Below, piece after piece: positions 1-64,000 of a stretch of DNA of 64,000 nucleotides. A program made the translations under genes and the position numbers. Within the stretch, counting starts at the first letter, position 1, and the number at the start of each line of letters is the position of its first letter. Below the pieces are notes generated by a model. It was not told where the DNA came from, made no database searches, and was given only the letters and a program-made list of their open reading frames with translations. Source of the stretch: an uncultured Clostridiaceae bacterium (lineage in GTDB: Bacteria; Bacillota; Clostridia; Lachnospirales; Lachnospiraceae); the NCBI GenBank assembly GCA_937890595.1, contig CALADM010000014.1:15082-79081 (forward strand), read 5' to 3'.

Positions 1-1590
1 AAGACATGGAAAAAAGCAATGTCCTTGACATTGGCGGGGGCAATGGCACTGTCTATGGTAGCTTGTGGAGGCGGAAACTCCAACACTTCCAATAACAGTG
101 GAAACAATGCAGGAACACAGCAGTCCGGAGAGGCAGCTGCAACAACAGACGGAAAGCCAACTATCACATTTATGACAACTTCTTTCTACGGAACAGATCT
201 GAAGAATGAGCATTCTGATGAAGTTATCAAAAAATATGAGGAGTACACCAATACACATGTAGAATGGCAGTGGGAAGCGAACGATACCTACACAGAGAAG
301 CTGGGTCTGACTCTGATGGATAAAGACAACATGCCAATGGTTCTGACAGCATCCGGAAACCTGACAGCAAACATCGTAGATGCAGCAAAGAAAGGCGCTT
401 TCTGGGATCTTGCTCCATACTTGGCAGACAAAGAAACATATCCAAACCTGTCTCAGGCAAACCCGAATGTATTGAAGGCTCTGACTGTAGACGGTAAAGT
501 GATCGCTATCTACCGTGCAAGAGCAGTTGGTCGTTACGGTTTCTCTTATCGTAAAGACTGGGCTGAGGCTGTAGGAATCACAGAAGCTCCAAAGACAGTA
601 GAAGATGTATACAACATGATGTATAAGTTCACATACGAAGATCCGGACGGAAACGGAAAAGACGATACATATGGTCTGGAACTGACCAAGTATACAGGAC
701 CTCTGGATATCATCCAGACATGGTTCGGATGTGGCAACGAGTGGGTAGAGAAAGACGGAAAACTGATTCCGGTTCATCAGACACAGGAATTCATGGATGC
801 CCTGAAATGGATGAAGAAGATGTATGATGATGGTCTGGTAAGAAAAGACTGGGCAACAGTTGACTCTGGTACATTCAGCGACAGCTGTAAAAAGGGTGAG
901 TCCGGATGCTTCATCGATGTTATGGATGGTGCAAAGCGTATCTGGAACTACTACACAAAGAATGATGTAAAATCTGTAACAGATCCATCCAAACTGGCTA
1001 CAATGGAACTGGTAGGACCGATCAATGACAAGACTCTGGCAACCAGCGGTTTCAACGGATTCTATATGATCACAAAAGCTGGTGCAAAGACAGAGGAAGA
1101 TGTAAAGAATTGTCTGCATTACTTGGATAAAATGTGTGATGATGAGATGTTAGTACTGGCTGATTACGGTCTGGAAGGTATCACATATGACCTGAACGAA
1201 GCTGGTAATGTAGTGAAGAGAGGCGAACTGGAGCCACAGCAGTCTCCATCTAATGGTTTGAACCAGTCCCTGTGCTATATTCCAAACTTAGAGGCTACTT
1301 CCCCAGCATTGGAGAAAGATGATGCTGCAAAGGCACAGGATGCAGCATACAAGAAAAATGAGCAGTATGCAGTATTTAACCCAGCATTAGGATATCTGGC
1401 AAACTCTGAGGTAAATGCAGAGGTTGGTACAGATATCGAGCAGATCATCGAAGATGCAAGAACACAGTACATCTGTGGACAGATTGATGATGCAGGTTTC
1501 GAGGCAGCTGCACAGCAGTGGTTAGACCGTGGCGGTGACAGACTGATCGAGGATGTAAACAGACTGTATCAGGAAGATACTGCAAAATAA
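1..1590 (+). CDS. ABC transporter extracellular solute-binding lipoprotein (large family-1 carbohydrate SBP, LplA/YtcQ-like); 5' end cut by window edge
   Basis: The frame of listed ORF 19..1590 stays open back to base 1 (KTWKKAMSL...). Signal peptide with lipobox LSMVAC followed by a G/S/N-rich linker. The ~520 aa size is typical of oligosaccharide SBPs. TAA stop at 1588-1590. Confidence 0.85.
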   Translation, partial: KTWKKAMSLTLAGAMALSMVACGGGNSNTSNNSGNNAGTQQSGEAAATTDGKPTITFMTTSFYGTDLKNEHSDEVIKKYEEYTNTHVEWQWEANDTYTEKLGLTLMDKDNMPMVLTASGNLTANIVDAAKKGAFWDLAPYLADKETYPNLSQANPNVLKALTVDGKVIAIYRARAVGRYGFSYRKDWAEAVGITEAPKTVEDVYNMMYKFTYEDPDGNGKDDTYGLELTKYTGPLDIIQTWFGCGNEWVEKDGKLIPVHQTQEFMDALKWMKKMYDDGLVRKDWATVDSGTFSDSCKKGESGCFIDVMDGAKRIWNYYTKNDVKSVTDPSKLATMELVGPINDKTLATSGFNGFYMITKAGAKTEEDVKNCLHYLDKMCDDEMLVLADYGLEGITYDLNEAGNVVKRGELEPQQSPSNGLNQSLCYIPNLEATSPALEKDDAAKAQDAAYKKNEQYAVFNPALGYLANSEVNAEVGTDIEQIIEDARTQYICGQIDDAGFEAAAQQWLDRGGDRLIEDVNRLYQEDTAK

Positions 1591-1620
1591 TCTAAAATAA
1601 GATCGTTTTGTGAGCGCATT

Positions 1621-1665
1621 AGGGCTTCAAGCGTGTTTCGCGCTTGAAGCCCTATTTGTTTATTT
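1621..1665 (+). terminator. Rho-independent terminator after the SBP gene
   Basis: 13-bp perfect stem AGGGCTTCAAGCG / CGCTTGAAGCCCT with a 7-nt loop, followed by ATTTGTTTATTT. Confidence 0.8.
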
Positions 1666-1709
1666 AAGTTTATTATTTGAGTTTATCTATGACAAGTTGG
1701 AGGAGAAAA

Positions 1710-4379
1710 ATGAAACTGCACACACTTGGAAACAGGAGCAAAACAGGATACACCACATGGGGATGCCTGTGGGAGAAGGGAAGATGTACAGAGGCGACAT
1801 CTTATGTTCTTTTGAATGAGGACAAGACAGAAGTTCCAATGCAGACCAGAACAACTGCTTACTGGCCAGATGGTTCTGTCAAATGGACGGCACATACAGC
1901 AAATGCAGTCCTTTTGGGAGATGAGATTGAAGTTTTGGATTCTAAAGGATCTGTAGCAGATGAAAAGAAAGAAGCTCTTCAGGTGAAAGAGGACGACAAA
2001 GAGATTCAGATCTGTTCTGGCAACATGGAATTTGTAGTTCCAAAAGATGGAAAACAGCTGCTTTCTTCTGTGACACGCAATGGAAAAAGAGTACTTGCTG
2101 ATGCGAAACCGGTAGTTCTTATGGAACATCCTGTAGAATGGAATGGATATACAGGAAAGATCCAGAAAGAATATGAGCCTGTTATTGATGAGGTGTGCAT
2201 TGAGGAAGCAGGAGATCTGCAGATCATTGTAAAGTATACAGGATGCCATATAATAGAAGATGATACTGCTTTGGATGCAAAACCGACAAAGGCAGAGGAT
2301 GGAATCCGTAAGATCCCATTTGTGATCCGCATGAAAGTAGGACTTGGAAGCAATCGTGTGGACTTTACACATACCTTTTTGTATGCAGCAGATGAGGATC
2401 AGGACTTCTTAAAAGGCTTGGGAATCCGTTTCCATGTTCCAATGGCAGGAAAAGTATATAACCGCCATGTGAAATGTATGGGTGATCATGGAGTGTTCCA
2501 TGAAAGTCTGGCACAGCTGCTTTCTTGGAGACCGAGAGTAGCGCAGGAAGTCTATGCAGCGCAGATCCGTGGAGAAAAATTGGAACTGACAGGGGAGAAT
2601 GAAGCAACTGTCAATAAAGTGCTGGAGGATATGCCGTTCTGGAGCGAGTATGATATCTGTCAGGACAGCGCAGACCATTTTGCGATCAAAAAGAAGATCA
2701 AAGATGCAAATTGCTGTTATCTGGATTCTTTACAGGGAAACAGAACAGATGGTGGTGCGGCATTTGGTTCTGAAAATGGTTCTGTAATGTTCTCCATCCG
2801 TGATTTCTGGGAGAAATATCCGTCAGGATATACCTTTAAAGATCTGACAGAAGATATGGCAGAGGCAGATGTATGGTTCTGGTCTCCATCCGCAGAGGCA
2901 ATGGATTTCCGCCACTATGCAAACCGTGGTTACAATCAGGTATACTATGAGGGCTATGATTATAAAGGGGCAACACCGTACGGAATCGCATGTACCAGTG
3001 AGTGTTCTGTTTCATTCTCAGAGGATGTGATTCCATCCGATGAGGAGATCACATTCTTGGCACAGAGTGTAAAATATCCAGTTCAGTATGTTGGAACACC
3101 AGAATTCTACCATGATCATAGAGCATTTGGTTATTGGTCTCTTCCTTCTAAAGATAATGAGACAGAAAGATGGCTGGAAGAACAGCTGGATCGTGCTATT
3201 GAGTTCTACAAAAATGAAGTAGAGCAGAGAAAATGGTATGGTATGTTTAACTATGGTGATTTTATGCATACCTATGACAAGGAACGTCATCAGTGGCGTT
3301 ATGATATGGGTGGTTATGCATGGGATAACACAGAATTAGTGCCGACTTTGTGGCTCTGGTACATGTTTATGAGAACTGGAAGAGAAGATGTCTTTATTCT
3401 GGCAGAGAAGTTATCCAGACATGCTTCTGAGGTAGATGTATACCATATGGGAAAATACAAAGGTCTTGGCTCACGTCATAATGTAAGACACTGGGGATGC
3501 CCATGTAAAGAGGCACGTATCGCTATGGCAGCACATCATCGTTTCTACTATTATATGACAGGCGATAAGAGACTGGAAGATATCTTTGATGAGTTAAAAG
3601 ACAATGAGATGACTTTCCTGAATAAAGATCCATTGGGAGACTTCTATACAAAGGAAGAAATGGTGTACCCAAGTCATGCAAGAAGTGGTCCGGACTGGTC
3701 TTCCCTGTGTGCAAACTGGATGACACAGTGGGAGCGTTTCAATGATGAGAAGTACAAAGAGAAACTGTTGGTTGGTATGACAGATATCAAAAATGCACCG
3801 TTAAAGCTGGTGTCCGGTCCTGATTTTGAGTTTGACCCGAAAACAGTACATCTTCGTTATATTGGAGAGCGTGCAGCAGGCGGTACACATCTTCAGATCT
3901 GTATGGGAGCGCCGGAAGTATGGATGGAGATGGCAGATCTTCTGGACGATGAAGAGTGGAAGAAGATGATGGCAGAATACGGACGTTTCTATTATCTGCC
4001 AAGGGAACAGCAATTGGAAGAGTCTAATGGACTGATCGGAGAGAGAGAGTTCAGCCTTCCATTTATGGCAGCAGCTATGGGTGCATATGGTGCAGCCTAT
4101 CTGAAAGATGACGTTTTAGCAGAGCGTACATGGAGACATCTCCTTCATTCTCTGACCAGCGAGGGAAATCACGAAGGACTCCAGACAACGATCGTAAAGG
4201 ATGCAGGAAATCAGGAAAATCTGGTAGAGATCCCATGGATTTCTACAAACTTTACAGCACAGTGGTGCCTGAATGTGATCGTAGTTTTGGAATTTATCCG
4301 CAATTCTCTTCCTAAGACACTGGAAGAAGTGGATAAACTGGTAGAGGAAATGCCAAAGGAATTTTTTCGTAAGGCGTGA
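1710..4379 (+). CDS. Large (~889 aa) uncharacterized cytoplasmic protein, tentatively YetA-like and polysaccharide-utilisation associated
   Basis: Long uninterrupted ORF. The internal ATG at 1710 is preceded by GGAGGAG at 6-7 nt, so it is preferred over the listed 1677 start. No signal peptide. Context (LplA-like SBP upstream, CE12-like esterase downstream) resembles the B. subtilis yetA-lplA neighbourhood. Function was not verifiable by eye. Confidence 0.7.
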   Translation: MKLHTLGNRSKTGYTTWGCLWEKGRCTEATSYVLLNEDKTEVPMQTRTTAYWPDGSVKWTAHTANAVLLGDEIEVLDSKGSVADEKKEALQVKEDDKEIQICSGNMEFVVPKDGKQLLSSVTRNGKRVLADAKPVVLMEHPVEWNGYTGKIQKEYEPVIDEVCIEEAGDLQIIVKYTGCHIIEDDTALDAKPTKAEDGIRKIPFVIRMKVGLGSNRVDFTHTFLYAADEDQDFLKGLGIRFHVPMAGKVYNRHVKCMGDHGVFHESLAQLLSWRPRVAQEVYAAQIRGEKLELTGENEATVNKVLEDMPFWSEYDICQDSADHFAIKKKIKDANCCYLDSLQGNRTDGGAAFGSENGSVMFSIRDFWEKYPSGYTFKDLTEDMAEADVWFWSPSAEAMDFRHYANRGYNQVYYEGYDYKGATPYGIACTSECSVSFSEDVIPSDEEITFLAQSVKYPVQYVGTPEFYHDHRAFGYWSLPSKDNETERWLEEQLDRAIEFYKNEVEQRKWYGMFNYGDFMHTYDKERHQWRYDMGGYAWDNTELVPTLWLWYMFMRTGREDVFILAEKLSRHASEVDVYHMGKYKGLGSRHNVRHWGCPCKEARIAMAAHHRFYYYMTGDKRLEDIFDELKDNEMTFLNKDPLGDFYTKEEMVYPSHARSGPDWSSLCANWMTQWERFNDEKYKEKLLVGMTDIKNAPLKLVSGPDFEFDPKTVHLRYIGERAAGGTHLQICMGAPEVWMEMADLLDDEEWKKMMAEYGRFYYLPREQQLEESNGLIGEREFSLPFMAAAMGAYGAAYLKDDVLAERTWRHLLHSLTSEGNHEGLQTTIVKDAGNQENLVEIPWISTNFTAQWCLNVIVVLEFIRNSLPKTLEEVDKLVEEMPKEFFRKA

Positions 4380-4397
4380 AAAGAAAAGGGAAAAATA

Positions 4398-5120
4398 ATG
4401 AAAACCAAGAAGAAACCAGTGATTTATATTGCAGGAGATTCTACAGCGCAGTCCTACAGTGAGAGCGCCAGACCACAGACTGGATGGGGGGAGTGTCTGC
4501 TCCCCTTCCTGTGCGAAGGTCAGGGAGTGATAGAAGAGTCCCACAGGGAAAATTGTCCGTTTGAGCAGGAAAAACGCTATGAGTCTGAGAATCTGATCGT
4601 AGATAACTGTGCGATGGCAGGGCGTTCTTCAAGGACATTCCGTGAAGAGGGGCGTTTAAGTGACATAGAGGCACAGATACAAGAGGGAGATTATCTTTTG
4701 ATCCAGTTTGGACATAATGATGCATCTGCCTCTAAACCAGAGAGGTTTGTATCTGTGGAAAATTTTGCAGAATCTCTGATATACTATGTAGATGCAGCAA
4801 GAAAAGTAAATGCTACGCCAGTGTTGATCTCTTCTATTGCACTGCGCCCATGTCAGGAAAATACAGTTGGAGATGTGGGAGAGATTGCAAGACTGCTGCC
4901 CCTGTATGCAAGAGAGATGGAAAAACTTGCAGAGCGTGAAAATCTTTGTTATCTGAACCTTGGAGCAAAAACACAGGAAGCGTGTAAAGCTGTCGGGGAG
5001 GCTGTGACAAAACTTTGGTATAAAGAGGACAATGTCCATCTCGTTTTAGAGGGAGCACAAAAGTACGCAGGACTTCTGGCAGAACTCATTAAGAGTGAAG
5101 GCAGATTATCAAATCAGTAA
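4398..5120 (+). CDS. SGNH/GDSL hydrolase, rhamnogalacturonan acetylesterase-like (CE12-like)
   Basis: Block I IYIAGDSTAQSY (catalytic Ser), GHNDAS block, and C-terminal DNVHL (Asp-x-x-His). Confidence 0.8.
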   Translation: MKTKKKPVIYIAGDSTAQSYSESARPQTGWGECLLPFLCEGQGVIEESHRENCPFEQEKRYESENLIVDNCAMAGRSSRTFREEGRLSDIEAQIQEGDYLLIQFGHNDASASKPERFVSVENFAESLIYYVDAARKVNATPVLISSIALRPCQENTVGDVGEIARLLPLYAREMEKLAERENLCYLNLGAKTQEACKAVGEAVTKLWYKEDNVHLVLEGAQKYAGLLAELIKSEGRLSNQ

Positions 5121-5201
5121 TAGCAATAGATAATAGAAATCAGTAATATAAATACGTAATATAAATCATTAATACAGATATATCCTATCAATGTAGTTGT
5201 G

Positions 5202-5245
5202 GAAAAGCTGTTGCATAATCATGTATGCACAGCTTTTTCTGTTAT
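5202..5245 (+). terminator. Rho-independent terminator
   Basis: GAAAAGCTGTTGCATA ... TATGCACAGCTTTTTC hairpin followed by TGTT. Confidence 0.7.
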
Positions 5246-5426
5246 CAGTTAGGGTTTTCATAGCTGGTTATGGGATCAGTCTGATATCATGAAAGAAAGA
5301 CTTGACATCAATGCCGTGGCATGTAATAGTATAATGCAATGAGAAGATGTTGACCTGAAATTTTAACAGTATGTGTTGTACATAATGTTGGGATAATATG
5401 GGAAAACAGGAAAGGAGCAGATTACT

Positions 5427-6191
5427 GTGAAGAATGATCTGTTTACAATTGGTAATTTTACAATCCATGGATATGGTCTGATGATCGGCATTGGAATTAT
5501 CGCTGCCTATGGAAGTGCGGTGTATCGTGCCAAAAGAAAAGGATTGGACGAGGATGTCTTAGATGGGCTGGCGATATGGGCTGTCTTGTTCGGACTTTTG
5601 GGAGCAAAACTGCTGTTTTATATCACATCATGGAAAGAGATTATGGCAGATCCGTCTATTTTATGGAAATTTACAGATGGATTTGTAGTGTACGGAGGAA
5701 TAATAGGGGGTATCCTTGGTGGATATCTGTATGCAAAGAGAAAGAAGATCAGTTTTGTGAAATACGCAGATCTGGTGCTGCCATCTGTAGCTCTGGCACA
5801 GGGATTTGGGCGCATTGGCTGTCTGCTTGCCGGTTGCTGTTATGGCTTACAGACAGATGGTGCATTCTGCATTGTATTTAAAGATTCTGATTTTGCTCCA
5901 AACAATGTTCCGCTTTTGCCGACACAGATCATTTCCAGTGTTTTGGATTTTGCACATTTCTTTGTCTTGATCTGGATTGCAAGGAAAGTGAAGAAAGATG
6001 GAGTAGTAGCTTCTCTGTATCTGATTTTTTACAGTATAGGACGATTTATACTGGAGTTTTTCAGAGGAGATCTGATCCGTGGAAGTGTGGGAGTTTTATC
6101 TACATCCCAGTTTATTTCGTTATTTATTCTGGCAGCAGGTATTGTGTGTTTATTTGGAAGTTTAAAAAAGAAACAGGAAGTTTTGGATTGA
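5427..6191 (+). CDS. lgt: Prolipoprotein diacylglyceryl transferase
   Basis: GTG start 9 nt after AAAGGAG. Multi-TM protein with the Lgt signature GFGRIGCLLAGCCYG. Confidence 0.9.
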   Translation: MKNDLFTIGNFTIHGYGLMIGIGIIAAYGSAVYRAKRKGLDEDVLDGLAIWAVLFGLLGAKLLFYITSWKEIMADPSILWKFTDGFVVYGGIIGGILGGYLYAKRKKISFVKYADLVLPSVALAQGFGRIGCLLAGCCYGLQTDGAFCIVFKDSDFAPNNVPLLPTQIISSVLDFAHFFVLIWIARKVKKDGVVASLYLIFYSIGRFILEFFRGDLIRGSVGVLSTSQFISLFILAAGIVCLFGSLKKKQEVLD

Positions 6192-6264
6192 AAACAGGAT
6201 ATCCATTCCATTATAAGAAGTATCTATAAGAGTTAGCAAGTTGTTATATATGCGTGTTTCTATA

Positions 6265-6310
6265 CCCTGATATATGTTCTGATACGGACATATATTGGGG
6301 TGTTTTTTTC
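6265..6310 (+). terminator. Rho-independent terminator after lgt
   Basis: CCCTGATATATGT / ACATATATTGGGG stem followed by TGTTTTTTT. Confidence 0.75.
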
Positions 6311-6443
6311 GTCAGGACATAAATTGCTCACATTTTTATCAAAAACTTACCACATTTTTTTCACAAATTGGACGTAGTATTTTAAAAGCGATATCTTGTG
6401 AGAAGATATCTATTATAGAAGGTATACATGGGAGGTAACAGAA

Positions 6444-7583
6444 TTGATCGAAGTCAAAAATCTTGTAAAGGACTATGGAGGTCATGTTGCGGTAGATCAT
6501 TTGGATTTTACTGTGGAAGATGGCTATATTTATGGATTTTTAGGACCAAATGGAGCTGGAAAATCTACTACGATGAATATGATGACAGGCTATCTGGGAG
6601 CGACAAGCGGTGAAATTATTATTAATGGACACAATATTTTAGATGAGCCTGAGGAGGCGAAGAAAAATATTGGGTATTTGCCAGAGATTCCCCCTCTATA
6701 TACAGAAATGACAGTTATAGAGTATCTGGATTTTGCGGCTCAGCTCAAAAAAATCCAGAAAAAGAAGAGAAAAGATGAGATAGAACGGGCGATAGAGGTT
6801 ACAAAGCTGGGAGATGTGCAAAACCGCCTGATCCGAAATCTCTCAAAAGGATATAAACAGAGGGTAGGTCTGGCACAGGCGATCCTTGGAACGCCTCCGG
6901 TTATCATTCTGGATGAACCGACAGTCGGACTTGATCCTAAGCAGATCATAGAGATCCGTGATCTGATCAAAGAACTGGGAAAACAGCATACAGTTATCCT
7001 GAGTTCCCATATTCTTTCAGAAGTGCGTGCAGTCTGTGATAGAGTGTTAATTCTTGCACATGGAAAATTAGTTGCAAGTGATACACCTGATAATCTGGAA
7101 AGGCAGCTTACCGGAGGACATGGGCTGGAACTGACAGTAAAAGGGGAAGAAGAAAGAATACGTCAGACATTAGAGGCTTTGGAATGTGCGAAATATTTGA
7201 ATTGTGTCCAGATGACAGAGGGAACAGTGGAAGGCGAATGGAAGCTTTCTTTGGAGATCATGAAAGAGGAGGAGTATGGAAAAGATATCAGAGAGTGCGT
7301 ATTCTATGGTTTTGCTGAGGCAAGATGTCCGATCGTCTTCATGACAGAGCAGAAGAAGTCACTGGAAGAAGTATTCCTTGAGCTTACTGAGAGCGAAGCC
7401 AAAGATCCGGTGGTATCAGAGATAGATCAGGAAGAAAAGGCAGAGCTGAAAGAGACAGAAATAACAGAAATGAAAGAGAAAGGTTGGCAAGAGAAAGAAG
7501 AAAACAATCAGGAAGAAGAGATACATCAGGCAGAGCAAAGCAATACAAAGAATGGGGAGGAAGACAATGACAGCAATATTTAA
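6444..7583 (+). CDS. ABC transporter ATP-binding protein (GldA-like, ABC-2 type) with an acidic ~70-aa C-terminal tail
   Basis: TTG start 8 nt after GGAGG. Walker A GPNGAGKST, signature LSKGYKQR, Walker B IILDEP. The tail is rich in E/K/Q/N and overlaps the next gene. Confidence 0.9.
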   Translation: MIEVKNLVKDYGGHVAVDHLDFTVEDGYIYGFLGPNGAGKSTTMNMMTGYLGATSGEIIINGHNILDEPEEAKKNIGYLPEIPPLYTEMTVIEYLDFAAQLKKIQKKKRKDEIERAIEVTKLGDVQNRLIRNLSKGYKQRVGLAQAILGTPPVIILDEPTVGLDPKQIIEIRDLIKELGKQHTVILSSHILSEVRAVCDRVLILAHGKLVASDTPDNLERQLTGGHGLELTVKGEEERIRQTLEALECAKYLNCVQMTEGTVEGEWKLSLEIMKEEEYGKDIRECVFYGFAEARCPIVFMTEQKKSLEEVFLELTESEAKDPVVSEIDQEEKAELKETEITEMKEKGWQEKEENNQEEEIHQAEQSNTKNGEEDNDSNI

Positions 7584-8433
7584 ACGTGAATTAAAATCCT
7601 ATTTTGAGAGTATGACAGGATATATTTTTATTGCTTTTATGATCCTGTTTATGGGGATCTATTTTCTTGCATACAATCTAAATGCAGGATACCCATATTT
7701 TTCCTATGCACTGTCCGGTATGCTTTTGATCATGGCAATAGGGATTCCTGTGCTGACGATGCGTTGTTTTGCCGATGAGAGAAGAACAAAGACAGATCAG
7801 CTTCTTTTGACAGCTCCTGTCACAGTGATAGAGATCGTAATAGGCAAATATCTGGCAATGGCAGCTGTTTTTTTAGTTCCTGTGTTAGTATACTGTGTCT
7901 GTCCTTTGATCATTAAAGCAAATGGAACAGCATATTTGGCAGCAGATTATAGTGCGATCCTTGCATTCTTTTTGCTGGGATGCCTGTTTATCGCAATTGG
8001 CATGTTTCTTTCTTCTTTGACTGAGAGTCAGATCATAGCTGCGGTTGGTACGTTCTTTTTTTTGTTGTGTTTGATGCTTTGGGGTGGTTTATTGTCCTTT
8101 TTCCCCACAACAGCACAAGGTTCTCTGATTGGATTTTTCGTGATCCTTCTTTTTATATGTTTTGTGTTATATAGAATGACAGAGAGTTATAAAGTTTCGG
8201 CAGGAGTTGGAATTATAGGGACAGCAGTGTTGGGAGGTCTGTATTTCTGGAAAGAGGAGCTGTTTGACAGAGCATTAGTGACCATTTTAGAAAAGTTTGA
8301 TGTGGTTGGATTGTTTGATCAGTTTGCACAGAGTCATATGTTTGATGTCAGCGGATTGATTTTGTATCTGAGTGCGATTTTCCTGTTTTTATTTTTGACT
8401 GTACAGTCTATAGAAAAGAGAAGATGGAGCTAG
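7567..8433 (+). CDS. ABC-2 family permease (GldF-like)
   Basis: Polytopic membrane protein directly after the ATPase. The ATG at 7567 lies 6 nt after GGAGG, so it is preferred over the listed 7552. Confidence 0.8.
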   Translation: MTAIFKRELKSYFESMTGYIFIAFMILFMGIYFLAYNLNAGYPYFSYALSGMLLIMAIGIPVLTMRCFADERRTKTDQLLLTAPVTVIEIVIGKYLAMAAVFLVPVLVYCVCPLIIKANGTAYLAADYSAILAFFLLGCLFIAIGMFLSSLTESQIIAAVGTFFFLLCLMLWGGLLSFFPTTAQGSLIGFFVILLFICFVLYRMTESYKVSAGVGIIGTAVLGGLYFWKEELFDRALVTILEKFDVVGLFDQFAQSHMFDVSGLILYLSAIFLFLFLTVQSIEKRRWS

Positions 8434-8446
8434 GAGGGGAAACAGA

Positions 8447-9817
8447 ATGAATCAAAAATTGAAAAAAGGCGGATACAGCGCTGCTTTTATTGCAATTGTG
8501 ATTGCGATTGTTGTAGCAGTCAATATGATCGCAGGATTGATGCCAGAACATATGAAACAGATTGATGTCAGTGGAAAAAATCTGTATGAACTAAGTGATA
8601 CCACAATAGAGCTTTTAGACAATCTACAACAGGATGTTACCTTATATGTGGTGGGAGATCCGACCATGCTGGATGAAAGAATCCAGAATATAGCAGAACG
8701 CTATGGAGCAGCCTCATCACATATCAAAGTAGAAAATCTGGATCCAGTCCTGCATCCGTCTGTGCTGACAGATTATGAAGCCGAAGACCAGACGATCCTT
8801 GTCTCCTGTGAGGCTACAGGAAAGAAAGAGACCATACATTTTTACGATATCGTTTTATATGACCAGATGGCAATGTATTATGGACAATATCAGGAATCTG
8901 AGTTTGATGGTGAGGGACAGATCAGCAGTGCCATTGCTATGGTAACGAACGAATCCAATAAAAAGATCTATACATTGGAAGGACATCAGGAGGCAGATCT
9001 CACGGATACAGTCAAAGACCTTTTGGCAAAATCCAGCATGGAGATAGATACTTGTAATCTTTTGACAGGTAATGGAGTGCCGGAAGATGCAGATATGATT
9101 TTAATGTATGCTCCCCAGCTTGATCTGGCGGAAGATGAACGTGAGATGTTATCTGAGTATTTACATGCCGGAGGACAGGTAATGATTCTTGCTGGACCTT
9201 CTGAGAAAGAAAGACCAAATCTGAATGCTTTGACAGAGGAATTTGGTCTTACCATCCAAGAAGGATATCTTGCAGATATGAAGTCTTACTACAGGAACAA
9301 TCCTTATTACGTTTTTCCAACCTTTGAGACAGGAAGCAGCATTCTGAGTGGGATTTCTTCTTCTACACCAGCTTTACTGGTAGATGCAATGGGAATGACA
9401 CAGACAGAGACACTGGAAGATGGAGTGACGGTGACCCCTTTCCTGACGACTACAGATCAGGGGGTTTTAGTAAAAGATGAGAATACGCAGGAAGAGGGAA
9501 GCTATTTGATTGGTGCAGTAGCAACTAAAAATGTAGATGAGGTGACTGGAAGACTTACAGTGGTTACAGCCTCATCTCTGATTTCTGATATTGTGACACA
9601 GACATTTTCCAATGTTTCTAATCTGGATATTTTTATGAATGCGGTTACGGCGGGATTTGATGATGTACAGAATATATCTGTTCCGGCAAAAAGTCTGGCT
9701 GAGACGTATAACACTGTTTTAAATGGTGGAACATGGGGAATTTTGTTTATTGCTGTGATTCCGATTATTCTTGTTTTTACAGGTTTGGCAGTCTGGATGA
9801 AGAGAAGGAGATTGTAG
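8447..9817 (+). CDS. GldG-like ABC-transport auxiliary protein (N- and C-terminal TM anchors, large extracytoplasmic domain)
   Basis: Position after the GldA/GldF-like genes. TM helix at each end. The ~456 aa size is typical of the Gldg family. Confidence 0.7.
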   Translation: MNQKLKKGGYSAAFIAIVIAIVVAVNMIAGLMPEHMKQIDVSGKNLYELSDTTIELLDNLQQDVTLYVVGDPTMLDERIQNIAERYGAASSHIKVENLDPVLHPSVLTDYEAEDQTILVSCEATGKKETIHFYDIVLYDQMAMYYGQYQESEFDGEGQISSAIAMVTNESNKKIYTLEGHQEADLTDTVKDLLAKSSMEIDTCNLLTGNGVPEDADMILMYAPQLDLAEDEREMLSEYLHAGGQVMILAGPSEKERPNLNALTEEFGLTIQEGYLADMKSYYRNNPYYVFPTFETGSSILSGISSSTPALLVDAMGMTQTETLEDGVTVTPFLTTTDQGVLVKDENTQEEGSYLIGAVATKNVDEVTGRLTVVTASSLISDIVTQTFSNVSNLDIFMNAVTAGFDDVQNISVPAKSLAETYNTVLNGGTWGILFIAVIPIILVFTGLAVWMKRRRL

Positions 9818-9950
9818 GTAATTTGGTGGGATGACAGTGTAAAGCAAATGATAGCGTAGAATTGCTATAAAAACGTTATAAAAATGCCATCAAACCATCA
9901 TCAAAGCACCATAAAAATGATATAAGACATTGTATAAGGAGGCGGATTCT

Positions 9951-11063
9951 TTGAAGAAAATGAAAAATCCACTTTTCCTTGCAGCAGGTGTTCTGGTTAT
10001 TTTGGGAGCTGCTTATGTTGGCATCTCCCAGATGAATGCCTCTGCAGAGAAAAAAGAAGAAGAGCAGAAAGAATATGTTGTAAAAATGGACGATGTATCA
10101 GAACTTTCTTTCTATAATGGAAAAGATGTGCTGGGATTTGTACGAGTGGGAGAGGAATGGGAATACAAAACCGATCCAGAATTTCCGTTAAACCAGAATA
10201 TATTTTCACGGATTGAGACAGATGCCTCTGATCTGGAACCAGTGCGTATTTTGAAAGATGCAGAGGCGACAGATGTATACGGCTTGGATGAACCCCAATA
10301 CTGGGTTCAGATGACTGGAACAGACGGGACGGTAAAAAAGGTACAGATTGGAGACCAGACGGATACCAATTATTATGCCTGTGTGGAAGGAGAAGAGACA
10401 GTATATACCATTAGTTCCAGTCTTCCATCTGAATTGCAGTATGATCTGTATGATCTGATCCAGTTGGAGAGTATTCAGAGTGTATCAGCCGACCAAATCT
10501 TGTCTGTGACTGTAGAAAAGGCAGATGGAAACGGATATTTCCTGCAAAAGGAGGAAAAAGAGATCGCCAAAGAGGCAGAAAGCTCTGGCGGGACAGATAT
10601 GACGGAAAACTCTGGTGAGGCAGATATGACGGAAAGTTCCAGTGAGGAAGATGTGACAGAAAGTGAGCCAGAAAGCCCAGAAGATACAGAACTTGTTGTA
10701 GAATGGTATATCCAAGATCAGGATAGGAGTGAGGAGAGAAGAAAATTAGAGGCAAGTGGAACTGGAGATGTGGTAACAGATGCGATTTCCTCTCTCTATG
10801 TCTCTTCTTGTGAAAATTATAAGGCAACAGATGAGATGCTTGAAGAGTATGGATTAGGACAGCCAATCCAGATCACCTATACCTATGAGACGGTTTCTGA
10901 GGATGGAAGTACAAAAGAAGAAAGTATGACATTGAAAGTTGGAAATATAGATGAAAACGGGGAGTATTATTTTGTAAATCTTCCAGAATCTATGGCAATC
11001 AATAAGGTCAATGCAGAGAATCTGAAAAAGGTGATTGAAAAAGCACCTGAAAACTTTCAATAA
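9951..11063 (+). CDS. DUF4340-like membrane-anchored protein with an acidic repeat linker
   Basis: The TTG at 9951 lies 8 nt after AAGGAGG (an alternative ATG is at 9960). One N-terminal TM helix. Conserved position downstream of gldG-like genes. Internal SGGTDMTENSGEADMTESSSEEDVTES repeats. Confidence 0.6.
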   Translation: MKKMKNPLFLAAGVLVILGAAYVGISQMNASAEKKEEEQKEYVVKMDDVSELSFYNGKDVLGFVRVGEEWEYKTDPEFPLNQNIFSRIETDASDLEPVRILKDAEATDVYGLDEPQYWVQMTGTDGTVKKVQIGDQTDTNYYACVEGEETVYTISSSLPSELQYDLYDLIQLESIQSVSADQILSVTVEKADGNGYFLQKEEKEIAKEAESSGGTDMTENSGEADMTESSSEEDVTESEPESPEDTELVVEWYIQDQDRSEERRKLEASGTGDVVTDAISSLYVSSCENYKATDEMLEEYGLGQPIQITYTYETVSEDGSTKEESMTLKVGNIDENGEYYFVNLPESMAINKVNAENLKKVIEKAPENFQ

Positions 11064-11119
11064 GAATGAAAAAGCATGAAAAATAAGATATAAAACTTGA
11101 AAAAGAATGCCGAAAAAAC

Positions 11120-11147
11120 TTGCTCTTACCTGAAATATGAGTATAAT
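11120..11147 (+). promoter_or_regulatory. Candidate sigma-A promoter for lysC
   Basis: TTGCTC, 16-nt spacer, TATAAT. Confidence 0.5.
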
Positions 11148-11224
11148 ATAGAACTTATAATGAAAAATTTTAAAATGATATATGCAAAAACAGAAATACC
11201 AAAGTAAAAACGTAAAATCAGGCA

Positions 11225-12559
11225 ATGGAGGAAAAGCAAGTGATTAAGGTTGTGAAATTTGGAGGCAGCTCTTTGGCGAGTGCAGAGCAGTTTGAGAAAG
11301 TAGGAAACATTGTTCATTCTGATGAATCCCGCAGATATGTAGTTCCCTCTGCGCCGGGAAAACGCAATGCGAAGGATACAAAAGTAACAGATATGCTTTA
11401 TTTCTGTTATGATCTGGCTTGCAAAGGCAAGGATTTTTCAGATGGTCTGGCAAAGATCAAAAAGAGATATCAGGAGATTATTGAGGGATTAAAATTAAAT
11501 CTGTCTTTAGATGATCAGTTCGCAGAAATCGAGCAGAATTTCAAGAATAAAGTAGGACGTGATTATGCAGCATCTCGTGGTGAATATCTGAATGGTATTG
11601 TCATGGCACGATATCTGGGTTATCCATTTATTGATGCAGAGGATGTGATCCGTTTCCGTGAAGATGGGAATCTGGATATGCAGGTAACCTTAAAGCTGCT
11701 TCAGGATTGTCTTTATAATAAAGAAAATGCTGTAATACCGGGATTTTATGGAGCAACTGCAGACGGAAAGGTAAAAACATTTTCCAGAGGTGGTTCCGAT
11801 GTTACTGGTTCTCTGGTAGCGGCAGCGGTTGTTGCAGATGTTTATGAAAACTGGACAGATGTTTCCGGAATGATGATCACAGACCCAAGAATCATTGAGG
11901 ATGCTAAGCCGATCAAAACGATCACCTATAGAGAGCTGAGAGAACTTGCTTATATGGGAGCTACTGTTCTTCATGAGGATGCGATCTTCCCAGTGCGTTC
12001 TGCTGGTATTCCGATCAATATCCGCAATACCAATGCACCACAGGAGCCGGGTACGATGATCGTACAGACGACCTGCATGAAACCAGAATATACCATTACC
12101 GGAATTGCGGGTAAAAAGGGATTTGTTGCCATCAATATTGAGAAGGCAATGATGAATGCAGAGATCGGGTTTGGCAGAAAAGTACTTCAGGTATTTGAGG
12201 ATAATAGAATTTCCTTTGAACATATGCCATCTGGAATAGATACTATGACTATCTTGGTACATCAGGACGAATTTGAGCAGAATGAACAGAATGTCATCAC
12301 TGGTATCAATCATGCCGTACATCCGGATCATATTGAACTGGAATCAGATATGGCATTGATCGCAGTAGTAGGAAGAGGAATGCGCTCTACAAGAGGGACA
12401 TCAGGAAGGATCTTCTCTGCACTTGCCCATGCAAGAGTGAATGTAAAGATGATCGATCAAGGATCCAGTGAGTGGAATATTATCATTGGAGTGAAAAATC
12501 AGGATTTTGAGGCTGCTATCAAGGCGATTTATGATATCTTTGTAAGAACTCAGATTTAA
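11225..12559 (+). CDS. lysC: Aspartate kinase
   Basis: N-terminal VVKFGGSSLAS kinase motif and C-terminal ACT-like region. The true start may be the GTG at 11240, 8 nt after GGAGG. Confidence 0.9.
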   Translation: MEEKQVIKVVKFGGSSLASAEQFEKVGNIVHSDESRRYVVPSAPGKRNAKDTKVTDMLYFCYDLACKGKDFSDGLAKIKKRYQEIIEGLKLNLSLDDQFAEIEQNFKNKVGRDYAASRGEYLNGIVMARYLGYPFIDAEDVIRFREDGNLDMQVTLKLLQDCLYNKENAVIPGFYGATADGKVKTFSRGGSDVTGSLVAAAVVADVYENWTDVSGMMITDPRIIEDAKPIKTITYRELRELAYMGATVLHEDAIFPVRSAGIPINIRNTNAPQEPGTMIVQTTCMKPEYTITGIAGKKGFVAINIEKAMMNAEIGFGRKVLQVFEDNRISFEHMPSGIDTMTILVHQDEFEQNEQNVITGINHAVHPDHIELESDMALIAVVGRGMRSTRGTSGRIFSALAHARVNVKMIDQGSSEWNIIIGVKNQDFEAAIKAIYDIFVRTQI

Positions 12560-12703
12560 CAAGCTGTGAGCAAGAAATTGCTCACTTCTATAAGTGGGGA
12601 TAGTTCACTATACTATGAACATAAAATCCTGTGATTTTTTCTATTAGTACATAATTCTGGTAGAAATTAGATAAATAAAGATATAAATAAAGATAGATAG
12701 GAT

Positions 12704-12759
12704 AAGACTGTACACCTCTAGTTTGTACCAATAGACAGACTGACTGTACAGTCTTTTTT
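12704..12759 (+). terminator. Terminator-like hairpin downstream of lysC
   Basis: AAGACTGTACA ... TGTACAGTCTT stem (11 bp, long loop) followed by TTTTT. A smaller GTGAGCAA/TTGCTCAC hairpin lies at 12566-12585. Confidence 0.6.
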
Positions 12760-12896
12760 AAATGGATTGTTCCTGTTTCATTCCTTTTGTGTCAGGCAGA
12801 AAAGAAAATAGAAAGAGTTTACTCAGGGTATTGAGAAATGCACAATACTTTTGCTATACTATTTGTAAATGGAAAATGCAGGAAGGGAAAACACGG

Positions 12897-13634
12897 ATGG
12901 AATTTCAGGAACAGAGAGATAACATAGAAATCATGAAACAATGGATTCAAGAAAGCAAGAAGATCGTGTTTTTTGGCGGAGCAGGGGTATCTACAGAAAG
13001 CCATATACCAGATTTTCGCAGTGTAGATGGAATTTATATGCAAGAATATGATTATCGACCAGAGACGATCCTAAGTCATACTTTCTATAAAAAAAATCCA
13101 GAAGAATTTTACCGTTTTTACCGAAATAAAATGTTATTTCCAAATGCAGAGCCGAACAAAGCACATATGGCGTTGGCGAAACTGGAACAGGAAGGGAAGC
13201 TGACGGCTGTGATCACACAGAATATTGATGGATTGCACCAGAAAGCGGGAAGTAAGAGGGTCTTGGAACTCCATGGTTCTGTACACCGCAATTATTGTGA
13301 AAAATGTGGTAAGTTTTATAGTTTGGATGACATCTTACATACAGAAGGAGTTCCTCTTTGTTCTTGTGGTGGAGTGATCAAACCGGATGTGGTTCTGTAT
13401 GAGGAAGGGCTGGATTCTGATATCCTCCGCCAGTCTGTACAGGCGGTTGAACAGGCTGATATGATGATCGTGGGAGGAACTTCCCTGATCGTATATCCGG
13501 CTGCCGGACTTCTTGATTATTACCATGGCAGAAAGCTGGTACTGATCAATCAGGGAGGTACAGGAAGAGATCATCAGGCGAATTTGATCATCCATAAACC
13601 AATAGGGGAAACTTTGGCATATTTGCTGGATTAG
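12897..13634 (+). CDS. cobB: NAD-dependent protein deacylase, Sir2 family
   Basis: GAGVSTESHIPDFRS Rossmann/NAD motif, QNIDGLH, and Zn ribbon CEKCG...CSCGG. The ATG at 12897 is preferred over the listed 12762 because the extension lacks homology-like sequence. Confidence 0.85.
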   Translation: MEFQEQRDNIEIMKQWIQESKKIVFFGGAGVSTESHIPDFRSVDGIYMQEYDYRPETILSHTFYKKNPEEFYRFYRNKMLFPNAEPNKAHMALAKLEQEGKLTAVITQNIDGLHQKAGSKRVLELHGSVHRNYCEKCGKFYSLDDILHTEGVPLCSCGGVIKPDVVLYEEGLDSDILRQSVQAVEQADMMIVGGTSLIVYPAAGLLDYYHGRKLVLINQGGTGRDHQANLIIHKPIGETLAYLLD

Positions 13635-13739
13635 AAGATGTATAGTATATATAATAGGTAATAAAACAGCAATAACGAACCATAAATGATCATACAAAAA
13701 CAACAAAAAGCAAGAAAAAGACTGGAGGAAAGACAGAAG

Positions 13740-14753
13740 ATGGGAAACTATCAGGCAAGAGAGAACAGATATGACACAATGCAGTATAAGCGCTGTGGAA
13801 GAAGTGGTGTTTTGCTTCCAAGGATCGCATTGGGGCTTTGGCAGAATTTTGGCTTGGAAAAGCCATATGAAGATCAGAAGGAGATCCTGCTTCATGCATT
13901 TGACAAGGGAATCACACATTTTGATCTGGCCAATAATTATGGACATCCGGCAAGAGGACTGGCGGAAGAGCATTTTGGACAAGTCTTAAAAGAGGATCTT
14001 GGCGTTTATAGAGATGAGCTGATTATCTCAACAAAGGCGGGATATGATATGTGGAAGGGACCATATGGAAACTTCGGTTCGAGAAAATATCTCATGGCAA
14101 GTCTGGATCAGAGCCTCAAGAGAATGGGGCTGGATTATGTGGATATTTTTTATCACCACAGACCAGATCCGGATACTCCTATTGAAGAGACGATGGAGGC
14201 GCTGAGTGACATGGTGCGTCAGGGAAAGGCTTTATATGTAGGAATTTCCAATTATCAGGATGCAGAGGCAAGAGATGCGATCCGTATTTTAAAAGAGAAT
14301 AAGACCCCATGTCTGATCCATCAGCCACGTTACAATATGTTTGAGAGATGGGTAGAAAAAGGATTGCTTAAAACCTTGGACAGAGAAGGTGTGGGATGCA
14401 TCTGCTATAGCCCATTGGCACAGGGGGCATTGACAAACAAGTATCTGAATGGAGTGCCGGAAGGTTCTAGGGCAGCAAGGGAAAATACCAGCATTGGTGG
14501 AAGATACTTGAGTGAAGAGAATCTGAATGTGATCCGTCAGTTGAACGATGTTGCAGCAGGAAGAGGACAGAGTCTGGCACAGATGGCGCTGGCATGGGTA
14601 TTAAGAAGAAAAGAAGTCACGACTGTCCTTGTTGGGGCAAGTAGTGTGAAACAGTTGGATGATAATATTCAGGCATTGGATCATCTGGAATTCACAGAGG
14701 CTGAACTTGCCGAGATCGAACGTATTTTGAGCCAGCAGAGTGAGATCATCTAA
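13740..14753 (+). CDS. gpr: Aldo/keto reductase, L-glyceraldehyde-3-phosphate reductase (YghZ/Gpr)-like
   Basis: Near-colinear resemblance to E. coli YghZ as I remember it (ENRYDTMQYKRCGRSGV, ITHFDLANNYG, DELIISTKAGY, GSRKYL, LDYVDIFYHHRPDP, GKALYVGISNY). Confidence 0.85.
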   Translation: MGNYQARENRYDTMQYKRCGRSGVLLPRIALGLWQNFGLEKPYEDQKEILLHAFDKGITHFDLANNYGHPARGLAEEHFGQVLKEDLGVYRDELIISTKAGYDMWKGPYGNFGSRKYLMASLDQSLKRMGLDYVDIFYHHRPDPDTPIEETMEALSDMVRQGKALYVGISNYQDAEARDAIRILKENKTPCLIHQPRYNMFERWVEKGLLKTLDREGVGCICYSPLAQGALTNKYLNGVPEGSRAARENTSIGGRYLSEENLNVIRQLNDVAAGRGQSLAQMALAWVLRRKEVTTVLVGASSVKQLDDNIQALDHLEFTEAELAEIERILSQQSEII

Positions 14754-14872
14754 TAATACATAGAAAAGTTGTGACTGGAATGCTTTATGAATAAAAATAC
14801 TAAAAAATGATAAAAAGCAGAATGCAAAACATAAGGGGAGAAGATAGGGGAGAAAAAGAAAGGAATGCGAAG

Positions 14873-15070
14873 ATGGACGAAAAACAAAAGTATGAAGTCG
14901 GAGATATTGTAAGACTGAAAAAACCTCATCCATGTGGAAGTGTGGAATGGGAGATCCTAAGGGTTGGGGCAGATTTTCGTTTGAAGTGTACAGGGTGTGG
15001 ACATCAGATCATGATTGACAGAAAAACGGTTGAAAAAAATACGAAGGGCTTGAGAAAACCTGAAAAATAG
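14873..15070 (+). CDS. DUF951 family small protein
   Basis: KYEVGDIV.LKKPHPCG...W.I.R.GADF.LKC..CGH pattern. Conserved position just upstream of rpsF in Firmicutes. Confidence 0.7.
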   Translation: MDEKQKYEVGDIVRLKKPHPCGSVEWEILRVGADFRLKCTGCGHQIMIDRKTVEKNTKGLRKPEK

Positions 15071-15103
15071 AAGAAAAATAACTCATAAAATGATAAAAAC
15101 TGC

Positions 15104-15132
15104 TTGATTTACCTAGAAGAATATGTTATAGT
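15104..15132 (+). promoter_or_regulatory. Candidate sigma-A promoter of the rpsF-ssb-rpsR operon
   Basis: TTGATT, 17-nt spacer ending in TGT (extended -10), TATAGT. Confidence 0.55.
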
Positions 15133-15157
15133 GAATCCCTGTGATATAAAATAATTT

Positions 15158-15181
15158 CCTTGCTCTTCTACAAGAGGAAGG
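15158..15181 (+). promoter_or_regulatory. rpsF leader hairpin (possible S6:S18 autoregulatory element)
   Basis: CCTTGCTCTT / AAGAGGAAGG stem with a 1x1 internal loop, just upstream of the rpsF SD. Assignment is by position and analogy only. Confidence 0.35.
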
Positions 15182-15207
15182 GCCAGAGACCGTAAGGAGG
15201 TACTAGC

Positions 15208-15495
15208 ATGAATAAGTATGAGTTAGCCGTAGTTCTCAGCGCAAAACTTGAGGATGAAGAAAGAGCTGCTGCAATCGAGAAAGTACAGGGTTACATTACT
15301 CGTTTTGGCGGCACAGTGACAAATGTAGATGAATGGGGTAAGAAGAAATTAGCTTACGAGATTCAGAAAATGAAAGAAGCATTTTATTACTTTATCCAGT
15401 TCGAGTCTGATAGCGTATGCCCGAATGAAGTTGAAGCACACGTTCGCATTATGGAACCAGTTATCAGATATTTAGTTGTTAAGCAGGAAGCTTAA
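15208..15495 (+). CDS. rpsF: 30S ribosomal protein S6
   Basis: MNKYELAVVLSAKLEDEE... typical S6. Strong SD AAGGAGG. Confidence 0.95.
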   Translation: MNKYELAVVLSAKLEDEERAAAIEKVQGYITRFGGTVTNVDEWGKKKLAYEIQKMKEAFYYFIQFESDSVCPNEVEAHVRIMEPVIRYLVVKQEA

Positions 15496-15520
15496 AGAAC
15501 AGAGAAAGAGTGATTCGTAG

Positions 15521-16006
15521 ATGAATAAAGTTATCTTAATGGGAAGACTGACCAGAGATCCGGATATCCGGTATTCTCAGGGAGAGCGTTCCATGGCAAT
15601 TGCAAGATATACACTTGCAGTAGACCGCAGAGGACGCAGACAGCAGGACGGAAACGACCAGCAGCAGACAGCAGATTTTATCAACTGTGTTGCTTTTGAC
15701 AGAGCGGCAGAGTTCGCAGAGAAATATTTCCGTCAGGGAATGAGAGTTCTTGTTTCTGGCAGAATCCAGACTGGTAGCTATACGAATAAAGATGGTCAGA
15801 AGGTATACACAACTGATGTGATTATCGAAGACCAGGAATTTGCCGACAGCAAAGGTGCAGCAGCACCGGCGGGAGATATGATGGGGCATGGCTATGGATA
15901 TGGATATCAGCAGCCGGCATCCAGACCGACACCGCAGAGCGCGATTGGCGATGGATTTATGAATATTCCGGATGGAGTCGAGGACGAAGGACTTCCATTC
16001 AACTGA
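15521..16006 (+). CDS. ssb: Single-stranded DNA-binding protein
   Basis: MNKVILMGRLTRDPDIRY OB-fold N-terminus, Gly/Tyr-rich linker, and acidic tail DEGLPF. Confidence 0.95.
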   Translation: MNKVILMGRLTRDPDIRYSQGERSMAIARYTLAVDRRGRRQQDGNDQQQTADFINCVAFDRAAEFAEKYFRQGMRVLVSGRIQTGSYTNKDGQKVYTTDVIIEDQEFADSKGAAAPAGDMMGHGYGYGYQQPASRPTPQSAIGDGFMNIPDGVEDEGLPFN

Positions 16007-16059
16007 TAACAGACAAACCGGTTCGATACCGGGTGATATTTTAACAGGAGGTAACCATC

Positions 16060-16329
16060 ATGGCATTTGCTAAAGGAAATGATAAAGCAGACGCTTCTAA
16101 AGTAAGAAGAGGCGGTATGCGCAGAAGAAAAAAAGTTTGTGTATTCTGTGGCGAGAAGAACGGCGTTATTGATTACAAGGACGTAAACAAGTTAAAAAGA
16201 TATGTATCTGAGAGAGGTAAAATCCTTCCTAGAAGAATTACCGGTAACTGTGCAAAGCACCAGAGAGCTTTGACTGTTGCAATCAAGAGAGCACGTCATA
16301 TCGCTCTGATGCCATATACATGTGAATAA
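16060..16329 (+). CDS. rpsR: 30S ribosomal protein S18
   Basis: [10 protein letters not shown]...[26 protein letters not shown]...KHQR motifs. Confidence 0.95.
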
Positions 16330-16415
16330 GATATAGTAAAATCAAGGGTTTTCGGGCTTTTGAGAAATATTTTACTCATTTTTTTACTCACAAAAAACGT
16401 ATAAAAAATTTGAAG

Positions 16416-16450
16416 AGACTCTGTACCAGAGATGGTATGGGGTCTTTTTT
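16416..16450 (+). terminator. Rho-independent terminator after rpsR
   Basis: 13-bp stem AGACTCTGTACCA / TGGTATGGGGTCT (three G-U pairs) followed by TTTTTT. Confidence 0.8.
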
Positions 16451-16660
16451 GTGTTGGTTTGGGTTTATGGGTTTGTTTAAAAATGCAATATTTTACAGTA
16501 AGATAGAGTGCTGGTATAGAGGATAACATAGAAGATAATTATGTGTTCATTGGATCATCAAGATAACAGTTGGATAATTTTGAATCTTTGTAGATTTGCA
16601 TATATTAGAAAAAATATACGGAAAAAAGTATTTTTTCCAAAAAATATGCAAAAAAAGAGC

Positions 16661-16688
16661 TTGCATTTTAGAAAAAAAAGGATATAAT
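16661..16688 (+). promoter_or_regulatory. Candidate sigma-A promoter of the amino-acid ABC operon
   Basis: TTGCAT, 16-nt spacer, TATAAT. Inverted repeats lie just upstream (GGAAAAAAGTATTTTTTCC; TTGCATAT...ATATGCAA). Confidence 0.55.
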
Positions 16689-16763
16689 GTACAGTGTGAT
16701 TTACAAGAAAATGTATAAAAATTCAAATTAGAAGAATAAAAACAGAGTAAGGAGTAGAAGATT

Positions 16764-17630
16764 ATGAAAAATATGAAAAAATTTGCAGCTCTTGGACTTG
16801 CTGCAATGATGGCAATGTCTTTTACAGGATGCGGAAGTTCTGATAAAGAAACAACTGCAGCAACGACTGCGGCTACTACAGCAGCAGATACAAAAGCAGA
16901 TGCAGAGACAACTACAGCTGCTTCCAAAGCAGAAGAGTCTAAAACAGAGGCAACAGAGGCAGCAGGCGGTGTTCTGAAAATGGCAACCAATGCTGAGTTT
17001 GATCCATGGGAGTATCATGAAGGCGGAGAAATCGTTGGTATTGATATCGAGATGGCACAGGCGATCGCTGATAAAATGGGGATGGAACTCCAGATCGAGG
17101 ATATGGCATTCGATGCGATCATTCCTTCTATCACAACAGGAAAAGCAGATATTGGTATGGCAGCGATCACAGAGAACGAAGAGAGAAAGTTATCTGTAGA
17201 TTTTAGTGATAATTATGCAGAGTCTTCTCTGGTCATTCTGGTACAGGGTGCAAAAGAGGAGATCACTTCTGCTGACACACTGACAGGAAAGAAAATCGGT
17301 GTACAGCTTGGAACAACAGGCGACCTTACAGCAACAGAGATCGTGGGAGAGGAAGGCATGGAGCGTTACACAACCTACTTTGAGGCTGTACAGGCTTTGA
17401 AACAGGGCAAGATTGATGCCATTGTAATTGATAAAGCACCAGCAAAAGTATTTCTGAGCCAGAATGATGACATCAAGCAGGTTGGCGAGGAACTGAGTAA
17501 AGAGGAATATGCGATCGCAGTTGCAAAGGGCAATACAGAACTGACTGAGAAGTTAAATAAGGCAATTGCAGAGTTGCAGGAAGACGGAACATTTGATACA
17601 ATTATGAATAAGTACATTCCAGCAGAATAA
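16764..17630 (+). CDS. Polar amino-acid ABC transporter substrate-binding lipoprotein
   Basis: Lipobox SFTGC, T/A-rich linker, and a family-3 SBP core (ATNAEFDPWEY, GIDIEMAQAIA). Confidence 0.9.
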   Translation: MKNMKKFAALGLAAMMAMSFTGCGSSDKETTAATTAATTAADTKADAETTTAASKAEESKTEATEAAGGVLKMATNAEFDPWEYHEGGEIVGIDIEMAQAIADKMGMELQIEDMAFDAIIPSITTGKADIGMAAITENEERKLSVDFSDNYAESSLVILVQGAKEEITSADTLTGKKIGVQLGTTGDLTATEIVGEEGMERYTTYFEAVQALKQGKIDAIVIDKAPAKVFLSQNDDIKQVGEELSKEEYAIAVAKGNTELTEKLNKAIAELQEDGTFDTIMNKYIPAE

Positions 17631-17700
17631 GAGAGTTCCGTTAGCATAGCATTAGCTGGACAATAAAACAGGATAGACAGACAAGTACGCAGATTGATCG

Positions 17701-17738
17701 AGCTCCAACAAGATAAAGTTGGGGCTTCCTCTGTTTTC
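17701..17738 (+). other. Intra-operon hairpin (possible attenuating terminator)
   Basis: AGCTCCAAC / GTTGGGGCT stem followed by TCCTCTGTTTTC, between the SBP and permease genes. Confidence 0.4.
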
Positions 17739-17779
17739 AGGTGAAAAGGAGAACAGCCGAAAAAGAAAAGGAAGATAGC

Positions 17780-18481
17780 ATGGATTTATCACAATATTTA
17801 ACAAAAGAACAATTTTATTTGAATTTTATATCAGATGACAGATATAAATTTTTTATCAATGGTTTAAAAGTGACACTTACTGTAACGCTTTTTTCTGTTT
17901 TAATAGGAATCGTGATCGGGTTTTTAGTGGGAACGATCCGCTCCACATATGATAAAACCGGAAAAATGCGTATTTTAGATATGATCTGTAAGGCATATCT
18001 TTCTATTATCCGAGGAACGCCGGTTCTGGTACAGTTGATGATCATGTATTTTATTGTTTTCAGCAGTCCGGATGCCAACAAAATGGTGACAGCGGTTCTT
18101 GCTTTTGCCATCAACTCTGGTGCGTATGTAGCTGAGATCTTTAGAAGTGGGATCATGTCAGTGGATAATGGACAGTTTGAGGCAGGAAGAAGTTTGGGAT
18201 TTAACTATGTACAGACCATCTGGTATATTGTGCTGCCTCAGGCATTCAAAAATGCCCTGCCGGCACTTTGTAATGAATTTATTGCTCTTTTAAAAGAGAC
18301 TTCTGTAGTCAGCTTTATCGCATTGCAGGATTTGACCCGTGCAGGCGATCTGGTAAAAAGCCGTACCTATAATCCGGTGCTGCCTCTGATCACAGTAGCG
18401 TTGATTTATTGGGTTGTTGTAACAATCCTTACAAAACTGGTCAGCATTCTGGAAAGGAGTTTGCGCAAGAATGAACGATAA
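17780..18481 (+). CDS. Amino-acid ABC transporter permease (His/Glu/Gln/Arg/opine family)
   Basis: Polytopic protein with an EAA-like loop ([23 protein letters not shown]). ATG at 17780 after AAGGAAG; the listed GTG at 17741 is possible. Confidence 0.88.
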
Positions 18482-19238
18482 GATGAATGCAATCGAGAAC
18501 CGTACAGAGCCTTTGATCCATGTGGAAAATCTGTCGAAATCCTTTAAGGGAAGTCAGCATGTTCTGAAAAATATCAATGTAGATATTTATAAAGGGGATA
18601 TTGTATTTGTAGTAGGTCCTTCCGGATCTGGAAAATCTACATTTCTTAGGTGTTTGAACCGTCTGGAAGAGCCTACGGGAGGACACATCTTGTTTGAGGG
18701 GACGGATATCACAAACCCTAAAACCAATATTGATAAGCTGCGTCAGAAGATGGGAATGGTGTTCCAGCAGTTTAATTTATTTCCACATATGACGATCATG
18801 AAAAACCTTACCATTGCACCAGTAAAATTGCAGGGACGTTCCCAGCAGGAGGCAGAACAGACTGCGATGGAGCTTTTGAAGAGAGTCGGACTGGCAGACA
18901 GAGCGGATGCATATCCGAACCAGCTGTCCGGTGGTCAGAAACAGAGAATTGCGATCGTTAGGGCTCTTGCAATGAAACCAGATGTCATGTTGTTTGATGA
19001 ACCGACATCTGCTCTGGATCCAGAGATGGTAGGAGAGGTTCTCAATGTTATGAGAGAACTTGCAAACGAGAGAATGACGATGGTGGTTGTAACACATGAG
19101 ATGAGCTTTGCGAGGGAGGTTGCCACAAGAGTGATGTTCCTTGATGGAGGAGATTTTGTAGAGGAAAACAATCCGCAGGAATTTTTCACCAATCCACAAT
19201 CAGACCGCTTAAAGAACTTCTTATCCAAAGTCTTATAA
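18471..19238 (+). CDS. Amino-acid ABC transporter ATP-binding protein (GlnQ-like)
   Basis: Walker [18 protein letters not shown], Walker [12 protein letters not shown]. Overlaps the permease stop. Confidence 0.92.
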
Positions 19239-19276
19239 TCATTGTCAATGTAAGTTAGAATAATGTAAGTTAGAAT

Positions 19277-19320
19277 GAGGAGATTTTCCCTGAACATAGG
19301 AAAAATCCCCTCATTTTTTA
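19277..19320 (+). terminator. Rho-independent terminator after the ABC operon
   Basis: GAGGAGATTTTCC / GGAAAAATCCCCTC imperfect stem followed by ATTTTTTA. Confidence 0.7.
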
Positions 19321-19410
19321 TCGCCGCTTTACAGATGTCATTATGTTATGTCATTTTATCTTGTTTTGCCTTGTATTATCTTATGTTGTTTTGTTTCATC
19401 TCATTTTATC

Positions 19411-22400
19411 TTATTGGATCAGGTCAAATTCTGGTCCGATCAGCCAGATCCCTTCACAAGCCATCTCCTCAGCTGGTTTGAGATCTTTCAGCGCTTTTAA
19501 AGTGATCACAGCAAGCCTGCCGCTTTCATGATAGAGTTCCTGATCTCCACGGTTTGCAAATGCAAGGTTGATATACGCTGTATGATCTTCATACTGTTTG
19601 TTTACCGTCAGGTTTTCCATAGATTTTATAGAATCATCCTGTTCAATGGACATAAATTTGAGGGCAGCAGGATCATAATGTAATACATTTCCAAATGCAT
19701 TTAGATTCTTCACATCTTTTGCTGAAACTGTAAGAGCAAAGGTATCTCCAGCGTGTACGATATCTGTGTCTGGGATCAAAGAAATACTTCCGGATACAGG
19801 ACCGGTCTGTTTTGTCCCTCCGTCCAGATGGAACATCGTATATGCGTAGTCATAGACATCATAAATACCGTTCCTGTTGATATCGCCACAGCGTTTTTGG
19901 ATCTGATCCACAAAGTTAGAACCATCTTTTACGGAAGTTCCAAGATAGTTCTTCATATTCGTGTAGTCGCCTGCGGAGACGGTTTCATTCTTGTTTGTAC
20001 TTCCCACGGCAAATGGTTTTGTTCCGTCTTTCTTATATACCGGAAGTTCATGGGCAGCAAAGTAATTACGGATGGATTTGGTAACAACCAGTTTCAGGTA
20101 GCGTGCGTTCACACTATCCAAAGAGACAATCTTTACATTTTCTTCCAATTCTAAATTTTTATCATATGTCCAGTCATTTTCTTCTTCGCCATTCCATTCG
20201 AGGTTCCAGTGTCTGCCGTCTAAACTGGAATAGATGTTCAGTTTCTGTACTGAACCGCTTCCATAGTTGTCACGTGGATAATATTCAAATCTGTCAAGTT
20301 CATAGACCGCTCCAAAGTCATAGATAAACGGATACTGTGCTTTTACAACATCGTCTACACAGAAGAACATTCCCTTGAAACTGTAGTCTATAGCATAGCG
20401 CAATGCATCTGCCTCATCACTTCCTGCAAATTTCACAGTTCCGAGCGCACCGATTTCATTTCTCCATGGATCTAAAAGGGTTGCAGAGGTGATCTCATCG
20501 CTCCATTTTGAGTATCCCTCAGCGTTTCTCGAACGGATACAGTAGGTGTGTGTGGATTCATATTCCAGTTCGTCATGAAGGAAAGACAGGGAATCTCCCA
20601 TGGTACAGAATTTTCCATCGACCAGCATCTCATAAGATGTTGCCTCTGTCACACCTGTCCATTCAAGCCAGAGGCTGGATGGAGTCTTTTTTTCTTCTGG
20701 TACATGAAGGAGAGGAATGTCTAATGCAGCATTGATCTGGTCTTTTGGATAGGGGAAAGTATTTACATAGCCGTGGATCTCCAAAGACTGCATTGTTTCT
20801 GAGGCGTCTACGGAGGCAAATCTTACATACAGCTTTGGTGTTCCTTTTACATCTTTTGTCATTTCCAGAAGTTTTGTCTCTTCCTCTGACGCATAGGTAC
20901 AGAGTTTTGGAGCTTCATCATAGAAGAAGATGGCTTCGTTTTCATAGAGTACAGCCGTATCAAATGCTTGTTTTGTTGCGGCTTCCCTCACAAAAAGAGG
21001 GACATCGCCATTCTTGGCATATATGGCAGAAGGTTTTTCGGAGAGATGTACGACAAAAGTTGTGTTTCTGGTTGGTTCATAACCTTGATATGTTCCGACT
21101 GATCTTTCTGCTGTCAGGACAGCCAGACCGTCATGTAATTTAGAAGTATAGAGTGTGGAGACAGAGTTTCCATAAGAAACATGCCCAATCACACCATATG
21201 TGTCCTCTTGTTCAGTCTGGTTTTGGATATATTTCCCATCATCTTCATAAGTATAGAATTGGCTTTCTTCATAAGGCCAGAATTCAATGATGCGGTTTTT
21301 TCTATCCACATGATCTGGGGTATTGTTTTCCTCATACATCGGAAGGATCGCACCGTTTTTTACAAATATCGGTAATTTCCAGAGCGGCGCTTTGAAATTG
21401 TTTAGGATCTGTCCGCCTGCGTATTGTTCTCCGGTCAGATAATCGATCCAGATAGTGTGTTCATCTGGAAGATAGATGGAATTTCTGACATCATTTCCCA
21501 TTTCATCTCCTGCCACATCACAGTAGATCGGAGCAACAAGAAGGTACTTTCCGAGCATGAACTGGTACTGCATCTGTCTGCTGTATGCGTATGTATCCTG
21601 CGGATATTCCAGAAACATAGCCCGCACCATCGGGAGAGCGGTATCCTGATTTCCTGTGTTAATATTAGAAGCAGAGACAGCGCAGGTATAAATGTAAGGC
21701 ATCAGCTGTGCTTTCATTTTCATTTACATGCGGTTGATCCCTGTGTATGGATCACCGAATGTAAATGGTGCTTTCATATAGCTTCCCCAGCCGTCCATGT
21801 TCAGCATCTGTGGGGTAAAGGATTTCCACTGATAATCACGGGCTGCGATCAGAGCACGCCCACCGAAAATACCATCCATATCACTTCCGATATTCGGATT
21901 CCCGCTCAGGGAACTTCCGATGTAGGTTGGAATATGGAAACGGATATATTCCCAGTTTCCCCCCGTCTGATCGCCGGTCCAGACGCTGTTGAAACGCTGT
22001 GAACCTGCCCATCCGTCCAGAGAGATGATGTTGGGGCGGAAGTGTTCTGACGTGGTTATGATGTCATAGGCTGTTTTTACACCATTTAATTGAAAAGAAT
22101 ACCCTGGACCAACCCATGCAACGTCTGTTTTTAGGGTAGTAGCCTTGCCTTTTGCCCCTTCCTTTCTGAAGTCACGCAGCAAGTGCCAGTAGGTATCTTT
22201 GTTGGAATCCGGTGTCAGATTGCTCTCTGTCCAAAGTCCGGATGCGACACCATGTGCATTGGCATATTCTGTAAATCTGGAAAAATTTTCTACATTTGCA
22301 TCCACTGCAGCGATACGTTCTGGCGTACTGCTGCCGTCTTCGTTTACACCGCCCTGCACATAATAGCCATTTTGACCATATCCGCAACCATAGCCGTCAT

Positions 22401-23478
22401 TTGGCAGAAAATATCCAAGAGGCATATCATGTTTTATGTATTTATCTAAAACTGCCCTTGCAGAGTATTCATATGGAGTGTCTGTCGATTCTGGATAATT
22501 CTCCGTGCTCACATATGGTTTTTCCCCATTTAAAGATTCTGAATGTGCCCCAGCGCTTAGATGATAACCGGCTGCCATGCCGCTCTCGTAATGGGTGATG
22601 CCTTTGCTGTCATAAGCGGCATTTCCTTTTATGTTCCATGCCTTGTCTCCGGATTCTTCAGACCATGCATCACGGTTGTAACAGTTTAGGTGTCCCTCGT
22701 AGAATCCATATTCTGGAAGAAGGATGGGATTGCCGGTTATATGATAGTAGGCTTTCAAGAGATCTTGAACCACCTCACGCCCGCAAGTTTTTTCTGTCAC
22801 AAAATAATAAGCGCTGAATTGGTTTTCTTTGTGGATGATGGTTACAAGATCTTCATGTTCTTCACCAAAGTCCTAGAATCCATCTGAAAATGTATTGAAA
22901 AGTATGCCATATCCGTTTGTTGTATAATAAAATGGATTTGGAGATGCCACTCCTCCGTCCATCCATGCACTTTCGTTCACAATTCGAATTTTCTTTCCTG
23001 TGTGCACAAAGCGTCCGTTTTGAGTTCCTCCTCCAAAGAAGTTCTCTTTTGGATGCTTTTTCAGGGTCTGTATCATTTCGTTTTCTTGGATCACAAGAGA
23101 TCCGGCTTCTTCCAAGACCGTGTTTCCATGGACAGATACAGACATGTTTGCCGTATCTTTTTCCCATGTGAGCATTGTTTTTTCACATAGTACAGACAGT
23201 GTTTTTTCGTTATCTAACACCGAAACAGCAGGCTTTGTATATTCCTCAGATCCATCAGGTCTTTGCTGGATCTTTGCTGTGTGCGCTTCATCTCTTGGTA
23301 GGGCGTACTCCCTAAAATTTCCTGTCTTTTCCACATCATAACGGAAAATCGTTTCCTCAAGGAATGTGATCCTTCCTTTCACTCCGTTTGCAAAAGTCAG
23401 GTCAACGATATGATTTTGTTCAGATACCTTTGCCGATTCCAGCTGTTGAAGCTGCCATTTTCCCTTTTCTTCGTTCAC
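19411..23478 (-). pseudogene. GH31 family glycoside hydrolase (~1355 codons) interrupted by two in-frame stop codons
   Basis: Listed ORFs 22873..23478, 21724..22800 and 19411..21723 are all in one frame. I translated across the junctions: ...NTFSDGF-TAG(22873-22875)-DFGEEHEDLVTIIHKENQFSAYYFVTEK... and ...YTGINRM-TAA(21724-21726)-MKMKAQLMPYIYT.... GH31-like motifs run across the pieces (KTDVAWVG, NSVWTGDQ, LMPYIYT). The downstream pieces have no SD. Confidence 0.8.
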
Positions 23479-23658
23479 CTTCCTTTTCTTCCTTTCTCAA
23501 GATCCCCTGTATTTTGTAGTAGATGTGACATTCTATGAAAAGAGTCACACTACAAATTGTGGAGAAACCATATAGTATAGGTTTCTTCTATTTCATACTT
23601 TATCATAAGATTATGAAAGGGGAAAGTATTCTTTCTGGATTTTTGAGATTGGAAAAGT

Positions 23659-23717
23659 AAAAAACAGATATTGGAAATATCACATTATGGTGGTATTCCA
23701 ATATCTGTCTTTTTTTT
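23659..23717 (-). terminator. Bidirectional rho-independent terminator (serves hsp20)
   Basis: 13-bp stem ACAGATATTGGAA / TTCCAATATCTGT flanked by an A-run and a T-run. Confidence 0.8.
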
Positions 23718-23826
23718 CAGATTCCTTCACATTGGATTCTTTTTCATTAGATTCCAATGCATATTGTAGTTAAACTATAATATATATCTTATTCACAACT
23801 GTATATGATGAGCATTTTACCAGAGA

Positions 23827-24279
23827 TTAGCCTTCAATGGATATCAGATGGCTCTCTTCATTCTTAGGAAGTGCCTCTTTTTTAGGAACGGAAAGCTGAA
23901 GGATGCCGTTTTCAAATTTTGCTTTGATATCTTCCTGTTTGATCTGATCGCCTACATAGAATGTTCTGCTCATAGAACCTGCGTAGCGTTCACGGCGGAT
24001 GTAGTTACCCTTCTCATCCTTTTGGTCTTTATCCAGACCCTTGGCAGCCTCAATGGTCAAATAGCCGTCTTTCAGGGAAGCGTTGATATCATCTTTCTTA
24101 AAACCAGGAAGATCAATATCCAGTTCATAAGAAGAATCTGTCTCACGAACATCTGTCTTCATCATGTTCTTTGCATGTTTGCCATAAAGTGGATTGCTGC
24201 GTCCAAAGAAATCCATATCAAACGGATCATTCATCCAGTTATCAAATACGTTATCATTAAAAATACTAGGCATTAACAT
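23827..24279 (-). CDS. Hsp20/alpha-crystallin family small heat-shock protein
   Basis: The alpha-crystallin domain pattern (DVRETDSSYELDIDLPGFKKDDI...GYLTI...ERYAGSMSRTF.V) is characteristic. SD GGAGG lies 8 nt upstream. Confidence 0.9.
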   Translation of the reverse strand: MLMPSIFNDNVFDNWMNDPFDMDFFGRSNPLYGKHAKNMMKTDVRETDSSYELDIDLPGFKKDDINASLKDGYLTIEAAKGLDKDQKDEKGNYIRRERYAGSMSRTFYVGDQIKQEDIKAKFENGILQLSVPKKEALPKNEESHLISIEG

Positions 24280-24409
24280 AAATCATTCCTCCATTCTAAA
24301 GATGTTATATATTTTTTTATTGTTTGTCTATAGTATATACAGGGGAAGAGAATCTATATTCGGATTTCTGTTTTCTTTTTATCCATTCTCTTTCCTTTGT
24401 TATATCTGT

Positions 24410-24438
24410 AATATAACACGCATTATTAGCAATGTCAA
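24410..24438 (-). promoter_or_regulatory. Candidate sigma-A promoter of hsp20
   Basis: On the minus strand: TTGACA, 17-nt spacer ending TGT, TATATT. Confidence 0.55.
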
Positions 24439-24452
24439 GAGGTGAGTGCTAA
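24426..24452. promoter_or_regulatory. CIRCE-like HrcA operator
   Basis: TTAGCAATG-N9-GAGTGCTAA compared with the consensus TTAGCACTC-N9-GAGTGCTAA. The right arm matches 9/9 and the left arm 6/9. It overlaps the -35 of the hsp20 promoter candidate. Confidence 0.55.
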
Positions 24453-24545
24453 TTATTTTGTGAAAAATTTGTGAAGTCTCATAAACAAATTTATCCATAA
24501 CCCAAAGGTCGTTTATGGGACTTCACAGACTTTACTCAAAAAAGT

Positions 24546-25028
24546 TTAATTCTTTTCCTCTAAGATACATTGCATAAGTGTTTTTTTGGGGGACATCCCC
24601 ATTTTTTCATAAAAATGTTTTGCTGTGTCATTGCCTTCCCATACATTTAACGTCAGTTCATAACATCCCAGTCGCTTTGCCTCTTCTTTGGCAAACTCAA
24701 ATAGATGTCTTCCGATGTTCATTCCCCGTACGGTCTGGTCTACACACAGATCATCAATGAAGAAACTTTTAAAAGGAATCATATTATTAGAGATATAAGG
24801 TTTTTTGATTCGGCAGAAAGCATAACCGATCACCTCATCTTTATCATCTGTTGCTACAAAAATAGGATTTTGGTCATCTAAGACCATCTGTTCCAGTTCA
24901 GGATTGGTATACTTGGTCGTGTCTGGAATAAAGATATCAGGTCGGATATCCGCATGTATTTTTAAAACCTGTGTCAGTAAGTCATTGATCTTAGGGATAT
25001 CTTTGTTTTTGGCTCTTCTAATGTTCAT
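24546..25028 (-). CDS. GNAT family N-acetyltransferase
   Basis: Motif A-like QTVRGMNIGRHLFEFAKEEAKRLG. The ATG at 25028 has an SD GAGGT; the listed longer start lacks one. Confidence 0.85.
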   Translation of the reverse strand: MNIRRAKNKDIPKINDLLTQVLKIHADIRPDIFIPDTTKYTNPELEQMVLDDQNPIFVATDDKDEVIGYAFCRIKKPYISNNMIPFKSFFIDDLCVDQTVRGMNIGRHLFEFAKEEAKRLGCYELTLNVWEGNDTAKHFYEKMGMSPKKTLMQCILEEKN

Positions 25029-25159
25029 AAAATTACCTCGGTGCGGAAACCCACTGCCTTTAGGTGGTGGGAGAATCACCGTTTTCCTTTCTTATTTATA
25101 GAAGTGAATGTGTTTTGCCTGATAGAGGCGAATATGTTTTTAGTTACAAAAGTAAAGAT

Positions 25160-26314
25160 TTATGGGGCTTCTTCTGGAAGTCGGTGAACTAATATAGCAA
25201 AGAGAAACAGACCGGCACAGGGGATGATGTTTGTCATCATTCCTGCTTGAATTCCGACATGGTTTGTCACGATACCTATGATCCAAGGCATTAGGATAGC
25301 ACCACTGCTTGCTACAGGCAGCATGACACCGATGCTGGTCACACTTGTCATTCTGCCGGCTAAGGACGTAGCAGTGGGATTCATGCCTGCCATACTGAAT
25401 GCAAAGCAGAATAAAAGCAGGATGGCAGAAGTCTGTGTATTAGCCAGAATCATGGCAAAATAAAAGACAGTGCATCCAAGTGACATAGAAACCATGGCTT
25501 TTGCCGGTTTTTTGAGAGGAAAGACAAAGGCGATCAAAAGTCTGGCGATCAGGGTGGCAGCCCACATCACAGTGACGGTATAAGTACTGAGAACACCTGT
25601 CAGGATACCGCTTCCTTTAAAGTAGGAGACCATCCAGTTGTTGACACTGGTTTCAGCTGCATTTTGACAGAAGATCAGTCCTGTCAGAAGCCAGAAACGC
25701 CTGCTTTTGAGGAAAGCCCAATCTGTGTGCTGTGTCTGGGCTGTTTTTTGTCCGTCTTCCATGGGTACTGTAAAAAATACGATCCAGAGAACCATACCGC
25801 AGGCAGAGAGGAGAAACATGGGTGCAGTAAATCCACTATTTTGTGCCATTAAAATAAGGAACGGGCACAGAAGAGCGCCACAGGCATAACAGGCATGCAT
25901 AAGGTTCATTCCAGTGGTACGGTTTGTACTGTTATTCCCAACTAAAATGGTACAAGTGTTGATGGTAGAACCTTTGGCAATACCAAGAAGGAAGAAGGCA
26001 AGCATGAAAAGAAGCATCCACCCGTGGATTCCCATACAGGCATATCCGATCGTATATCCTATTGTGAGAAGTGCAACACTTTTTTTCATTCCAAGTCGGG
26101 TGGGCAATATGCCAGCCAGAAAAACGGCGATTAAGTTACCGATGTTCATAAGAGATATGAAAGTTCCTGTCATTCCATAATCAAATTGATACTGTTCCTG
26201 AAGGTGTGTTACGATAATGCCTGGGCTGATCGCACAGATCCCACTGATAAAAAAAGCGATCAGTCCAGCATTGCGTTTCCACATACGGTGTTCAGTTTCT
26301 GCTTTTGTATTCAT
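25160..26314 (-). CDS. MFS transporter
   Basis: ~12 predicted TM segments; 384 aa. Confidence 0.8.
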   Translation of the reverse strand: MNTKAETEHRMWKRNAGLIAFFISGICAISPGIIVTHLQEQYQFDYGMTGTFISLMNIGNLIAVFLAGILPTRLGMKKSVALLTIGYTIGYACMGIHGWMLLFMLAFFLLGIAKGSTINTCTILVGNNSTNRTTGMNLMHACYACGALLCPFLILMAQNSGFTAPMFLLSACGMVLWIVFFTVPMEDGQKTAQTQHTDWAFLKSRRFWLLTGLIFCQNAAETSVNNWMVSYFKGSGILTGVLSTYTVTVMWAATLIARLLIAFVFPLKKPAKAMVSMSLGCTVFYFAMILANTQTSAILLLFCFAFSMAGMNPTATSLAGRMTSVTSIGVMLPVASSGAILMPWIIGIVTNHVGIQAGMMTNIIPCAGLFLFAILVHRLPEEAP

Positions 26315-26565
26315 CTCAATTCCCCAATCTTATTTTAATTTAGAATAAAGATATCTTAACATAGTCAGAAAAAATATTCCAGTAGAAGAAAAAAATAGAA
26401 AATAAGTAAAAGTAGAGGCTGGATTCATACGTTTGAAATGCTGCTTAAAGCGTTCAGAAGTTGCCGAAAACATGAAATTATGATACAATGTGCTGAAAGA
26501 GGTTTGATCGACTAATTTTATAGAAACAATGTTTGGCGGGGTAAAAGAAAAGTAGGGAGTTGGAT

Positions 26566-28611
26566 ATGAAAGAGAAAATAAAGATAAAAGGGCAGCTGGG
26601 GATTTATTTGATGTGGCCGCTGCTTTTGTCCGTTCTGCTGGTGGCGATGAACCTGCTCATAGCAGCAGTCGATATTCAGGCTGGAATTGTAATGGCGGCT
26701 TTGACGATCGTTTATGTGGCGATCGCAATATGGCTGTACTTCTATAAACGAAAAGGTCTTTTAGCAGGTCTTGTGGATTTCTCTTCCCAGTATGCCTGGG
26801 TGCAGAAAGAACTGCTGCTCCATATGGGAGTTCCATATGCGATCGCTGACAAAGATGGACATCTGCTTTGGATGAACCATGCGTTTGCAGAGGTGATAGG
26901 AGAAGAACGGTCATGCAGAAAAAGCCTTAGTACATTATTTCCGGAACTTGCAAAAGAAGGATTGGACAAGATAAAAAATGGAGAACCGATCCATATCAAG
27001 ACAAAAGAACGAAGATTTTCTGTAGAGATCAAGGAAGTCTGTTTTGAGAATGATGAGCTAATGGCAGAAACACTGGGAAGTGAGATAGAAAAGGAATCTT
27101 TACTTGCAGTGTACCTCTATGATGAGACGGATATTTTGAAATACCGTCAGGAGATCTTAGATCAGAAGCTGGTGGCAGGTTTAATTTATCTGGATAACTA
27201 TGAAGAAGCCCTGAACAGTGTAGAAGACGTGAGACGTTCTCTTTTGACAGCGCTGATTGACCGCAAGATCAACAAGTATATTTCCGGTTTTGGTGGTATT
27301 GTAAAGCGTTTGGAGAAAGACAAGTATTTTATTGCGATCAAACAAAAATATATGAACAATATAGAAGAAGACCATTTTTCATTGTTGGAAGAGGTAAAGA
27401 CAGTGAATATCGGCAATGAGATGGCTGTTACTTTGAGTATTGGTCTTGGAATGAATGGGGAAAGCTACAGTCAAAATTATGATTACGCAAGAACTGCTAT
27501 TGATATGGCACTGGGAAGGGGCGGAGATCAGGCTGTTGTCAAAAATGGAAATAAGATCCAGTATTATGGAGGAAAGGCACAGCAGGCAGAGAAAACGACC
27601 CGTGTAAAAGCCCGTGTCAAGGCACATGCGCTGCGTGAATTGATGGATGGCAAAGAGCGCCTTCTGATCATGGGACATAAGATAGGAGATATTGATTCTC
27701 TGGGCGCTTCCATTGGTATTTACCGTATTGCAACAGCACTGAACAAAAAAGCACATATTGTTATCAATGATGTAACTTCTTCTGTACGCCCAATGATGGA
27801 GCGTTTTATGAACAATGCAGATTATCCAGAAGATCTGTTCCTGACTGGAAGTAAGGCAGCAGAGATGGTGGATAGCTCTACCATGTTGGTCGTTGTGGAT
27901 GTAAACAGACCTAGCTTTACAGAATCACCGGAACTTTTGCAGATGGTGAAGACGATCGTGGTGTTAGATCATCACAGACAGACAAGTGAGATCATTGACA
28001 ATGCGGTATTGTCCTATGTAGAACCGTATGCATCTTCTACATGTGAGATGGTAGCAGAGATTTTACAGTATATTGCAGATGGGATTAAGGTACGTCCAGC
28101 AGAGGCAGATGCCATGTACGCTGGAATTGTAATTGATACACATAATTTTGAGAACCAGACAGGCGTGCGTACATTTGAGGCAGCGGCGTTCTTGCGCCGT
28201 TCTGGTGCGGATGTCACCCGTGTGCGCAAACTGTTTAGAGAGAAGATGGTGGATTATAAGGCACGGGCGGAAGCAATCCGAAGTGCAGAGATTTTTGAAG
28301 GTGCATTTGCGATCGGAGTATGTCCGGCAGAAAATGTGGAAAGTCCTACCGTTGTGGGAGCGCAGGCGGCAAATGAGCTGTTGGATATTATAGGTATCAG
28401 GGCATCCGTTGTTTTGACACCGTTTAATGGAAAGATATATTTGAGTGCTCGTTCCATTGATGAAGTCAATGTACAGATTATTATGGAAAAACTTGGAGGA
28501 GGCGGTCACAGAACGATCGCCGGAGCCCAGTTGAAAGATATGACTGTGGATGAAGCGAAAAAGCTGTTAAAAGAAACGCTGAAATCCATGCTTGAGAAGG
28601 GAGAAATATAA
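26566..28611 (+). CDS. gdpP: GdpP-type DHH/DHHA1 phosphodiesterase (cyclic-di-AMP phosphodiesterase)
   Basis: Two N-terminal TM helices, a PAS-like and degenerate GGDEF-like middle region, DHH (VLDHHR) and DHHA1 ([11 protein letters not shown]). Conserved gdpP-rplI-dnaB synteny. Confidence 0.85.
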
Positions 28612-28612
28612 A

Positions 28613-29059
28613 ATGGAAGTAATTTTGTTAGAGGATGTAAAGGCACTTGGAAAAAAGGGTCAGATTGTAAAGGTAAATGATGGATATGCAAGAAATTTTA
28701 TTTTAAAGAAAAAACTGGGGCTTGAGGCAACACCAAAGAACTTAAATGACTTAAAACTCCAGAAAGCAAGTGAGGAAAAAATTGCCGCAGAGAAACTGGC
28801 AGAGGCACAGAAACTCTCTGATATTTTAAAAGAGCAGTCTATCACAGTCTCCATTAAGGCAGGTCAGGGCGGAAGAGCCTTCGGTTCTGTTTCTAGCAAG
28901 GAGATCGCACAGGAGATCACAACACAGTTGGGACACGACATTGACAAGAAAAAGATCGTATTGCCAGAGCCGATCAAGACATTTGGTTCACATGAGGTCA
29001 GCATTAAACTGCACAAAGATGTGACAGCTACACTGATGGTTAAGGTAGTAGAGGCATAA
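28613..29059 (+). CDS. rplI: 50S ribosomal protein L9
   Basis: [30 protein letters not shown] typical L9 N-terminus. Confidence 0.95.
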
Positions 29060-29194
29060 TTGTTCATGTTAAGATGACAGAGAACAGATTTGTATCAGAT
29101 GCCGCAGGATCAATAGATATAGTTTGGTTTGTAGATAAATATATATTGTGGTGTTTGGTATGAAAATAAGAAAAATGTGCATAAATACAAGAGT

Positions 29195-29262
29195 GAGGAC
29201 GCTTTCGGGTCGAACCGGTGTGCCGCATAAGGTACACAGAGGCTTGAGCGTCCTCAACTTTT
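29195..29262 (+). other. Structured RNA-like element or weak terminator between rplI and dnaB
   Basis: Closing 9-bp stem GAGGACGCT / AGCGTCCTC encloses two internal hairpins (CGG..CCG; GTGTGCC/GGTACAC with a G-U pair that only works on the plus strand). AACTTTTCG follows. Confidence 0.35.
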
Positions 29263-29306
29263 CGCTGTAACACCGTAGAATGGGGATTCACATAGGAGGA
29301 AACAAA

Positions 29307-30641
29307 ATGGAAGAGGCTTTGATCAAAAGAATATTGCCTCATAGTCTGGAGGCAGAACAGTCTGTGATCGGTTCCATGCTGCTTGATAAGGCTGCAATCG
29401 TCACAGCATCTGAGATGCTTATGGGGGATGATTTTTACCAGCACCAATATGGTGTGATCTTTGAGACAATGGTAGAATTGTATAATGAAGGAAAACCGGT
29501 TGACCTTGTAACACTTCAGAATCGTTTGAAAGAGAAAGATGTGCCGCCTGAGATCAGCAGTCTTGAGTTCGTAAAAGATATCATGTCAACAGTCCCAACA
29601 TCAGCCAATGTACGTTATTATGCGGCTATCGTGAGAGATAAAGCAATTCTGCGTCGTTTGATTCGGGTGAATGAGGAGATTGCTAATGCTTGTTATGCGG
29701 GAAAAGAAAAAACGGAAGACATTTTAGCTCAAACAGAAAAAAAGATTTTTGATCTTTTGCAGAACCGCAATTCAGGTGAATTCGTACCAATACGACAGGT
29801 TGCCATGAATGTATTGGAAAAGATCGAGATTGCCGCAAAAACAAAAAGTACAGTGACAGGAATCCCTACAGGATTTACAGATTTGGATTATAGGACTTCT
29901 GGTATGCAGCCTTCCGATTTTATCTTGATCGCAGCACGACCTTCTATGGGAAAAACAGCGTTCGTTTTAAATGTGGTACATCATGTTGCAGTGAAGAAAA
30001 AGCTGCCCTGTATGATCTTTAGTCTGGAGATGAGCAAAGAGCAGCTTGTCAACCGAATGCTTTCTATGGAATCTAAAGTAGATTCTCAAACTCTTCGAAC
30101 TGGAACATTAAGTGATTCTGATTGGGACAAGGTAGTTGAGGGAATCGGAGTAATCAGCAATTCCACACTTATGATCGATGATACCCCTGGAATTTCCATC
30201 ACAGAATTGCGCTCGAAATGTCGTAAGATGAAGCTGGAATATGGTCTTAGCCTAGTTATCATTGACTATTTGCAGTTGATGAGCGGAAGCGGGACGAAGA
30301 GCGGTGAGAACCGTCAGCAGGAGATCTCAGAGATTTCTCGTTCTTTGAAAGCTCTGGCGAGGGAATTGAATGCACCAGTGGTGGCTCTTTCTCAGCTGAG
30401 CCGTGCCTGTGAGACAAGAACAGACCATAGACCAATGCTTTCAGATCTTAGAGAATCTGGTGCAATTGAGCAGGATGCGGATGTGGTGATGTTTCTATAT
30501 CGTGATGATTATTATAACAAAGATACGGATAAACCCAATGTGGCAGAAGTCATTATAGCGAAGCAGAGAAATGGTCCGATTGGTACTGTAGAACTGGTAT
30601 GGCTGCCGAATTATACGAAATTTGCCAATATGGAGAAATAG
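29307..30641 (+). CDS. dnaB: Replicative DNA helicase
   Basis: PHSLEAEQSVIGSML N-terminus, Walker A ARPSMGKTAF, Walker B VIIDYLQLM, and ESGAIEQDADVV. Confidence 0.95.
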   Translation: MEEALIKRILPHSLEAEQSVIGSMLLDKAAIVTASEMLMGDDFYQHQYGVIFETMVELYNEGKPVDLVTLQNRLKEKDVPPEISSLEFVKDIMSTVPTSANVRYYAAIVRDKAILRRLIRVNEEIANACYAGKEKTEDILAQTEKKIFDLLQNRNSGEFVPIRQVAMNVLEKIEIAAKTKSTVTGIPTGFTDLDYRTSGMQPSDFILIAARPSMGKTAFVLNVVHHVAVKKKLPCMIFSLEMSKEQLVNRMLSMESKVDSQTLRTGTLSDSDWDKVVEGIGVISNSTLMIDDTPGISITELRSKCRKMKLEYGLSLVIIDYLQLMSGSGTKSGENRQQEISEISRSLKALARELNAPVVALSQLSRACETRTDHRPMLSDLRESGAIEQDADVVMFLYRDDYYNKDTDKPNVAEVIIAKQRNGPIGTVELVWLPNYTKFANMEK

Positions 30642-30761
30642 TATCATATTTTTCTCTGTGTCCACATATAGTATAGATAGATATGCCGCCATATGGCGGT
30701 ATGGTTATCTATGTAAAGAGATAGGAATACAATATTGTGGACTAAAGGAGAGGATTTTGCT

Positions 30762-31394
30762 ATGTCGGAAATACATTATCTGATATCAGATGCATCAAAG
30801 CAGGTTGATGTGGAAACCCATGTGTTAAGATATTGGGAGGAGGAATTGGAGATACCGATTCCTCGCAACGATATGGGGCATCGGTATTATACAGAGTTTC
30901 ATATTAAATTGTTTCAGCAGATCCGTGATCTGAAGGAGAAAGGATACCAGTTAAAGGCAATTAAAAGTGCATTGGACAGAATGATGGAAAACCACAGCGA
31001 CAGGCTGGAACCGGAGAAAACATTTGATGAGGAGATATCTACAGCTTTAAGTCAGGTAGACAAGCCGGATGAGGAACTTATTGCTGTGGAGAAGATGGAA
31101 GAGTTTCAGTCTATTATGAATCAGATCATAGGACATGCACTTAAAGAAAACAACGAAAGGCTTGGTCAGGTCATTGGGGCGGCTGTCACGGAAAAGGTGG
31201 CGGATGAGATGGCATATCAGATGAAGATTTTGGATGAACGACAGGAAGCAAGATATAGGCATTTGGATGACAGTATACGGGCATGTCAGAGAGAGGATAA
31301 GAGTAAAGCAGAAGCCGCAGCCTCTGCCTTAAAAATGCCGTTCTTTAAATTTAAAAAGAAAAAGTTTGCACGGAATGGCAAAAAGATCCAATAA
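30762..31394 (+). CDS. MerR family transcriptional regulator with a long helical, Lys-rich C-terminus
   Basis: An N-terminal wHTH (ISDASKQVDVETHVLRYWEEEL...GHRYYT) typical of the MerR family is present. SD AAAGGAGAGG. Confidence 0.8.
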   Translation: MSEIHYLISDASKQVDVETHVLRYWEEELEIPIPRNDMGHRYYTEFHIKLFQQIRDLKEKGYQLKAIKSALDRMMENHSDRLEPEKTFDEEISTALSQVDKPDEELIAVEKMEEFQSIMNQIIGHALKENNERLGQVIGAAVTEKVADEMAYQMKILDERQEARYRHLDDSIRACQREDKSKAEAAASALKMPFFKFKKKKFARNGKKIQ

Positions 31395-31409
31395 ATGAGA
31401 TACAGGAAG

Positions 31410-32129
31410 TTATTCAGCTTTGCGGCAGACATCAACAAACGCCGTAAAGATTTTGGATGCATCTTCATTGACTGGGAAGAGGTATTCTGGATGCCATTGT
31501 ACACCAAGAAGGAATGGATAGTCTGGCAGCTCTACTGCTTCTATAAGGTGGTTTGGGGCATATCCGCATACTTTAAGACCCGGAGCAAGATCTTTGATTG
31601 CCTGATGATGAAAGCTGTTCACTTCGATTTTTTGCTTTTTTATGATGTTTGATAAGAGGGTATCAGGAAGTACTTCAACAGTATGAGAAGTCACAGTTCC
31701 TTCAAACGGCTGATCATGGGCGATCGGGAATTCCTCTTTCCATTGACTTTTCAGGTCTTGATAGAGGGTGCCGCCAAGCCCTACATTGATGAGCTGGACG
31801 CCACGGCAGACACCTAAAATTGGTTTCTTTTGTTCCATGGCAACAGAAAGAAGTGTAAGTTCGAGTTCATCACGGATCAGAGATGCCTCTCCACAGGCAG
31901 CGTGGGTTTCTTCATGAAAACGGAATGGATGGATATCAGGACCTCCGATCAGAATGATCCCATCCATCTTTTCTACGATCGCAGCAAGATCTTCACGGCT
32001 TGCTTTGAGAGGAAGGACAAGGGGAATGCCTCCACCATGTGCTACAGCATCCAGATAAGTATAGCGCATGGCAAGATCATTGGTTTCTAAATTGTGTGAA
32101 GGGCATAAGCCAATGAATGGTTTTTTCAT
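31410..32129 (-). CDS. Class-I glutamine amidotransferase / peptidase C26 (gamma-glutamyl-GABA hydrolase family)
   Basis: Nucleophile elbow GVCRGVQLIN and HHQAI. The ATG at 32129 has an SD AAAGGA. Confidence 0.8.
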   Translation of the reverse strand: MKKPFIGLCPSHNLETNDLAMRYTYLDAVAHGGGIPLVLPLKASREDLAAIVEKMDGIILIGGPDIHPFRFHEETHAACGEASLIRDELELTLLSVAMEQKKPILGVCRGVQLINVGLGGTLYQDLKSQWKEEFPIAHDQPFEGTVTSHTVEVLPDTLLSNIIKKQKIEVNSFHHQAIKDLAPGLKVCGYAPNHLIEAVELPDYPFLLGVQWHPEYLFPVNEDASKIFTAFVDVCRKAE

Positions 32130-32202
32130 AAATAAGATCCTTTCGTTTGTTTTAGGCAAAAGCCGTTGTTATGAGTGGACAGTTACAGGCTTTCTTATGT
32201 AT

Positions 32203-32246
32203 TAAAAAAATGGCTTCCCCATATATTAGTCATATGGGGAAGCCAT
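32203..32246 (-). terminator. Rho-independent terminator ending the pfl-ferredoxin operon
   Basis: 14-bp stem TGGCTTCCCCATAT / ATATGGGGAAGCCA followed by a run of 7 U on the minus strand. Confidence 0.85.
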
Positions 32247-32262
32247 TATGCAACTGTCAGAA

Positions 32263-32433
32263 TTATTCCTGCTCAATAGAACCTGTTGGGCAAGTAGCTG
32301 CACAAGAACCGCACTCGATGCAAGTATCAGCGTCGATCACATATTTGCCGTCTCCCTCAGAGATAGCGCCAACTGGACATCCATCAGCACAAGCGCCGCA
32401 GGATACACATCCATCATTAATTACGTATGCCAT
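32263..32433 (-). CDS. 2x[4Fe-4S] clostridial-type ferredoxin (56 aa; not in the supplied ORF track)
   Basis: My translation: MAYVINDGCVSCGACADGCPVGAISEGDGKYVIDADTCIECGSCAATCPTGSIEQE. It has two CxxCxxCxxxCP motifs and an SD AAGGAGG upstream. Confidence 0.88.
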   Translation of the reverse strand: MAYVINDGCVSCGACADGCPVGAISEGDGKYVIDADTCIECGSCAATCPTGSIEQE

Positions 32434-32520
32434 AGTAAAATACCTCCTTATAGATTAAATAAATCATTGTTGTCCTTATTTTATACTATAATTCGCAAAT
32501 ATTCAAGTGGAAATTATAAA

Positions 32521-33285
32521 CTAAATTGGTTTCTTTTCGGTACAAGTATGCTCATCACGAATCCCAGAAAGAATGATCTTTTTTGCAGCAAGGGCATCCT
32601 CACGGGAAAGAGGTTTGAGCGATTCAAGCGGGTACGGGATACCAAGCTCATGGTATTTGGTCTTGCCCATATCATGGTAAGGAAGGACATCCAAGGCTTT
32701 CACATTGGAGAGTGTTCCGATAAAATGCCCAAGCTGGTAGAGCCAGTTTGGATCATCTGTGATCCCAGGGACTACAACATGTCTGATCCAGACAGGAATC
32801 TGTTTTTCGGACAGATAGCGGGCAAACGCAAGAATATTCTGGTTTGGCTGTGCTGTCAGTTTTTGATGCTCTGTTGGATCGATGTGTTTGATATCAAGCA
32901 TGACCAGATCGGTAACTGCGAGAAGGGCATCTACCTGCTCAATATTGGAAGGGCTGTCAGGATGAAACATGATACCAGATGTATCCAGACAGGTATGGAT
33001 ACCTTGTGCGTGGGCTTTTTCGAAAAGCTCTGTGACAAATGCCATCTGTACCATTGGCTCTCCGCCGGTGACAGTAAGACCACCGCTGCGGTAGAATGTC
33101 TTATTTCTTGCATATTGTTCCAGAATTTCATCCGTGGTCATCTCAGTTCCCCCATCAAACTGCCATGTATCAGGATTATGGCAGTACTGGCAGCGCATAG
33201 GACAGCCTTTGGTAAAGACAACCATACGGACTCCCGGTCCGTCAACGGTTCCGAAACTCTCGATAGAATGGATTTGACCCGTCAT
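32521..33285 (-). CDS. pflA: Pyruvate formate-lyase activating enzyme (radical SAM)
   Basis: N-terminal IHSIESFGTVDGPGVR and cluster motif CPMRCQYCHNPDTW. Confidence 0.92.
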   Translation of the reverse strand: MTGQIHSIESFGTVDGPGVRMVVFTKGCPMRCQYCHNPDTWQFDGGTEMTTDEILEQYARNKTFYRSGGLTVTGGEPMVQMAFVTELFEKAHAQGIHTCLDTSGIMFHPDSPSNIEQVDALLAVTDLVMLDIKHIDPTEHQKLTAQPNQNILAFARYLSEKQIPVWIRHVVVPGITDDPNWLYQLGHFIGTLSNVKALDVLPYHDMGKTKYHELGIPYPLESLKPLSREDALAAKKIILSGIRDEHTCTEKKPI

Positions 33286-33366
33286 GATGTTGATCGCTCC
33301 TTTGCTTTGATCAGATCGACCCAGTTAGGCTCGATTCTGTCTATAATAGTAGAATAAATAGTTTAA

Positions 33367-33391
33367 GTGCCTGACAAGGAATGTCAGGCAC
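33367..33391 (-). terminator. Hairpin between the glycyl-radical module gene and pflA (partial terminator or processing site)
   Basis: Perfect 10-bp stem GTGCCTGACA / TGTCAGGCAC with a 5-nt loop. Only a weak T-rich tract follows on the minus strand. Confidence 0.5.
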
Positions 33392-33493
33392 TATGGGGAA
33401 TTGCACTGCAGCGGTGAAAAAGATGCTGTCAAGATCAGCCCGTTGCAGGCATCAAGATTGTCCTTCAGGAAAGATTTCCTGTCAGCTCAAATT

Positions 33494-33736
33494 TTACAGA
33501 TTGTTGTGGAAAGTTCTGGAGATAACTTCATCCTGCTGCTCTTTTGTCAGTTTGATGAAGTTTACAGCGTAACCAGAAACACGAACGGTCAGCTGAGGAT
33601 ATTTCTCAGGATGTGCCTGTGCATCCAGAAGAGTTTCCTTTGTAAATACATTGACATTTAAGTGATGTCCGCCTTTTTCTGCATATCCGTCTAACAAGGA
33701 TACCAGGTTATCAATTTGATTTTCGCTAATAGACAT
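33494..33736 (-). CDS. Stand-alone glycyl-radical domain protein (GrcA/YfiD-like), corresponding to the missing C-terminus of the upstream pflB
   Basis: [17 protein letters not shown]...[35 protein letters not shown] carries the RVSGYAV glycyl-radical fingerprint. Own ATG with SD AAAGGAGG. Confidence 0.88.
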
Positions 33737-33754
33737 AATAAAGCCCTCCTTTAG

Positions 33755-34021
33755 TTAATCTTCGTGATGGTTATAATTGTAATCATCGTGCTGTTCTTCT
33801 GTATCTTCTGAAAGATCCATACCCTCAAAGAGAGTAGGAACTTTACATGCCATATCTCCGGCAGCACATTCCAGAGAATTGGTTGTCTGTACAGTCTTTT
33901 CGGCAGTAACTGTGCCGGAAGCATCGACTTGTATATTCATATGTCCGCCGTTGTTTGACATAAACTGATCAATCATGGCGACAATGTCATCAATTTTTTC
34001 TTCTTTGTTTTTATCTCCCAT
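33755..34021 (-). CDS. 88-aa hypothetical protein; the N-terminus is a paralog of the first part of the glycyl-radical module and the C-terminus is unrelated, Cys-containing and acidic
   Basis: The ATG at 34021 lies 8 nt after AAAGGAG. KIDDIVAMIDQFMSNNGGHMNIQV resembles [24 protein letters not shown], and shared DNA strings include AAATTGAT-AC and GGCGGACAT. There is no RVSGY motif. Confidence 0.6.
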   Translation of the reverse strand: MGDKNKEEKIDDIVAMIDQFMSNNGGHMNIQVDASGTVTAEKTVQTTNSLECAAGDMACKVPTLFEGMDLSEDTEEQHDDYNYNHHED

Positions 34022-34095
34022 ACGGCAGACTCCTTTCAGCGTCATTGACAAAGATACAAGGGGATCATTTAGATCCTGTTTTGTTTATATAGTTA

Positions 34096-36156
34096 TTATT
34101 TGTCGTTGTTGCTAAGATCCAGATCTAAGTCTACATCAAGATCTCCTGCAAATACTACATCATCTTTTCCAAGTGCGTTCGGGATGATGGAGAAAGTATT
34201 GGAGATACCATCCTGTGCGTCACGGAATGGCAGCTTGGAAACAGAAGATAAGGATGCAACTGCACCATGGCTGTCACGTCTGTGCATTGGGTTTGCACCT
34301 GGAGCGAATGGCTCGCCTGCTTTTCTTCCGTCTGGTGTAGAACCTGTATTCTTACCATATACAACGTTGGATGTGATGGTAAGGATAGAAGTAGTAGGTC
34401 TGCCGCCACGGTATGTGTGGTTTCCTCTTACATAGTTCATGAATGTGTGAACCAGCTCAGAAGCGATCTGATCTACACGGTCATCATCGTTTCCGTATTT
34501 CGGGAAATCACCTTCTACTTCGTAGTCTACAACGATACCGTTTTCATCACGGACTGTCTTAACCTTTGCGTATTTGATAGCAGACAGGGAGTCAGCTACT
34601 ACGGAAAGACCTGCAATACCGGTTGCGAACCAACGTGTGATCTCTTTGTCATGAAGAGCCATCTGGATTCTCTCATAGCAGTATTTGTCATGCATATAGT
34701 GGATGATGTTCAATGTGTTTACATAAACACGAGCCAGCCACTGCATCATATCTTTGTACTTATCCATTACTTCATCATAATCAAGATACTCAGAAGTGAT
34801 CGGACGGTACTTAGGACCAACCTGTTTCTTTGTGATCTCATCTACACCACCATTGATTGCGTAAAGGAGACATTTTGCAAGGTTTGCACGAGCGCCGAAG
34901 AACTGCATTTCTTTACCAAGTCTCATGGAAGATACACAGCATGCGATCGCATAGTCATCGCCATGTGTTACACGCATTAAGTCATCATTCTCGTACTGAA
35001 CGGAAGAGGACTCGATGGAAGTCTTAGCACAGAAACGTTTGAAGTTTTCCGGAAGTCTTGTGGACCAAAGAACAGTCAGGTTTGGCTCTGGAGCAGTTCC
35101 AAGGTTGGACAGTGTGTGCAGGTAACGGAAGGACATCTTTGTTACCATGTGACGACCGTCAATGCCGACACCACCGATAGACTCTGTAACCCAAGTTGGG
35201 TCTCCGGAGAACAGTGCATTGTATTCTGGAGTACGAGCAAATTTTACAAGTCTCAGCTTCATGATGAAGTGGTCTACGAACTCCTGGATCTGCTCCTCTG
35301 TAAATGTTCCGTTCTTTAAGTCACGCTCAGCATAGATGTCGATAAATGTGGAAGTACGTCCAAGGGACATTGCAGCACCATTCTGCTCTTTTACAGCTGC
35401 AAGGTATCCAAAATATGTCCACTGGATTGCTTCTTTTACGTTCTCAGCAGGTCTTCCGATATCATAACCGTAGATCTCACCCAGTTTCTTCAGTTCCTGA
35501 AGTGCGCGGATCTGCTCAGATAACTCTTCACGGTTTCTGATAACATCAGAATACATGATTGTACGAGTTGTATTCTTCTGCTCTGTCTTATCTTCGATCA
35601 GACGGTCAACACCGTACAGTGCGACACGACGGTAGTCGCCGATGATACGTCCACGACCATATGCATCCGGAAGTCCAGTGATGATGTGGCTGGAACGGCA
35701 AGCACGCATTTCTGGAGTATATGCATCAAATACACCAGCGTTGTGTGTCTTTCTATGAGTAGTGAAAAATTCAACGATCTCTGGGTCTACTTCATATCCG
35801 TTATCCTGACAAGCTTTTACTGCCATACGGATACCGCCATAAGGCTGCAGGGAACGCTTGAATGGTTTATCAGTCTGGAAACCAACGATGGTCTCTTTGT
35901 CTTTGTTTAAATAACCCGGTCCATGGGAAGTGATCGTGGAGATCACCTTGGTATCCATATCAAGGACGCCGCCTTTTTCACGCTCCTGTTTGGATAACTC
36001 CAGTACCTGGTTCCATAAATCTGTTGTATTCTGTGTGGGACCGACAAGGAAAGTGTCATCTCCGTCATATGGGGTATAGTTCTTCTGAATGAAGTCACGA
36101 ACATTGATTTCGCGCTCCCATACGCCGCCTTTAAAATTTGTCCATTCTGGTCTCAT
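34096..36156 (-). CDS. pflB: Formate C-acetyltransferase (pyruvate formate-lyase) core lacking the glycyl-radical domain
   Basis: The ATG at 36156 follows AGGAGGAGG. It is PFL-like throughout, including the catalytic CC ([10 protein letters not shown]). Homology ends at [14 protein letters not shown], then comes an unrelated tail [20 protein letters not shown] and TAATAA. Confidence 0.9.
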
Positions 36157-36220
36157 GGGGTAAATCCTCCTCCTATTGTTCTCTATTTTGTAGTATGGTT
36201 TAAGAGTTAAATACAGAGTT

Positions 36221-36249
36221 ATTATAATTGGATATTGTATACACGTCAA
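36221..36249 (-). promoter_or_regulatory. Candidate sigma-A promoter of pflB
   Basis: On the minus strand: TTGACG, 17-nt spacer, TATAAT. The -35 overlaps one arm of the inverted repeat GTCAAGAA-N17-TTCTTGAC (36245-36277). Confidence 0.6.
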
Positions 36250-36471
36250 GAAGGTCTGACGAAAATTTTTTCTTGACTGATTATCTGTATTATAATAGAA
36301 TATTTCCATCAAGTCTGTTAGATATACAACAAAAAAGAAGAAAAATTGTTTTTTTTAATATACAAAAAGGAACAATATAGAGAATAGTACAGATTTTTTG
36401 CTTTCTGATTGGACTTTTTGTGTTATAAGTTTCGGTTGGAAGGCTCTTTAAGGAAGAGGGAAAGAGAAAAA

Positions 36472-37140
36472 ATGAGAGATTATTTACTTCAGTTGAGAAA
36501 TTCACCTATTTTTACAGGAATGCAGGAAGAGGAGATATTACATACATTAGAATGTCAAAGACCTCAGATATTAAAATATGAGAAGGGGGACTACATTTTC
36601 AGGGAGGGTGAGAAATTACAAAAGTTTGGTCTGATCCTTTTGGGAAGTGTATATATTGTAAAGGAAGATATCTGGGGAAACCGTACCATTTTGGCAAAGA
36701 TGGAGGAGGGACAGCCTTTTGGTGAAAGTTTTGCTTTTATGAATAAAGAGACATTATCTTTTGGAGTGATCGCTTCTGAGAAAACGGTTGTCGCATTTTT
36801 GAATGTAAAGAATATTTTGGGGGTTTGTTCCAAGGCATGTTTCAGCCATACACAGTTGATCCACAATCTGCTCCAAGTGATGGCAGAGGCAAATCAGGTA
36901 TTGATGAAGAAGATTGAACATACCTCCCAAAAGACAACAAGGAATAAATTGCTTTCGTATCTGTCTGATGAGTCAAAACGGCAGAAGAGCCTCAAGTTTG
37001 AGATCCCATTTAACAGACAGCAGCTTGCAGAATATCTGAATGTGGACAGGAGTGCAATGTCAGTGGAACTGAGTAAATTGCGTGATGAGGGAATTCTGAA
37101 ATTTGAGCGTAATTCTTTTACTATTTTGGATACCTTATAG
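36472..37140 (+). CDS. Crp/Fnr family transcriptional regulator
   Basis: cNMP-binding-like beta-roll N-domain and a C-terminal HTH (RQQLAEYLNVDRSAMSVELSKLRDEGIL). It lies divergent from pflB. Confidence 0.85.
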   Translation: MRDYLLQLRNSPIFTGMQEEEILHTLECQRPQILKYEKGDYIFREGEKLQKFGLILLGSVYIVKEDIWGNRTILAKMEEGQPFGESFAFMNKETLSFGVIASEKTVVAFLNVKNILGVCSKACFSHTQLIHNLLQVMAEANQVLMKKIEHTSQKTTRNKLLSYLSDESKRQKSLKFEIPFNRQQLAEYLNVDRSAMSVELSKLRDEGILKFERNSFTILDTL

Positions 37141-37295
37141 TATGAGTGAGAATATAGAGAAGAGTTGATTTTTTGGTATGGAAAAATGTTGTTTCTACAA
37201 GGAATGTATGAGCTTTTTGGAGAAAGGAAATACTTGCAGGTGAAGTAGAAATATGTTAAAATCAAGGAATGTAGCAACCAAAGGAGGAAAATAAA

Positions 37296-37496
37296 ATGCA
37301 GATTAATAAAGATATGCTGATCGGTGATCTGGTTCGTTTGGATGAGGGAATTGCACCTATTCTGATGAGAGTGGGAATGCATTGTTTAGGATGCCCATCC
37401 GCACAGATGGAGTCTCTGGAAGAGGCTTGCATGGTACACGGACTGGATGTGAATACAGTAGTAGATTCTGTGAATGAGTATCTTGCAAATAAGTAA
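37296..37496 (+). CDS. DUF1858 (hybrid-cluster-protein-associated redox disulfide) small protein
   Basis: The GMHCLGCPSAQMESLEEAC..HG pattern is typical of this family. Confidence 0.7.
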   Translation: MQINKDMLIGDLVRLDEGIAPILMRVGMHCLGCPSAQMESLEEACMVHGLDVNTVVDSVNEYLANK

Positions 37497-37504
37497 GAAA
37501 CAGT

Positions 37505-37567
37505 GGAGGAAGCTTGTGATATGATCCTCTCCTAGAGGAGATAGCTGTGGCTTCCTCCTATTTTTTG
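37505..37567 (+). terminator. Rho-independent terminator
   Basis: GGAGGAAGC / GCTTCCTCC outer stem with an inner hairpin, followed by TATTTTTTG. Confidence 0.8.
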
Positions 37568-37688
37568 CATTTTTTAAGAATTATAATGAAAAATAAACTT
37601 AAAATTTAGTGAAAATTTAGATATGATAGAGATAATTAAAAGAAATTATTTATAGTAAAGAAATAGTATCTGTAGATTATTATTTTTC

Positions 37689-37717
37689 TTGATAAAATTT
37701 CTCTCAATAACTATATA
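37689..37717 (+). promoter_or_regulatory. Candidate sigma-A promoter driving the purine riboswitch
   Basis: TTGATA, 17-nt spacer, TATATA, ending ~15 nt before the riboswitch P1. Confidence 0.5.
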
Positions 37718-37732
37718 AATAAAAAAGCACTA

Positions 37733-37803
37733 TAAGAGTTATATAAGCCTGAGATTGGTCAGGCGTATCTACCAACTACCGGAATAGTTGTCTATAAGTC
37801 TCT
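37733..37803 (+). promoter_or_regulatory. Purine riboswitch aptamer, guanine/hypoxanthine/xanthine type (C at the specificity position)
   Basis: Folded by hand. P1 UUAUA/UAUAA plus GAG/CUC extension; J1/2 UAA; P2 GCCUGA/UCAGGC with L2 containing UUGG; J2/3 GUAUCUACC (consensus ..UUUCUACC); P3 AACUA/UAGUU with L3 containing CCGG (GG-CC loop kissing possible). A C sits immediately 5' of the 3' P1 strand (..UUGU-C-UAUAA). Confidence 0.8.
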
Positions 37804-37901
37804 TTGGCACCAAAGGGATAAGACTGTTCAGGTGTTTTTTTATTTTGAGAGAAGAACTGTTAAATATAAAGGCATTTTGGTTTAAGAAAGAAGGGGTAGG
37901 A

Positions 37902-39182
37902 ATGGAGCAGAAAAGTTTTATTTTAAAGGGAGATATTTGTTATACTCCAGATAAGGAAACGATGGTCTGTGTGGAGAATGGTTACCTGATCTGTGAGGAT
38001 GGACTGTGTGCTGGGGTTACAAAAGTGCTTCCGGAGAAACTTCAGGGCTTTCCAATCTTGGATTATAGTGGTAAACTGATTGTGCCGGGACTGGTTGATC
38101 TGCATGTTCATGCACCTCAGTATGCGTTTCGTGGCTTAGGAATGGATATGGAACTTCTGGATTGGCTGAATTGCCATACATTTCCAGAAGAAGGAAAATA
38201 TCAGGATGAGGAATACGCCCAAAAAGCGTATGAGATATTTGTGGAAGATCTTAGAAATGGTCCTAATACAAGAGCATGTATTTTTGGAACACTTCATGTC
38301 TCAGGAACATTGATACTGATGGATAAATTGGAAGAGTCGGGTGTTTGTGCTTTTGTTGGAAAAGTCAATATGGATCGCAATAGTCCTGACTTTTTGAGAG
38401 AAGCAAATGCGATGGAATCTCTTAGGTGCACAGAAAAGTGGCTAAAAGAGACAGAAAAACGCAGATATCAAAGAGTAAAGCCGATCTTAACACCACGTTT
38501 TATTCCATCTTGTACAGATGAGCTTATGGATGGACTGAGCAAGATACAAAAAGAGTATACATTGCCAGTGCAGTCTCATTTGTCAGAAAATCAAGGTGAG
38601 ATCACATGGGTAAAGGAACTTTCCCCGCAGGCAGAATTTTATGGGGATGCGTATGACAGGTTCCAGCTTTTTGGCGGTGGAGTTCCAACGATTATGGCTC
38701 ATTGTGTCTGGTCTGAAGAACAAGAAAGAAGACGTATGAAAGAAAGGGGGGTATTTATTGCACACTGCCCACAGTCAAATGAAAATCTATCTTCTGGTAT
38801 CGCTCCGGTGCGAACCTATCTGCAGGAAGGAATGAGAGTTGGACTGGGAAGTGATGTGGCAGGAGGCGTACACATGTCTATTTTCAGAGCGATGTCTGAT
38901 GCCATCCAAATGTCAAAGATGCGTTGGCGTTTGGTGGATGAAACACAGAAACCTCTTACAGTGACAGAGGCGTTTTATCTGGGAACAAAGGGCGGAGGCG
39001 CTTTCTTTGGAAATGTGGGAAGTTTTGAGACTGGGTATGAATTGGATGCCATTGTATTGGATGATGGCAGATTCCGGCACCCGCAGCAGTTGAGCGTGAA
39101 AGAACGTCTGGAGCGTTTTATTTATTTGAATAATGGAAATGAGGTGCTTCATAAGTTCGCAGCGGGCAGACAGCTATTTTAG
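37902..39182 (+). CDS. guaD: Guanine deaminase (amidohydrolase superfamily)
   Basis: Metal ligands PGLVDLHVHAPQY, HLSEN, and a late GSDV. The ATG at 37902 is preferred because the listed start at 37788 would overlap the riboswitch. Confidence 0.82.
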   Translation: MEQKSFILKGDICYTPDKETMVCVENGYLICEDGLCAGVTKVLPEKLQGFPILDYSGKLIVPGLVDLHVHAPQYAFRGLGMDMELLDWLNCHTFPEEGKYQDEEYAQKAYEIFVEDLRNGPNTRACIFGTLHVSGTLILMDKLEESGVCAFVGKVNMDRNSPDFLREANAMESLRCTEKWLKETEKRRYQRVKPILTPRFIPSCTDELMDGLSKIQKEYTLPVQSHLSENQGEITWVKELSPQAEFYGDAYDRFQLFGGGVPTIMAHCVWSEEQERRRMKERGVFIAHCPQSNENLSSGIAPVRTYLQEGMRVGLGSDVAGGVHMSIFRAMSDAIQMSKMRWRLVDETQKPLTVTEAFYLGTKGGGAFFGNVGSFETGYELDAIVLDDGRFRHPQQLSVKERLERFIYLNNGNEVLHKFAAGRQLF

Positions 39183-39192
39183 GAGGGAAAAT

Positions 39193-40569
39193 ATGAATTT
39201 AGAAAAACTATTTCACTTGAAGGAAAACAATACGGATGTCAAGACAGAAGTTGTAGCAGGTATTACGACATTTATGACAATGGCGTATATTCTGGCAGTA
39301 AATCCATCCATCCTGTCAGTAGCAGGAATGGACAAGGGCGCTGTATTTACCGCAACCGTATTGGCTTCCGCAGTTGCCACCATCTTGATGGCATTGCTGG
39401 CAAACTATCCATTTGTATTGGCTCCGGGTATGGGACTGAATGCATACTTTGCATATACCGTAGTTCTTCAGATGGGATATACTTGGCAGCAGGCTTTGGC
39501 AGCTGTTTTTGTAGAAGGGTTTATTTTTATCGTGTTGTCATTGACAAGTGTGCGTGAGGCAATCTTTAATGCGATTCCGATGAACCTGAAACATGCAGTT
39601 TCCGTTGGTATCGGTTTATTTATCACATTCATTGGTCTTCAGAATGCACATGTTGTAGTAAATAATGATTCCACTCTTTTAGGAGTATTCTCTTTTAAGA
39701 CTTCACTTGAAACTGGTACATTCAGCAGTGAGGGGATCACAGTGCTTTTGGCTTTGATCGGAATTATCATCACAGCAGTACTGTTGTACAAGAATGTAAA
39801 GGGTAATATCCTTTGGGGTATCCTGATCACATGGGGACTTGGCATTATCTGTCAGTTCTTAGGAATCTACCAGCCAAATCCAGATATGGGATTTTTCAGT
39901 CTGCTTCCGGATTTTTCTGGTGGTATTTCTGTTCCAAGTGTTGCTCCTACCTTGTTCCAGATGGATTTCACAAAAGTATTTTCACTGGACTTTTTGATCA
40001 TTATGTTTGCATTCCTGTTTGTCGATCTGTTTGATACTCTGGGAACTTTGATCGGTGTTTCCTCTAAGGCAAACATGCTGGATAAGAATGGTAAACTTCC
40101 TAGGATCCGTGGAGCTCTGCTTGCAGATTCCATCGGTACTTCTGTAGGTGCAGCTCTGGGTACTTCCACTACTACAACATTCGTAGAGAGTGCATCCGGT
40201 GTTTCTGAGGGTGGACGTACTGGATTGACAGCGCTGGTATCTGCCGGAATGTTTTTGATCGCTCTGTTCTTGTCTCCAATCTTTTTGGCAATCCCATCCT
40301 TTGCCACAGCTCCGGCTCTGGTAGTGGTAGGATATCTGATGCTGACCTCTATCACAAAGATCAGCTTTGACGATGCATCAGAAGCGATCCCATGCTTTAT
40401 CGCTATCATTGCTATGCCATTTATGTACAGCATTTCAGAAGGTATTGCAATGGGAGTTATCTCTTATGTAGCGATCAATCTTCTTTGTGGAAAAGCAAAA
40501 GAGAAAAAGATCAGTGTATTGATGTATATATTGGCTGTATTGTTTATAATTAAATATATTATCTTGTAA
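39193..40569 (+). CDS. NCS2/AzgA-family purine permease (adenine/guanine/hypoxanthine type, PbuG/GhxP-like)
   Basis: N-terminus LFHLKENNTDVKTEVVAGITTFMTMAYILAVNP is typical of the COG2252 family. Polytopic. ATG 5 nt after AGGAGGG. Confidence 0.88.
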   Translation: MNLEKLFHLKENNTDVKTEVVAGITTFMTMAYILAVNPSILSVAGMDKGAVFTATVLASAVATILMALLANYPFVLAPGMGLNAYFAYTVVLQMGYTWQQALAAVFVEGFIFIVLSLTSVREAIFNAIPMNLKHAVSVGIGLFITFIGLQNAHVVVNNDSTLLGVFSFKTSLETGTFSSEGITVLLALIGIIITAVLLYKNVKGNILWGILITWGLGIICQFLGIYQPNPDMGFFSLLPDFSGGISVPSVAPTLFQMDFTKVFSLDFLIIMFAFLFVDLFDTLGTLIGVSSKANMLDKNGKLPRIRGALLADSIGTSVGAALGTSTTTTFVESASGVSEGGRTGLTALVSAGMFLIALFLSPIFLAIPSFATAPALVVVGYLMLTSITKISFDDASEAIPCFIAIIAMPFMYSISEGIAMGVISYVAINLLCGKAKEKKISVLMYILAVLFIIKYIIL

Positions 40570-40609
40570 TCAATTTCGATCTATGTAAAAACGATTCGAA
40601 TAGTTAGTA

Positions 40610-40675
40610 AAAAGTGTGCCTTGAAATGTTTTTCTGTATAGTTAGCGTGCAGAGTAAAATTTGAGGCACACTTTT
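40610..40675 (+). other. Long-loop hairpin between the permease and xdhA
   Basis: 12-bp perfect stem AAAAGTGTGCCT / AGGCACACTTTT enclosing a 42-nt loop; the 3' arm ends in TTTT. Confidence 0.4.
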
Positions 40676-40706
40676 GTTATATAAAGAAGAGATTGGAGGG
40701 AATCTT

Positions 40707-43001
40707 GTGGGTGTTGGAGCAAAAACGACCCGTGTAGATGCATATGCAAAGGTGACAGGAGAGGCAAAATATACTGCTGACTTGATGCCAGAGGATGTGT
40801 TGTGTGCAAAAGTGGTACATAGTACGATAGCAAATGGATGGGTAAAAGGTTTTGATCTGGAAGAGGCACAGAAAGTACCTGGGGTGGTAAAGATTGTGAC
40901 TTGTTTTGATGTGCCGGATATTTTGTTTGGAACACCCGGTCATCCGTGGTCTGTGGAGAAGGCACATCAGGATGTACAGGATAGAAAATTGTTAAATCAG
41001 AGAGTAAGGCTTTATGGCGATGATATTGCTGCGGTAATAGCAAAGGATGAAGTTGCGGCAGCAAGAGCAGTAAGGCTGATTCGGGTGGAATATGAGGAAC
41101 TGCCGCCGATTCCTGAGGTAGAAGATGCCATGAAAGAGGGGGCTTCTGTTCTTCATGAAGAAAGATCGGACAATATCTTGGCACACTCCAGAATGACTGT
41201 GGGGGAAGGTGATTTTGAGAAGAGTGTACAAGAAGAGGAAGATCTTCTGATTTTGGATAAAGTGTATCAGACACAGAGAGTACAACACTGCCATCTGGAA
41301 CTTCCAGTTTCCTTTGCATACCAAGATGGAAATGGAAAATTAGTGATCGTCACTTCCACACAGATCCCACATATTGTAAGGCGTGTGGTAGGGCAGGCGA
41401 TGGGAATGGATTGGGGACAGATTCGTATTATCAAGCCATATATTGGAGGCGGATTCGGCAACAAACAGGATGTTTTGTATGAGCCATTGAATGCGTTTCT
41501 CTGTCTTCAGGCAGGGGGACGCTGTGTGAAGTTGGAGATTTCCAGAGAGGAAACTTTTACTTCCACAAGAGTGCGCCATGCCATCAAATGCCACATAAAG
41601 GCAGCAGTGAGAAAAGATGGCACACTGGTGGCAAGAAAACTGGAGGCATATTCGAATCAGGGTGGATATGCATCACATGGTCATTCTATTGTGGCAAACA
41701 TGGCAAATATGTTTAAACAGCTTTATCAGGATGAAAGGGGAATGGAGGCAGATTCCTATACGGTGTATACGAGTTCTGCATCAGCAGGAGCGATGAGAGG
41801 ATATGGAATCCCTCAGGCAGCTTTTGTCACAGAGGCGATGACAGATGATCTCGCCTATATGCTGCACATAGATCCTCTGGAATATCGTTTGAAAAATTGT
41901 ATGAAAGAAGGATACCGTGATCCACACACAGGTATTACATTCCACAGCTATGGTCTAAAACAATGCATTGAAAAGGGACGAGAGAGAATGCATTGGGATG
42001 AAAAACGCCGTTTATACAAGGATCAGACAGGAATGATACGGCGTGGTATCGGAATGGCGATCTTTTGTTACAAAACAGGGGTATATCCAATCTCCCTAGA
42101 AACTGCATCTTGTAGAATGGTATTAAATCAAGATGGCTCTATTCAGCTTCAAATGGGAGCTACGGAGATTGGTCAGGGAGCAGATACCATATTTACGCAG
42201 ATGGCTGCGGATTCTTTGGGATTTACGGAAGATAAGATATATATCATTTCAACACAGGATACAGATATCACACCATTTGATACGGGAGCTTATGCATCCA
42301 GACAGACTTATGTGAGTGGTATGGCGTTAAAGCAGACAGCACAGATTTTAAAAGAACGTATTTTGGAGTATGCATCTGAAATGCTGAATCTGCCAGCAGA
42401 TACTTTGGATATCCACAACAATGAGATAGTGGATAAGGAGACGAGAGATTCTTTACTTTCTATGAAAGAGTTGGCAACAGAAGCGTTTTATAGTCTTTCT
42501 CATTCTGTACACCTTATAGCAGAATCTACGTTCCACTGTAAAAATAATACATTTGCCAGCGGTGCATGTTTTGCTGAGGTAGAAGTAGATCTTGCATATG
42601 GGCAGGTGAAGGTGCTGAAGATTTTAAATGTGCATGACAGTGGTGTTTTGATCAATCCAAAACTGGCAGAAGCACAGGTACATGGCGGTATGAGTATGGG
42701 TCTTGGATATGGACTTGGAGAATGTCTGATGTATGATAAAAACGGAAAGCCTTTGAACGGAAATCTGTTAGACTATAAGATGCCAACAGCGATGGATACG
42801 CCAAACTTGGATGTAGAGTTTGTGGAAGTAGAAGATCCGACAGGTCCTTATGGAAATAAGGCACTTGGAGAACCACCGGCGATCCCAGTTGCTCCTGCGC
42901 TGCGCAATGCAGTTCTTCATGCGACTGGAGTAGCAGTGGATTCCTTGCCAATGGATCCGCAGAAGCTGACAGAGGCATTTAAAAAGGCACATCTTATTTA
43001 A
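40707..43001 (+). CDS. xdhA: Xanthine dehydrogenase family molybdopterin-binding subunit
   Basis: RVDAYAKVTGEAKYTAD N-terminus, GGGFGNK and GQG/ATEIGQG motifs. The GTG at 40707 lies 6 nt after GGAGGG. Confidence 0.88.
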   Translation: MGVGAKTTRVDAYAKVTGEAKYTADLMPEDVLCAKVVHSTIANGWVKGFDLEEAQKVPGVVKIVTCFDVPDILFGTPGHPWSVEKAHQDVQDRKLLNQRVRLYGDDIAAVIAKDEVAAARAVRLIRVEYEELPPIPEVEDAMKEGASVLHEERSDNILAHSRMTVGEGDFEKSVQEEEDLLILDKVYQTQRVQHCHLELPVSFAYQDGNGKLVIVTSTQIPHIVRRVVGQAMGMDWGQIRIIKPYIGGGFGNKQDVLYEPLNAFLCLQAGGRCVKLEISREETFTSTRVRHAIKCHIKAAVRKDGTLVARKLEAYSNQGGYASHGHSIVANMANMFKQLYQDERGMEADSYTVYTSSASAGAMRGYGIPQAAFVTEAMTDDLAYMLHIDPLEYRLKNCMKEGYRDPHTGITFHSYGLKQCIEKGRERMHWDEKRRLYKDQTGMIRRGIGMAIFCYKTGVYPISLETASCRMVLNQDGSIQLQMGATEIGQGADTIFTQMAADSLGFTEDKIYIISTQDTDITPFDTGAYASRQTYVSGMALKQTAQILKERILEYASEMLNLPADTLDIHNNEIVDKETRDSLLSMKELATEAFYSLSHSVHLIAESTFHCKNNTFASGACFAEVEVDLAYGQVKVLKILNVHDSGVLINPKLAEAQVHGGMSMGLGYGLGECLMYDKNGKPLNGNLLDYKMPTAMDTPNLDVEFVEVEDPTGPYGNKALGEPPAIPVAPALRNAVLHATGVAVDSLPMDPQKLTEAFKKAHLI

Positions 43002-43045
43002 AGTAAGATGGTCGGGTGAGAAAGTTTTGAGAAAGGAAGGCAAAC

Positions 43046-43978
43046 ATGTACGATATTGAAACATTATATCAGGCAAAGGATGTTGGCGATGCTGTGGAAG
43101 CCTTAAAAAAGAATCCAAATGCAGTTCTCATATCAGGAGGTACGGATGTTTTAATTCAGATCCGTGAGGGAAAACTGGCAGGAGCTTCTCTGGTCAGTCT
43201 TCATAATATCAAGGAGCTGAAAGGGATACAGGTGGAAGAAGATCAAACGATCTGGATCGGTCCGGCTTCTTCATTTTCCCGTATCGCAAATGATCCGGTC
43301 ATTTTGGATAAAATTCCGATTTTGGCAGAAGCAGTGGATACGGTAGGTGGTCCTCAGATCAGAAATATGGGAACGATCGGGGGAAATGTCTGCAATGGTG
43401 TAACGAGTGCAGACAGTGCATCCACACAGTTTGTGTTGAATGCCAGCTTGGAGCTGACAGGTCCATCTGGAATCAGGCATGTTCCGATCTCTGAGTTCTA
43501 TACAGGTCCGGGGCGCACAGTCCGCAGTCATGAGGAAGTCCTGACAGGTATTCGGATTGCAAGAGAAGATTATGAGGGATATTTTGGATGTTATGTGAAA
43601 TATGGCAAGAGAAAGGCGATGGAGATCGCCACACTGGGCTGTGCGGTTCTTGTGAAGGTGACAGAAGATAAAAAAAGGATAGAAGATCTGAGGATCGCAT
43701 TTGGAGTTGCAGCGCCTACTCCGATCCGCTGTTATAAGACAGAAGAAGGGGCAAAGGGAATGGAGATTGGAAATGATCTGCTTTGTTTTGTTGCAGAAGG
43801 TGTACAGGGTGAGGTAAATCCCCGTTCCAGCTGGAGAGCTTCCAAGGAGTTCAGGCTTTTGTTGATACAGGAAATGGCAAAGAGAGGACTTGCAAAAGCG
43901 TTAGAGCGTGCAGGTGCAGATGTGAAAGGATTAAAATATTGGGAAAACTGGCAGAATGGAGGGGAAATTGATGCTTAA
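43046..43978 (+). CDS. xdhB: Xanthine dehydrogenase FAD-binding subunit
   Basis: FAD-binding PCMH-type N-domain (ISGGTDVLIQ, MGTIGGN) and a CO-dehydrogenase flavoprotein C-domain-like end. Confidence 0.88.
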   Translation: MYDIETLYQAKDVGDAVEALKKNPNAVLISGGTDVLIQIREGKLAGASLVSLHNIKELKGIQVEEDQTIWIGPASSFSRIANDPVILDKIPILAEAVDTVGGPQIRNMGTIGGNVCNGVTSADSASTQFVLNASLELTGPSGIRHVPISEFYTGPGRTVRSHEEVLTGIRIAREDYEGYFGCYVKYGKRKAMEIATLGCAVLVKVTEDKKRIEDLRIAFGVAAPTPIRCYKTEEGAKGMEIGNDLLCFVAEGVQGEVNPRSSWRASKEFRLLLIQEMAKRGLAKALERAGADVKGLKYWENWQNGGEIDA

Positions 43979-44471
43979 TGTGATCCATATGATCGTGAAT
44001 GGAGAAGAGAGAGAAGTTGCAGTGGATGAGAGGGAGGCTTTGCTGGATACACTGCGTAATAGACTGCATCTGACCAGTGTGAAAAGAGGATGCGAGGTAG
44101 GAGAGTGTGGTGCGTGTACTGTACTGGTAGATGGCGAGGCTGTGGATTCCTGTATTTACCTGACTGTCTGGGCGGAGGGGAAACATATCCTGACTGTGGA
44201 GGGATTGAAAGGGAAAAATGGTGAGTTAGACCCGATCCAGCAGGCGTTCATTGATGAGGCAGCTGTTCAATGTGGTTTTTGTACTCCTGGATTGATCATG
44301 ACAGCAGTAGAGATCGTCGGAACAGGCAAACGGTATAATCGGGAAGAGTTGAAAAAATTGATCTCAGGTCATCTTTGCAGATGTACAGGGTATGAGAATA
44401 TTTTGAATGCGATGGAGAAGATCGTGGGAGAAAGAGTGCGGCTTTCAAAAGAGATCACTGAAAAACTGTAA
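43971..44471 (+). CDS. xdhC: Xanthine dehydrogenase [2Fe-2S] subunit
   Basis: CEVGECGACTV and QCGFCTPG...CRCTGY cluster motifs. The ATG at 43971 lies 6 nt after GGAGGGG and overlaps the xdhB stop. Confidence 0.9.
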   Translation: MLNVIHMIVNGEEREVAVDEREALLDTLRNRLHLTSVKRGCEVGECGACTVLVDGEAVDSCIYLTVWAEGKHILTVEGLKGKNGELDPIQQAFIDEAAVQCGFCTPGLIMTAVEIVGTGKRYNREELKKLISGHLCRCTGYENILNAMEKIVGERVRLSKEITEKL

Positions 44472-44498
44472 AAGAAATGATGTGAGGGAAAAGATATG

Positions 44499-44558
44499 GG
44501 GAAAACTGTCAGGATATATTTAGTCAGAAATGGGTCAGGTATATCGGACAGTTTTCCC
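44499..44558. other. Hairpin between convergent genes (possible bidirectional terminator)
   Basis: GGGAAAACTGTC / GACAGTTTTCCC 12-bp stem with a ~36-nt loop and no clear U-tract. Confidence 0.35.
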
Positions 44559-44611
44559 TATATCATATAACCATAAAATAATGAAAAGAAGTGAAAAAGA
44601 ATAACAAACAG

Positions 44612-45364
44612 CTACTGGATTGCAAAATCCACTGTGACGGTGGCTTTTACATCGAGCTGTCCTGGCATGACATCCATTGCCACATCCGCTGTTGCTTTCT
44701 CCTCCATAGCAGAGTTGGAAGAAAGATTTTTGGTGTAGCGTGTAGATGTATTCGGAGTGTATTCTTCTACACGTACCATTGCCCCGAGGGAACGTCCTCC
44801 TGCGGATGCTAGGGCTTCTGCTTTGGTCTTGGCGCTGGCGATCGCTGTCTGGAGAGCCTCTTGATAGCAGTCATCATACTTGCTGGAGAGGTAGGTGACA
44901 GATTCCACGTCATTTGCTCCGTTTTCGATAACCGAAGTGATAAGTGCACCGGCATTTTCGAGGGGAACATCAGAGATGGTAATGTTGGTGGTCATCTCAT
45001 AACCGGTGAGTGTCTGTCCATTTTTCCAGTCATAAATGGGATTGAGGCTATAGTTGGATGTTTTGACCGATGTATCAGCGATCCCTTGGGTTTTCAGATA
45101 CTCCAGTACCTGATTGAGAGAAACCATATTTTGCTGCTGGCAGTCTTTTGCAGTTTTTTCCTGTGAATGGATGGCAAATACAAGCTGGGCAATATCTGGA
45201 GTGATCTGCACCGTCTCAGAACTGGTGACAGTGATGACCTGACTGCTCGTATCTTCGATCTGGATACTGGAAGGCAGGGAAGCAGAACTTGCGGAAGCTG
45301 TGCCACATGCGGTGAGAATGCCAAAAGAAGCAGCTAAAATTGCAATAGTAAGTTGTTTTTTCAT
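44612..45364 (-). CDS. SIMPL/DUF541 domain lipoprotein
   Basis: Lipobox GILTAC. The length and the C-terminal PGQLDVKATVTVDF pattern are typical of SIMPL-family proteins. Confidence 0.75.
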   Translation of the reverse strand: MKKQLTIAILAASFGILTACGTASASSASLPSSIQIEDTSSQVITVTSSETVQITPDIAQLVFAIHSQEKTAKDCQQQNMVSLNQVLEYLKTQGIADTSVKTSNYSLNPIYDWKNGQTLTGYEMTTNITISDVPLENAGALITSVIENGANDVESVTYLSSKYDDCYQEALQTAIASAKTKAEALASAGGRSLGAMVRVEEYTPNTSTRYTKNLSSNSAMEEKATADVAMDVMPGQLDVKATVTVDFAIQ

Positions 45365-45567
45365 AATTAAAAATCCCCTTTCTGCTTAGCAATGATCTAA
45401 GACAAAACAGGAAAAAATATCCTGTATTCCTATGTCTAGTATAACGCAAAGCAAAAAGAGGATGTGTTGCTTTTCTCTTAAAGTTCAAAGCAGAAAATCT
45501 TACGATTTTTGCATCTGGACTGAAAAGAACTATAGTCAGAAAATAAATGCATTTGCCAAGATACCAA

Positions 45568-46899
45568 CTATTTAGGTGATGTAGTGGTCTCTTCTTTTGG
45601 AAGAACAATATTCAAAAGAATGGCAACGATGGTTGCGATCACAACAGGGGATTTCCCGAAGATGGTCATAACCCATGCAGGGAAAGTAGCAAGAGATGCA
45701 CTTGCCTGAGAAATACCCATACCAAGTGCTGCTGCAAGACCTACGATGGAAGTATTTCTAAATGTCATGTGTTCTGTGATAACCAATTTCATACCAGTCA
45801 TAGCGATAGATGCAAATACAGATACGGTAGCGCCTCCAAGAACGCACTGAGGAATGGTGGTCAGCAGTGCGGAAAACTTAGGGAACAGTCCGGCTGCCAG
45901 TATGATCAGCGCTGCGAGTCCTAAAACCATGCGGTTTATTACTTTTGTTGTCGTTACGATACCAACGTTCTGGCTGTATGTAGCTGTCGGAAGACATCCA
46001 ATACATGCGATCGCCATGTTAGAGACACCATAACCAACGATCGCTCCTTGAAGCTCCTTGGTCTCAGGGTCACGGTTCATACTTCCGTTGGTCGTTGCAG
46101 AGAAGTCACCGATCGCCTGAATGGAGTTGATGGCAAACAAAAGACCAAGTGCGATACAGGAGGAAGCCTCAAAGGTAATGCCAAAATGAGCAACCTGAGG
46201 AAGTTGGAACATTCCGGCGTTTGTAACATTGGAGAAGTCAACCATACCAAACGGGATAGAAACGAGATATCCAAATGCCATACCGACCAAAATGGATGCC
46301 AGTTTCAAGAATCCTTTGGCGAAATGGTTCAAGATTGTTACAACTGTCAGTGTGATCAGTGCAACAAGCCAGTTCTGCCAAGCGCCATAGGTTGGACTGG
46401 AAGTACCTCCAGCCATATAGTTGATGGCAGTTGGATACAAAGAAAGACCGATGGTAAAGACGACTGTACCAGTGATCAGAGGCGGGAAAAAGCGTCTGAT
46501 CTTAAAAATCATGCATCCTACTAAGATCGCTATGATACCGCCTATGATCTGTGCGCCAAAGATTGCTGATATTCCATAGGATTCTGCGATAGCCTGCATA
46601 CTGGGAACATAAGCAAAACTGACACCCATGATGACGGGAAGACCGGATCCGAGACGGAAATTTCCGATCTTGATAGGAAAGAGCTGTAAAATGGTAGATA
46701 GTGCGGATGCGACAAGAGAAGTCTGGATTAAAAGGATCTTGTCTGCTTCCGATACACCTGCTACACCGGAAATGATGATAGCAGGGGTGACACATCCAAC
46801 GATCATTGCGACTACATGCTGAAGTGCCAGAGGAAGAGCCTGTCCGAATTTGGGAATTCCGTTCAATTCAAAGACAGAGGCATTTGATTGTGTTTTCAT
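45568..46899 (-). CDS. NCS2/NAT family nucleobase:cation symporter (xanthine/uric-acid-type signature)
   Basis: The NAT signature motif QNVGIVTTTK has Gln at its first position, as in xanthine/urate-specific members. Polytopic; 443 aa. Confidence 0.88.
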   Translation of the reverse strand: MKTQSNASVFELNGIPKFGQALPLALQHVVAMIVGCVTPAIIISGVAGVSEADKILLIQTSLVASALSTILQLFPIKIGNFRLGSGLPVIMGVSFAYVPSMQAIAESYGISAIFGAQIIGGIIAILVGCMIFKIRRFFPPLITGTVVFTIGLSLYPTAINYMAGGTSSPTYGAWQNWLVALITLTVVTILNHFAKGFLKLASILVGMAFGYLVSIPFGMVDFSNVTNAGMFQLPQVAHFGITFEASSCIALGLLFAINSIQAIGDFSATTNGSMNRDPETKELQGAIVGYGVSNMAIACIGCLPTATYSQNVGIVTTTKVINRMVLGLAALIILAAGLFPKFSALLTTIPQCVLGGATVSVFASIAMTGMKLVITEHMTFRNTSIVGLAAALGMGISQASASLATFPAWVMTIFGKSPVVIATIVAILLNIVLPKEETTTSPK

Positions 46900-46941
46900 G
46901 GTTTAAGGAACCTCCTTAATCAAGTGTTATTGATCTATGAT

Positions 46942-47889
46942 CTATTTCTGGTAGATACGGGTTCCTGTATTGCCCTGAATACCGTCCCGTGCTTTTTCCA
47001 ACAATGTTATCAATGCATTGCGGCCAGATTTGGATCGTGCAAATTTGACAGCTGCCTGTACTTTCGGAAGCATGGAACCGGGAGCAAATTGTCCTTCTTC
47101 TATGTATTTTTCAGCCTGCTCTACTGTCAGGCTGTCCAACCATTTTTCTTCCGGCTTTCCGAAGTGGATCGCTACTTTTTCGACTGCTGTCAGGATGATC
47201 AGATAGTCAGCATCAAGCTGTTCAGCAAGAAGACAGCTAGCAAAATCTTTGTCTATGACCGCACTAGCGCCTTTTAAATGATTTCCCTGACGTGTTACAG
47301 GGATCCCGCCGCCTCCGCATGCGATGACAAGCTGACCGGAATCTACAAGGGAACGGATCGCCCCGATCTCAATGATTTCCGCAGGCTGTGGGGAAGCGAC
47401 AACACGGCGGTATCCCCGACCGGAATCTTCCCGCATGATATATCCATATTTCTCAGCTGCCAGTTTCGCCTGTTCTTCTGTCATAAAATGTCCGATTGGT
47501 TTAGACGGCTTTTGAAATGCAGGATCATTTTCATCCACACGGATCTGTGTGATCATGGTCGCAACTGGGATGTCGTAGATCTCCCTGTTGTAAAGTTCCT
47601 CTCTCAATGCGTTCTGTAAGTCATACCCAATATATGCCTGACTCATAGCAACACAGACAGAGAGAGGAGTGTTTGGCTGATTGGCATCTTCACGGCTCAA
47701 TGCAGCCATGGCATTATTGATCATGCCGACCTGAGGACCGTTGCCGTGTGCTACCACAACTTCACAGCCCTCTTCGATCAGGTCGACAATTGCTTTTGCC
47801 GTGTGCTTGACTGCCTTCATCTGCTCAGGCAGTGTGTTTCCTAAAGCATTGCCCCCAAGAGCAATGACAATACGTTTTTTCTTGTTCAC
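46942..47889 (-). CDS. arcC: Carbamate kinase
   Basis: IVIALGGNAL and VVAHGNGPQVG motifs. The GTG at 47889 lies 6 nt after GGAGGGG and is preferred over the listed TTG at 47904. Confidence 0.85.
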   Translation of the reverse strand: MNKKKRIVIALGGNALGNTLPEQMKAVKHTAKAIVDLIEEGCEVVVAHGNGPQVGMINNAMAALSREDANQPNTPLSVCVAMSQAYIGYDLQNALREELYNREIYDIPVATMITQIRVDENDPAFQKPSKPIGHFMTEEQAKLAAEKYGYIMREDSGRGYRRVVASPQPAEIIEIGAIRSLVDSGQLVIACGGGGIPVTRQGNHLKGASAVIDKDFASCLLAEQLDADYLIILTAVEKVAIHFGKPEEKWLDSLTVEQAEKYIEEGQFAPGSMLPKVQAAVKFARSKSGRNALITLLEKARDGIQGNTGTRIYQK

Positions 47890-47959
47890 TTGTAACCCCT
47901 CCAAGTTTTTTTGCTATATAAATATGGTGTGGGGAATGCCCGTACACCTGTCTAAACTG

Positions 47960-48340
47960 CTATTTTACAGCAGTAATGGTTTCTACCTCACAGAGAACAC
48001 CCTTTGGAAGATCTTTTACAGCTACACAGGAACGTGCAGGCTTTCCGGTAAAATAAGTTCCATAGATCTGGTTGAAAGCTGCAAAGTCTTTCATGTCAGC
48101 CAGAAAACAAGTTGTTTTGATGACATCAGTGAACTCTGCATTTGCTGCTTTTAAGATCGCAGCGATGTTTTTCATAACCTGCTCTGTCTGTTCTTCGATC
48201 GTATTTCCTACGATCTCACCTGTTTTTGGGTCAAGCGGGATCTGACCGGAGGCAAACATAACGCCATTGTGGATGATTGCCTGAGAATAAGGTCCGATTG
48301 CTGCCGGAGCATCCGGTGTATTGATATATTGTAATGTCAT
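47960..48340 (-). CDS. ridA: RidA family reactive-intermediate (enamine/imine) deaminase
   Basis: APAAIGPYSQA...SGQIPLDP.TGE...ARSCV.V..LP YjgF/RidA motifs. ATG at 48340 after AAGGAG. Confidence 0.9.
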   Translation of the reverse strand: MTLQYINTPDAPAAIGPYSQAIIHNGVMFASGQIPLDPKTGEIVGNTIEEQTEQVMKNIAAILKAANAEFTDVIKTTCFLADMKDFAAFNQIYGTYFTGKPARSCVAVKDLPKGVLCEVETITAVK

Positions 48341-48371
48341 AAATATCACTCCTTCATAAGTTTTTTGATAC

Positions 48372-48419
48372 AAAAAGGGATGCAAGATGTAGAAATAGCA
48401 TTCACATACTCAGCATCCC
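48372..48419 (-). terminator. Terminator-like hairpin between ygeW and ridA
   Basis: On the minus strand, GGGATGC ... GCATCCC (7 bp, 29-nt loop) followed by TTTTT, ~30 nt upstream of the ridA start. Confidence 0.5.
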
Positions 48420-48546
48420 TGATAGATAGGGTTACAGTGCGTTTCTATTGTAATGGTTTTTCTTAAAAACCGCAACAGAAAATCAAAACACTGAACTGCA
48501 ATATAAAATTTGTCGGTTAGTTAGCTGTTTTTTCTATGTACTTTGA

Positions 48547-49740
48547 TTATTTGAAGATTCTTGGAGTTCCCTTTTCTTCCAGTTTTTTCAGAAGAGCAGC
48601 AGGATCTTCAAATTTGCTAAGTAAGATCATGGCAGCAATGACATATGGTTTGTAACTTGCCTCTTTGTAAAGCGGTGTGCGGTAACGGTCAAATACGCTT
48701 GCATCTACTTCTCCGGTCTCACAGCTGACTCCTGTGATATCAGCTGGCAGGCAGTGCAGATACAGGGCTTTTCCGTCTTTTGTCGTTTTCATCAGTTCTT
48801 CTGTACAAGCCCAATCTTTGTGTTCTGCGTTCTGTGCAAGCAGTTCTTTTTCAAGAGCTTTGATACCTTCCTGATCGCCTTCTGCATAGAGATTGGTACG
48901 TTTTTCCATGGCAGCAAATGGTGCCCAGCTCTTTGGATATACGATATCAGCATCTTTAAATGCCTCAGCCATATTGTTGGTCTTTGTGAAAGAACCACCA
49001 GATTTTTCAGCATTCTTTTTTGCCACTTCTTCTACTTCAGGCATCACTTCATAGCCTTCTGGATGAGCCAGAACAACATCCATACCCATACGTGTCATCA
49101 GACCGATCACACCCTGTGGAACGGAAAGTGGTTTTCCGTAAGAAGGAGAGTATGCCCAAGTCATTGCCAGTTTTTTACCTTTCAGATTTTCAATACCGCC
49201 GAACTCATGAATGATGTGTAGCATATCTGCCATACACTGGGTTGGGTGATCGATATCACACTGTAAGTTTACGAGAGTTGGTCTCTGCTCTAAAATACCA
49301 TCCTTATGCCCTTCCTGTACGGCTTCAGATACCTGATGCATGTAAGCGTTTCCTTTTCCGATGTACATATCATCACGGATACCGATGACATCAGCCATGA
49401 AAGAGATCATGTTTGCTGTCTCACGGACAGTTTCTCCATGTGCGATCTGAGATTTTCCCTCGTCCAGATCCTGTACTTCCAGTCCTAACAGGTTGCAGGC
49501 AGATGCGAAAGAAAAACGGGTACGGGTAGAATTGTCACGGAACAGGGAAATTCCAAGTCCACTCTCAAATACTTTGGTGGAAATGTTGTTTTCACGCATA
49601 AAGCGCAGAGCATCCGCTAGAGTCCACACTGCCTCAAGTTCATCGTCTGTTTTTTCCCATGTCAGGAAAAAGTCGTTGTTATACATCTCTTTAAAGTTTA
49701 AAGCATTTAATTTATCAATATAATCCTGTAATGTTTTCAT
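48547..49740 (-). CDS. ygeW: Knotted carbamoyltransferase YgeW
   Basis: DFFLTWEKTDDELEAV...ENNISTKVFESGLGISLFRDNSTRTRFSFASA closely parallels E. coli YgeW as I remember it. Confidence 0.85.
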   Translation of the reverse strand: MKTLQDYIDKLNALNFKEMYNNDFFLTWEKTDDELEAVWTLADALRFMRENNISTKVFESGLGISLFRDNSTRTRFSFASACNLLGLEVQDLDEGKSQIAHGETVRETANMISFMADVIGIRDDMYIGKGNAYMHQVSEAVQEGHKDGILEQRPTLVNLQCDIDHPTQCMADMLHIIHEFGGIENLKGKKLAMTWAYSPSYGKPLSVPQGVIGLMTRMGMDVVLAHPEGYEVMPEVEEVAKKNAEKSGGSFTKTNNMAEAFKDADIVYPKSWAPFAAMEKRTNLYAEGDQEGIKALEKELLAQNAEHKDWACTEELMKTTKDGKALYLHCLPADITGVSCETGEVDASVFDRYRTPLYKEASYKPYVIAAMILLSKFEDPAALLKKLEEKGTPRIFK

Positions 49741-49796
49741 AATTATGATCCTTTCTTTTCGCAAAAGATTTATCAATTCATAAAAGATTTATCAAT

Positions 49797-51113
49797 TTAC
49801 TTGTTTTCGCAATAGATGGTTGGAAGTGCTGCGTATACAGCGGCACATTTTACCAGATCTTCTTTCCATGTCTTTTCATTTGGTGCATGTGCCTGAGCCT
49901 CAGCGCCAGGTCCAAAACCGATGCAAGGAATGCCGTTGCGTCCCATGATGGAAACACCATTTGTGGAGAATGTCCATTTGTCAGTTAAAGGACGGGCTTT
50001 TCTCATCGCATCTGTCACAGAAGCTCCGGAACGTGTCTCACCATACAGGTTGATGTAAGCGTCTTCCAGCGCCTTTGTTACGGCATGATCTTTCGGGATG
50101 ACCCATGTTGGGAAGTAGCACTCGATCGGGTATACCAGTCCCTTATAGGATGGACGGGCATATTCATACATAGATACTTTGACATCTTCACCATATTTCT
50201 TTACAGAAGGCAATGCACGGATCTCATCCAGACAGCTTTCCCAAGTCTCTCCGGCTGTCATACGGCGGTCCAGAGAAACAGAACAGGAATCAGCAACAGC
50301 ACAGCGGCTTGGGGATGTGAAGAAGATCTCGGATACGGTTACTGTTCCACGTCCTAAGAAATTAGCCTCTTCCCAATCTTTGTTGTATTTGGCATCCAGC
50401 ATCTTGACAAGACCCTTGATCTCGGTTGTGTCAGCTGCATCATTTTCATTCAGGGAACGCACATCCTGAAGAATATCTGCCATCTTATAGATCGCATTGT
50501 CTCCTCTTTCTGGTGCAGAGCCATGACAGGAAACGCCTTTTACATCTACACGGATCTCCATACGACCTCTCTGACCACGGTAGATACCGCCATCGGTTGG
50601 CTCTGTGGATACAACAAATTCCGGACGTACTTTATCTTCATTGATGATATACTGCCAGCACAGACCATCACAGTCTTCTTCCTGAACAGTACCAGTTACT
50701 AAAACGGTGTATTTGTCATTTAAAAGGCCAAGATCTTTCATGATCTTTGCACCATATACAGATGATACAATACCACCTAACTGATCGGAAGTTCCACGAC
50801 CACCGATCTCTGTCTCTGTCTCAAATCCCTCATATGGGTCGAATTCCCAGTTTTTGATGTTCCCGATACCAACAGTATCAATATGTGCGTCAAAGCCGAT
50901 CAGAGTTTCTCCACTTCCCATATAGCCAAGGACATTGCCCATCGGGTCGATCTCAACTTTGTCAAAACCAACTTTTCTCATCTCTTCTGCGATTCGGTTG
51001 ATGTGTCCTTCTTCACCGGCACTTTCTCCCGGAATACGGACCAGATCACGTAAAAACTGTGTCATGTCTTTTTCATATTGAGCAGCAGCTTCTTTGATTT
51101 TGTTAAAATCCAT
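49797..51113 (-). CDS. ygeY: YgeY family M20 metallohydrolase (selenium-metabolism-linked hydrolase)
   Basis: M20/ArgE-type fold motifs ([15 protein letters not shown]). Gene context. The ATG at 51113 lies 7 nt after GGAGGGAG. Confidence 0.82.
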
Positions 51114-51241
51114 TTTATTTCTCCCTCCATTTTGAAACACAGGATTTGCATCCACTGTGTCTGATTACATGATATTTTATTGAAAATCCGTTTGTTTCAA
51201 CCTATTATTTTTACAGTTTTATTTCATGAATAAGGTATGTA

Positions 51242-52450
51242 TCAGCGCTCTTTTCCGTCCCATACGATGTTTTTGTAACGCTCTGGATCAGTGTCACCCT
51301 CTGTGGAGAAGAGTAAAACTTTGGAGTCTTTATTGAGTCCGATCAGTTCACGGAGTTCTTTGTATTCGTCCATCTTCATGATGCAGGCAAGCACGCCAAA
51401 CGGAGCAGCACCAGATTCTCCAGATACGACCTGAGGATCTCCCTTGATCGGGGCAGATAACATGCGCATTCCTTTTGCAGCAACCCAGTCAGGCGCAGAT
51501 ACGAAAACTTTGACATGATTTTTTAAGATGTCCCAGGAAATGGTATTGGGTTCTCCACAGGCAAGCCCTGCCATGATCGTCTGCATGTCTCCATCCACTA
51601 TTCTTGGATTGCCGTCACCGGCAGCAGCTCCTTTGTAAAGACAGGCAGCAACGTCTGCTTCTACGACAACAACTGTCGGAGGATTTTGTGGGTATCGATT
51701 GGCAAAATATCCCTGAATAGCACCTGCCAAAGAACCAACACCTGCCTGAATCAGGATGTGGGTCGGTCTCTTACAGCCGTATTCTTCAAGCTGTTCATTT
51801 GCTTCCATTGCCATAGTGCCATAACCTTGCATGATCCAAGAAGGGATCTCCTCATAGCCGTCCCATGCTGTGTCCTGTACTACAACGCCGTTTGGGGTTT
51901 TAGAAGCGGAGGCAGCAGCCATACGCACACATTCATCATAATTGACTTCTTCAATGGTGGCTGTAGCCCCTTCTTTGAGGATGTTGTCAAGACGGGTCTG
52001 TGTTGTTCCCTTTGGCATGTAGACAACAGCTTTTTGTCTCAGCTTGTTGGCAGCCCAGGCAACGCCACGTCCATGATTTCCGTCTGTTGCGGTGAAGAAT
52101 GTTGCCTGACCGAATTCTTCTTTCAGCTTATCAGAGGTTAATACCTGATAGGGAAGTTCAGAAACGTCTTTTTTTGTTTGTTTGGCAATATAACGTGCCA
52201 TAGCAAATGATCCGCCTAATACTTTAAATGCGTTCAGACCAAAACGATAGGATTCATCTTTTACATAGAGTTCACCGATCCCCAGATAGTCTGCCATATG
52301 AGAAAGTTTGGCAAGTGGTGTTTTGGTGTACTGCGGAAAACTTTCGTGAAAATTTCTGGCTTTTTTTACTTCATCCAAAGCCATAACAGATAATTGTTTA
52401 TCTTCTGTGTGCGGCATTTTATTTTCTGCCCAGAGAATACTTGGCTGCAT
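51242..52450 (-). CDS. dpaL: Diaminopropionate ammonia-lyase (PLP-dependent)
   Basis: KDESYRFGLNAFKVLGG (PLP lysine region) and DGNHGRGVAW. The ATG at 52450 lies 7 nt after GGAGG; the listed start at 52456 is too close to the SD. Confidence 0.85.
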   Translation of the reverse strand: MQPSILWAENKMPHTEDKQLSVMALDEVKKARNFHESFPQYTKTPLAKLSHMADYLGIGELYVKDESYRFGLNAFKVLGGSFAMARYIAKQTKKDVSELPYQVLTSDKLKEEFGQATFFTATDGNHGRGVAWAANKLRQKAVVYMPKGTTQTRLDNILKEGATATIEEVNYDECVRMAAASASKTPNGVVVQDTAWDGYEEIPSWIMQGYGTMAMEANEQLEEYGCKRPTHILIQAGVGSLAGAIQGYFANRYPQNPPTVVVVEADVAACLYKGAAAGDGNPRIVDGDMQTIMAGLACGEPNTISWDILKNHVKVFVSAPDWVAAKGMRMLSAPIKGDPQVVSGESGAAPFGVLACIMKMDEYKELRELIGLNKDSKVLLFSTEGDTDPERYKNIVWDGKER

Positions 52451-52452
52451 GA

Positions 52453-53136
52453 TCATTCCTCCTGATTTGTATTGGATTCTTGAGTTTTTGCTGTTTCCTG
52501 TTTTTTATTTACATCAATATAACTATAGAGAGTAAATTTTGAAATATTGAAATACTTAGACACTTTATCACCTGATTTTGTGATCAGGAAAGCTCCGGCA
52601 TCATTTAAAAACTGGATTGCTTTGACCTTGTCATCTTTTGTCATCAGTGCGACAGGTTTTCCAATCGAAGCAACGGATTGGCTGATCAGGGTATCCAGAA
52701 GGTCGTTGACGTTGTGGACGATCTGTTCAGGTTCCGTATTTTCTTTAGAAGGTTCTGTCTGTGTGAGATTCTGGATCGCTTTTCCGACCGCCAGAAGATT
52801 CGTGATGTCATAATTGATGGCAAAAATATAGGCTAACTTCCCAGAATGATCTCTGATGTACATAGTACTGGATTTTAAGATGCGTCCATCAGCCGTTCTT
52901 GTCAGATATCCGTTGTGGTCTTTCAATGTAGAAGGATCTTTTTGAAGGGTTTCCAGCACAACTTTAGATGGACCGTCTCCGATGTGGCGGTGAGATACTT
53001 CACCATTTTTAATATAGATAACGGAGGAATCCAGATGCTGTTTTTGGAGATCATGTATGACGATCTCACAATCAGGTCCAAACTGATCTGCAATACCGTC
53101 GGCAAGTTGTTTTAAAAGTGTCAGTGTATATTCCAT
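52453..53136 (-). CDS. YheO-like transcriptional regulator (PAS-like sensor plus C-terminal HTH)
   Basis: L.Q.ADGIADQFGPDCEIVIHDL N-terminus and a C-terminal HTH-like KVSKYFNISKFTLYSYI. It sits immediately upstream of dpaL. Confidence 0.7.
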   Translation of the reverse strand: MEYTLTLLKQLADGIADQFGPDCEIVIHDLQKQHLDSSVIYIKNGEVSHRHIGDGPSKVVLETLQKDPSTLKDHNGYLTRTADGRILKSSTMYIRDHSGKLAYIFAINYDITNLLAVGKAIQNLTQTEPSKENTEPEQIVHNVNDLLDTLISQSVASIGKPVALMTKDDKVKAIQFLNDAGAFLITKSGDKVSKYFNISKFTLYSYIDVNKKQETAKTQESNTNQEE

Positions 53137-53271
53137 AAATATCATCTCCCATGGTGTCATAAATATATGTATGATTGCTCTCTTATGGTTTCATCATAAC
53201 ACAAAAAATGGGAAATGCAAGCACTTTTTTACAAAAAAAATTAGCATATCTAAAAATTTTTGTATTTTCTA

Positions 53272-53300
53272 TTGCATTAGTAGAAATGTAGTGATACTAT
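53272..53300 (+). promoter_or_regulatory. Candidate sigma-A promoter of ssnA-ygfK
   Basis: TTGCAT, 17-nt spacer, TACTAT, followed by an A-rich ~115-nt leader. Confidence 0.45.
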
Positions 53301-53420
53301 AAGAGAAAGAAGAGGTATATTGTAAAAAATATCTAATAGTAAAAAATGAAAAAAGTGAAAAAACAAGAAAAACAAATAAAAATGGTAAAAAAGAGCAAAG
53401 AGCAAAAAAGGAGGACAATA

Positions 53421-54752
53421 ATGTTACTGATTGGAAATGGAAGACTGGTAACAAGAGATATTACAATACCATATCTGGAGAATGGAGCAGTTGTGCTGGA
53501 TGGAACTTGCATAAAGAAAGTGGGCACTTTCGAAGATATGAAGAAAGAATTTCCGAATGCAGAGTTTGTAGATGCAAAAGGCGGAGTGATCATGCCGGCA
53601 TTTATCAATGTCCATGAGCATATCTACAGTGCTATGGCGAGAGGATTATCCATACATGGATATGATCCAAAGGGATTTTTGGATATTCTGGATGGTATGT
53701 GGTGGACGATCGACCGTCATCTGACGTTAGAACAGACTAGACAAAGTGCAAGGGCAACGTATTTGGACTGCATCAAAAATGGTGTGACAACTGTATTTGA
53801 CCACCATGCAAGTTTTGGAGAAATAGAAGGCAGTTTGTTTGCGATTGAGGAAGCAGCAAAAGAAATGGGACTGAGAAGTTGTCTGTGCTATGAGATTTCA
53901 GACAGAGATGGAGAAGAAAAAGCAAGAGCTTCTGTAAAAGAGAATGCACAATTTATCCGTCATGCCTTAAAAGATGATACAGATATGATCGCAGGAATGA
54001 TGGGAATGCACGCCTCCTTTACTATTTCAGATAAGACGATGGAATTGGCAGCAACGGAAAAACCGGATGGTGTGGGATATCATATCCATGTGGCAGAAGG
54101 AATCGAAGATCTCCATGATTGTTTGAAAAAACATGGAAAGCGGATCATTGACCGTTTGATGGACTGTAATATTTTAGGAGAAAAGACGTTGACAGCACAT
54201 TGTATTTATATCAATCCACATGAGATGGAACTTTTAAAAGAGACTGATACGATGGTAGTTCATAATCCGGAATCTAATATGGGAAATGCCTGCGGATGTC
54301 CGCCTACGATGGAACTGGTACATAGAGGAGTGTTGACAGGTCTTGGAACAGATGGATATACACATGATATGACCGAATCCTACAAAGTGGCAAATATCTT
54401 GCATAAACATCATTTATGCGATCCGAACGCAGCATGGGGAGAAGTTCCAAAGATGTTGTTTGAGGGCAATGCAGCTATTGCAAACCGTTATTTTAAGAAG
54501 CCTCTTGGAGTACTTAGGGAAGGTGCAGCAGCAGATGTGATCGTGATGGAATATAATCCGTTGACACCTATGGATGCTTCTAATATCAATAGCCATATTT
54601 TGTTTGGTATGAATGGACATAATGTAGTGACTACGATCTGTAATGGCAAGATCTTGATGAAAGATCGGATCGTGACCTGTGTGGATGAAGAAAAGGTATG
54701 GGCAGATGTGAGAGAGGAATCTGCAAAATTGTGGAAGAGTATCAATGGATAA
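53421..54752 (+). CDS. ssnA: Putative aminohydrolase SsnA (chlorohydrolase/amidohydrolase family)
   Basis: PAFINVHEHIYS metal motif, HVAE, and the size. The ATG at 53421 follows AAGGAGG. The listed Lys-rich extension from 53346 is read from the A-rich leader. Confidence 0.85.
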   Translation: MLLIGNGRLVTRDITIPYLENGAVVLDGTCIKKVGTFEDMKKEFPNAEFVDAKGGVIMPAFINVHEHIYSAMARGLSIHGYDPKGFLDILDGMWWTIDRHLTLEQTRQSARATYLDCIKNGVTTVFDHHASFGEIEGSLFAIEEAAKEMGLRSCLCYEISDRDGEEKARASVKENAQFIRHALKDDTDMIAGMMGMHASFTISDKTMELAATEKPDGVGYHIHVAEGIEDLHDCLKKHGKRIIDRLMDCNILGEKTLTAHCIYINPHEMELLKETDTMVVHNPESNMGNACGCPPTMELVHRGVLTGLGTDGYTHDMTESYKVANILHKHHLCDPNAAWGEVPKMLFEGNAAIANRYFKKPLGVLREGAAADVIVMEYNPLTPMDASNINSHILFGMNGHNVVTTICNGKILMKDRIVTCVDEEKVWADVREESAKLWKSING

Positions 54753-54805
54753 ACAGGATATATGTTTAAGGTAATTTCATGAGATTGAGAGGAGAAGAGA
54801 ATACG

Positions 54806-57784
54806 ATGAGTGATAGAATGACACCGATCCCATTTGGAAAATTGATGACATGGATAATGGAAGAGAGAAAAAAGGGCAGTGTATTTGGGATCAAGAGACC
54901 ATTTCAAGCAGATTCTGAAAATACATGGGAGATTTTTGGAAGAAAAATGGAAACTCCATTTGGACCAGCAGCAGGACCTCATACACAGCTTGCACAGAAT
55001 ATCGTTGCATCTTATTATGCAGGAAGCCGTTTTTTTGAACTAAAAACAGTGCAGAAGCTGGATGGTGAAGATCTTCCGGTTGCAAAACCATGTATATGGG
55101 CAGAAGATGAATGTTACAATGTAGAGTGGTCTACAGAATTGTATGTTCCACAGGCATTTGAGGAGTATGTCAAAGCATGGTTTGCATTAAAGGTTATTTC
55201 AAAAGAGTTTGCCCTTGGAGCTATGGATGGTTTTCTCTTCAATATGAGTGTTGGCTATGATCTGGAAGGCATTAAGACAGAAAAAATCGACCGTTTTATT
55301 GAGGGCATGAAAGATGCATCACAGACTGCAATTTTTAAGGAATGTAAAACATGGCTGTTGGAACATGCAGATCTCTTTCAGAATGTCACAAGAGAAGATA
55401 TAGAGGGGGTTTCTGGGGCTGTATGTGACTGCATTACACTATCCACACTGCATGGATGCCCTCCACAGGAGATCGAGAGGATTGCAACCTATCTTTTAAC
55501 AGAGAAAAAAGTACATACCTTTATAAAATGTAATCCAACACTTCTTGGATATGAATATGCAAGACATATCATGGACGAGATGGGATATGATTATGTAGCA
55601 TTCAGCGATTTCCACTTTAAAGATGATCTGCAGTATGAAGATGCAGTACCTATGCTGACACGGCTGCAGGCACTGGCAGATGAGAAGGGCTTGGAATTTG
55701 GCGTAAAGATCACCAATACATTTCCAGTAGACTGTAAAGCAGGAGAACTTCCTGGGGATGAGATGTATATGTCTGGAAAAGCTCTTTATCCATTATCTAT
55801 GTCTGTTGCTGCGAAATTATCGGAGAGTTTTGAAGGAAAACTGCGCATCTCTTACTCTGGAGGAGCAGATGTATTCAATATAGAAAAGATCGTGGATGCT
55901 GGGATTTGGCCAGTTACTATGGCAACGGCACTGTTAAAGCCGGGCGGATATCAGAGGTTGGAGCAAATTGGTCATCTGTTTGAGAACAAGTCAGAGAAGT
56001 TTAATGGAGTGGATACAGAGAGTGTGAAAGGATTGGTAGAAGCGGTAAAATGTGATGTACACCATGTAAAGGCTGTGAAACCACTTCCAGATAGAAAAAT
56101 GTCAAAACAAGTTCCTCTCTTGGATTGTTTTGTAGCTCCATGTAAGGAAGGATGTCCGATCCACCAAGACATTACTACATATATGAAGTTGGTACATAAT
56201 GGGAAATATGAAGAGGCACTGGAAGTGATCGTGGAGAAGAATCCACTGCCATTTATCACAGGAACAATCTGCGCCCATAATTGTATGAGTAAATGTAACC
56301 GTAATTTCTACGAAAGTCCAGTGGACATCCGCAGAACAAAGCTGGAGGCAGCCAAGGGCGGTTATGAGTCATGGATTAAAAAAGTACAAGCACCAAAGGC
56401 AGGAAATGGAAAGAAAGCAGCCGTTGTCGGAGGAGGTCCGGCAGGTCTTGCCTGTGCATATTTTCTGGCAAAAGGCGGGGCAGATGTCACCATTTATGAA
56501 AAGGAAGAATCCTTAGGAGGTGTTGTAAAGAATGTGATCCCAGAATTTCGTATCAGTGACGAAGCGATTGAAAAGGATATCCAGTTGATCTTCTCAGCAG
56601 GCATCCGTGCTGTCATGGGAAAAGAGGTTCAATCTTTGGAGGAACTGAGTAGGGAAAATGGTGCTGTCGTACTGGCGATGGGAGCTGGAGAACCTGGAGT
56701 CTTGAAGCTGCAAAAAGGAAAGGCTGTCAATGCAATTTCTTTCCTAAGAGAATTCAAGGAAAAGGAAGGAAAAGTGGATATTGGCAGGCAGGTTGTTGTG
56801 ATTGGAGGCGGTAATACAGCGATGGATACTGCCCGTGCAGCGAAGAGGACGCAGGGAGTGGAGAAAGTATCTCTGGTTTATAGAAGAACCAGACGCTATA
56901 TGCCAGCTGATGAGGAAGAACTGCTCATGGCTATGGAAGACGGAGTAGAATTTGCAGAACTTCTCTCTCCAGTTTCTCTGGAAAATGGAATCTTAACCTG
57001 TAAAAAAATGGTGCTGAGTGAGGTAGATGCAAGTGGAAGACGCAGCGTAGCGGAGACAGATGAAATGGTGCAGATTCCAGCAGATACTGTGATCGCAGCG
57101 GTTGGAGAGAAAGTTCCTAAGGCTTTCTATGAGGCAAATGGTCTTTCTTGTGATGAGAGAGGACGGGCAAAAGTACATCCTCAGACACTGGAAAGTTCAA
57201 GAGAAAATATCTATGTGATCGGAGATGGACTATATGGACCTGCAACTGTAGTGGAAGCAATCCGAGATGGAAGAAAAGCGGCAGAAGCGATCACAGGAAA
57301 AGTACTTGCAAGAGATTTTGATGGTCTTGCAACAGAGGAAGCGATTGCCAAAAAACGGGGTATTTTGGCAGAGGAGAGCGAAAAACCAGAGGGAACTCGC
57401 TGTCTTGGATGCGATGTGGTCTGTGAAAACTGTGTGGAGGTCTGCCCGAACCGTGCAAACATTTCCATTCAGGTTCCGGATATGAAGATGCACCAAATCC
57501 TTCATGTGGATGCGATGTGCAATGAATGTGGAAACTGTAAGAGTTTCTGTCCATATGCAAGTGCGCCATATCTGGATAAATTTACTCTGTTCTCCAATGA
57601 AACAGATATGAAAAACAGTCAAAATCAGGGATTTACTGTGATTGATCTTGAGAGCAGAAAGTGCAAGATTCGTCTGGGGACAAAAGAATATGTCTATACT
57701 GCAGGAAATGCATGTGAAGAGATCCCTCAGGGAATTGACAAATTGATCTGTGCAGTGATAGAACATTATACTTACCTCTTATAA
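54806..57784 (+). CDS. ygfK: YgfK-like Fe-S/flavin oxidoreductase (putative selenate reductase subunit YgfK family)
   Basis: ~990 aa. DPD-like TIM-barrel N-region, central NAD/FAD GxGxxG (VVGGGPAGLACA; VIGGGNTAMD), and C-terminal ferredoxin-like Cys clusters (CLGCDVVCENCVEVCP; CNECGNCKSFCP). Confidence 0.85.
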   Translation: MSDRMTPIPFGKLMTWIMEERKKGSVFGIKRPFQADSENTWEIFGRKMETPFGPAAGPHTQLAQNIVASYYAGSRFFELKTVQKLDGEDLPVAKPCIWAEDECYNVEWSTELYVPQAFEEYVKAWFALKVISKEFALGAMDGFLFNMSVGYDLEGIKTEKIDRFIEGMKDASQTAIFKECKTWLLEHADLFQNVTREDIEGVSGAVCDCITLSTLHGCPPQEIERIATYLLTEKKVHTFIKCNPTLLGYEYARHIMDEMGYDYVAFSDFHFKDDLQYEDAVPMLTRLQALADEKGLEFGVKITNTFPVDCKAGELPGDEMYMSGKALYPLSMSVAAKLSESFEGKLRISYSGGADVFNIEKIVDAGIWPVTMATALLKPGGYQRLEQIGHLFENKSEKFNGVDTESVKGLVEAVKCDVHHVKAVKPLPDRKMSKQVPLLDCFVAPCKEGCPIHQDITTYMKLVHNGKYEEALEVIVEKNPLPFITGTICAHNCMSKCNRNFYESPVDIRRTKLEAAKGGYESWIKKVQAPKAGNGKKAAVVGGGPAGLACAYFLAKGGADVTIYEKEESLGGVVKNVIPEFRISDEAIEKDIQLIFSAGIRAVMGKEVQSLEELSRENGAVVLAMGAGEPGVLKLQKGKAVNAISFLREFKEKEGKVDIGRQVVVIGGGNTAMDTARAAKRTQGVEKVSLVYRRTRRYMPADEEELLMAMEDGVEFAELLSPVSLENGILTCKKMVLSEVDASGRRSVAETDEMVQIPADTVIAAVGEKVPKAFYEANGLSCDERGRAKVHPQTLESSRENIYVIGDGLYGPATVVEAIRDGRKAAEAITGKVLARDFDGLATEEAIAKKRGILAEESEKPEGTRCLGCDVVCENCVEVCPNRANISIQVPDMKMHQILHVDAMCNECGNCKSFCPYASAPYLDKFTLFSNETDMKNSQNQGFTVIDLESRKCKIRLGTKEYVYTAGNACEEIPQGIDKLICAVIEHYTYLL

Positions 57785-57852
57785 GAGAGTTTGATAAGAT
57801 AAATTGTAATACACAGGGAATAAATAACAAAATCGGAAGTGAGGCAGAACAG

Positions 57853-58092
57853 ATGGGACGGGAGAAAAGCTGGAAGGTGATTTTTACATTTCATACAACA
57901 ACGCAAGCTATGAAAATGGAGAGAAAAGCGCAGCAGATGGGAAAAATCGGAAGGCTGATCCCGGTTCCACGTCAGATTTCAGCCGGATGTGGAATGGCAT
58001 GGATAGCTCCAAAAGAGAATGGTGACGAACTGCGCGAATGGGTTGTAAGAGAAGGAATAGAAGTGGAGGGAGAATATGATCTCTTTATGTAG
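57853..58092 (+). CDS. DUF3343 small protein (putative Se/S carrier-like)
   Basis: VIFTFHTTTQAMKMERK...LIPVPRQISAGCGMAW pattern. It overlaps the next gene by 17 nt. Confidence 0.7.
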   Translation: MGREKSWKVIFTFHTTTQAMKMERKAQQMGKIGRLIPVPRQISAGCGMAWIAPKENGDELREWVVREGIEVEGEYDLFM

Positions 58093-60652
58093 TGTGACGA
58101 TTAATGGAAAAGAGGTTACAGTAGACGCAGAACGTAAGCTGATGGATGTCCTGCGCAATGATTGTAAGTTAAAGTCAGTCAAAGATGGGTGCAGCGAGGG
58201 GGCATGCGGCACTTGTACTGTTTTGATTGATGGAAAACCAACAAAATCCTGTGTGCAAAAGATGGGAAAACTGGCTGGAAAATCTATTGTGACAGTAGAA
58301 GGGTTTTCTGACTATGAAAAAGAAGTGTATGTATATGCATTTGGAGAAGCGGGAGCAGTACAGTGTGGTTTCTGTATTCCGGGTATGGTGATCTGTGCAA
58401 AAGGGCTGCTGGATGTGAACCCAAATCCAACTAGGATCGAGGCAGCATATGCGCTTCGAAATAATTATTGCAGATGTACAGGATATAAGAAGATCACCGA
58501 TGCCATTTTGCTTGCGGCTGCCATTTTCCGAGGGGAAGTGCAGATGCAGAGTCAGGATGAAAAGGTGAAAGTCGGTTCTTTGATCCATAGGATTGATGTA
58601 CCCGGAAAAGTGCTTGGATACGGCGAATATGTGGATGATGTGGAATTGCCAGGAATGATCTATGCGAGTGCGGTCAGAAGTAAATATCCCCGTGCCAGAG
58701 TGCTGGCGATCCACACAGAAAAAGCAAAGGCATTAGATGGTGTAATCTGTGTTCTTACTGCAGAAGACGTGCCCGGTAAAAATAAAGTAGGACATTTAAA
58801 ACATGACTGGGATACGTTTATTGGAGTGGGAGAGATCACACGTTATCTTGGGGATACGATTTGTATTGTAGCAGCAGAGACAACCGAGATTCTGGAAAAG
58901 GCAAAAGAATTGGTCGAGGTGGAGTATGAGCCTCTTCAACCGATGACATGTCCAGAGGATTCTTTAAAGGAAGATGCTCCAATCCTTCATGAAGGCGGAA
59001 ATATCCTTAGTCACGAACATCTGGTGAGAGGCAATGCAGATGAGGTGATCGCAAAATCCAAATATAAAGTGACAAAGCATTATGAGACCCCTTGGACAGA
59101 ACATGCATTTTTAGAGCCGGAAGCTGCGGTTGCCATGCCATTTGATGATGGAATTTTTATCTATTCTTCTGATCAGGGAACATATGATACAAGAAATGAG
59201 TGTTCTATTCTTTTGGGATTGCCGCCAGAAAAAGTGATTGTGGAAAATAAACTGGTTGGTGGTGGCTTTGGAGGAAAAGAAGATGTGACAGTACAGCACC
59301 ATGCTGCTCTTGTGGCATATCTTACAAAAAGACCAGTGAAAGTCAAATTGACCCGTAAGGAAAGTCTGATTGTACATCCAAAGCGCCATCCGATGAGCAT
59401 TACATTGACAACAGCATGTGATGAGAATGGATATCTGACTGCGATGAAGGCAGTTGTTGTTGCAGATACTGGTGCGTATGCTTCACTTGGAGGACCAGTT
59501 CTTCAAAGAGCATGTACTCACGCAGCAGGTCCATATAATTATCAGGTGATTGACATTGATGGAATGGCAGTTTATACAAACAATCCACCAGCAGGTGCAT
59601 TTAGAGGATTTGGGGTGACACAGACGTGTTTTGCAACAGAATGTAACCTGAATCTTCTGGCAGAAATGGTTGGGATGGATCCGTGGCAGTTCCGCTATCT
59701 GAATGCGATACGTCCAGGGCAGGTACTTCCAAACGGACAGATCGCGGATGCGTCTACTGGTCTTGCAGAGACTCTGGAAGCGGTAAAAGATGTTTTCTAT
59801 TCCAGTCCCTATGCAGGTATCGCATGTGCGATGAAAAATGCAGGGGTTGGCGTGGGATTAAAGGATATGGGGCGATGCCGTTTGATCGTGGAAGATGGAA
59901 AAATCCATATCCATGCTGGGGCATCCTGTATTGGACAGGGGCTTGGAACGGTGCTGACACAGATTGTCTGTGAAGGAACACAGCTTCCTTTAGACCGTGT
60001 TGTATATCATAATCCAAATACATCTATGGCACCGGATTCCGGAACAACTTCCGGCTCAAGGCAGACTCTGATCACAGGAGAGGCAACAAGACGTGCCTGC
60101 GAACAGCTGATGCAGACAGCAAAGGAAGAAGGCAGAATTGAAAAACTGGAAGGCAGAGAATTCTGTGCAGAGTACTATGCTAAGACAGACAAGATGGGAG
60201 CAGATGTGCCAAATCCGGTTTCCCATGTAGCGTATGGATATGCGACACAGGTATGTGTGCTGAATGAGGATGGAACGATCCAAAAAGTGACAGCAGCACA
60301 TGATGTGGGAAAGGCAGTCAATCCAAAGAGTGTGGAAGGACAGATTGAGGGCGGTGTGGTCATGTCACTGGGGTATGCGTTGACAGAACAATATCCGCTT
60401 GTAAATTGTGTGCCAACAGCAAAGTATGGAACATTGGGATTATTCCGTGCGGATAAAACACCGGATGTTGAGAGTATCATAGTAGAAAAACCGGGAATTG
60501 GTGTAGGATATGGAGCGATTGGAATTGGTGAGATCACATCTATTCCGACAGCACCAGCGGTTCAGGGAGCATATTATCGTTTGGATCGGACATTCAGGAC
60601 AGAACTTCCACTTGCAGATACACCATATGCAAAGAAAACAGTGAAAAAATAA
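58076..60652 (+). CDS. xdhD: Selenium-dependent-type molybdenum hydroxylase with a fused N-terminal [2Fe-2S] domain (XdhD-like)
   Basis: CSEGACGTCTV and QCGFCIPG...CRCTGY Fe-S motifs fused to an aldehyde-oxidase/xanthine-dehydrogenase MoCo domain (GGGFGGKED, GQGLGT). SD GGAGGG. Confidence 0.85.
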   Translation: MISLCSVTINGKEVTVDAERKLMDVLRNDCKLKSVKDGCSEGACGTCTVLIDGKPTKSCVQKMGKLAGKSIVTVEGFSDYEKEVYVYAFGEAGAVQCGFCIPGMVICAKGLLDVNPNPTRIEAAYALRNNYCRCTGYKKITDAILLAAAIFRGEVQMQSQDEKVKVGSLIHRIDVPGKVLGYGEYVDDVELPGMIYASAVRSKYPRARVLAIHTEKAKALDGVICVLTAEDVPGKNKVGHLKHDWDTFIGVGEITRYLGDTICIVAAETTEILEKAKELVEVEYEPLQPMTCPEDSLKEDAPILHEGGNILSHEHLVRGNADEVIAKSKYKVTKHYETPWTEHAFLEPEAAVAMPFDDGIFIYSSDQGTYDTRNECSILLGLPPEKVIVENKLVGGGFGGKEDVTVQHHAALVAYLTKRPVKVKLTRKESLIVHPKRHPMSITLTTACDENGYLTAMKAVVVADTGAYASLGGPVLQRACTHAAGPYNYQVIDIDGMAVYTNNPPAGAFRGFGVTQTCFATECNLNLLAEMVGMDPWQFRYLNAIRPGQVLPNGQIADASTGLAETLEAVKDVFYSSPYAGIACAMKNAGVGVGLKDMGRCRLIVEDGKIHIHAGASCIGQGLGTVLTQIVCEGTQLPLDRVVYHNPNTSMAPDSGTTSGSRQTLITGEATRRACEQLMQTAKEEGRIEKLEGREFCAEYYAKTDKMGADVPNPVSHVAYGYATQVCVLNEDGTIQKVTAAHDVGKAVNPKSVEGQIEGGVVMSLGYALTEQYPLVNCVPTAKYGTLGLFRADKTPDVESIIVEKPGIGVGYGAIGIGEITSIPTAPAVQGAYYRLDRTFRTELPLADTPYAKKTVKK

Positions 60653-60666
60653 GCATATAACACAGA

Positions 60667-60708
60667 GGGGAATGCCGCATGGATCAAGACAAAGCGGGAT
60701 TCCCTTTT
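60667..60708 (+). terminator. Rho-independent terminator after the xdhD-like gene
   Basis: GGGGAATGCCGC / GCGGGATTCCC stem (one mismatch) followed by TTTT. Confidence 0.65.
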
Positions 60709-60757
60709 GGCGTGTTGCAGAGGAATAGAAAGTATAGCAAAGATGACAGCGGGATGG

Positions 60758-60841
60758 AAAGAATATAAAGAATACAAAGAATATAAAGAATACAAACAGT
60801 ACAAAAAGTACAAACAACACAAAGAATATAAACAGTACAAA
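60758..60841 (+). repeat. 9-bp tandem repeat, ~9.3 units of AAAGAATAY and variants
   Basis: Read directly: AAAGAATAT AAAGAATAC AAAGAATAT AAAGAATAC AAACAGTAC AAAAAGTAC AAACAACAC AAAGAATAT AAACAGTAC AAA. Confidence 0.9.
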
Positions 60842-60898
60842 TAATGTAAAAAAGAACAGGAAGAAGAAAAATAAAGAAATAGAGAAAGGAAAGAAAAT

Positions 60899-62275
60899 AT
60901 GGATATATTGATTCAGAATGGAACGATTGTGAATGGAAATGGATGCAGAAAAGCGGATCTTCTGATAAAGGATGGAGTGATCGCAAAAATCGGGGCATCC
61001 CTTCAGGAGGAGAAAGCCGAAGTGGTAAATGCAGAGGGAATGTTGATCTTTCCCGGATTTATTGATGCCCATACACATTTTGACCTCCATGTAGCAGGCA
61101 CAGTGACAGCAGATGATTTTAAAACAGGAACGCAGGCAGCAGTCCGTGGCGGAACGACCATGGTGATCGATTTTGGAACACAGTATCATGGGGAGACGCT
61201 GCAGCAAGGTCTTGAAAACTGGCATGAAAAGGCAGACGGAAAGTGTTCCTGTGATTATAGTTTTCATATGTCTATTTCGGAATGGAATGAAGAAGTCAGT
61301 CAGGAATTGGATTTTATGATGGAACAGGGGATCACCTCTTTTAAATTGTATATGACATATCCAGATATGATGGTAGATGACAAAGCATTTTATCAGATAT
61401 TAAAACGATTCAAAGAGATTGGTGGGATTACCGGGGTGCATTGTGAAAATAGTGGAATGATCGATGCCATGCGGGAGGAAAGGATAAAAAAAGGAGAGAT
61501 GGGAGTAGACAGTCATCCGATTACCCGTCCGGTACAGGCGGAAGCAGAGGCGATAGACAGACTTCTTCGCATTGCAGAAGTTGTGGATGTACCTGTTGTA
61601 GTAGTACATTTGACATGTAAAGAAGGGCTTAGGGTAATACAGGAGGCAAGAAAGAGGGGACAGATGGTATATGTAGAGACGTGTCCACAGTATCTTTTGA
61701 TGGATGAATCTTTGTATCATCTTCCCGATTTTGAGGGGGAAAAATATGTGATCGCACCTCCGCTTCGCACAAAAGAAGACCAGAAAGCACTCTGGGACGC
61801 TTTAGCATCCGGTGAAATCCAAACAGTATCAACAGATCACTGTAGTTTTACCACAGAACAGAAAAAATTAGGAGAACATGACTTTACAAAGATCCCGGGA
61901 GGAATGCCGGGGGTTGAAACAAGAGGTGTTCTTTTGTATACTTATGGGGTAGAAAAAGGGCGTATTTCTCTGGAGCAAATGTGTCAGGTTTTGTCAGAAA
62001 ATCCTGCAAAATTATATGGTCTGTATCCACAAAAAGGATGTATCGAAGTGGGAAGCGACGCAGATCTGGTGCTGCTGCGTTCGGGAGTAAAGGATACAAT
62101 AACAGCAGACGATCAGCTGCAAAATGTAGACTATGCACCTTTTGAGGGGACAGAAGTGACTGGTAGGATTGAGACTGTGTTCCTGCGTGGACAGAAAGTT
62201 GTAGAGAACCATCAGCTTATAAAAGAAAATCAGGGGAAATTTATCAAACGAAAAAGAAATATGCTTTTAAATTAG
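60899..62275 (+). CDS. hyuA: D-hydantoinase/dihydropyrimidinase family cyclic amidohydrolase (HyuA/YgeZ-like)
   Basis: PGFIDAHTHFDL metal motif, a carboxylated-Lys region (SFKLYMTY), VHCEN, and DH at ~315. Confidence 0.85.
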   Translation: MDILIQNGTIVNGNGCRKADLLIKDGVIAKIGASLQEEKAEVVNAEGMLIFPGFIDAHTHFDLHVAGTVTADDFKTGTQAAVRGGTTMVIDFGTQYHGETLQQGLENWHEKADGKCSCDYSFHMSISEWNEEVSQELDFMMEQGITSFKLYMTYPDMMVDDKAFYQILKRFKEIGGITGVHCENSGMIDAMREERIKKGEMGVDSHPITRPVQAEAEAIDRLLRIAEVVDVPVVVVHLTCKEGLRVIQEARKRGQMVYVETCPQYLLMDESLYHLPDFEGEKYVIAPPLRTKEDQKALWDALASGEIQTVSTDHCSFTTEQKKLGEHDFTKIPGGMPGVETRGVLLYTYGVEKGRISLEQMCQVLSENPAKLYGLYPQKGCIEVGSDADLVLLRSGVKDTITADDQLQNVDYAPFEGTEVTGRIETVFLRGQKVVENHQLIKENQGKFIKRKRNMLLN

Positions 62276-62368
62276 AAAAAATTTACCATACTATTTGATT
62301 TTAAGAAAGGGGAAAGGGCATTTTTTGCCACTGAGAAAAGATGTGTGGAGCTGTGCCTAAGTGAATAT

Positions 62369-63400
62369 ATGAGACAGGAAGAACAGGAGATTGTTTTTTG
62401 CAGAGGTGGCGGATGCACTGCAAAATTAGGACCCGATGCACTTAGACGGGTTCTGGAAAAAATCCCAAAAGTAAAAGATGAAAATTTGTTGATCGGATAT
62501 GAAAGTTCAGATGATGCAGCGGTGTATAAACTGACAGACGACCTTGCCATTGTGCAGACATTGGACTTCTTTCCTCCTATGGTGGAAGATCCTTATATAT
62601 TTGGACAGATTGCGGCAGCAAATGCGCTGAGTGATATCTATGCAATGGGTGGTGATGTCAAGACAGCGATGAATATTGTATGTTTTCCAGAGGCGATGGA
62701 TCTGAATATTTTGGGAAAAATCCTTTTGGGTGGCAGTGAAAAAGTAAGGGAAGCAGGAGGTGTGCTGGCAGGAGGACATTCCATTGCGGATGACAGTGTG
62801 AAATATGGGTTGTCTGTAACCGGAACGATCCATCCAGATAAAGTATTTGCCAATACAGGATGTAGAGAAGGGGATGCACTGATCCTGACAAAACCACTTG
62901 GTGTAGGGATTGTCTGCACTGCTTCTAGACTCCATGAGGCATCGGATGAGGCAATGGATCTTGCCATCCGATCTATGAGCACACTGAACAAATATGCATC
63001 TGAAATTGTGAGAAAGTATCGGACACATGGATGTACAGACGTGACAGGCTTTGGATTTCTTGTCCATCTGTGTGAAATGTTAGGAGAACAGTTCAGCGCA
63101 CAGATCTGGAAAGATGCTATTCCATATATACCAGAGTGTGAGGAGTATGTGGAAGAATTTTATCTGACAGCAGCAGGTCAGAGAAACCGCAATCATGTGC
63201 AGGATAAAGTGCGATTTGAAGATTGTTCTTTTGCTATAGAAGAAATTTTATTTGATGCACAGACATCCGGAGGGCTTTTGGTCAGTATGCAGCAAGAAGA
63301 TGCAGCCTCTGCTTTGGAAGAATTAAAACAATTGGGATTGCCGTGTGCGATTGTGGGCAAAGTGGTAAAGAAAACGGACAGATCAGTTATAGTCTCTTAA
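62369..63400 (+). CDS. selD: Selenide, water dikinase (selenophosphate synthetase), Cys-type
   Basis: N-terminal [10 protein letters not shown] (Cys/Lys active-site loop) and an AIR-synthase-like fold (DDAAVY, DFFPP, GGHSI). The start is uncertain: ATG at 62369 or in-frame GTG at 62345. Confidence 0.85.
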
Positions 63401-63522
63401 TATACAAAATGGTAAGAAAGTACAGGGAGTTGTTTGGGAAACAGAAAACAGCATCAGTTACTCACGACCTAAAGTTTATGGGCATGTAGCTGCCTAGTCA
63501 TAATGAAAGGAACAGACTGCAA

Positions 63523-64000
63523 ATGACTGTGGAAATAAAAGGTGAGATGAAGAGTTGCCTGAAGCCATTGTTTTTAGGATGGGAAGAAACCATGATAAAT
63601 AGCTGTCTTCAGGGATATATGGGGAGAGCTTTTGCCAATGCAGAACAGATGCCCGAATCTGGGATGTTGTGTGTGGGAGATTTTTATTTTCTTTCCGGAA
63701 CTCCAAATGAGGATCTTGTAAGAACGATCAGAAAGATTGCAGGAGAAACCGCTTTGGTGATACCAAGAGAGAAGGAATGGGAATCTTTGATCTGTGAGAT
63801 CTTGCCGGAGGCAGAAGAGACATTGCGCTATGCTTTAAAGAAAAATAGAAACAGTTTTTGCATAGAAAAGCTGGAGAAACTGGTAAAAGATCTGCCGGAT
63901 GGTTTTTACATACAGCCAATCGATGAGGAGTTATATCAGCGGTGTTTGATGCAGGAATGGTCAAGGGATTTTGTCAGTCTTTTTCGGAATGACAAACAGT
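63523..64000 (+). CDS. Hypothetical protein, possibly a PF12746-type GNAT acetyltransferase; 3' end cut by the window (not in the ORF track)
   Basis: My translation from the ATG at 63523 is open to the window end (MTVEIKGEMKSCLKPLFLGWEETMINSCLQGYMGRAFANAEQ...GDFYFLSG...). The SD is weak. The family call is from memory of the N-terminal pattern. Confidence 0.45.
   Translation, partial: MTVEIKGEMKSCLKPLFLGWEETMINSCLQGYMGRAFANAEQMPESGMLCVGDFYFLSGTPNEDLVRTIRKIAGETALVIPREKEWESLICEILPEAEETLRYALKKNRNSFCIEKLEKLVKDLPDGFYIQPIDEELYQRCLMQEWSRDFVSLFRNDKQ

Follow-up and report, generated by a model that had tools for sequence, protein, structure and literature searches.

A conserved split pyruvate formate-lyase locus with a separately encoded glycyl-radical module in Lachnospiraceae and related groups

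The 64-kb stretch of DNA analyzed here (the window), from a gut Clostridia bacterium, encodes the key fermentation enzyme pyruvate formate-lyase (PFL) in pieces: a truncated catalytic core and, from its own open reading frame, an 80-aa module that carries the radical glycine. The anatomy of the locus, the homology and conservation of its pieces, the selection acting on them and the fission that separated them are shown by the sequence data. On the basis of these sequence comparisons, the core and the docked module very probably constitute a functional PFL which arose by gene fission. The initial annotation had read the locus as a functional PFL made of several subunits and not as a decaying gene, and conservation across families, purifying selection, a collinear unsplit homologue and intact expression signals argue for the same reading.

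Operon layout, catalytic core and radical module

The features of the split-PFL operon are given in Table 1. A Shine-Dalgarno sequence is present before each ORF of the operon, and the module ORF begins 359 nt downstream of the core ORF, with the 88-aa mid ORF between them. The initial annotation had described a 686-aa pflB ORF cut at about E. coli residue 679 and ending in an acidic tail and TAATAA, a radical glycine on an 80-aa ORF with its own ATG and Shine-Dalgarno sequence about 360 bp downstream, a Shine-Dalgarno-equipped 88-codon ORF in between, and pflA, a ferredoxin, a strong terminator and a near-consensus promoter. Coordinates and alignment agree with this description throughout.

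Table 1. Features of the split-PFL operon and its surroundings (positions in the window)
Feature	Position	Strand	Basis
Putative promoter, sigma-70-like TTGACG-17-TATAAT, 5′ of core gene	36221..36249	-	consensus match, 11/12; top site in scanned region
PFL catalytic core, 686 aa	34096..36156	-	TIGR01255 and partial Gly_radical
Core acidic C-terminal tail, residues 667-686, then TAATAA	34099..34158	-	sequence
Mid protein, 88 aa	33755..34021	-	own family; SD context GAAAGGAG
Glycyl-radical module, 80 aa, GrcA3 family	33494..33736	-	NF038360; SD context AAAGGAGGG
11-bp hairpin in module-pflA spacer	33366..33392	-	folding computation
PflA, PFL-activating enzyme, 254 aa, radical SAM	32521..33285	-	TIGR02493, 296.8 bits (cut-off 231.75); Radical_SAM and Fer4_12
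2x[4Fe-4S] ferredoxin, 56 aa	32263..32433	-	NF058577, 91.7 bits (cut-off 65)
Intrinsic terminator, 17-bp stem then T run, closes operon	32209..32247	-	sequence
Crp/Fnr-family regulator, divergent	36409..37140	+	equivalent gene: cNMP_binding and HTH_Crp_2

The core scored 1105.2 bits against TIGR01255 (cut-off 994.2), over profile positions 2–665 of 744. The Pfam PFL-like model was matched over its full length and the Gly_radical model over positions 1–49 of 106 only. Residues 4–670 of the core align with residues 10–682 of E. coli PFL (1H16), and the point at which the core ends is equivalent to E. coli residue ~679 (the E. coli counterpart stretch ends at chain residue 678). The catalytic pair Cys406-Cys407 is encoded at 34936..34941, and the Cys-Cys of the IACCVSS motif (C418/C419 in E. 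coli) is invariant among split and unsplit relatives. The acidic tail aligns to the linker EEQGFLGEPEID of the unsplit relative P0251; most of the split cores examined carry after ALGKxx a segment xVFxGD[IL][DE][VI][DE]LD, with variants. The RVSGYAV loop is missing from the core polypeptide and is carried instead by the separate 80-aa ORF.

This module takes up the PFL models where the core leaves them: it matched TIGR01255 at profile positions 664–744 and Pfam Gly_radical at positions 51–106 of 106, the other half of that model being on the core. Its residues 8–78 align with E. coli PFL 682–757. The radical glycine is Gly55 (RVSG55YAV, encoded at 33572..33574), and RVSGYAV is invariant in the module family. 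That the module is the only source of the radical domain for this core, as the initial annotation had it, holds by construction.

The spacer between the module gene and pflA is 208 nt long, with a minimum free energy of -63.7 kcal/mol (z = -3.85 vs. shuffles), and its 11-bp hairpin, retained in the centroid structure, may act in transcription attenuation or transcript stabilization. Nearly all related loci have pflA downstream of the module gene. Directly 3′ of pflA, 10 of the 80 related genome loci carry a ferredoxin gene; the ferredoxin of this operon is likely the electron donor to PflA. The adjacent Crp/Fnr-family regulator is a candidate for the anaerobic control of the operon, and its presence beside the operon is not conserved across the other 80 loci.

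Conservation and origin of the split

Genome matches numbered at least 597, and the best 80 species-level loci were compared in detail. Of these, 76 are split, one is fused and three are cut by contig ends. A truncated core and an adjacent module, separated by short gaps, were found in 76 of the 77 loci with a readable core end. The split form occurs in Lachnospiraceae, Oscillospiraceae/Ruminococcus and related groups, with named isolates among them; split loci are present in the complete genomes of Sellimonas caecigallum JCM 35759 and Ruminococcus callidus ATCC 27760, and oral Lachnospiraceae have a 695-aa core, an 80-aa module and an activase. The five-gene layout itself recurs unchanged, with identical proteins, on 24 contigs from independent assemblies, among which are polished long-read contigs (1.06 and 1.74 Mb).

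An unsplit Lachnospiraceae PFL of 751 aa (P0251) shares 81% identity with the core over residues 1–680, and 88% with the module over residues 676–751. As this protein is collinear with core plus module, the split represents a clean gene fission. Both pieces are under strong purifying selection, with dN/dS values of 0.04–0.06 for the core and likewise 0.04–0.06 for the module.

A premature stop in an enzyme of normally ~750 aa is the usual signature of decay, and the locus could on this ground be read as a recently broken pflB, either a pseudogene or a sequencing or assembly artefact. Such a reading is contradicted by the recurrence of the same layout in many independent assemblies, polished long-read contigs among them, by conservation of the split across families and by the low dN/dS of core and module (~0.05). 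Moreover, none of the pieces lacks a start codon or a Shine-Dalgarno sequence of its own, the core closes with the double stop TAATAA and the gap holds a conserved extra gene. Independent long-read assemblies, cross-family conservation and low dN/dS together effectively exclude a pseudogene or artefact, and we give this explanation a negligible probability.

The pieces might also be rejoined into a single-chain PFL by stop-codon readthrough or recoding. Among the 46 relatives that lack a mid ORF, 12 do have the module in the frame of the core with just the core stop between. Yet the distribution over the three frames in these relatives, 15:19:12, is the chance expectation, and 35 of the 46 core stops are TAA; in the locus studied here, a double stop, a 359-nt gap and an intervening ORF would have to be passed. 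With frames random and stops mostly TAA, programmed readthrough was dropped as exceedingly improbable.

More weight is due to the proposal that the module is a spare part of the GrcA type, whose true client is a full-length PflB encoded elsewhere, with the truncated core a relic or in another role. The module matched the whole 78-position NCBI model NF038360 above its cut-off (170.2 vs. 158 bits; positions 2–78 of 78), the model bears the name 'autonomous glycyl radical cofactor GrcA3' (rad_fix_GrcA3), and close homologues carry the GrcA3 name in RefSeq. No intact pflB was found within the 64-kb window, and a second pflB may lie elsewhere in the ~5.1-Mb genome. Against the spare-part proposal, selection acts on the core as strongly as on the module (dN/dS ~0.05), and the core retains the Cys pair and passes the PFL equivalog cut-off. 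The module falls below the cut-offs of both GrcA/YfiD (TIGR04365, 93.1 vs. 170 bits) and GrcA2 (NF008341, 104.5 vs. 145 bits). Its residues 21–79 align to GrcA 68–126, leaving out the ~60-residue N-terminal region of GrcA that was important for radical installation in E. coli work. With the C-terminal end of the nearest unsplit PFL, the module shares 88% identity. Finally, the name GrcA3 implies a spare part, but in 76 of the 77 readable loci the module adjoins a PFL without a radical domain, and this context argues for an obligate subunit. We therefore regard the spare-part proposal as improbable.

The mid protein and the two-cysteine motif

Judged by its family, its homology and the motif counts given below, the 88-aa mid ORF is a conserved third component of the split-PFL operon, and thus more than the mere further ORF of the initial annotation. 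It was called by gene callers in all assemblies, and its dN/dS is 0.16–0.26. Homologues form 70 clusters (49–99% identity) annotated as hypothetical; D18, F20, G25, G26, H27, N29, C59, P62, T63, L64 and G67 are invariant and C52 is nearly so. The family extends to ~191 clusters at 50% identity. Except for a weak GrcA3 N-terminal match, no Pfam or NCBIfam family was matched.

The N-terminal half of the protein, a helix followed by a GGHMNIQV strand, duplicates the N-terminal half of the module (hhalign against the module family: probability 95.3%, E 2.3e-8, 35 columns). Its C-terminal half consists of a two-cysteine motif, C52...AC59KVPTLFEG67 (33821..33868), and an acidic tail. For this half, homology was detected neither to the glycine loop nor to any known family; a glycine at the position of the radical loop is missing. 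The family has two conserved cysteines only, fewer than the four or more expected of [4Fe-4S] accessory subunits, and on the core no Cys or His specific to split cores was found as a metal partner of the motif. The predicted structure of the mid protein, made with 68 homologues, is of low confidence (pLDDT about 56–57).

Counting by motif, 75 of the 76 split loci have the two-cysteine element, either in the core tail (46 loci) or in a mid ORF (29 loci), and the 46 loci with the fused motif have no helix-strand copy. The remaining split locus (L036) is without the motif altogether. Most unsplit relatives lack it.

We infer that the third element helps the core to hold, recruit or exchange the detachable module. 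As a tentative model, which may well prove wrong in part or whole, split PFLs would be three-component enzymes requiring the cysteine-motif element, supplied either as a core tail or as a separate protein of ~70–90 aa derived from a partial duplication of the module. Such an element could look after the detachable radical subunit: it might occupy the strand slot while this is empty, bring in the module for its activation or, through its thiol pair, serve as a safe quencher of the radical. It could possibly also stand in for the strand/loop stub that is important for GrcA/YfiD binding in E. coli.

Since its N-terminal half is homologous to the helix and barrel strand of the module, the mid protein and the module could compete for one site. 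This, together with the missing glycine where the radical loop would sit, is what one would expect of an inhibitor or decoy, a dead module copy that would hold the enzyme inactive by competing for PflA or for the place of the module. However, the mid gene lies 5′ of the module gene in the same operon and is co-transcribed with it, and 46 loci fuse the motif to the core without the helix-strand copy. A constitutive structural or tethering role fits this fusion better than a titratable inhibitor does, and we consider inhibition unlikely.

Proposed working, related systems and significance

In the proposed working of the split PFL, the core would contribute barrel, substrate site and catalytic Cys406/Cys407, and what it lacks is the part from the last strand through the glycine loop to the final helix. 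The module, equivalent to about residues 680–759 of E. coli PFL, would dock non-covalently, complete the ten-stranded barrel and set Gly55 beside the Cys pair. PflA, for which the operon ferredoxin is the probable reductant, would then abstract the Gly55 hydrogen and so generate the radical in trans. Oxygen cleaves glycyl radical enzymes at the radical glycine, hence damage here would destroy just the 80-residue subunit. A damaged module could be replaced by a fresh copy with the large core kept, which would make the oxygen-labile part exchangeable by design, as the initial annotation put it. A structure predicted for a natural fused relative (P0194), for which fused PFLs, cores and modules had been aligned, was likewise of low confidence (pLDDT about 56–57). 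Both predictions were set aside as unusable, and docking is deduced from homology only.

One of the closest parallels is the PflB-GrcA/YfiD pair of E. coli (and Y06I of phage T4), in which a small stand-alone protein related by homology to the C-terminal part of PFL carries an RVSGYAV loop. Once PflA has activated this protein, it provides in trans the radical for a PFL body that has no working radical loop of its own. In E. coli, however, the client is a full-length, oxygen-cleaved PflB and GrcA serves in emergency repair, whereas the core described here never has a radical loop. The module also differs from GrcA in that its 80 aa include a helix equivalent to PFL 682–692 in place of the ~60-residue N-terminal region.

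An artificial counterpart exists in the engineered E. coli pair PFL(1–695) and YfiD(61–127), which likewise joins a radical-domain-less PFL to a minimal module, was cut within ~15 residues of the natural point and, once activated, is as active as the wild type (Andorfer et al. 2021, PMC8683613). This pair showed poor binding and radical installation: residues 696–733 were found to be a recognition element, and E. coli PFL without them binds YfiD more weakly and is impaired in radical installation (PMC8683613). A natural split would hence need compensation, and its extra conserved parts, that is the acidic tail, the cysteine motif and the mid protein, may provide it.

Among solved structures, PDB entries 38lb and 38la ('Formate acetyltransferase') are the closest in sequence to the core (1177 and 1157 bits), although they are different proteins from another organism. 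The 38la chain ends ...SLGKE, exactly at the split point; the tail of 38lb has 43 residues. Neither these chains nor the other distinct chain sequences assigned to the two entries matched the radical module. Both entries are absent from a Foldseek PDB copy ending 2026-04-08 and were thus released later; no associated paper was found.

Benzylsuccinate synthase (alpha-beta-gamma) and 4-hydroxyphenylacetate decarboxylase (HpdBC) combine a large catalytic subunit, which bears the radical glycine, with small subunits that bind [4Fe-4S] through at least four cysteines. The split PFL resembles them in having a large catalytic subunit co-encoded with a small cysteine-containing accessory subunit. It differs from them in that the radical glycine is on a small subunit and the accessory element has two conserved cysteines only.

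In the searchable literature, we found no paper describing a split, bipartite or separately encoded PFL, and none using the name GrcA3. The suggestion in the initial annotation that such an enzyme is undescribed therefore stands for publications but not for databases, to which the arrangement is known through the NCBI GrcA3 model and the related radical-domain-less cores in the PDB.

Many anaerobes of gut, rumen and mouth convert pyruvate to acetyl-CoA and formate mainly through PFL. If its radical domain is a separate subunit in these split forms, 'GrcA3' would denote an essential subunit instead of a spare part, a ~690-aa 'formate C-acetyltransferase' would not be a truncated pseudogene, and the small un-annotated cysteine-motif protein would belong to the split-PFL system. 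How the activase gains access to the buried glycine loop, a long-standing question, would become directly testable, since nature has already detached the radical domain. Split PFLs would likewise offer a natural template for the engineering of repairable glycyl radical enzymes. Should the three-component model be true, glycyl radical enzymes would gain in the third element a new class of accessory subunit, and the oxygen-labile cofactor would be a serviced, exchangeable part. With a separate radical subunit, oxygen damage would cost the cell 80 residues rather than ~750, a point relevant to the survival of strict anaerobes during transient exposure to oxygen.

Position of the split and operon layout

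The operon described in the initial annotation was borne out in all its elements by the ORFs, the domain profiles and the alignment with E. coli PFL. It is a single compact unit on the minus strand (32.2-36.25 kb of the window), in which each ORF starts with an ATG behind a Shine-Dalgarno sequence of its own. The core ends with ...NALGKDD, followed by a 20-residue tail and TAATAA. Its residues 4-670 align to E. coli PFL 10-682, and residues 8-78 of the glycyl-radical module to 682-757. The Pfam Gly_radical domain is halved exactly (positions 1-49 of 106 on the core, 51-106 on the module), and the PFL equivalog TIGR01255 is divided in the same region (profile positions 2-665 and 664-744, respectively). 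The catalytic Cys406-Cys407 pair lies on the core and the radical glycine on the module (RVSG55YAV). P0251, an unsplit Lachnospiraceae PFL of 751 aa, shares 81% identity with the core in its residues 1-680 and 88% with the module in residues 676-751; as it matches both, core and module together represent a clean fission of a P0251-like protein.

Features of the split PFL operon and its surroundings in the window
Feature	Position	Strand	Remark
Promoter TTGACG-17-TATAAT	36249..36221	-	consensus match
PFL core, 686 aa	34096..36156	-	
Mid ORF, 88 aa	33755..34021	-	
Module, 80 aa	33494..33736	-	
Stable 11-bp hairpin, then U-rich stretch	33366..33392	-	in 208-nt module-pflA spacer; spacer z-score -3.85
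pflA	32521..33285	-	
Ferredoxin, 56 aa	32263..32433	-	
Terminator, 17-bp stem	32247..32209	-	
Crp/Fnr-family regulator	36409..37140	+	divergent from PFL promoter
DUF1858 ORF, 66 aa	37296..37496	+	
Purine riboswitch aptamer RF00167	37719..37814	+	53 bits; gathering score 37

The hairpin between module and pflA may be an attenuator, lowering expression of the activase relative to the structural parts. In none of the 80 related loci was the neighboring Crp/Fnr-family regulator found beside the operon. The RF00167 aptamer lies upstream of genes for an amidohydrolase, a xanthine/uracil permease and a xanthine-dehydrogenase-like protein.

Conservation of the split

The five-gene layout with identical proteins was found on 24 contigs from independent assemblies, among them polished long-read contigs (1.06 and 1.74 Mb), with all five genes predicted by gene callers; the same proteins are on record for a 5.13-Mb NCBI contig as well. 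To look at relatives, one genome per species was scanned, giving at least 597 matches, of which the best 80 loci were analysed. A stand-alone module directly follows a radical-domain-less core in 76 of these 80, one (a Treponemataceae MAG) is fused and three are cut by contig ends. Split loci occur in complete genomes, among them Sellimonas caecigallum JCM 35759 and Ruminococcus callidus ATCC 27760, and in MAGs labelled Dorea, Blautia, Ruminococcus flavefaciens, Oscillospiraceae, Acutalibacteraceae and others; in the layout of oral Lachnospiraceae the core has 695 aa, the module 80 aa, and the activase is likewise present. Stand-alone modules of 80-81 aa are abundant (at least 8000 proteins matched); a single such sequence can recur on some 900 to over 1000 contigs. 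In pairwise comparisons, core and module have a dN/dS of 0.04-0.06, and the mid ORF one of 0.16-0.26. The recurrence in independent assemblies and the low dN/dS exclude assembly error and decay, in agreement with the original claim of a working split PFL. Recoding that rejoins core and module was also excluded. No intact pflB is present within the 64-kb window.

Split PFL operons are also carried by MAGs titled Bacteroidaceae, Slackia, Melainabacteria, Spirochaetales and Erysipelotrichaceae (L085, L089, L091, L072 and L031), reflecting either horizontal transfer or binning error. In two Lachnospiraceae loci (L025, L041) the split operon is followed, a few kb downstream, by another PFL-like glycyl radical enzyme gene, which is distantly related (~25-38% identity to the core).

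The mid ORF and the two-cysteine motif

The mid ORF belongs to a conserved, un-annotated family of small proteins, none with a Pfam domain; one database has 70 clusters of them (49-99% identity) and a second has 191 (clustered at 50% identity). Its consensus is IDDIVAMLDQFMSxNGGHMNIxV ... NSLDCAxGDMACKVPTLFEG, then an acidic tail. The N-terminal half is homologous to the helix and strand of the module (hhalign probability 95.3%, E 2.3e-8). The C-terminal half, with two conserved cysteines, matched no known family in Pfam and profile comparisons. In relatives without the mid ORF a similar motif closes the core's own tail (e.g., ...CGSGACNAPTLFEGLD; variants CCEPN, GACCQPTE, GCCE).

The motif (C...AC..P[TN]) is present in 75 of the 76 split loci, on the core tail in 46 and on the mid ORF in 29, with one locus having none. 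Since both types occur among the window's close relatives (88-91% core identity), it appears from these sequences to move between core tail and mid ORF by small rearrangements. Most unsplit relatives lack it, a few having cysteine-rich linkers or ends. Its presence thus goes with the split state, and we infer that it helps to manage the detachable module. The cysteines could alternatively be a thiol pair quenching the radical. Comparison of split with unsplit cores revealed no split-specific metal ligands on the core.

Treponemataceae PFLs (L056:3895-6222 (+); P0191-P0194) are single-chain, a cysteine-rich linker, e.g. NCMSCDTATIMAAP, joining the core to a GrcA3-like radical domain; P0194 differs, with the C-terminal end ...RTFHDGLGCSSC. 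Their sequences suggest re-fusion of the split form or an intermediate state of it.

Proposed working and relation to known systems

In E. coli, PFL(1-695) with YfiD(61-127) reaches wild-type-level activity once activated, which makes a split PFL feasible; without residues 696-733, termed a recognition element by the authors, binding and activation are weak (PMC8683613). One appealing form of the managing role is that the mid protein would substitute for the strand and loop stub needed in E. coli for spare-part recruitment; it could instead be a decoy or inhibitor. By homology, the missing parts of the core would come from the module: one helix, barrel strand ten (GGHHLNVNV), the glycine finger and the final helix. 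PflA would place the radical on Gly55, with the operon's ferredoxin, present after pflA in 10 of the best 80 loci, as a plausible reductant.

The module is a member of the NCBI-curated family GrcA3 (170.2 bits vs. a cut-off of 158), and not of GrcA or GrcA2; the name denotes a spare part, whereas the genomic context says subunit. Among solved sequences, the core is closest to PDB 38lb and 38la, both titled 'formate acetyltransferase'; the chain of 38la stops precisely where the split lies. The module matched neither their chains nor the other distinct chain sequences assigned to those entries. As neither is in a PDB copy that stops at 2026-04-08, work on the system is probably under way. The first reading knew of no described obligately split PFL. 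No paper within the searchable literature mentions GrcA3 or a split PFL, and a review of glycyl radical enzymes from June 2026 (PMC13450708) has spare-part proteins alone, but the databases do know the three-part PFL, as annotation. Overall, the split PFL stands as a genuine and conserved variation, in three parts, on the PFL/GrcA theme. The advantage initially proposed for it is reasonable: oxygen would cost the cell one cheap, replaceable subunit.

Follow-up and report, generated by a model that had tools for sequence, protein, structure and literature searches.

The minus strand of the window (the whole 64-kb stretch of DNA that was analyzed) carries four genes that form an operon, in the order PFL core, ORF88, GrcA3 and PFL-activating enzyme (PFL-AE). 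The second of these raises the question addressed here: what is a small ORF that resembles a glycyl-radical module, and that has no radical glycine, doing between the core of a PFL and the module that does carry one? A sequence-only reading of the locus had proposed that the ORF is a partial duplicate of the module, serving perhaps as a placeholder, perhaps as nothing at all.

The split PFL operon and its second gene

A strong promoter-like site (36249-36221) precedes the four-gene PFL operon. The PFL core (34096..36159, minus strand) is 687 aa long from the ATG at 36159 and matches PF02901 and, with 1105 bits, positions 2-665 of the 744 in TIGR01255; the active-site sequence ACCVS is present, and beta-10 and the Gly-radical loop are absent. 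The GrcA3-type autonomous glycyl-radical module (33494..33736, minus strand) has 80 aa, contains the RVSGY motif and scores 170 bits against NF038360 (cut-off 158). PFL-AE (32521..33285, minus strand), a radical SAM enzyme with a CX3CX2C motif, scores 297 bits against TIGR02493 (cut-off 232) and also matches PF13353 (Fer4_12) and PF04055 (Radical_SAM). The extent of the core match and the presence of a separate GrcA3 show that the PFL here is naturally split, exactly at the start of the C-terminal glycyl-radical domain, with ORF88 filling the gap.

ORF88 itself (33755..34021, minus strand, stop codon included) encodes 88 aa with the translation originally quoted, and the TIGR01255 and NF038360 matches on either side bear out its placement between core and module. 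The good Shine-Dalgarno (SD) sequence assigned to it, AAAGGAG, was found at 34030..34036 (minus strand), 8 nt 5' of the ATG. The spacer between core and ORF88 contains a small hairpin (34062..34076, minus strand), a weak terminator-like site that is a consensus match only and that could tune stoichiometry. Read-through of the stop codon from ORF88 into GrcA3 was considered and rejected: ORF88 and GrcA3 share a frame in the window and in the loci looked at first, yet of 13 loci only 8 have them in frame, and several of the spacers contain extra stops.

Homologues of ORF88 are numerous. A word-indexed search returned 70 (49-99% identity), all of them annotated as 'hypothetical' or unnamed, and a profile search of 1.84 billion representatives returned 185 clusters at 50% identity, nearly all of which are standalone proteins of 55-90 aa. 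Relatives are encoded in 213 stretches from a collection with one genome per species, and their hosts include Lacrimispora, Hungatella hathewayi, [Clostridium] fimetarium, [C.] aerotolerans and Lachnospira. Pfam and NCBIfam hold no model for the family, and full-text literature searches turned up no paper dealing with GrcA3, with split PFLs of Clostridia or with any small cysteine PFL protein.

The gene order is preserved as well. Core, ORF88 and GrcA3, usually with PFL-AE, are found in this arrangement despite unrelated flanking contexts in Lachnospiraceae and Ruminococcus, and a simple motif test recovered it, with a small ORF between core and GrcA3, in 72 of 80 genome loci; those of the remaining loci that were re-read (L032, L052, L060, L085, L099, L102-L104 and L106) are motif variants that the test missed or pieces cut at contig ends. 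A more diverged ORF88 member (...GGQGHLTIDI...TSDCGGDGKTACCQPTEED) accompanies the split PFL of the Ruminococcus type. In one genome (G004), ORF88 is unlinked from pfl and lies beside a MoxR-type ATPase.

Median pairwise dN/dS is 0.25 for ORF88, compared to 0.09 for GrcA3 and 0.08 for the core. Within ORF88, the constrained parts are the docking part (0.19) and the cysteine motif (0.26; vide infra), while the linker between them (0.58) and the acidic tail (about 1.4, from few pairs) are unconstrained. Among 73 related loci, 71 keep an SD-like site 5' of the ATG. Homologues, synteny and dN/dS were the checks that the sequence-only reading had suggested, and the clusters, the kept gene order and a ratio of about 0.25, typical of purifying selection, together with the kept SD, identify ORF88 as a real, conserved, unnamed small protein rather than a decaying remnant.

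Composition and origin of ORF88

The N-terminal half of ORF88 resembles the radical module. As a single sequence, ORF88 matches GrcA3 (NF038360) over positions 2-31 with E = 0.0024, and when a profile of 33 ORF88-family members is compared to one of 16 GrcA3 sequences, hhalign gives a probability of 96.7% and E = 4.3e-10, with only columns 2-38 aligned to columns 3-39. The ORF88 profile cross-matches, with E from 1e-4 to 1e-8 and in dozens of genomes, the adjacent GrcA3 ORFs and the equivalent site in full-length PFLs of 740-780 aa. The aligned part (residues 2-38; 33908..34018, minus strand) consists of an amphipathic helix, IDDIVAMIDQFM, followed by a GGxHxNVxV strand that resembles beta-10 and reads GGHMNIQV in ORF88; in the GrcA family, helix and strand together read LDGY...GGHHLNVNV. 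H27 and N29 do not vary among ORF88 members and match the His and Asn in GGHHLNVNV, the GrcA3 strand. The helix and beta-10 that characterize the GrcA family are thus present in ORF88 by hhalign, by AF2 prediction and by these two residues. The E. coli counterpart of this strand is barrel strand beta-10, which YfiD has been proposed to provide to truncated PFL (PMC8683613).

The protein-level parallel that had been drawn between the two N-termini is therefore upheld by the hhalign comparison. The likeness reported at the DNA level is also real, in that the quoted words AAATTGATGAC/AAATTGATAAC and GGCGGACAT are present in the 5' ends of ORF88 and GrcA3; overall identity between these two ends is moderate only, and the duplication would therefore be old. 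Beyond residue ~38, where the GrcA3 alignment stops, the RVSGY glycyl-radical motif is absent, and family alignments contain no conserved Gly in the C-terminal half except G67 of an FEG segment. ORF88 also falls below the curated cut-offs for both relevant models (NF038360, 17.9 bits versus 158; PF01228, 14.5 versus 22.2). An alignment of the whole length, in which KVPTL would correspond to RVSGY with a G to T replacement, was rejected, as hhalign covers residues 2-38 only. By its sequence, then, ORF88 is paralogous to part of the radical module: it has kept the docking segment and is missing the radical glycine, much as first described. Without that glycine, ORF88 is not expected to carry a radical, whether this is taken as activation by PFL-AE or as restoration of PFL.

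The second conserved element lies in the C-terminal half, at residues 49-69 (33815..33877, minus strand; SLECAAGDMACKVPTLFEGMD). Its general form is [D/E]-C-x5-7-C-x-[V/I]-P-[T/N]-[L/F]-x-[E]-G-x-D, which in ORF88 becomes C-x6-C-x-V-P-T-L-F-E-G-x-D followed by an acidic tail. C52, C59, P62 and T63 are invariant (alignment A3), and L64, G67 and D69 are at least 90% conserved. At least two Cys are present in 144 of 145 family members tested; 114 have the C-x6-C spacing, and some have three or four Cys. One family member (P0195) has a single Cys. With the fused core tails described below included, the spacing ranges from CC through C-x4-C, C-x5-C and C-x6-C up to C-x9-C. The linker that connects the docking part to the motif is free in length, from about 10 to 60 residues; the distance from the end of the strand to the invariant Cys is mostly 24-31 residues, and that from the end of the strand to the radical Gly in GrcA3 is 25. 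The acidic His/Tyr tail noted earlier (residues 70-88; 33758..33814, minus strand) is indeed present. It varies in length and sequence, cannot be aligned across homologues and is the sole part of the protein that drifts freely. In a relative (G016), the ORF88 copy ends early, after GCTDCAK.

The same cysteine peptide is found elsewhere as part of the core. In split-PFL genomes that lack ORF88, the core is approximately 20-30 residues longer and carries the peptide after GD[LI][DE][VI]DL, as in ...GDIEIDLDCSNGACSSPTLFEGLDTNLD, ...DDCTNMACSVPTLHEGIDEE, ...DCVGNACEIPTLTDIEPEEL, ...ECANMACSIPNIEESIDRE and ...GDLEVDLDCSNGACSSPTLFEGLD. Positions 50-71 of the ORF88 profile match inside such core ORFs (711-729 aa) with E values from 2e-6 to 9e-4. 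The fused tails mostly read C-x4-C-x-x-P-T/N-L, and an alternation of PT and PN is common to ORF88 variants and fused tails. Many other Bacillota have this fused form, among them Tissierellia (Helcococcus, Peptoniphilaceae), Erysipelotrichaceae, Culicoidibacter, Oscillospiraceae and Lachnospiraceae. In a minimal version (...NGCCEDVVE, hereafter the GCCE tail), only the cysteines are kept and there is no adjoining ORF88.

By these profile matches and shared residues, the C-terminal half of ORF88 is homologous to the cysteine tail fused on other split cores. It had been called unrelated sequence; this is correct with respect to the radical module and does not hold with respect to the fused tails. 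With an N-terminus like that of GrcA3 and a C-terminus like that of a core tail, ORF88 reads as a chimera of the two. Of the proposal that it arose by local duplication of the pflB 3' region followed by divergence, the paralogy with the module is therefore retained, and the view of ORF88 as no more than a diverged pflB 3' end is set aside.

The distribution of the two forms was surveyed in an even sample of 300 Clostridia genomes. Split loci were detected there as cross-matches of the ORF88 profile, a census that may be incomplete, and 16 were found: four with ORF88, nine with a fused C-x4-C tail, one with a CC tail and two without any tail, the cores of which end in ...SLGKDD or ...SLGKS. A Cys pair is present in 14 of the 16. 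With the Cys counts in the ORF88 family and the GCCE tail, this marks the pair, and not the docking segment alone, as the constant element of these systems.

A maximum likelihood tree of the last 260 core residues separates these groups. The two tail-less cores group with a full-length PFL from the family of one of them (100/98), and therefore represent recent splits that took place independently at this position. The remaining split cores all fall into one clade (99/95) in which the basal branches are all of the fused type, and the ORF88-type cores are nested in a subclade of 51 rows (99/89), mixed with fused forms. From this topology, the fused tail, which is also the more widespread form, came first and ORF88 is derived from it, the two forms having later interconverted. 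As the simplest origin, we infer a tandem duplication across the segment containing the cysteine tail, the stop codon, the SD and the helix and strand of GrcA3. A single step of this kind would yield an ORF with a GrcA3-like start and a cysteine-tail end, after which the cysteine tail on the core would have been lost.

Possible roles in the split enzyme

The reading preferred here, at slightly less than even confidence, is that ORF88 is a functional third component of the split PFL: a docked dithiol arm that acts as a placeholder and possibly provides a redox service. The 80-aa module would lack a hydrophobic core, and its helix and strand residues are presumably conserved for contact with the PFL barrel. 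ORF88 keeps these docking residues and would most likely enter the same beta-10 slot; there being one such slot per protomer, ORF88 and GrcA3 would alternate on any given protomer. The protomer bound by ORF88 would probably be one that is free of a module, either newly made or with an oxygen-damaged module ejected. Once bound, ORF88 could complete the barrel and position the flexible dithiol arm inside or above the open active site, which holds a Cys-Cys pair; there the arm, more speculatively, might shield, quench or re-reduce the active-site cysteines until activated GrcA3 displaces it. The placeholder, chaperone or competitor roles proposed in the sequence-only reading are plausible, and the first of them agrees with this account, to which the cysteine peptide is added as a conserved functional element.

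Several observations limit this account. The fused variants have no second beta-10, and in them the arm and GrcA3 share a protomer; strict mutual exclusion therefore cannot explain everything. PFL chemistry is redox-neutral, and turnover proceeds without an external reductant, unlike that of RNR. The two independently split PFLs presumably work without a cysteine arm. Among the seven core positions specific to the split enzymes there is no Cys or His, and thus no split-specific Cys/His partner for the arm in the core.

Structure prediction adds little constraint on the arm. When ORF88 and GrcA3 were modeled with AF2 as a read-through protein (TAA replaced by G), GrcA3 folds, and ORF88 is predicted to form a helix (residues 4-22) and a strand (27-32) at a pLDDT of ~50; residues 40-102 of the fusion construct are below 50, with the motif disordered, and there is no confident interaction between ORF88 and GrcA3. 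For a naturally in-frame Tissierellia read-through protein comprising core, fused tail and GrcA3, the C-terminal 200 residues are poorly assembled, the tail is disordered and it has no confident placement on the holoenzyme. A profile search of the PDB with the ORF88 family found no relative. A DUF1858/TIGR03980 redox-disulfide protein is often encoded near pfl, and was rejected as a specific partner of the arm: the linkage is real, but it is shared with full-length PFLs.

The permanent presence of the fused tail alongside GrcA3 is what a clasp or assembly subunit would look like, and this is the most probable of the alternatives, although we consider it unlikely. ORF88 or the fused tail would bind together with GrcA3 and fix the non-covalent module on the core, in place of the covalent tether, with PTLFEG packing on the GrcA3 helix or on the core tail GDLDVDLDL. 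The position of the fused tail, which begins ~12-25 residues past ALGKDD and thus near the required site of the module helix, is consistent with such a role, as is the amphipathic acidic core tail GD[LI]D[VI]DL found in all members of the main split clade; in E. coli, residues 696-733 of cleaved PFL favor YfiD binding (PMC8683613). However, a clasp leaves the His/Asn signature of beta-10 in ORF88 unexplained, as the barrel has one slot, and it does not account for the constancy of the two Cys, which persist even in GCCE tails without PTLFEG. Nor is an ordered tail seen in the AF2 model of the re-fused protein.

If instead the shared docking module is given the most weight, ORF88 could be a cheap stand-in for GrcA3: with about one radical per PFL dimer, it would permanently occupy the second, inactive protomer. 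Half-site reactivity of PflB has been discussed in one report (PMC12338860), and the fixed position of ORF88 between core and GrcA3, with putative co-transcription, is in line with this reading. The fused variants, which have an arm on every protomer and no dummy beta-10, make this improbable, and it gives no reason for the conserved cysteines.

Somewhat more improbable still is a metal or Fe-S accessory subunit comparable to the small subunits of HPAD, BSS and MASS. ORF88 is a small cysteine-containing protein encoded beside a glycyl radical enzyme (GRE), some members have three or four Cys, and in other GREs the small subunits are binders of [4Fe-4S] or Fe (PMC13450708). The family, however, conserves just two Cys, at variable spacing, rather than a four-Cys or 3Cys-1His site with fixed spacing, and His27 has no equivalent in the fused tails. 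Neither a HiPIP-like nor a rubredoxin-like fold is apparent in the AF2 model, in which the motif region is disordered, and the PDB profile search was negative. Cysteines that are kept at variable spacing and in the absence of PTLFEG fit a flexible redox dithiol better than a metal site.

Finally, it is very improbable that ORF88 is a non-functional remnant of the splitting or duplication, as the sequence-only reading had allowed, or a ribosomal peptide precursor unrelated to PFL: the acidic tail and linker do drift freely, and the copy in G016 is truncated, but a remnant is contradicted by purifying selection on both conserved parts, by ~185 diverged clusters with fixed synteny and by the kept SD, while a secreted peptide is excluded by the fusion of the motif to an enzyme in many lineages, and the adjoining radical SAM enzyme is a bona fide PFL-AE rather than a dedicated maturase for a RiPP.

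A docked dithiol arm thus remains the preferred reading of ORF88. A broader version, considered unlikely at present, is that gut and rumen Clostridia have split PFLs built as 'serviceable' radical enzymes of three parts, with GrcA3 as an exchangeable cartridge and a dithiol arm, either tethered as the fused tail or docked separately as ORF88, that enters the opened barrel and repairs or quenches the active-site cysteines, a task of the kind that the C-terminal tail of RNR performs in its homologous barrel. If this were true, ORF88 would be the first non-radical 'service module' to use the spare-part docking interface of a GRE. ORF88 also hints at a mechanistic link from GREs to the RNR cysteine tails. 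PFL is the main route from pyruvate to formate and acetyl-CoA in abundant gut anaerobes (Lachnospiraceae, Hungatella, Lacrimispora, Ruminococcus), all of which have an obligatorily split enzyme, and the main split clade adds a conserved two-Cys peptide, either fused or as ORF88. ORF88 provides a natural system for studying the loading, exchange and oxygen protection of radical modules, the same questions that are posed by PFL and YfiD in E. coli, as well as a clean case of gene birth in which two neighboring coding regions were joined into a chimera. For annotation, the 'hypothetical proteins' and the ~700-aa 'formate C-acetyltransferases' at these loci are best treated as parts of one multi-subunit enzyme.

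Comparison with known systems

The nearest relatives of ORF88 in both sequence and setting are the GrcA/YfiD-type cofactors (GrcA3, NF038360; PF01228). Like ORF88, these are small and are encoded beside PFL and PFL-AE, and they share with it the N-terminal helix and the GGxHxNVxV strand by which the ten-stranded PFL barrel is completed, with clear homology over ~37 residues. Unlike them, ORF88 lacks the RVSGY loop, the radical glycine and the C-terminal helix, falls far below the cut-offs, and has a C-terminal half that stems from the cysteine tail of the core.

A second parallel is found within E. coli PFL itself. Andorfer et al. (2021; PMC8683613) reported better binding of YfiD to oxygen-cleaved PFL if residues 696-733 are still in place; these residues contain a second copy of beta-10 without the glycine and constitute a 'recognition element' for YfiD. 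The same study found that truncated PFL with YfiD is fully active once activated, and that the modules are exchangeable (PMC8683613). As with ORF88, the 696-733 segment places an extra, glycine-less beta-10 and the residues that follow it beside a spare radical module. However, the E. coli segment is a covalent leftover of damage, whereas ORF88 is separately encoded and conserved and has an added cysteine motif. GrcA3 also lacks the disordered N-terminus of YfiD, which is thought to read the 696-733 element.

Precedent for the arm comes from a different enzyme family, one with a barrel homologous to that of PFL: in class I RNR, cysteines of the active site are reduced again by the C-terminal tail. 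The sequence of this tail in E. coli R1, ...DDGCESGACKI (C754/C759), was verified in PDB entries, at R1 residues 737-761 and in the glutaredoxin complex 1QFN. The tail of class I and II RNRs is, like the PFL arm, an acidic, flexible, two-Cys C-terminal peptide of a ten-stranded barrel, and both the RNR and the fused PFL barrels have an active site with redox-sensitive cysteines. The fused PFL tails, acidic, flexible and predicted to be disordered, likewise have two nearby Cys, lie at the C-terminal end of the barrel and read D-C-x-x-G/N-A-C (e.g., ...D-C-S-N-G-A-C... and ...DD-C-T-N-M-A-C...); judged by the shared motif, ORF88 provides the same peptide in trans. There are also clear differences. 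RNR uses its tail in every turnover, whereas PFL is redox-neutral, and the RNR tail is C-x4-C whereas ORF88 is mostly C-x6-C followed by PTLFEG. The RNR tail may thus be regarded as the closest precedent for the arm in kind, with few residues alike and no homology that could be claimed.

Among GREs, a 2026 review records small subunits in only three enzymes so far, HPAD, BSS and MASS, all of them Fe-S or rubredoxin-like, and lists spare-part proteins for formate lyases only (PMC13450708). HPAD gamma, BSS beta and gamma, and MASS beta, gamma and delta are, like ORF88, small, Cys-containing and co-encoded with the catalytic subunit of a GRE, and they have been proposed to modulate its radical state. 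These subunits have 4-Cys (or 3-Cys/1-His) folds, whereas ORF88 has two Cys on a disordered peptide and a GRM-derived docking segment. ORF88 is best viewed as a relative of the accessory and spare-part proteins of GREs that has a new composition and probably a new role.

Redox genes neighbouring the pfl operon

A 66-aa 'hybrid cluster protein-associated redox disulfide' protein (DUF1858/TIGR03980) with the motif GMHCLGCP is encoded at window positions 37296-37496 on the plus strand. Of the 80 loci encoding ORF88, the 88-aa small protein located between the split PFL core and the GrcA3 radical module, 55 have a gene of this family no more than about 3 kb from the pfl operon. The loci considered for this linkage were the window and the related loci L001, L019, L024, L028-L106 and L124. 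Among relatives, it was found in 10 of 15 genomes with a split PFL, compared with two of four with a full-length PFL, and because it is present in the latter as well, the DUF1858 protein is linked to pfl generally and not specifically to ORF88.

Directly 3' of the activase gene (PFL-AE), on the minus strand at 32263-32433, is a gene for a 55-aa 2x[4Fe-4S] ferredoxin of the NF058577 FdxA family, which may be the electron donor to the activase. In [Clostridium] fimetarium (L001, L002), a ferredoxin gene is likewise placed directly after PFL-AE.

Regulatory features

The plus-strand gene at 36409-37140, divergent from the pfl promoter, encodes a Crp/Fnr-family protein that is likely the anaerobic regulator of the operon. 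At locus L123, a cNMP-binding/HTH_Crp_2 gene is located 3' of PFL-AE. The core and ORF88 genes are separated by 74 nt, and this spacer contains a short GC hairpin with a weak T tract (34062-34076, minus strand). The hairpin could act in transcription attenuation or in transcript stabilisation, setting the ratio of core to small subunits.

Divergent and unlinked ORF88 homologues

The ORF88 homologue of genome G016 (L023, 4150-4310, minus strand) is shortened by a TAA codon after ...GCTDCAK; it preserves the docking module and a C-x2-C pair and has lost the AC-x-VPTL motif. This homologue is a pseudogene or else a minimal form of the protein. In the 122-aa family member P0073, the linker is enlarged by a repeated unit of about 13 residues (...AEATELAGTTGAEKATEPAGMSGAEKVTEPAGTTEAEK...), which shows that the distance separating the docking module from the cysteine motif has no upper constraint. 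In one Lachnospiraceae genome (G004; L018 on contig 16 and L021 on contig 3), the homologue is found away from pfl, 5' of a MoxR-type AAA ATPase gene. The pfl locus of this genome features a core ending in GDIDLK followed directly by a GrcA3 that has GGYH in place of GGHH.

Independently split PFLs

Two genomes, G193 (L107/L131) and G313 (L114/L132), contain independently split PFLs. Their cores terminate in ...SLGKDD or ...SLGKS, and immediately after the core comes a GrcA-like ORF that has a start of its own. These PFLs have neither the GDLDxDL tail nor the cysteine arm, the two-cysteine peptide carried by ORF88 or fused to the end of other split cores. In the tree, their cores cluster with a full-length PFL, so splitting where the radical domain begins has occurred more than once.
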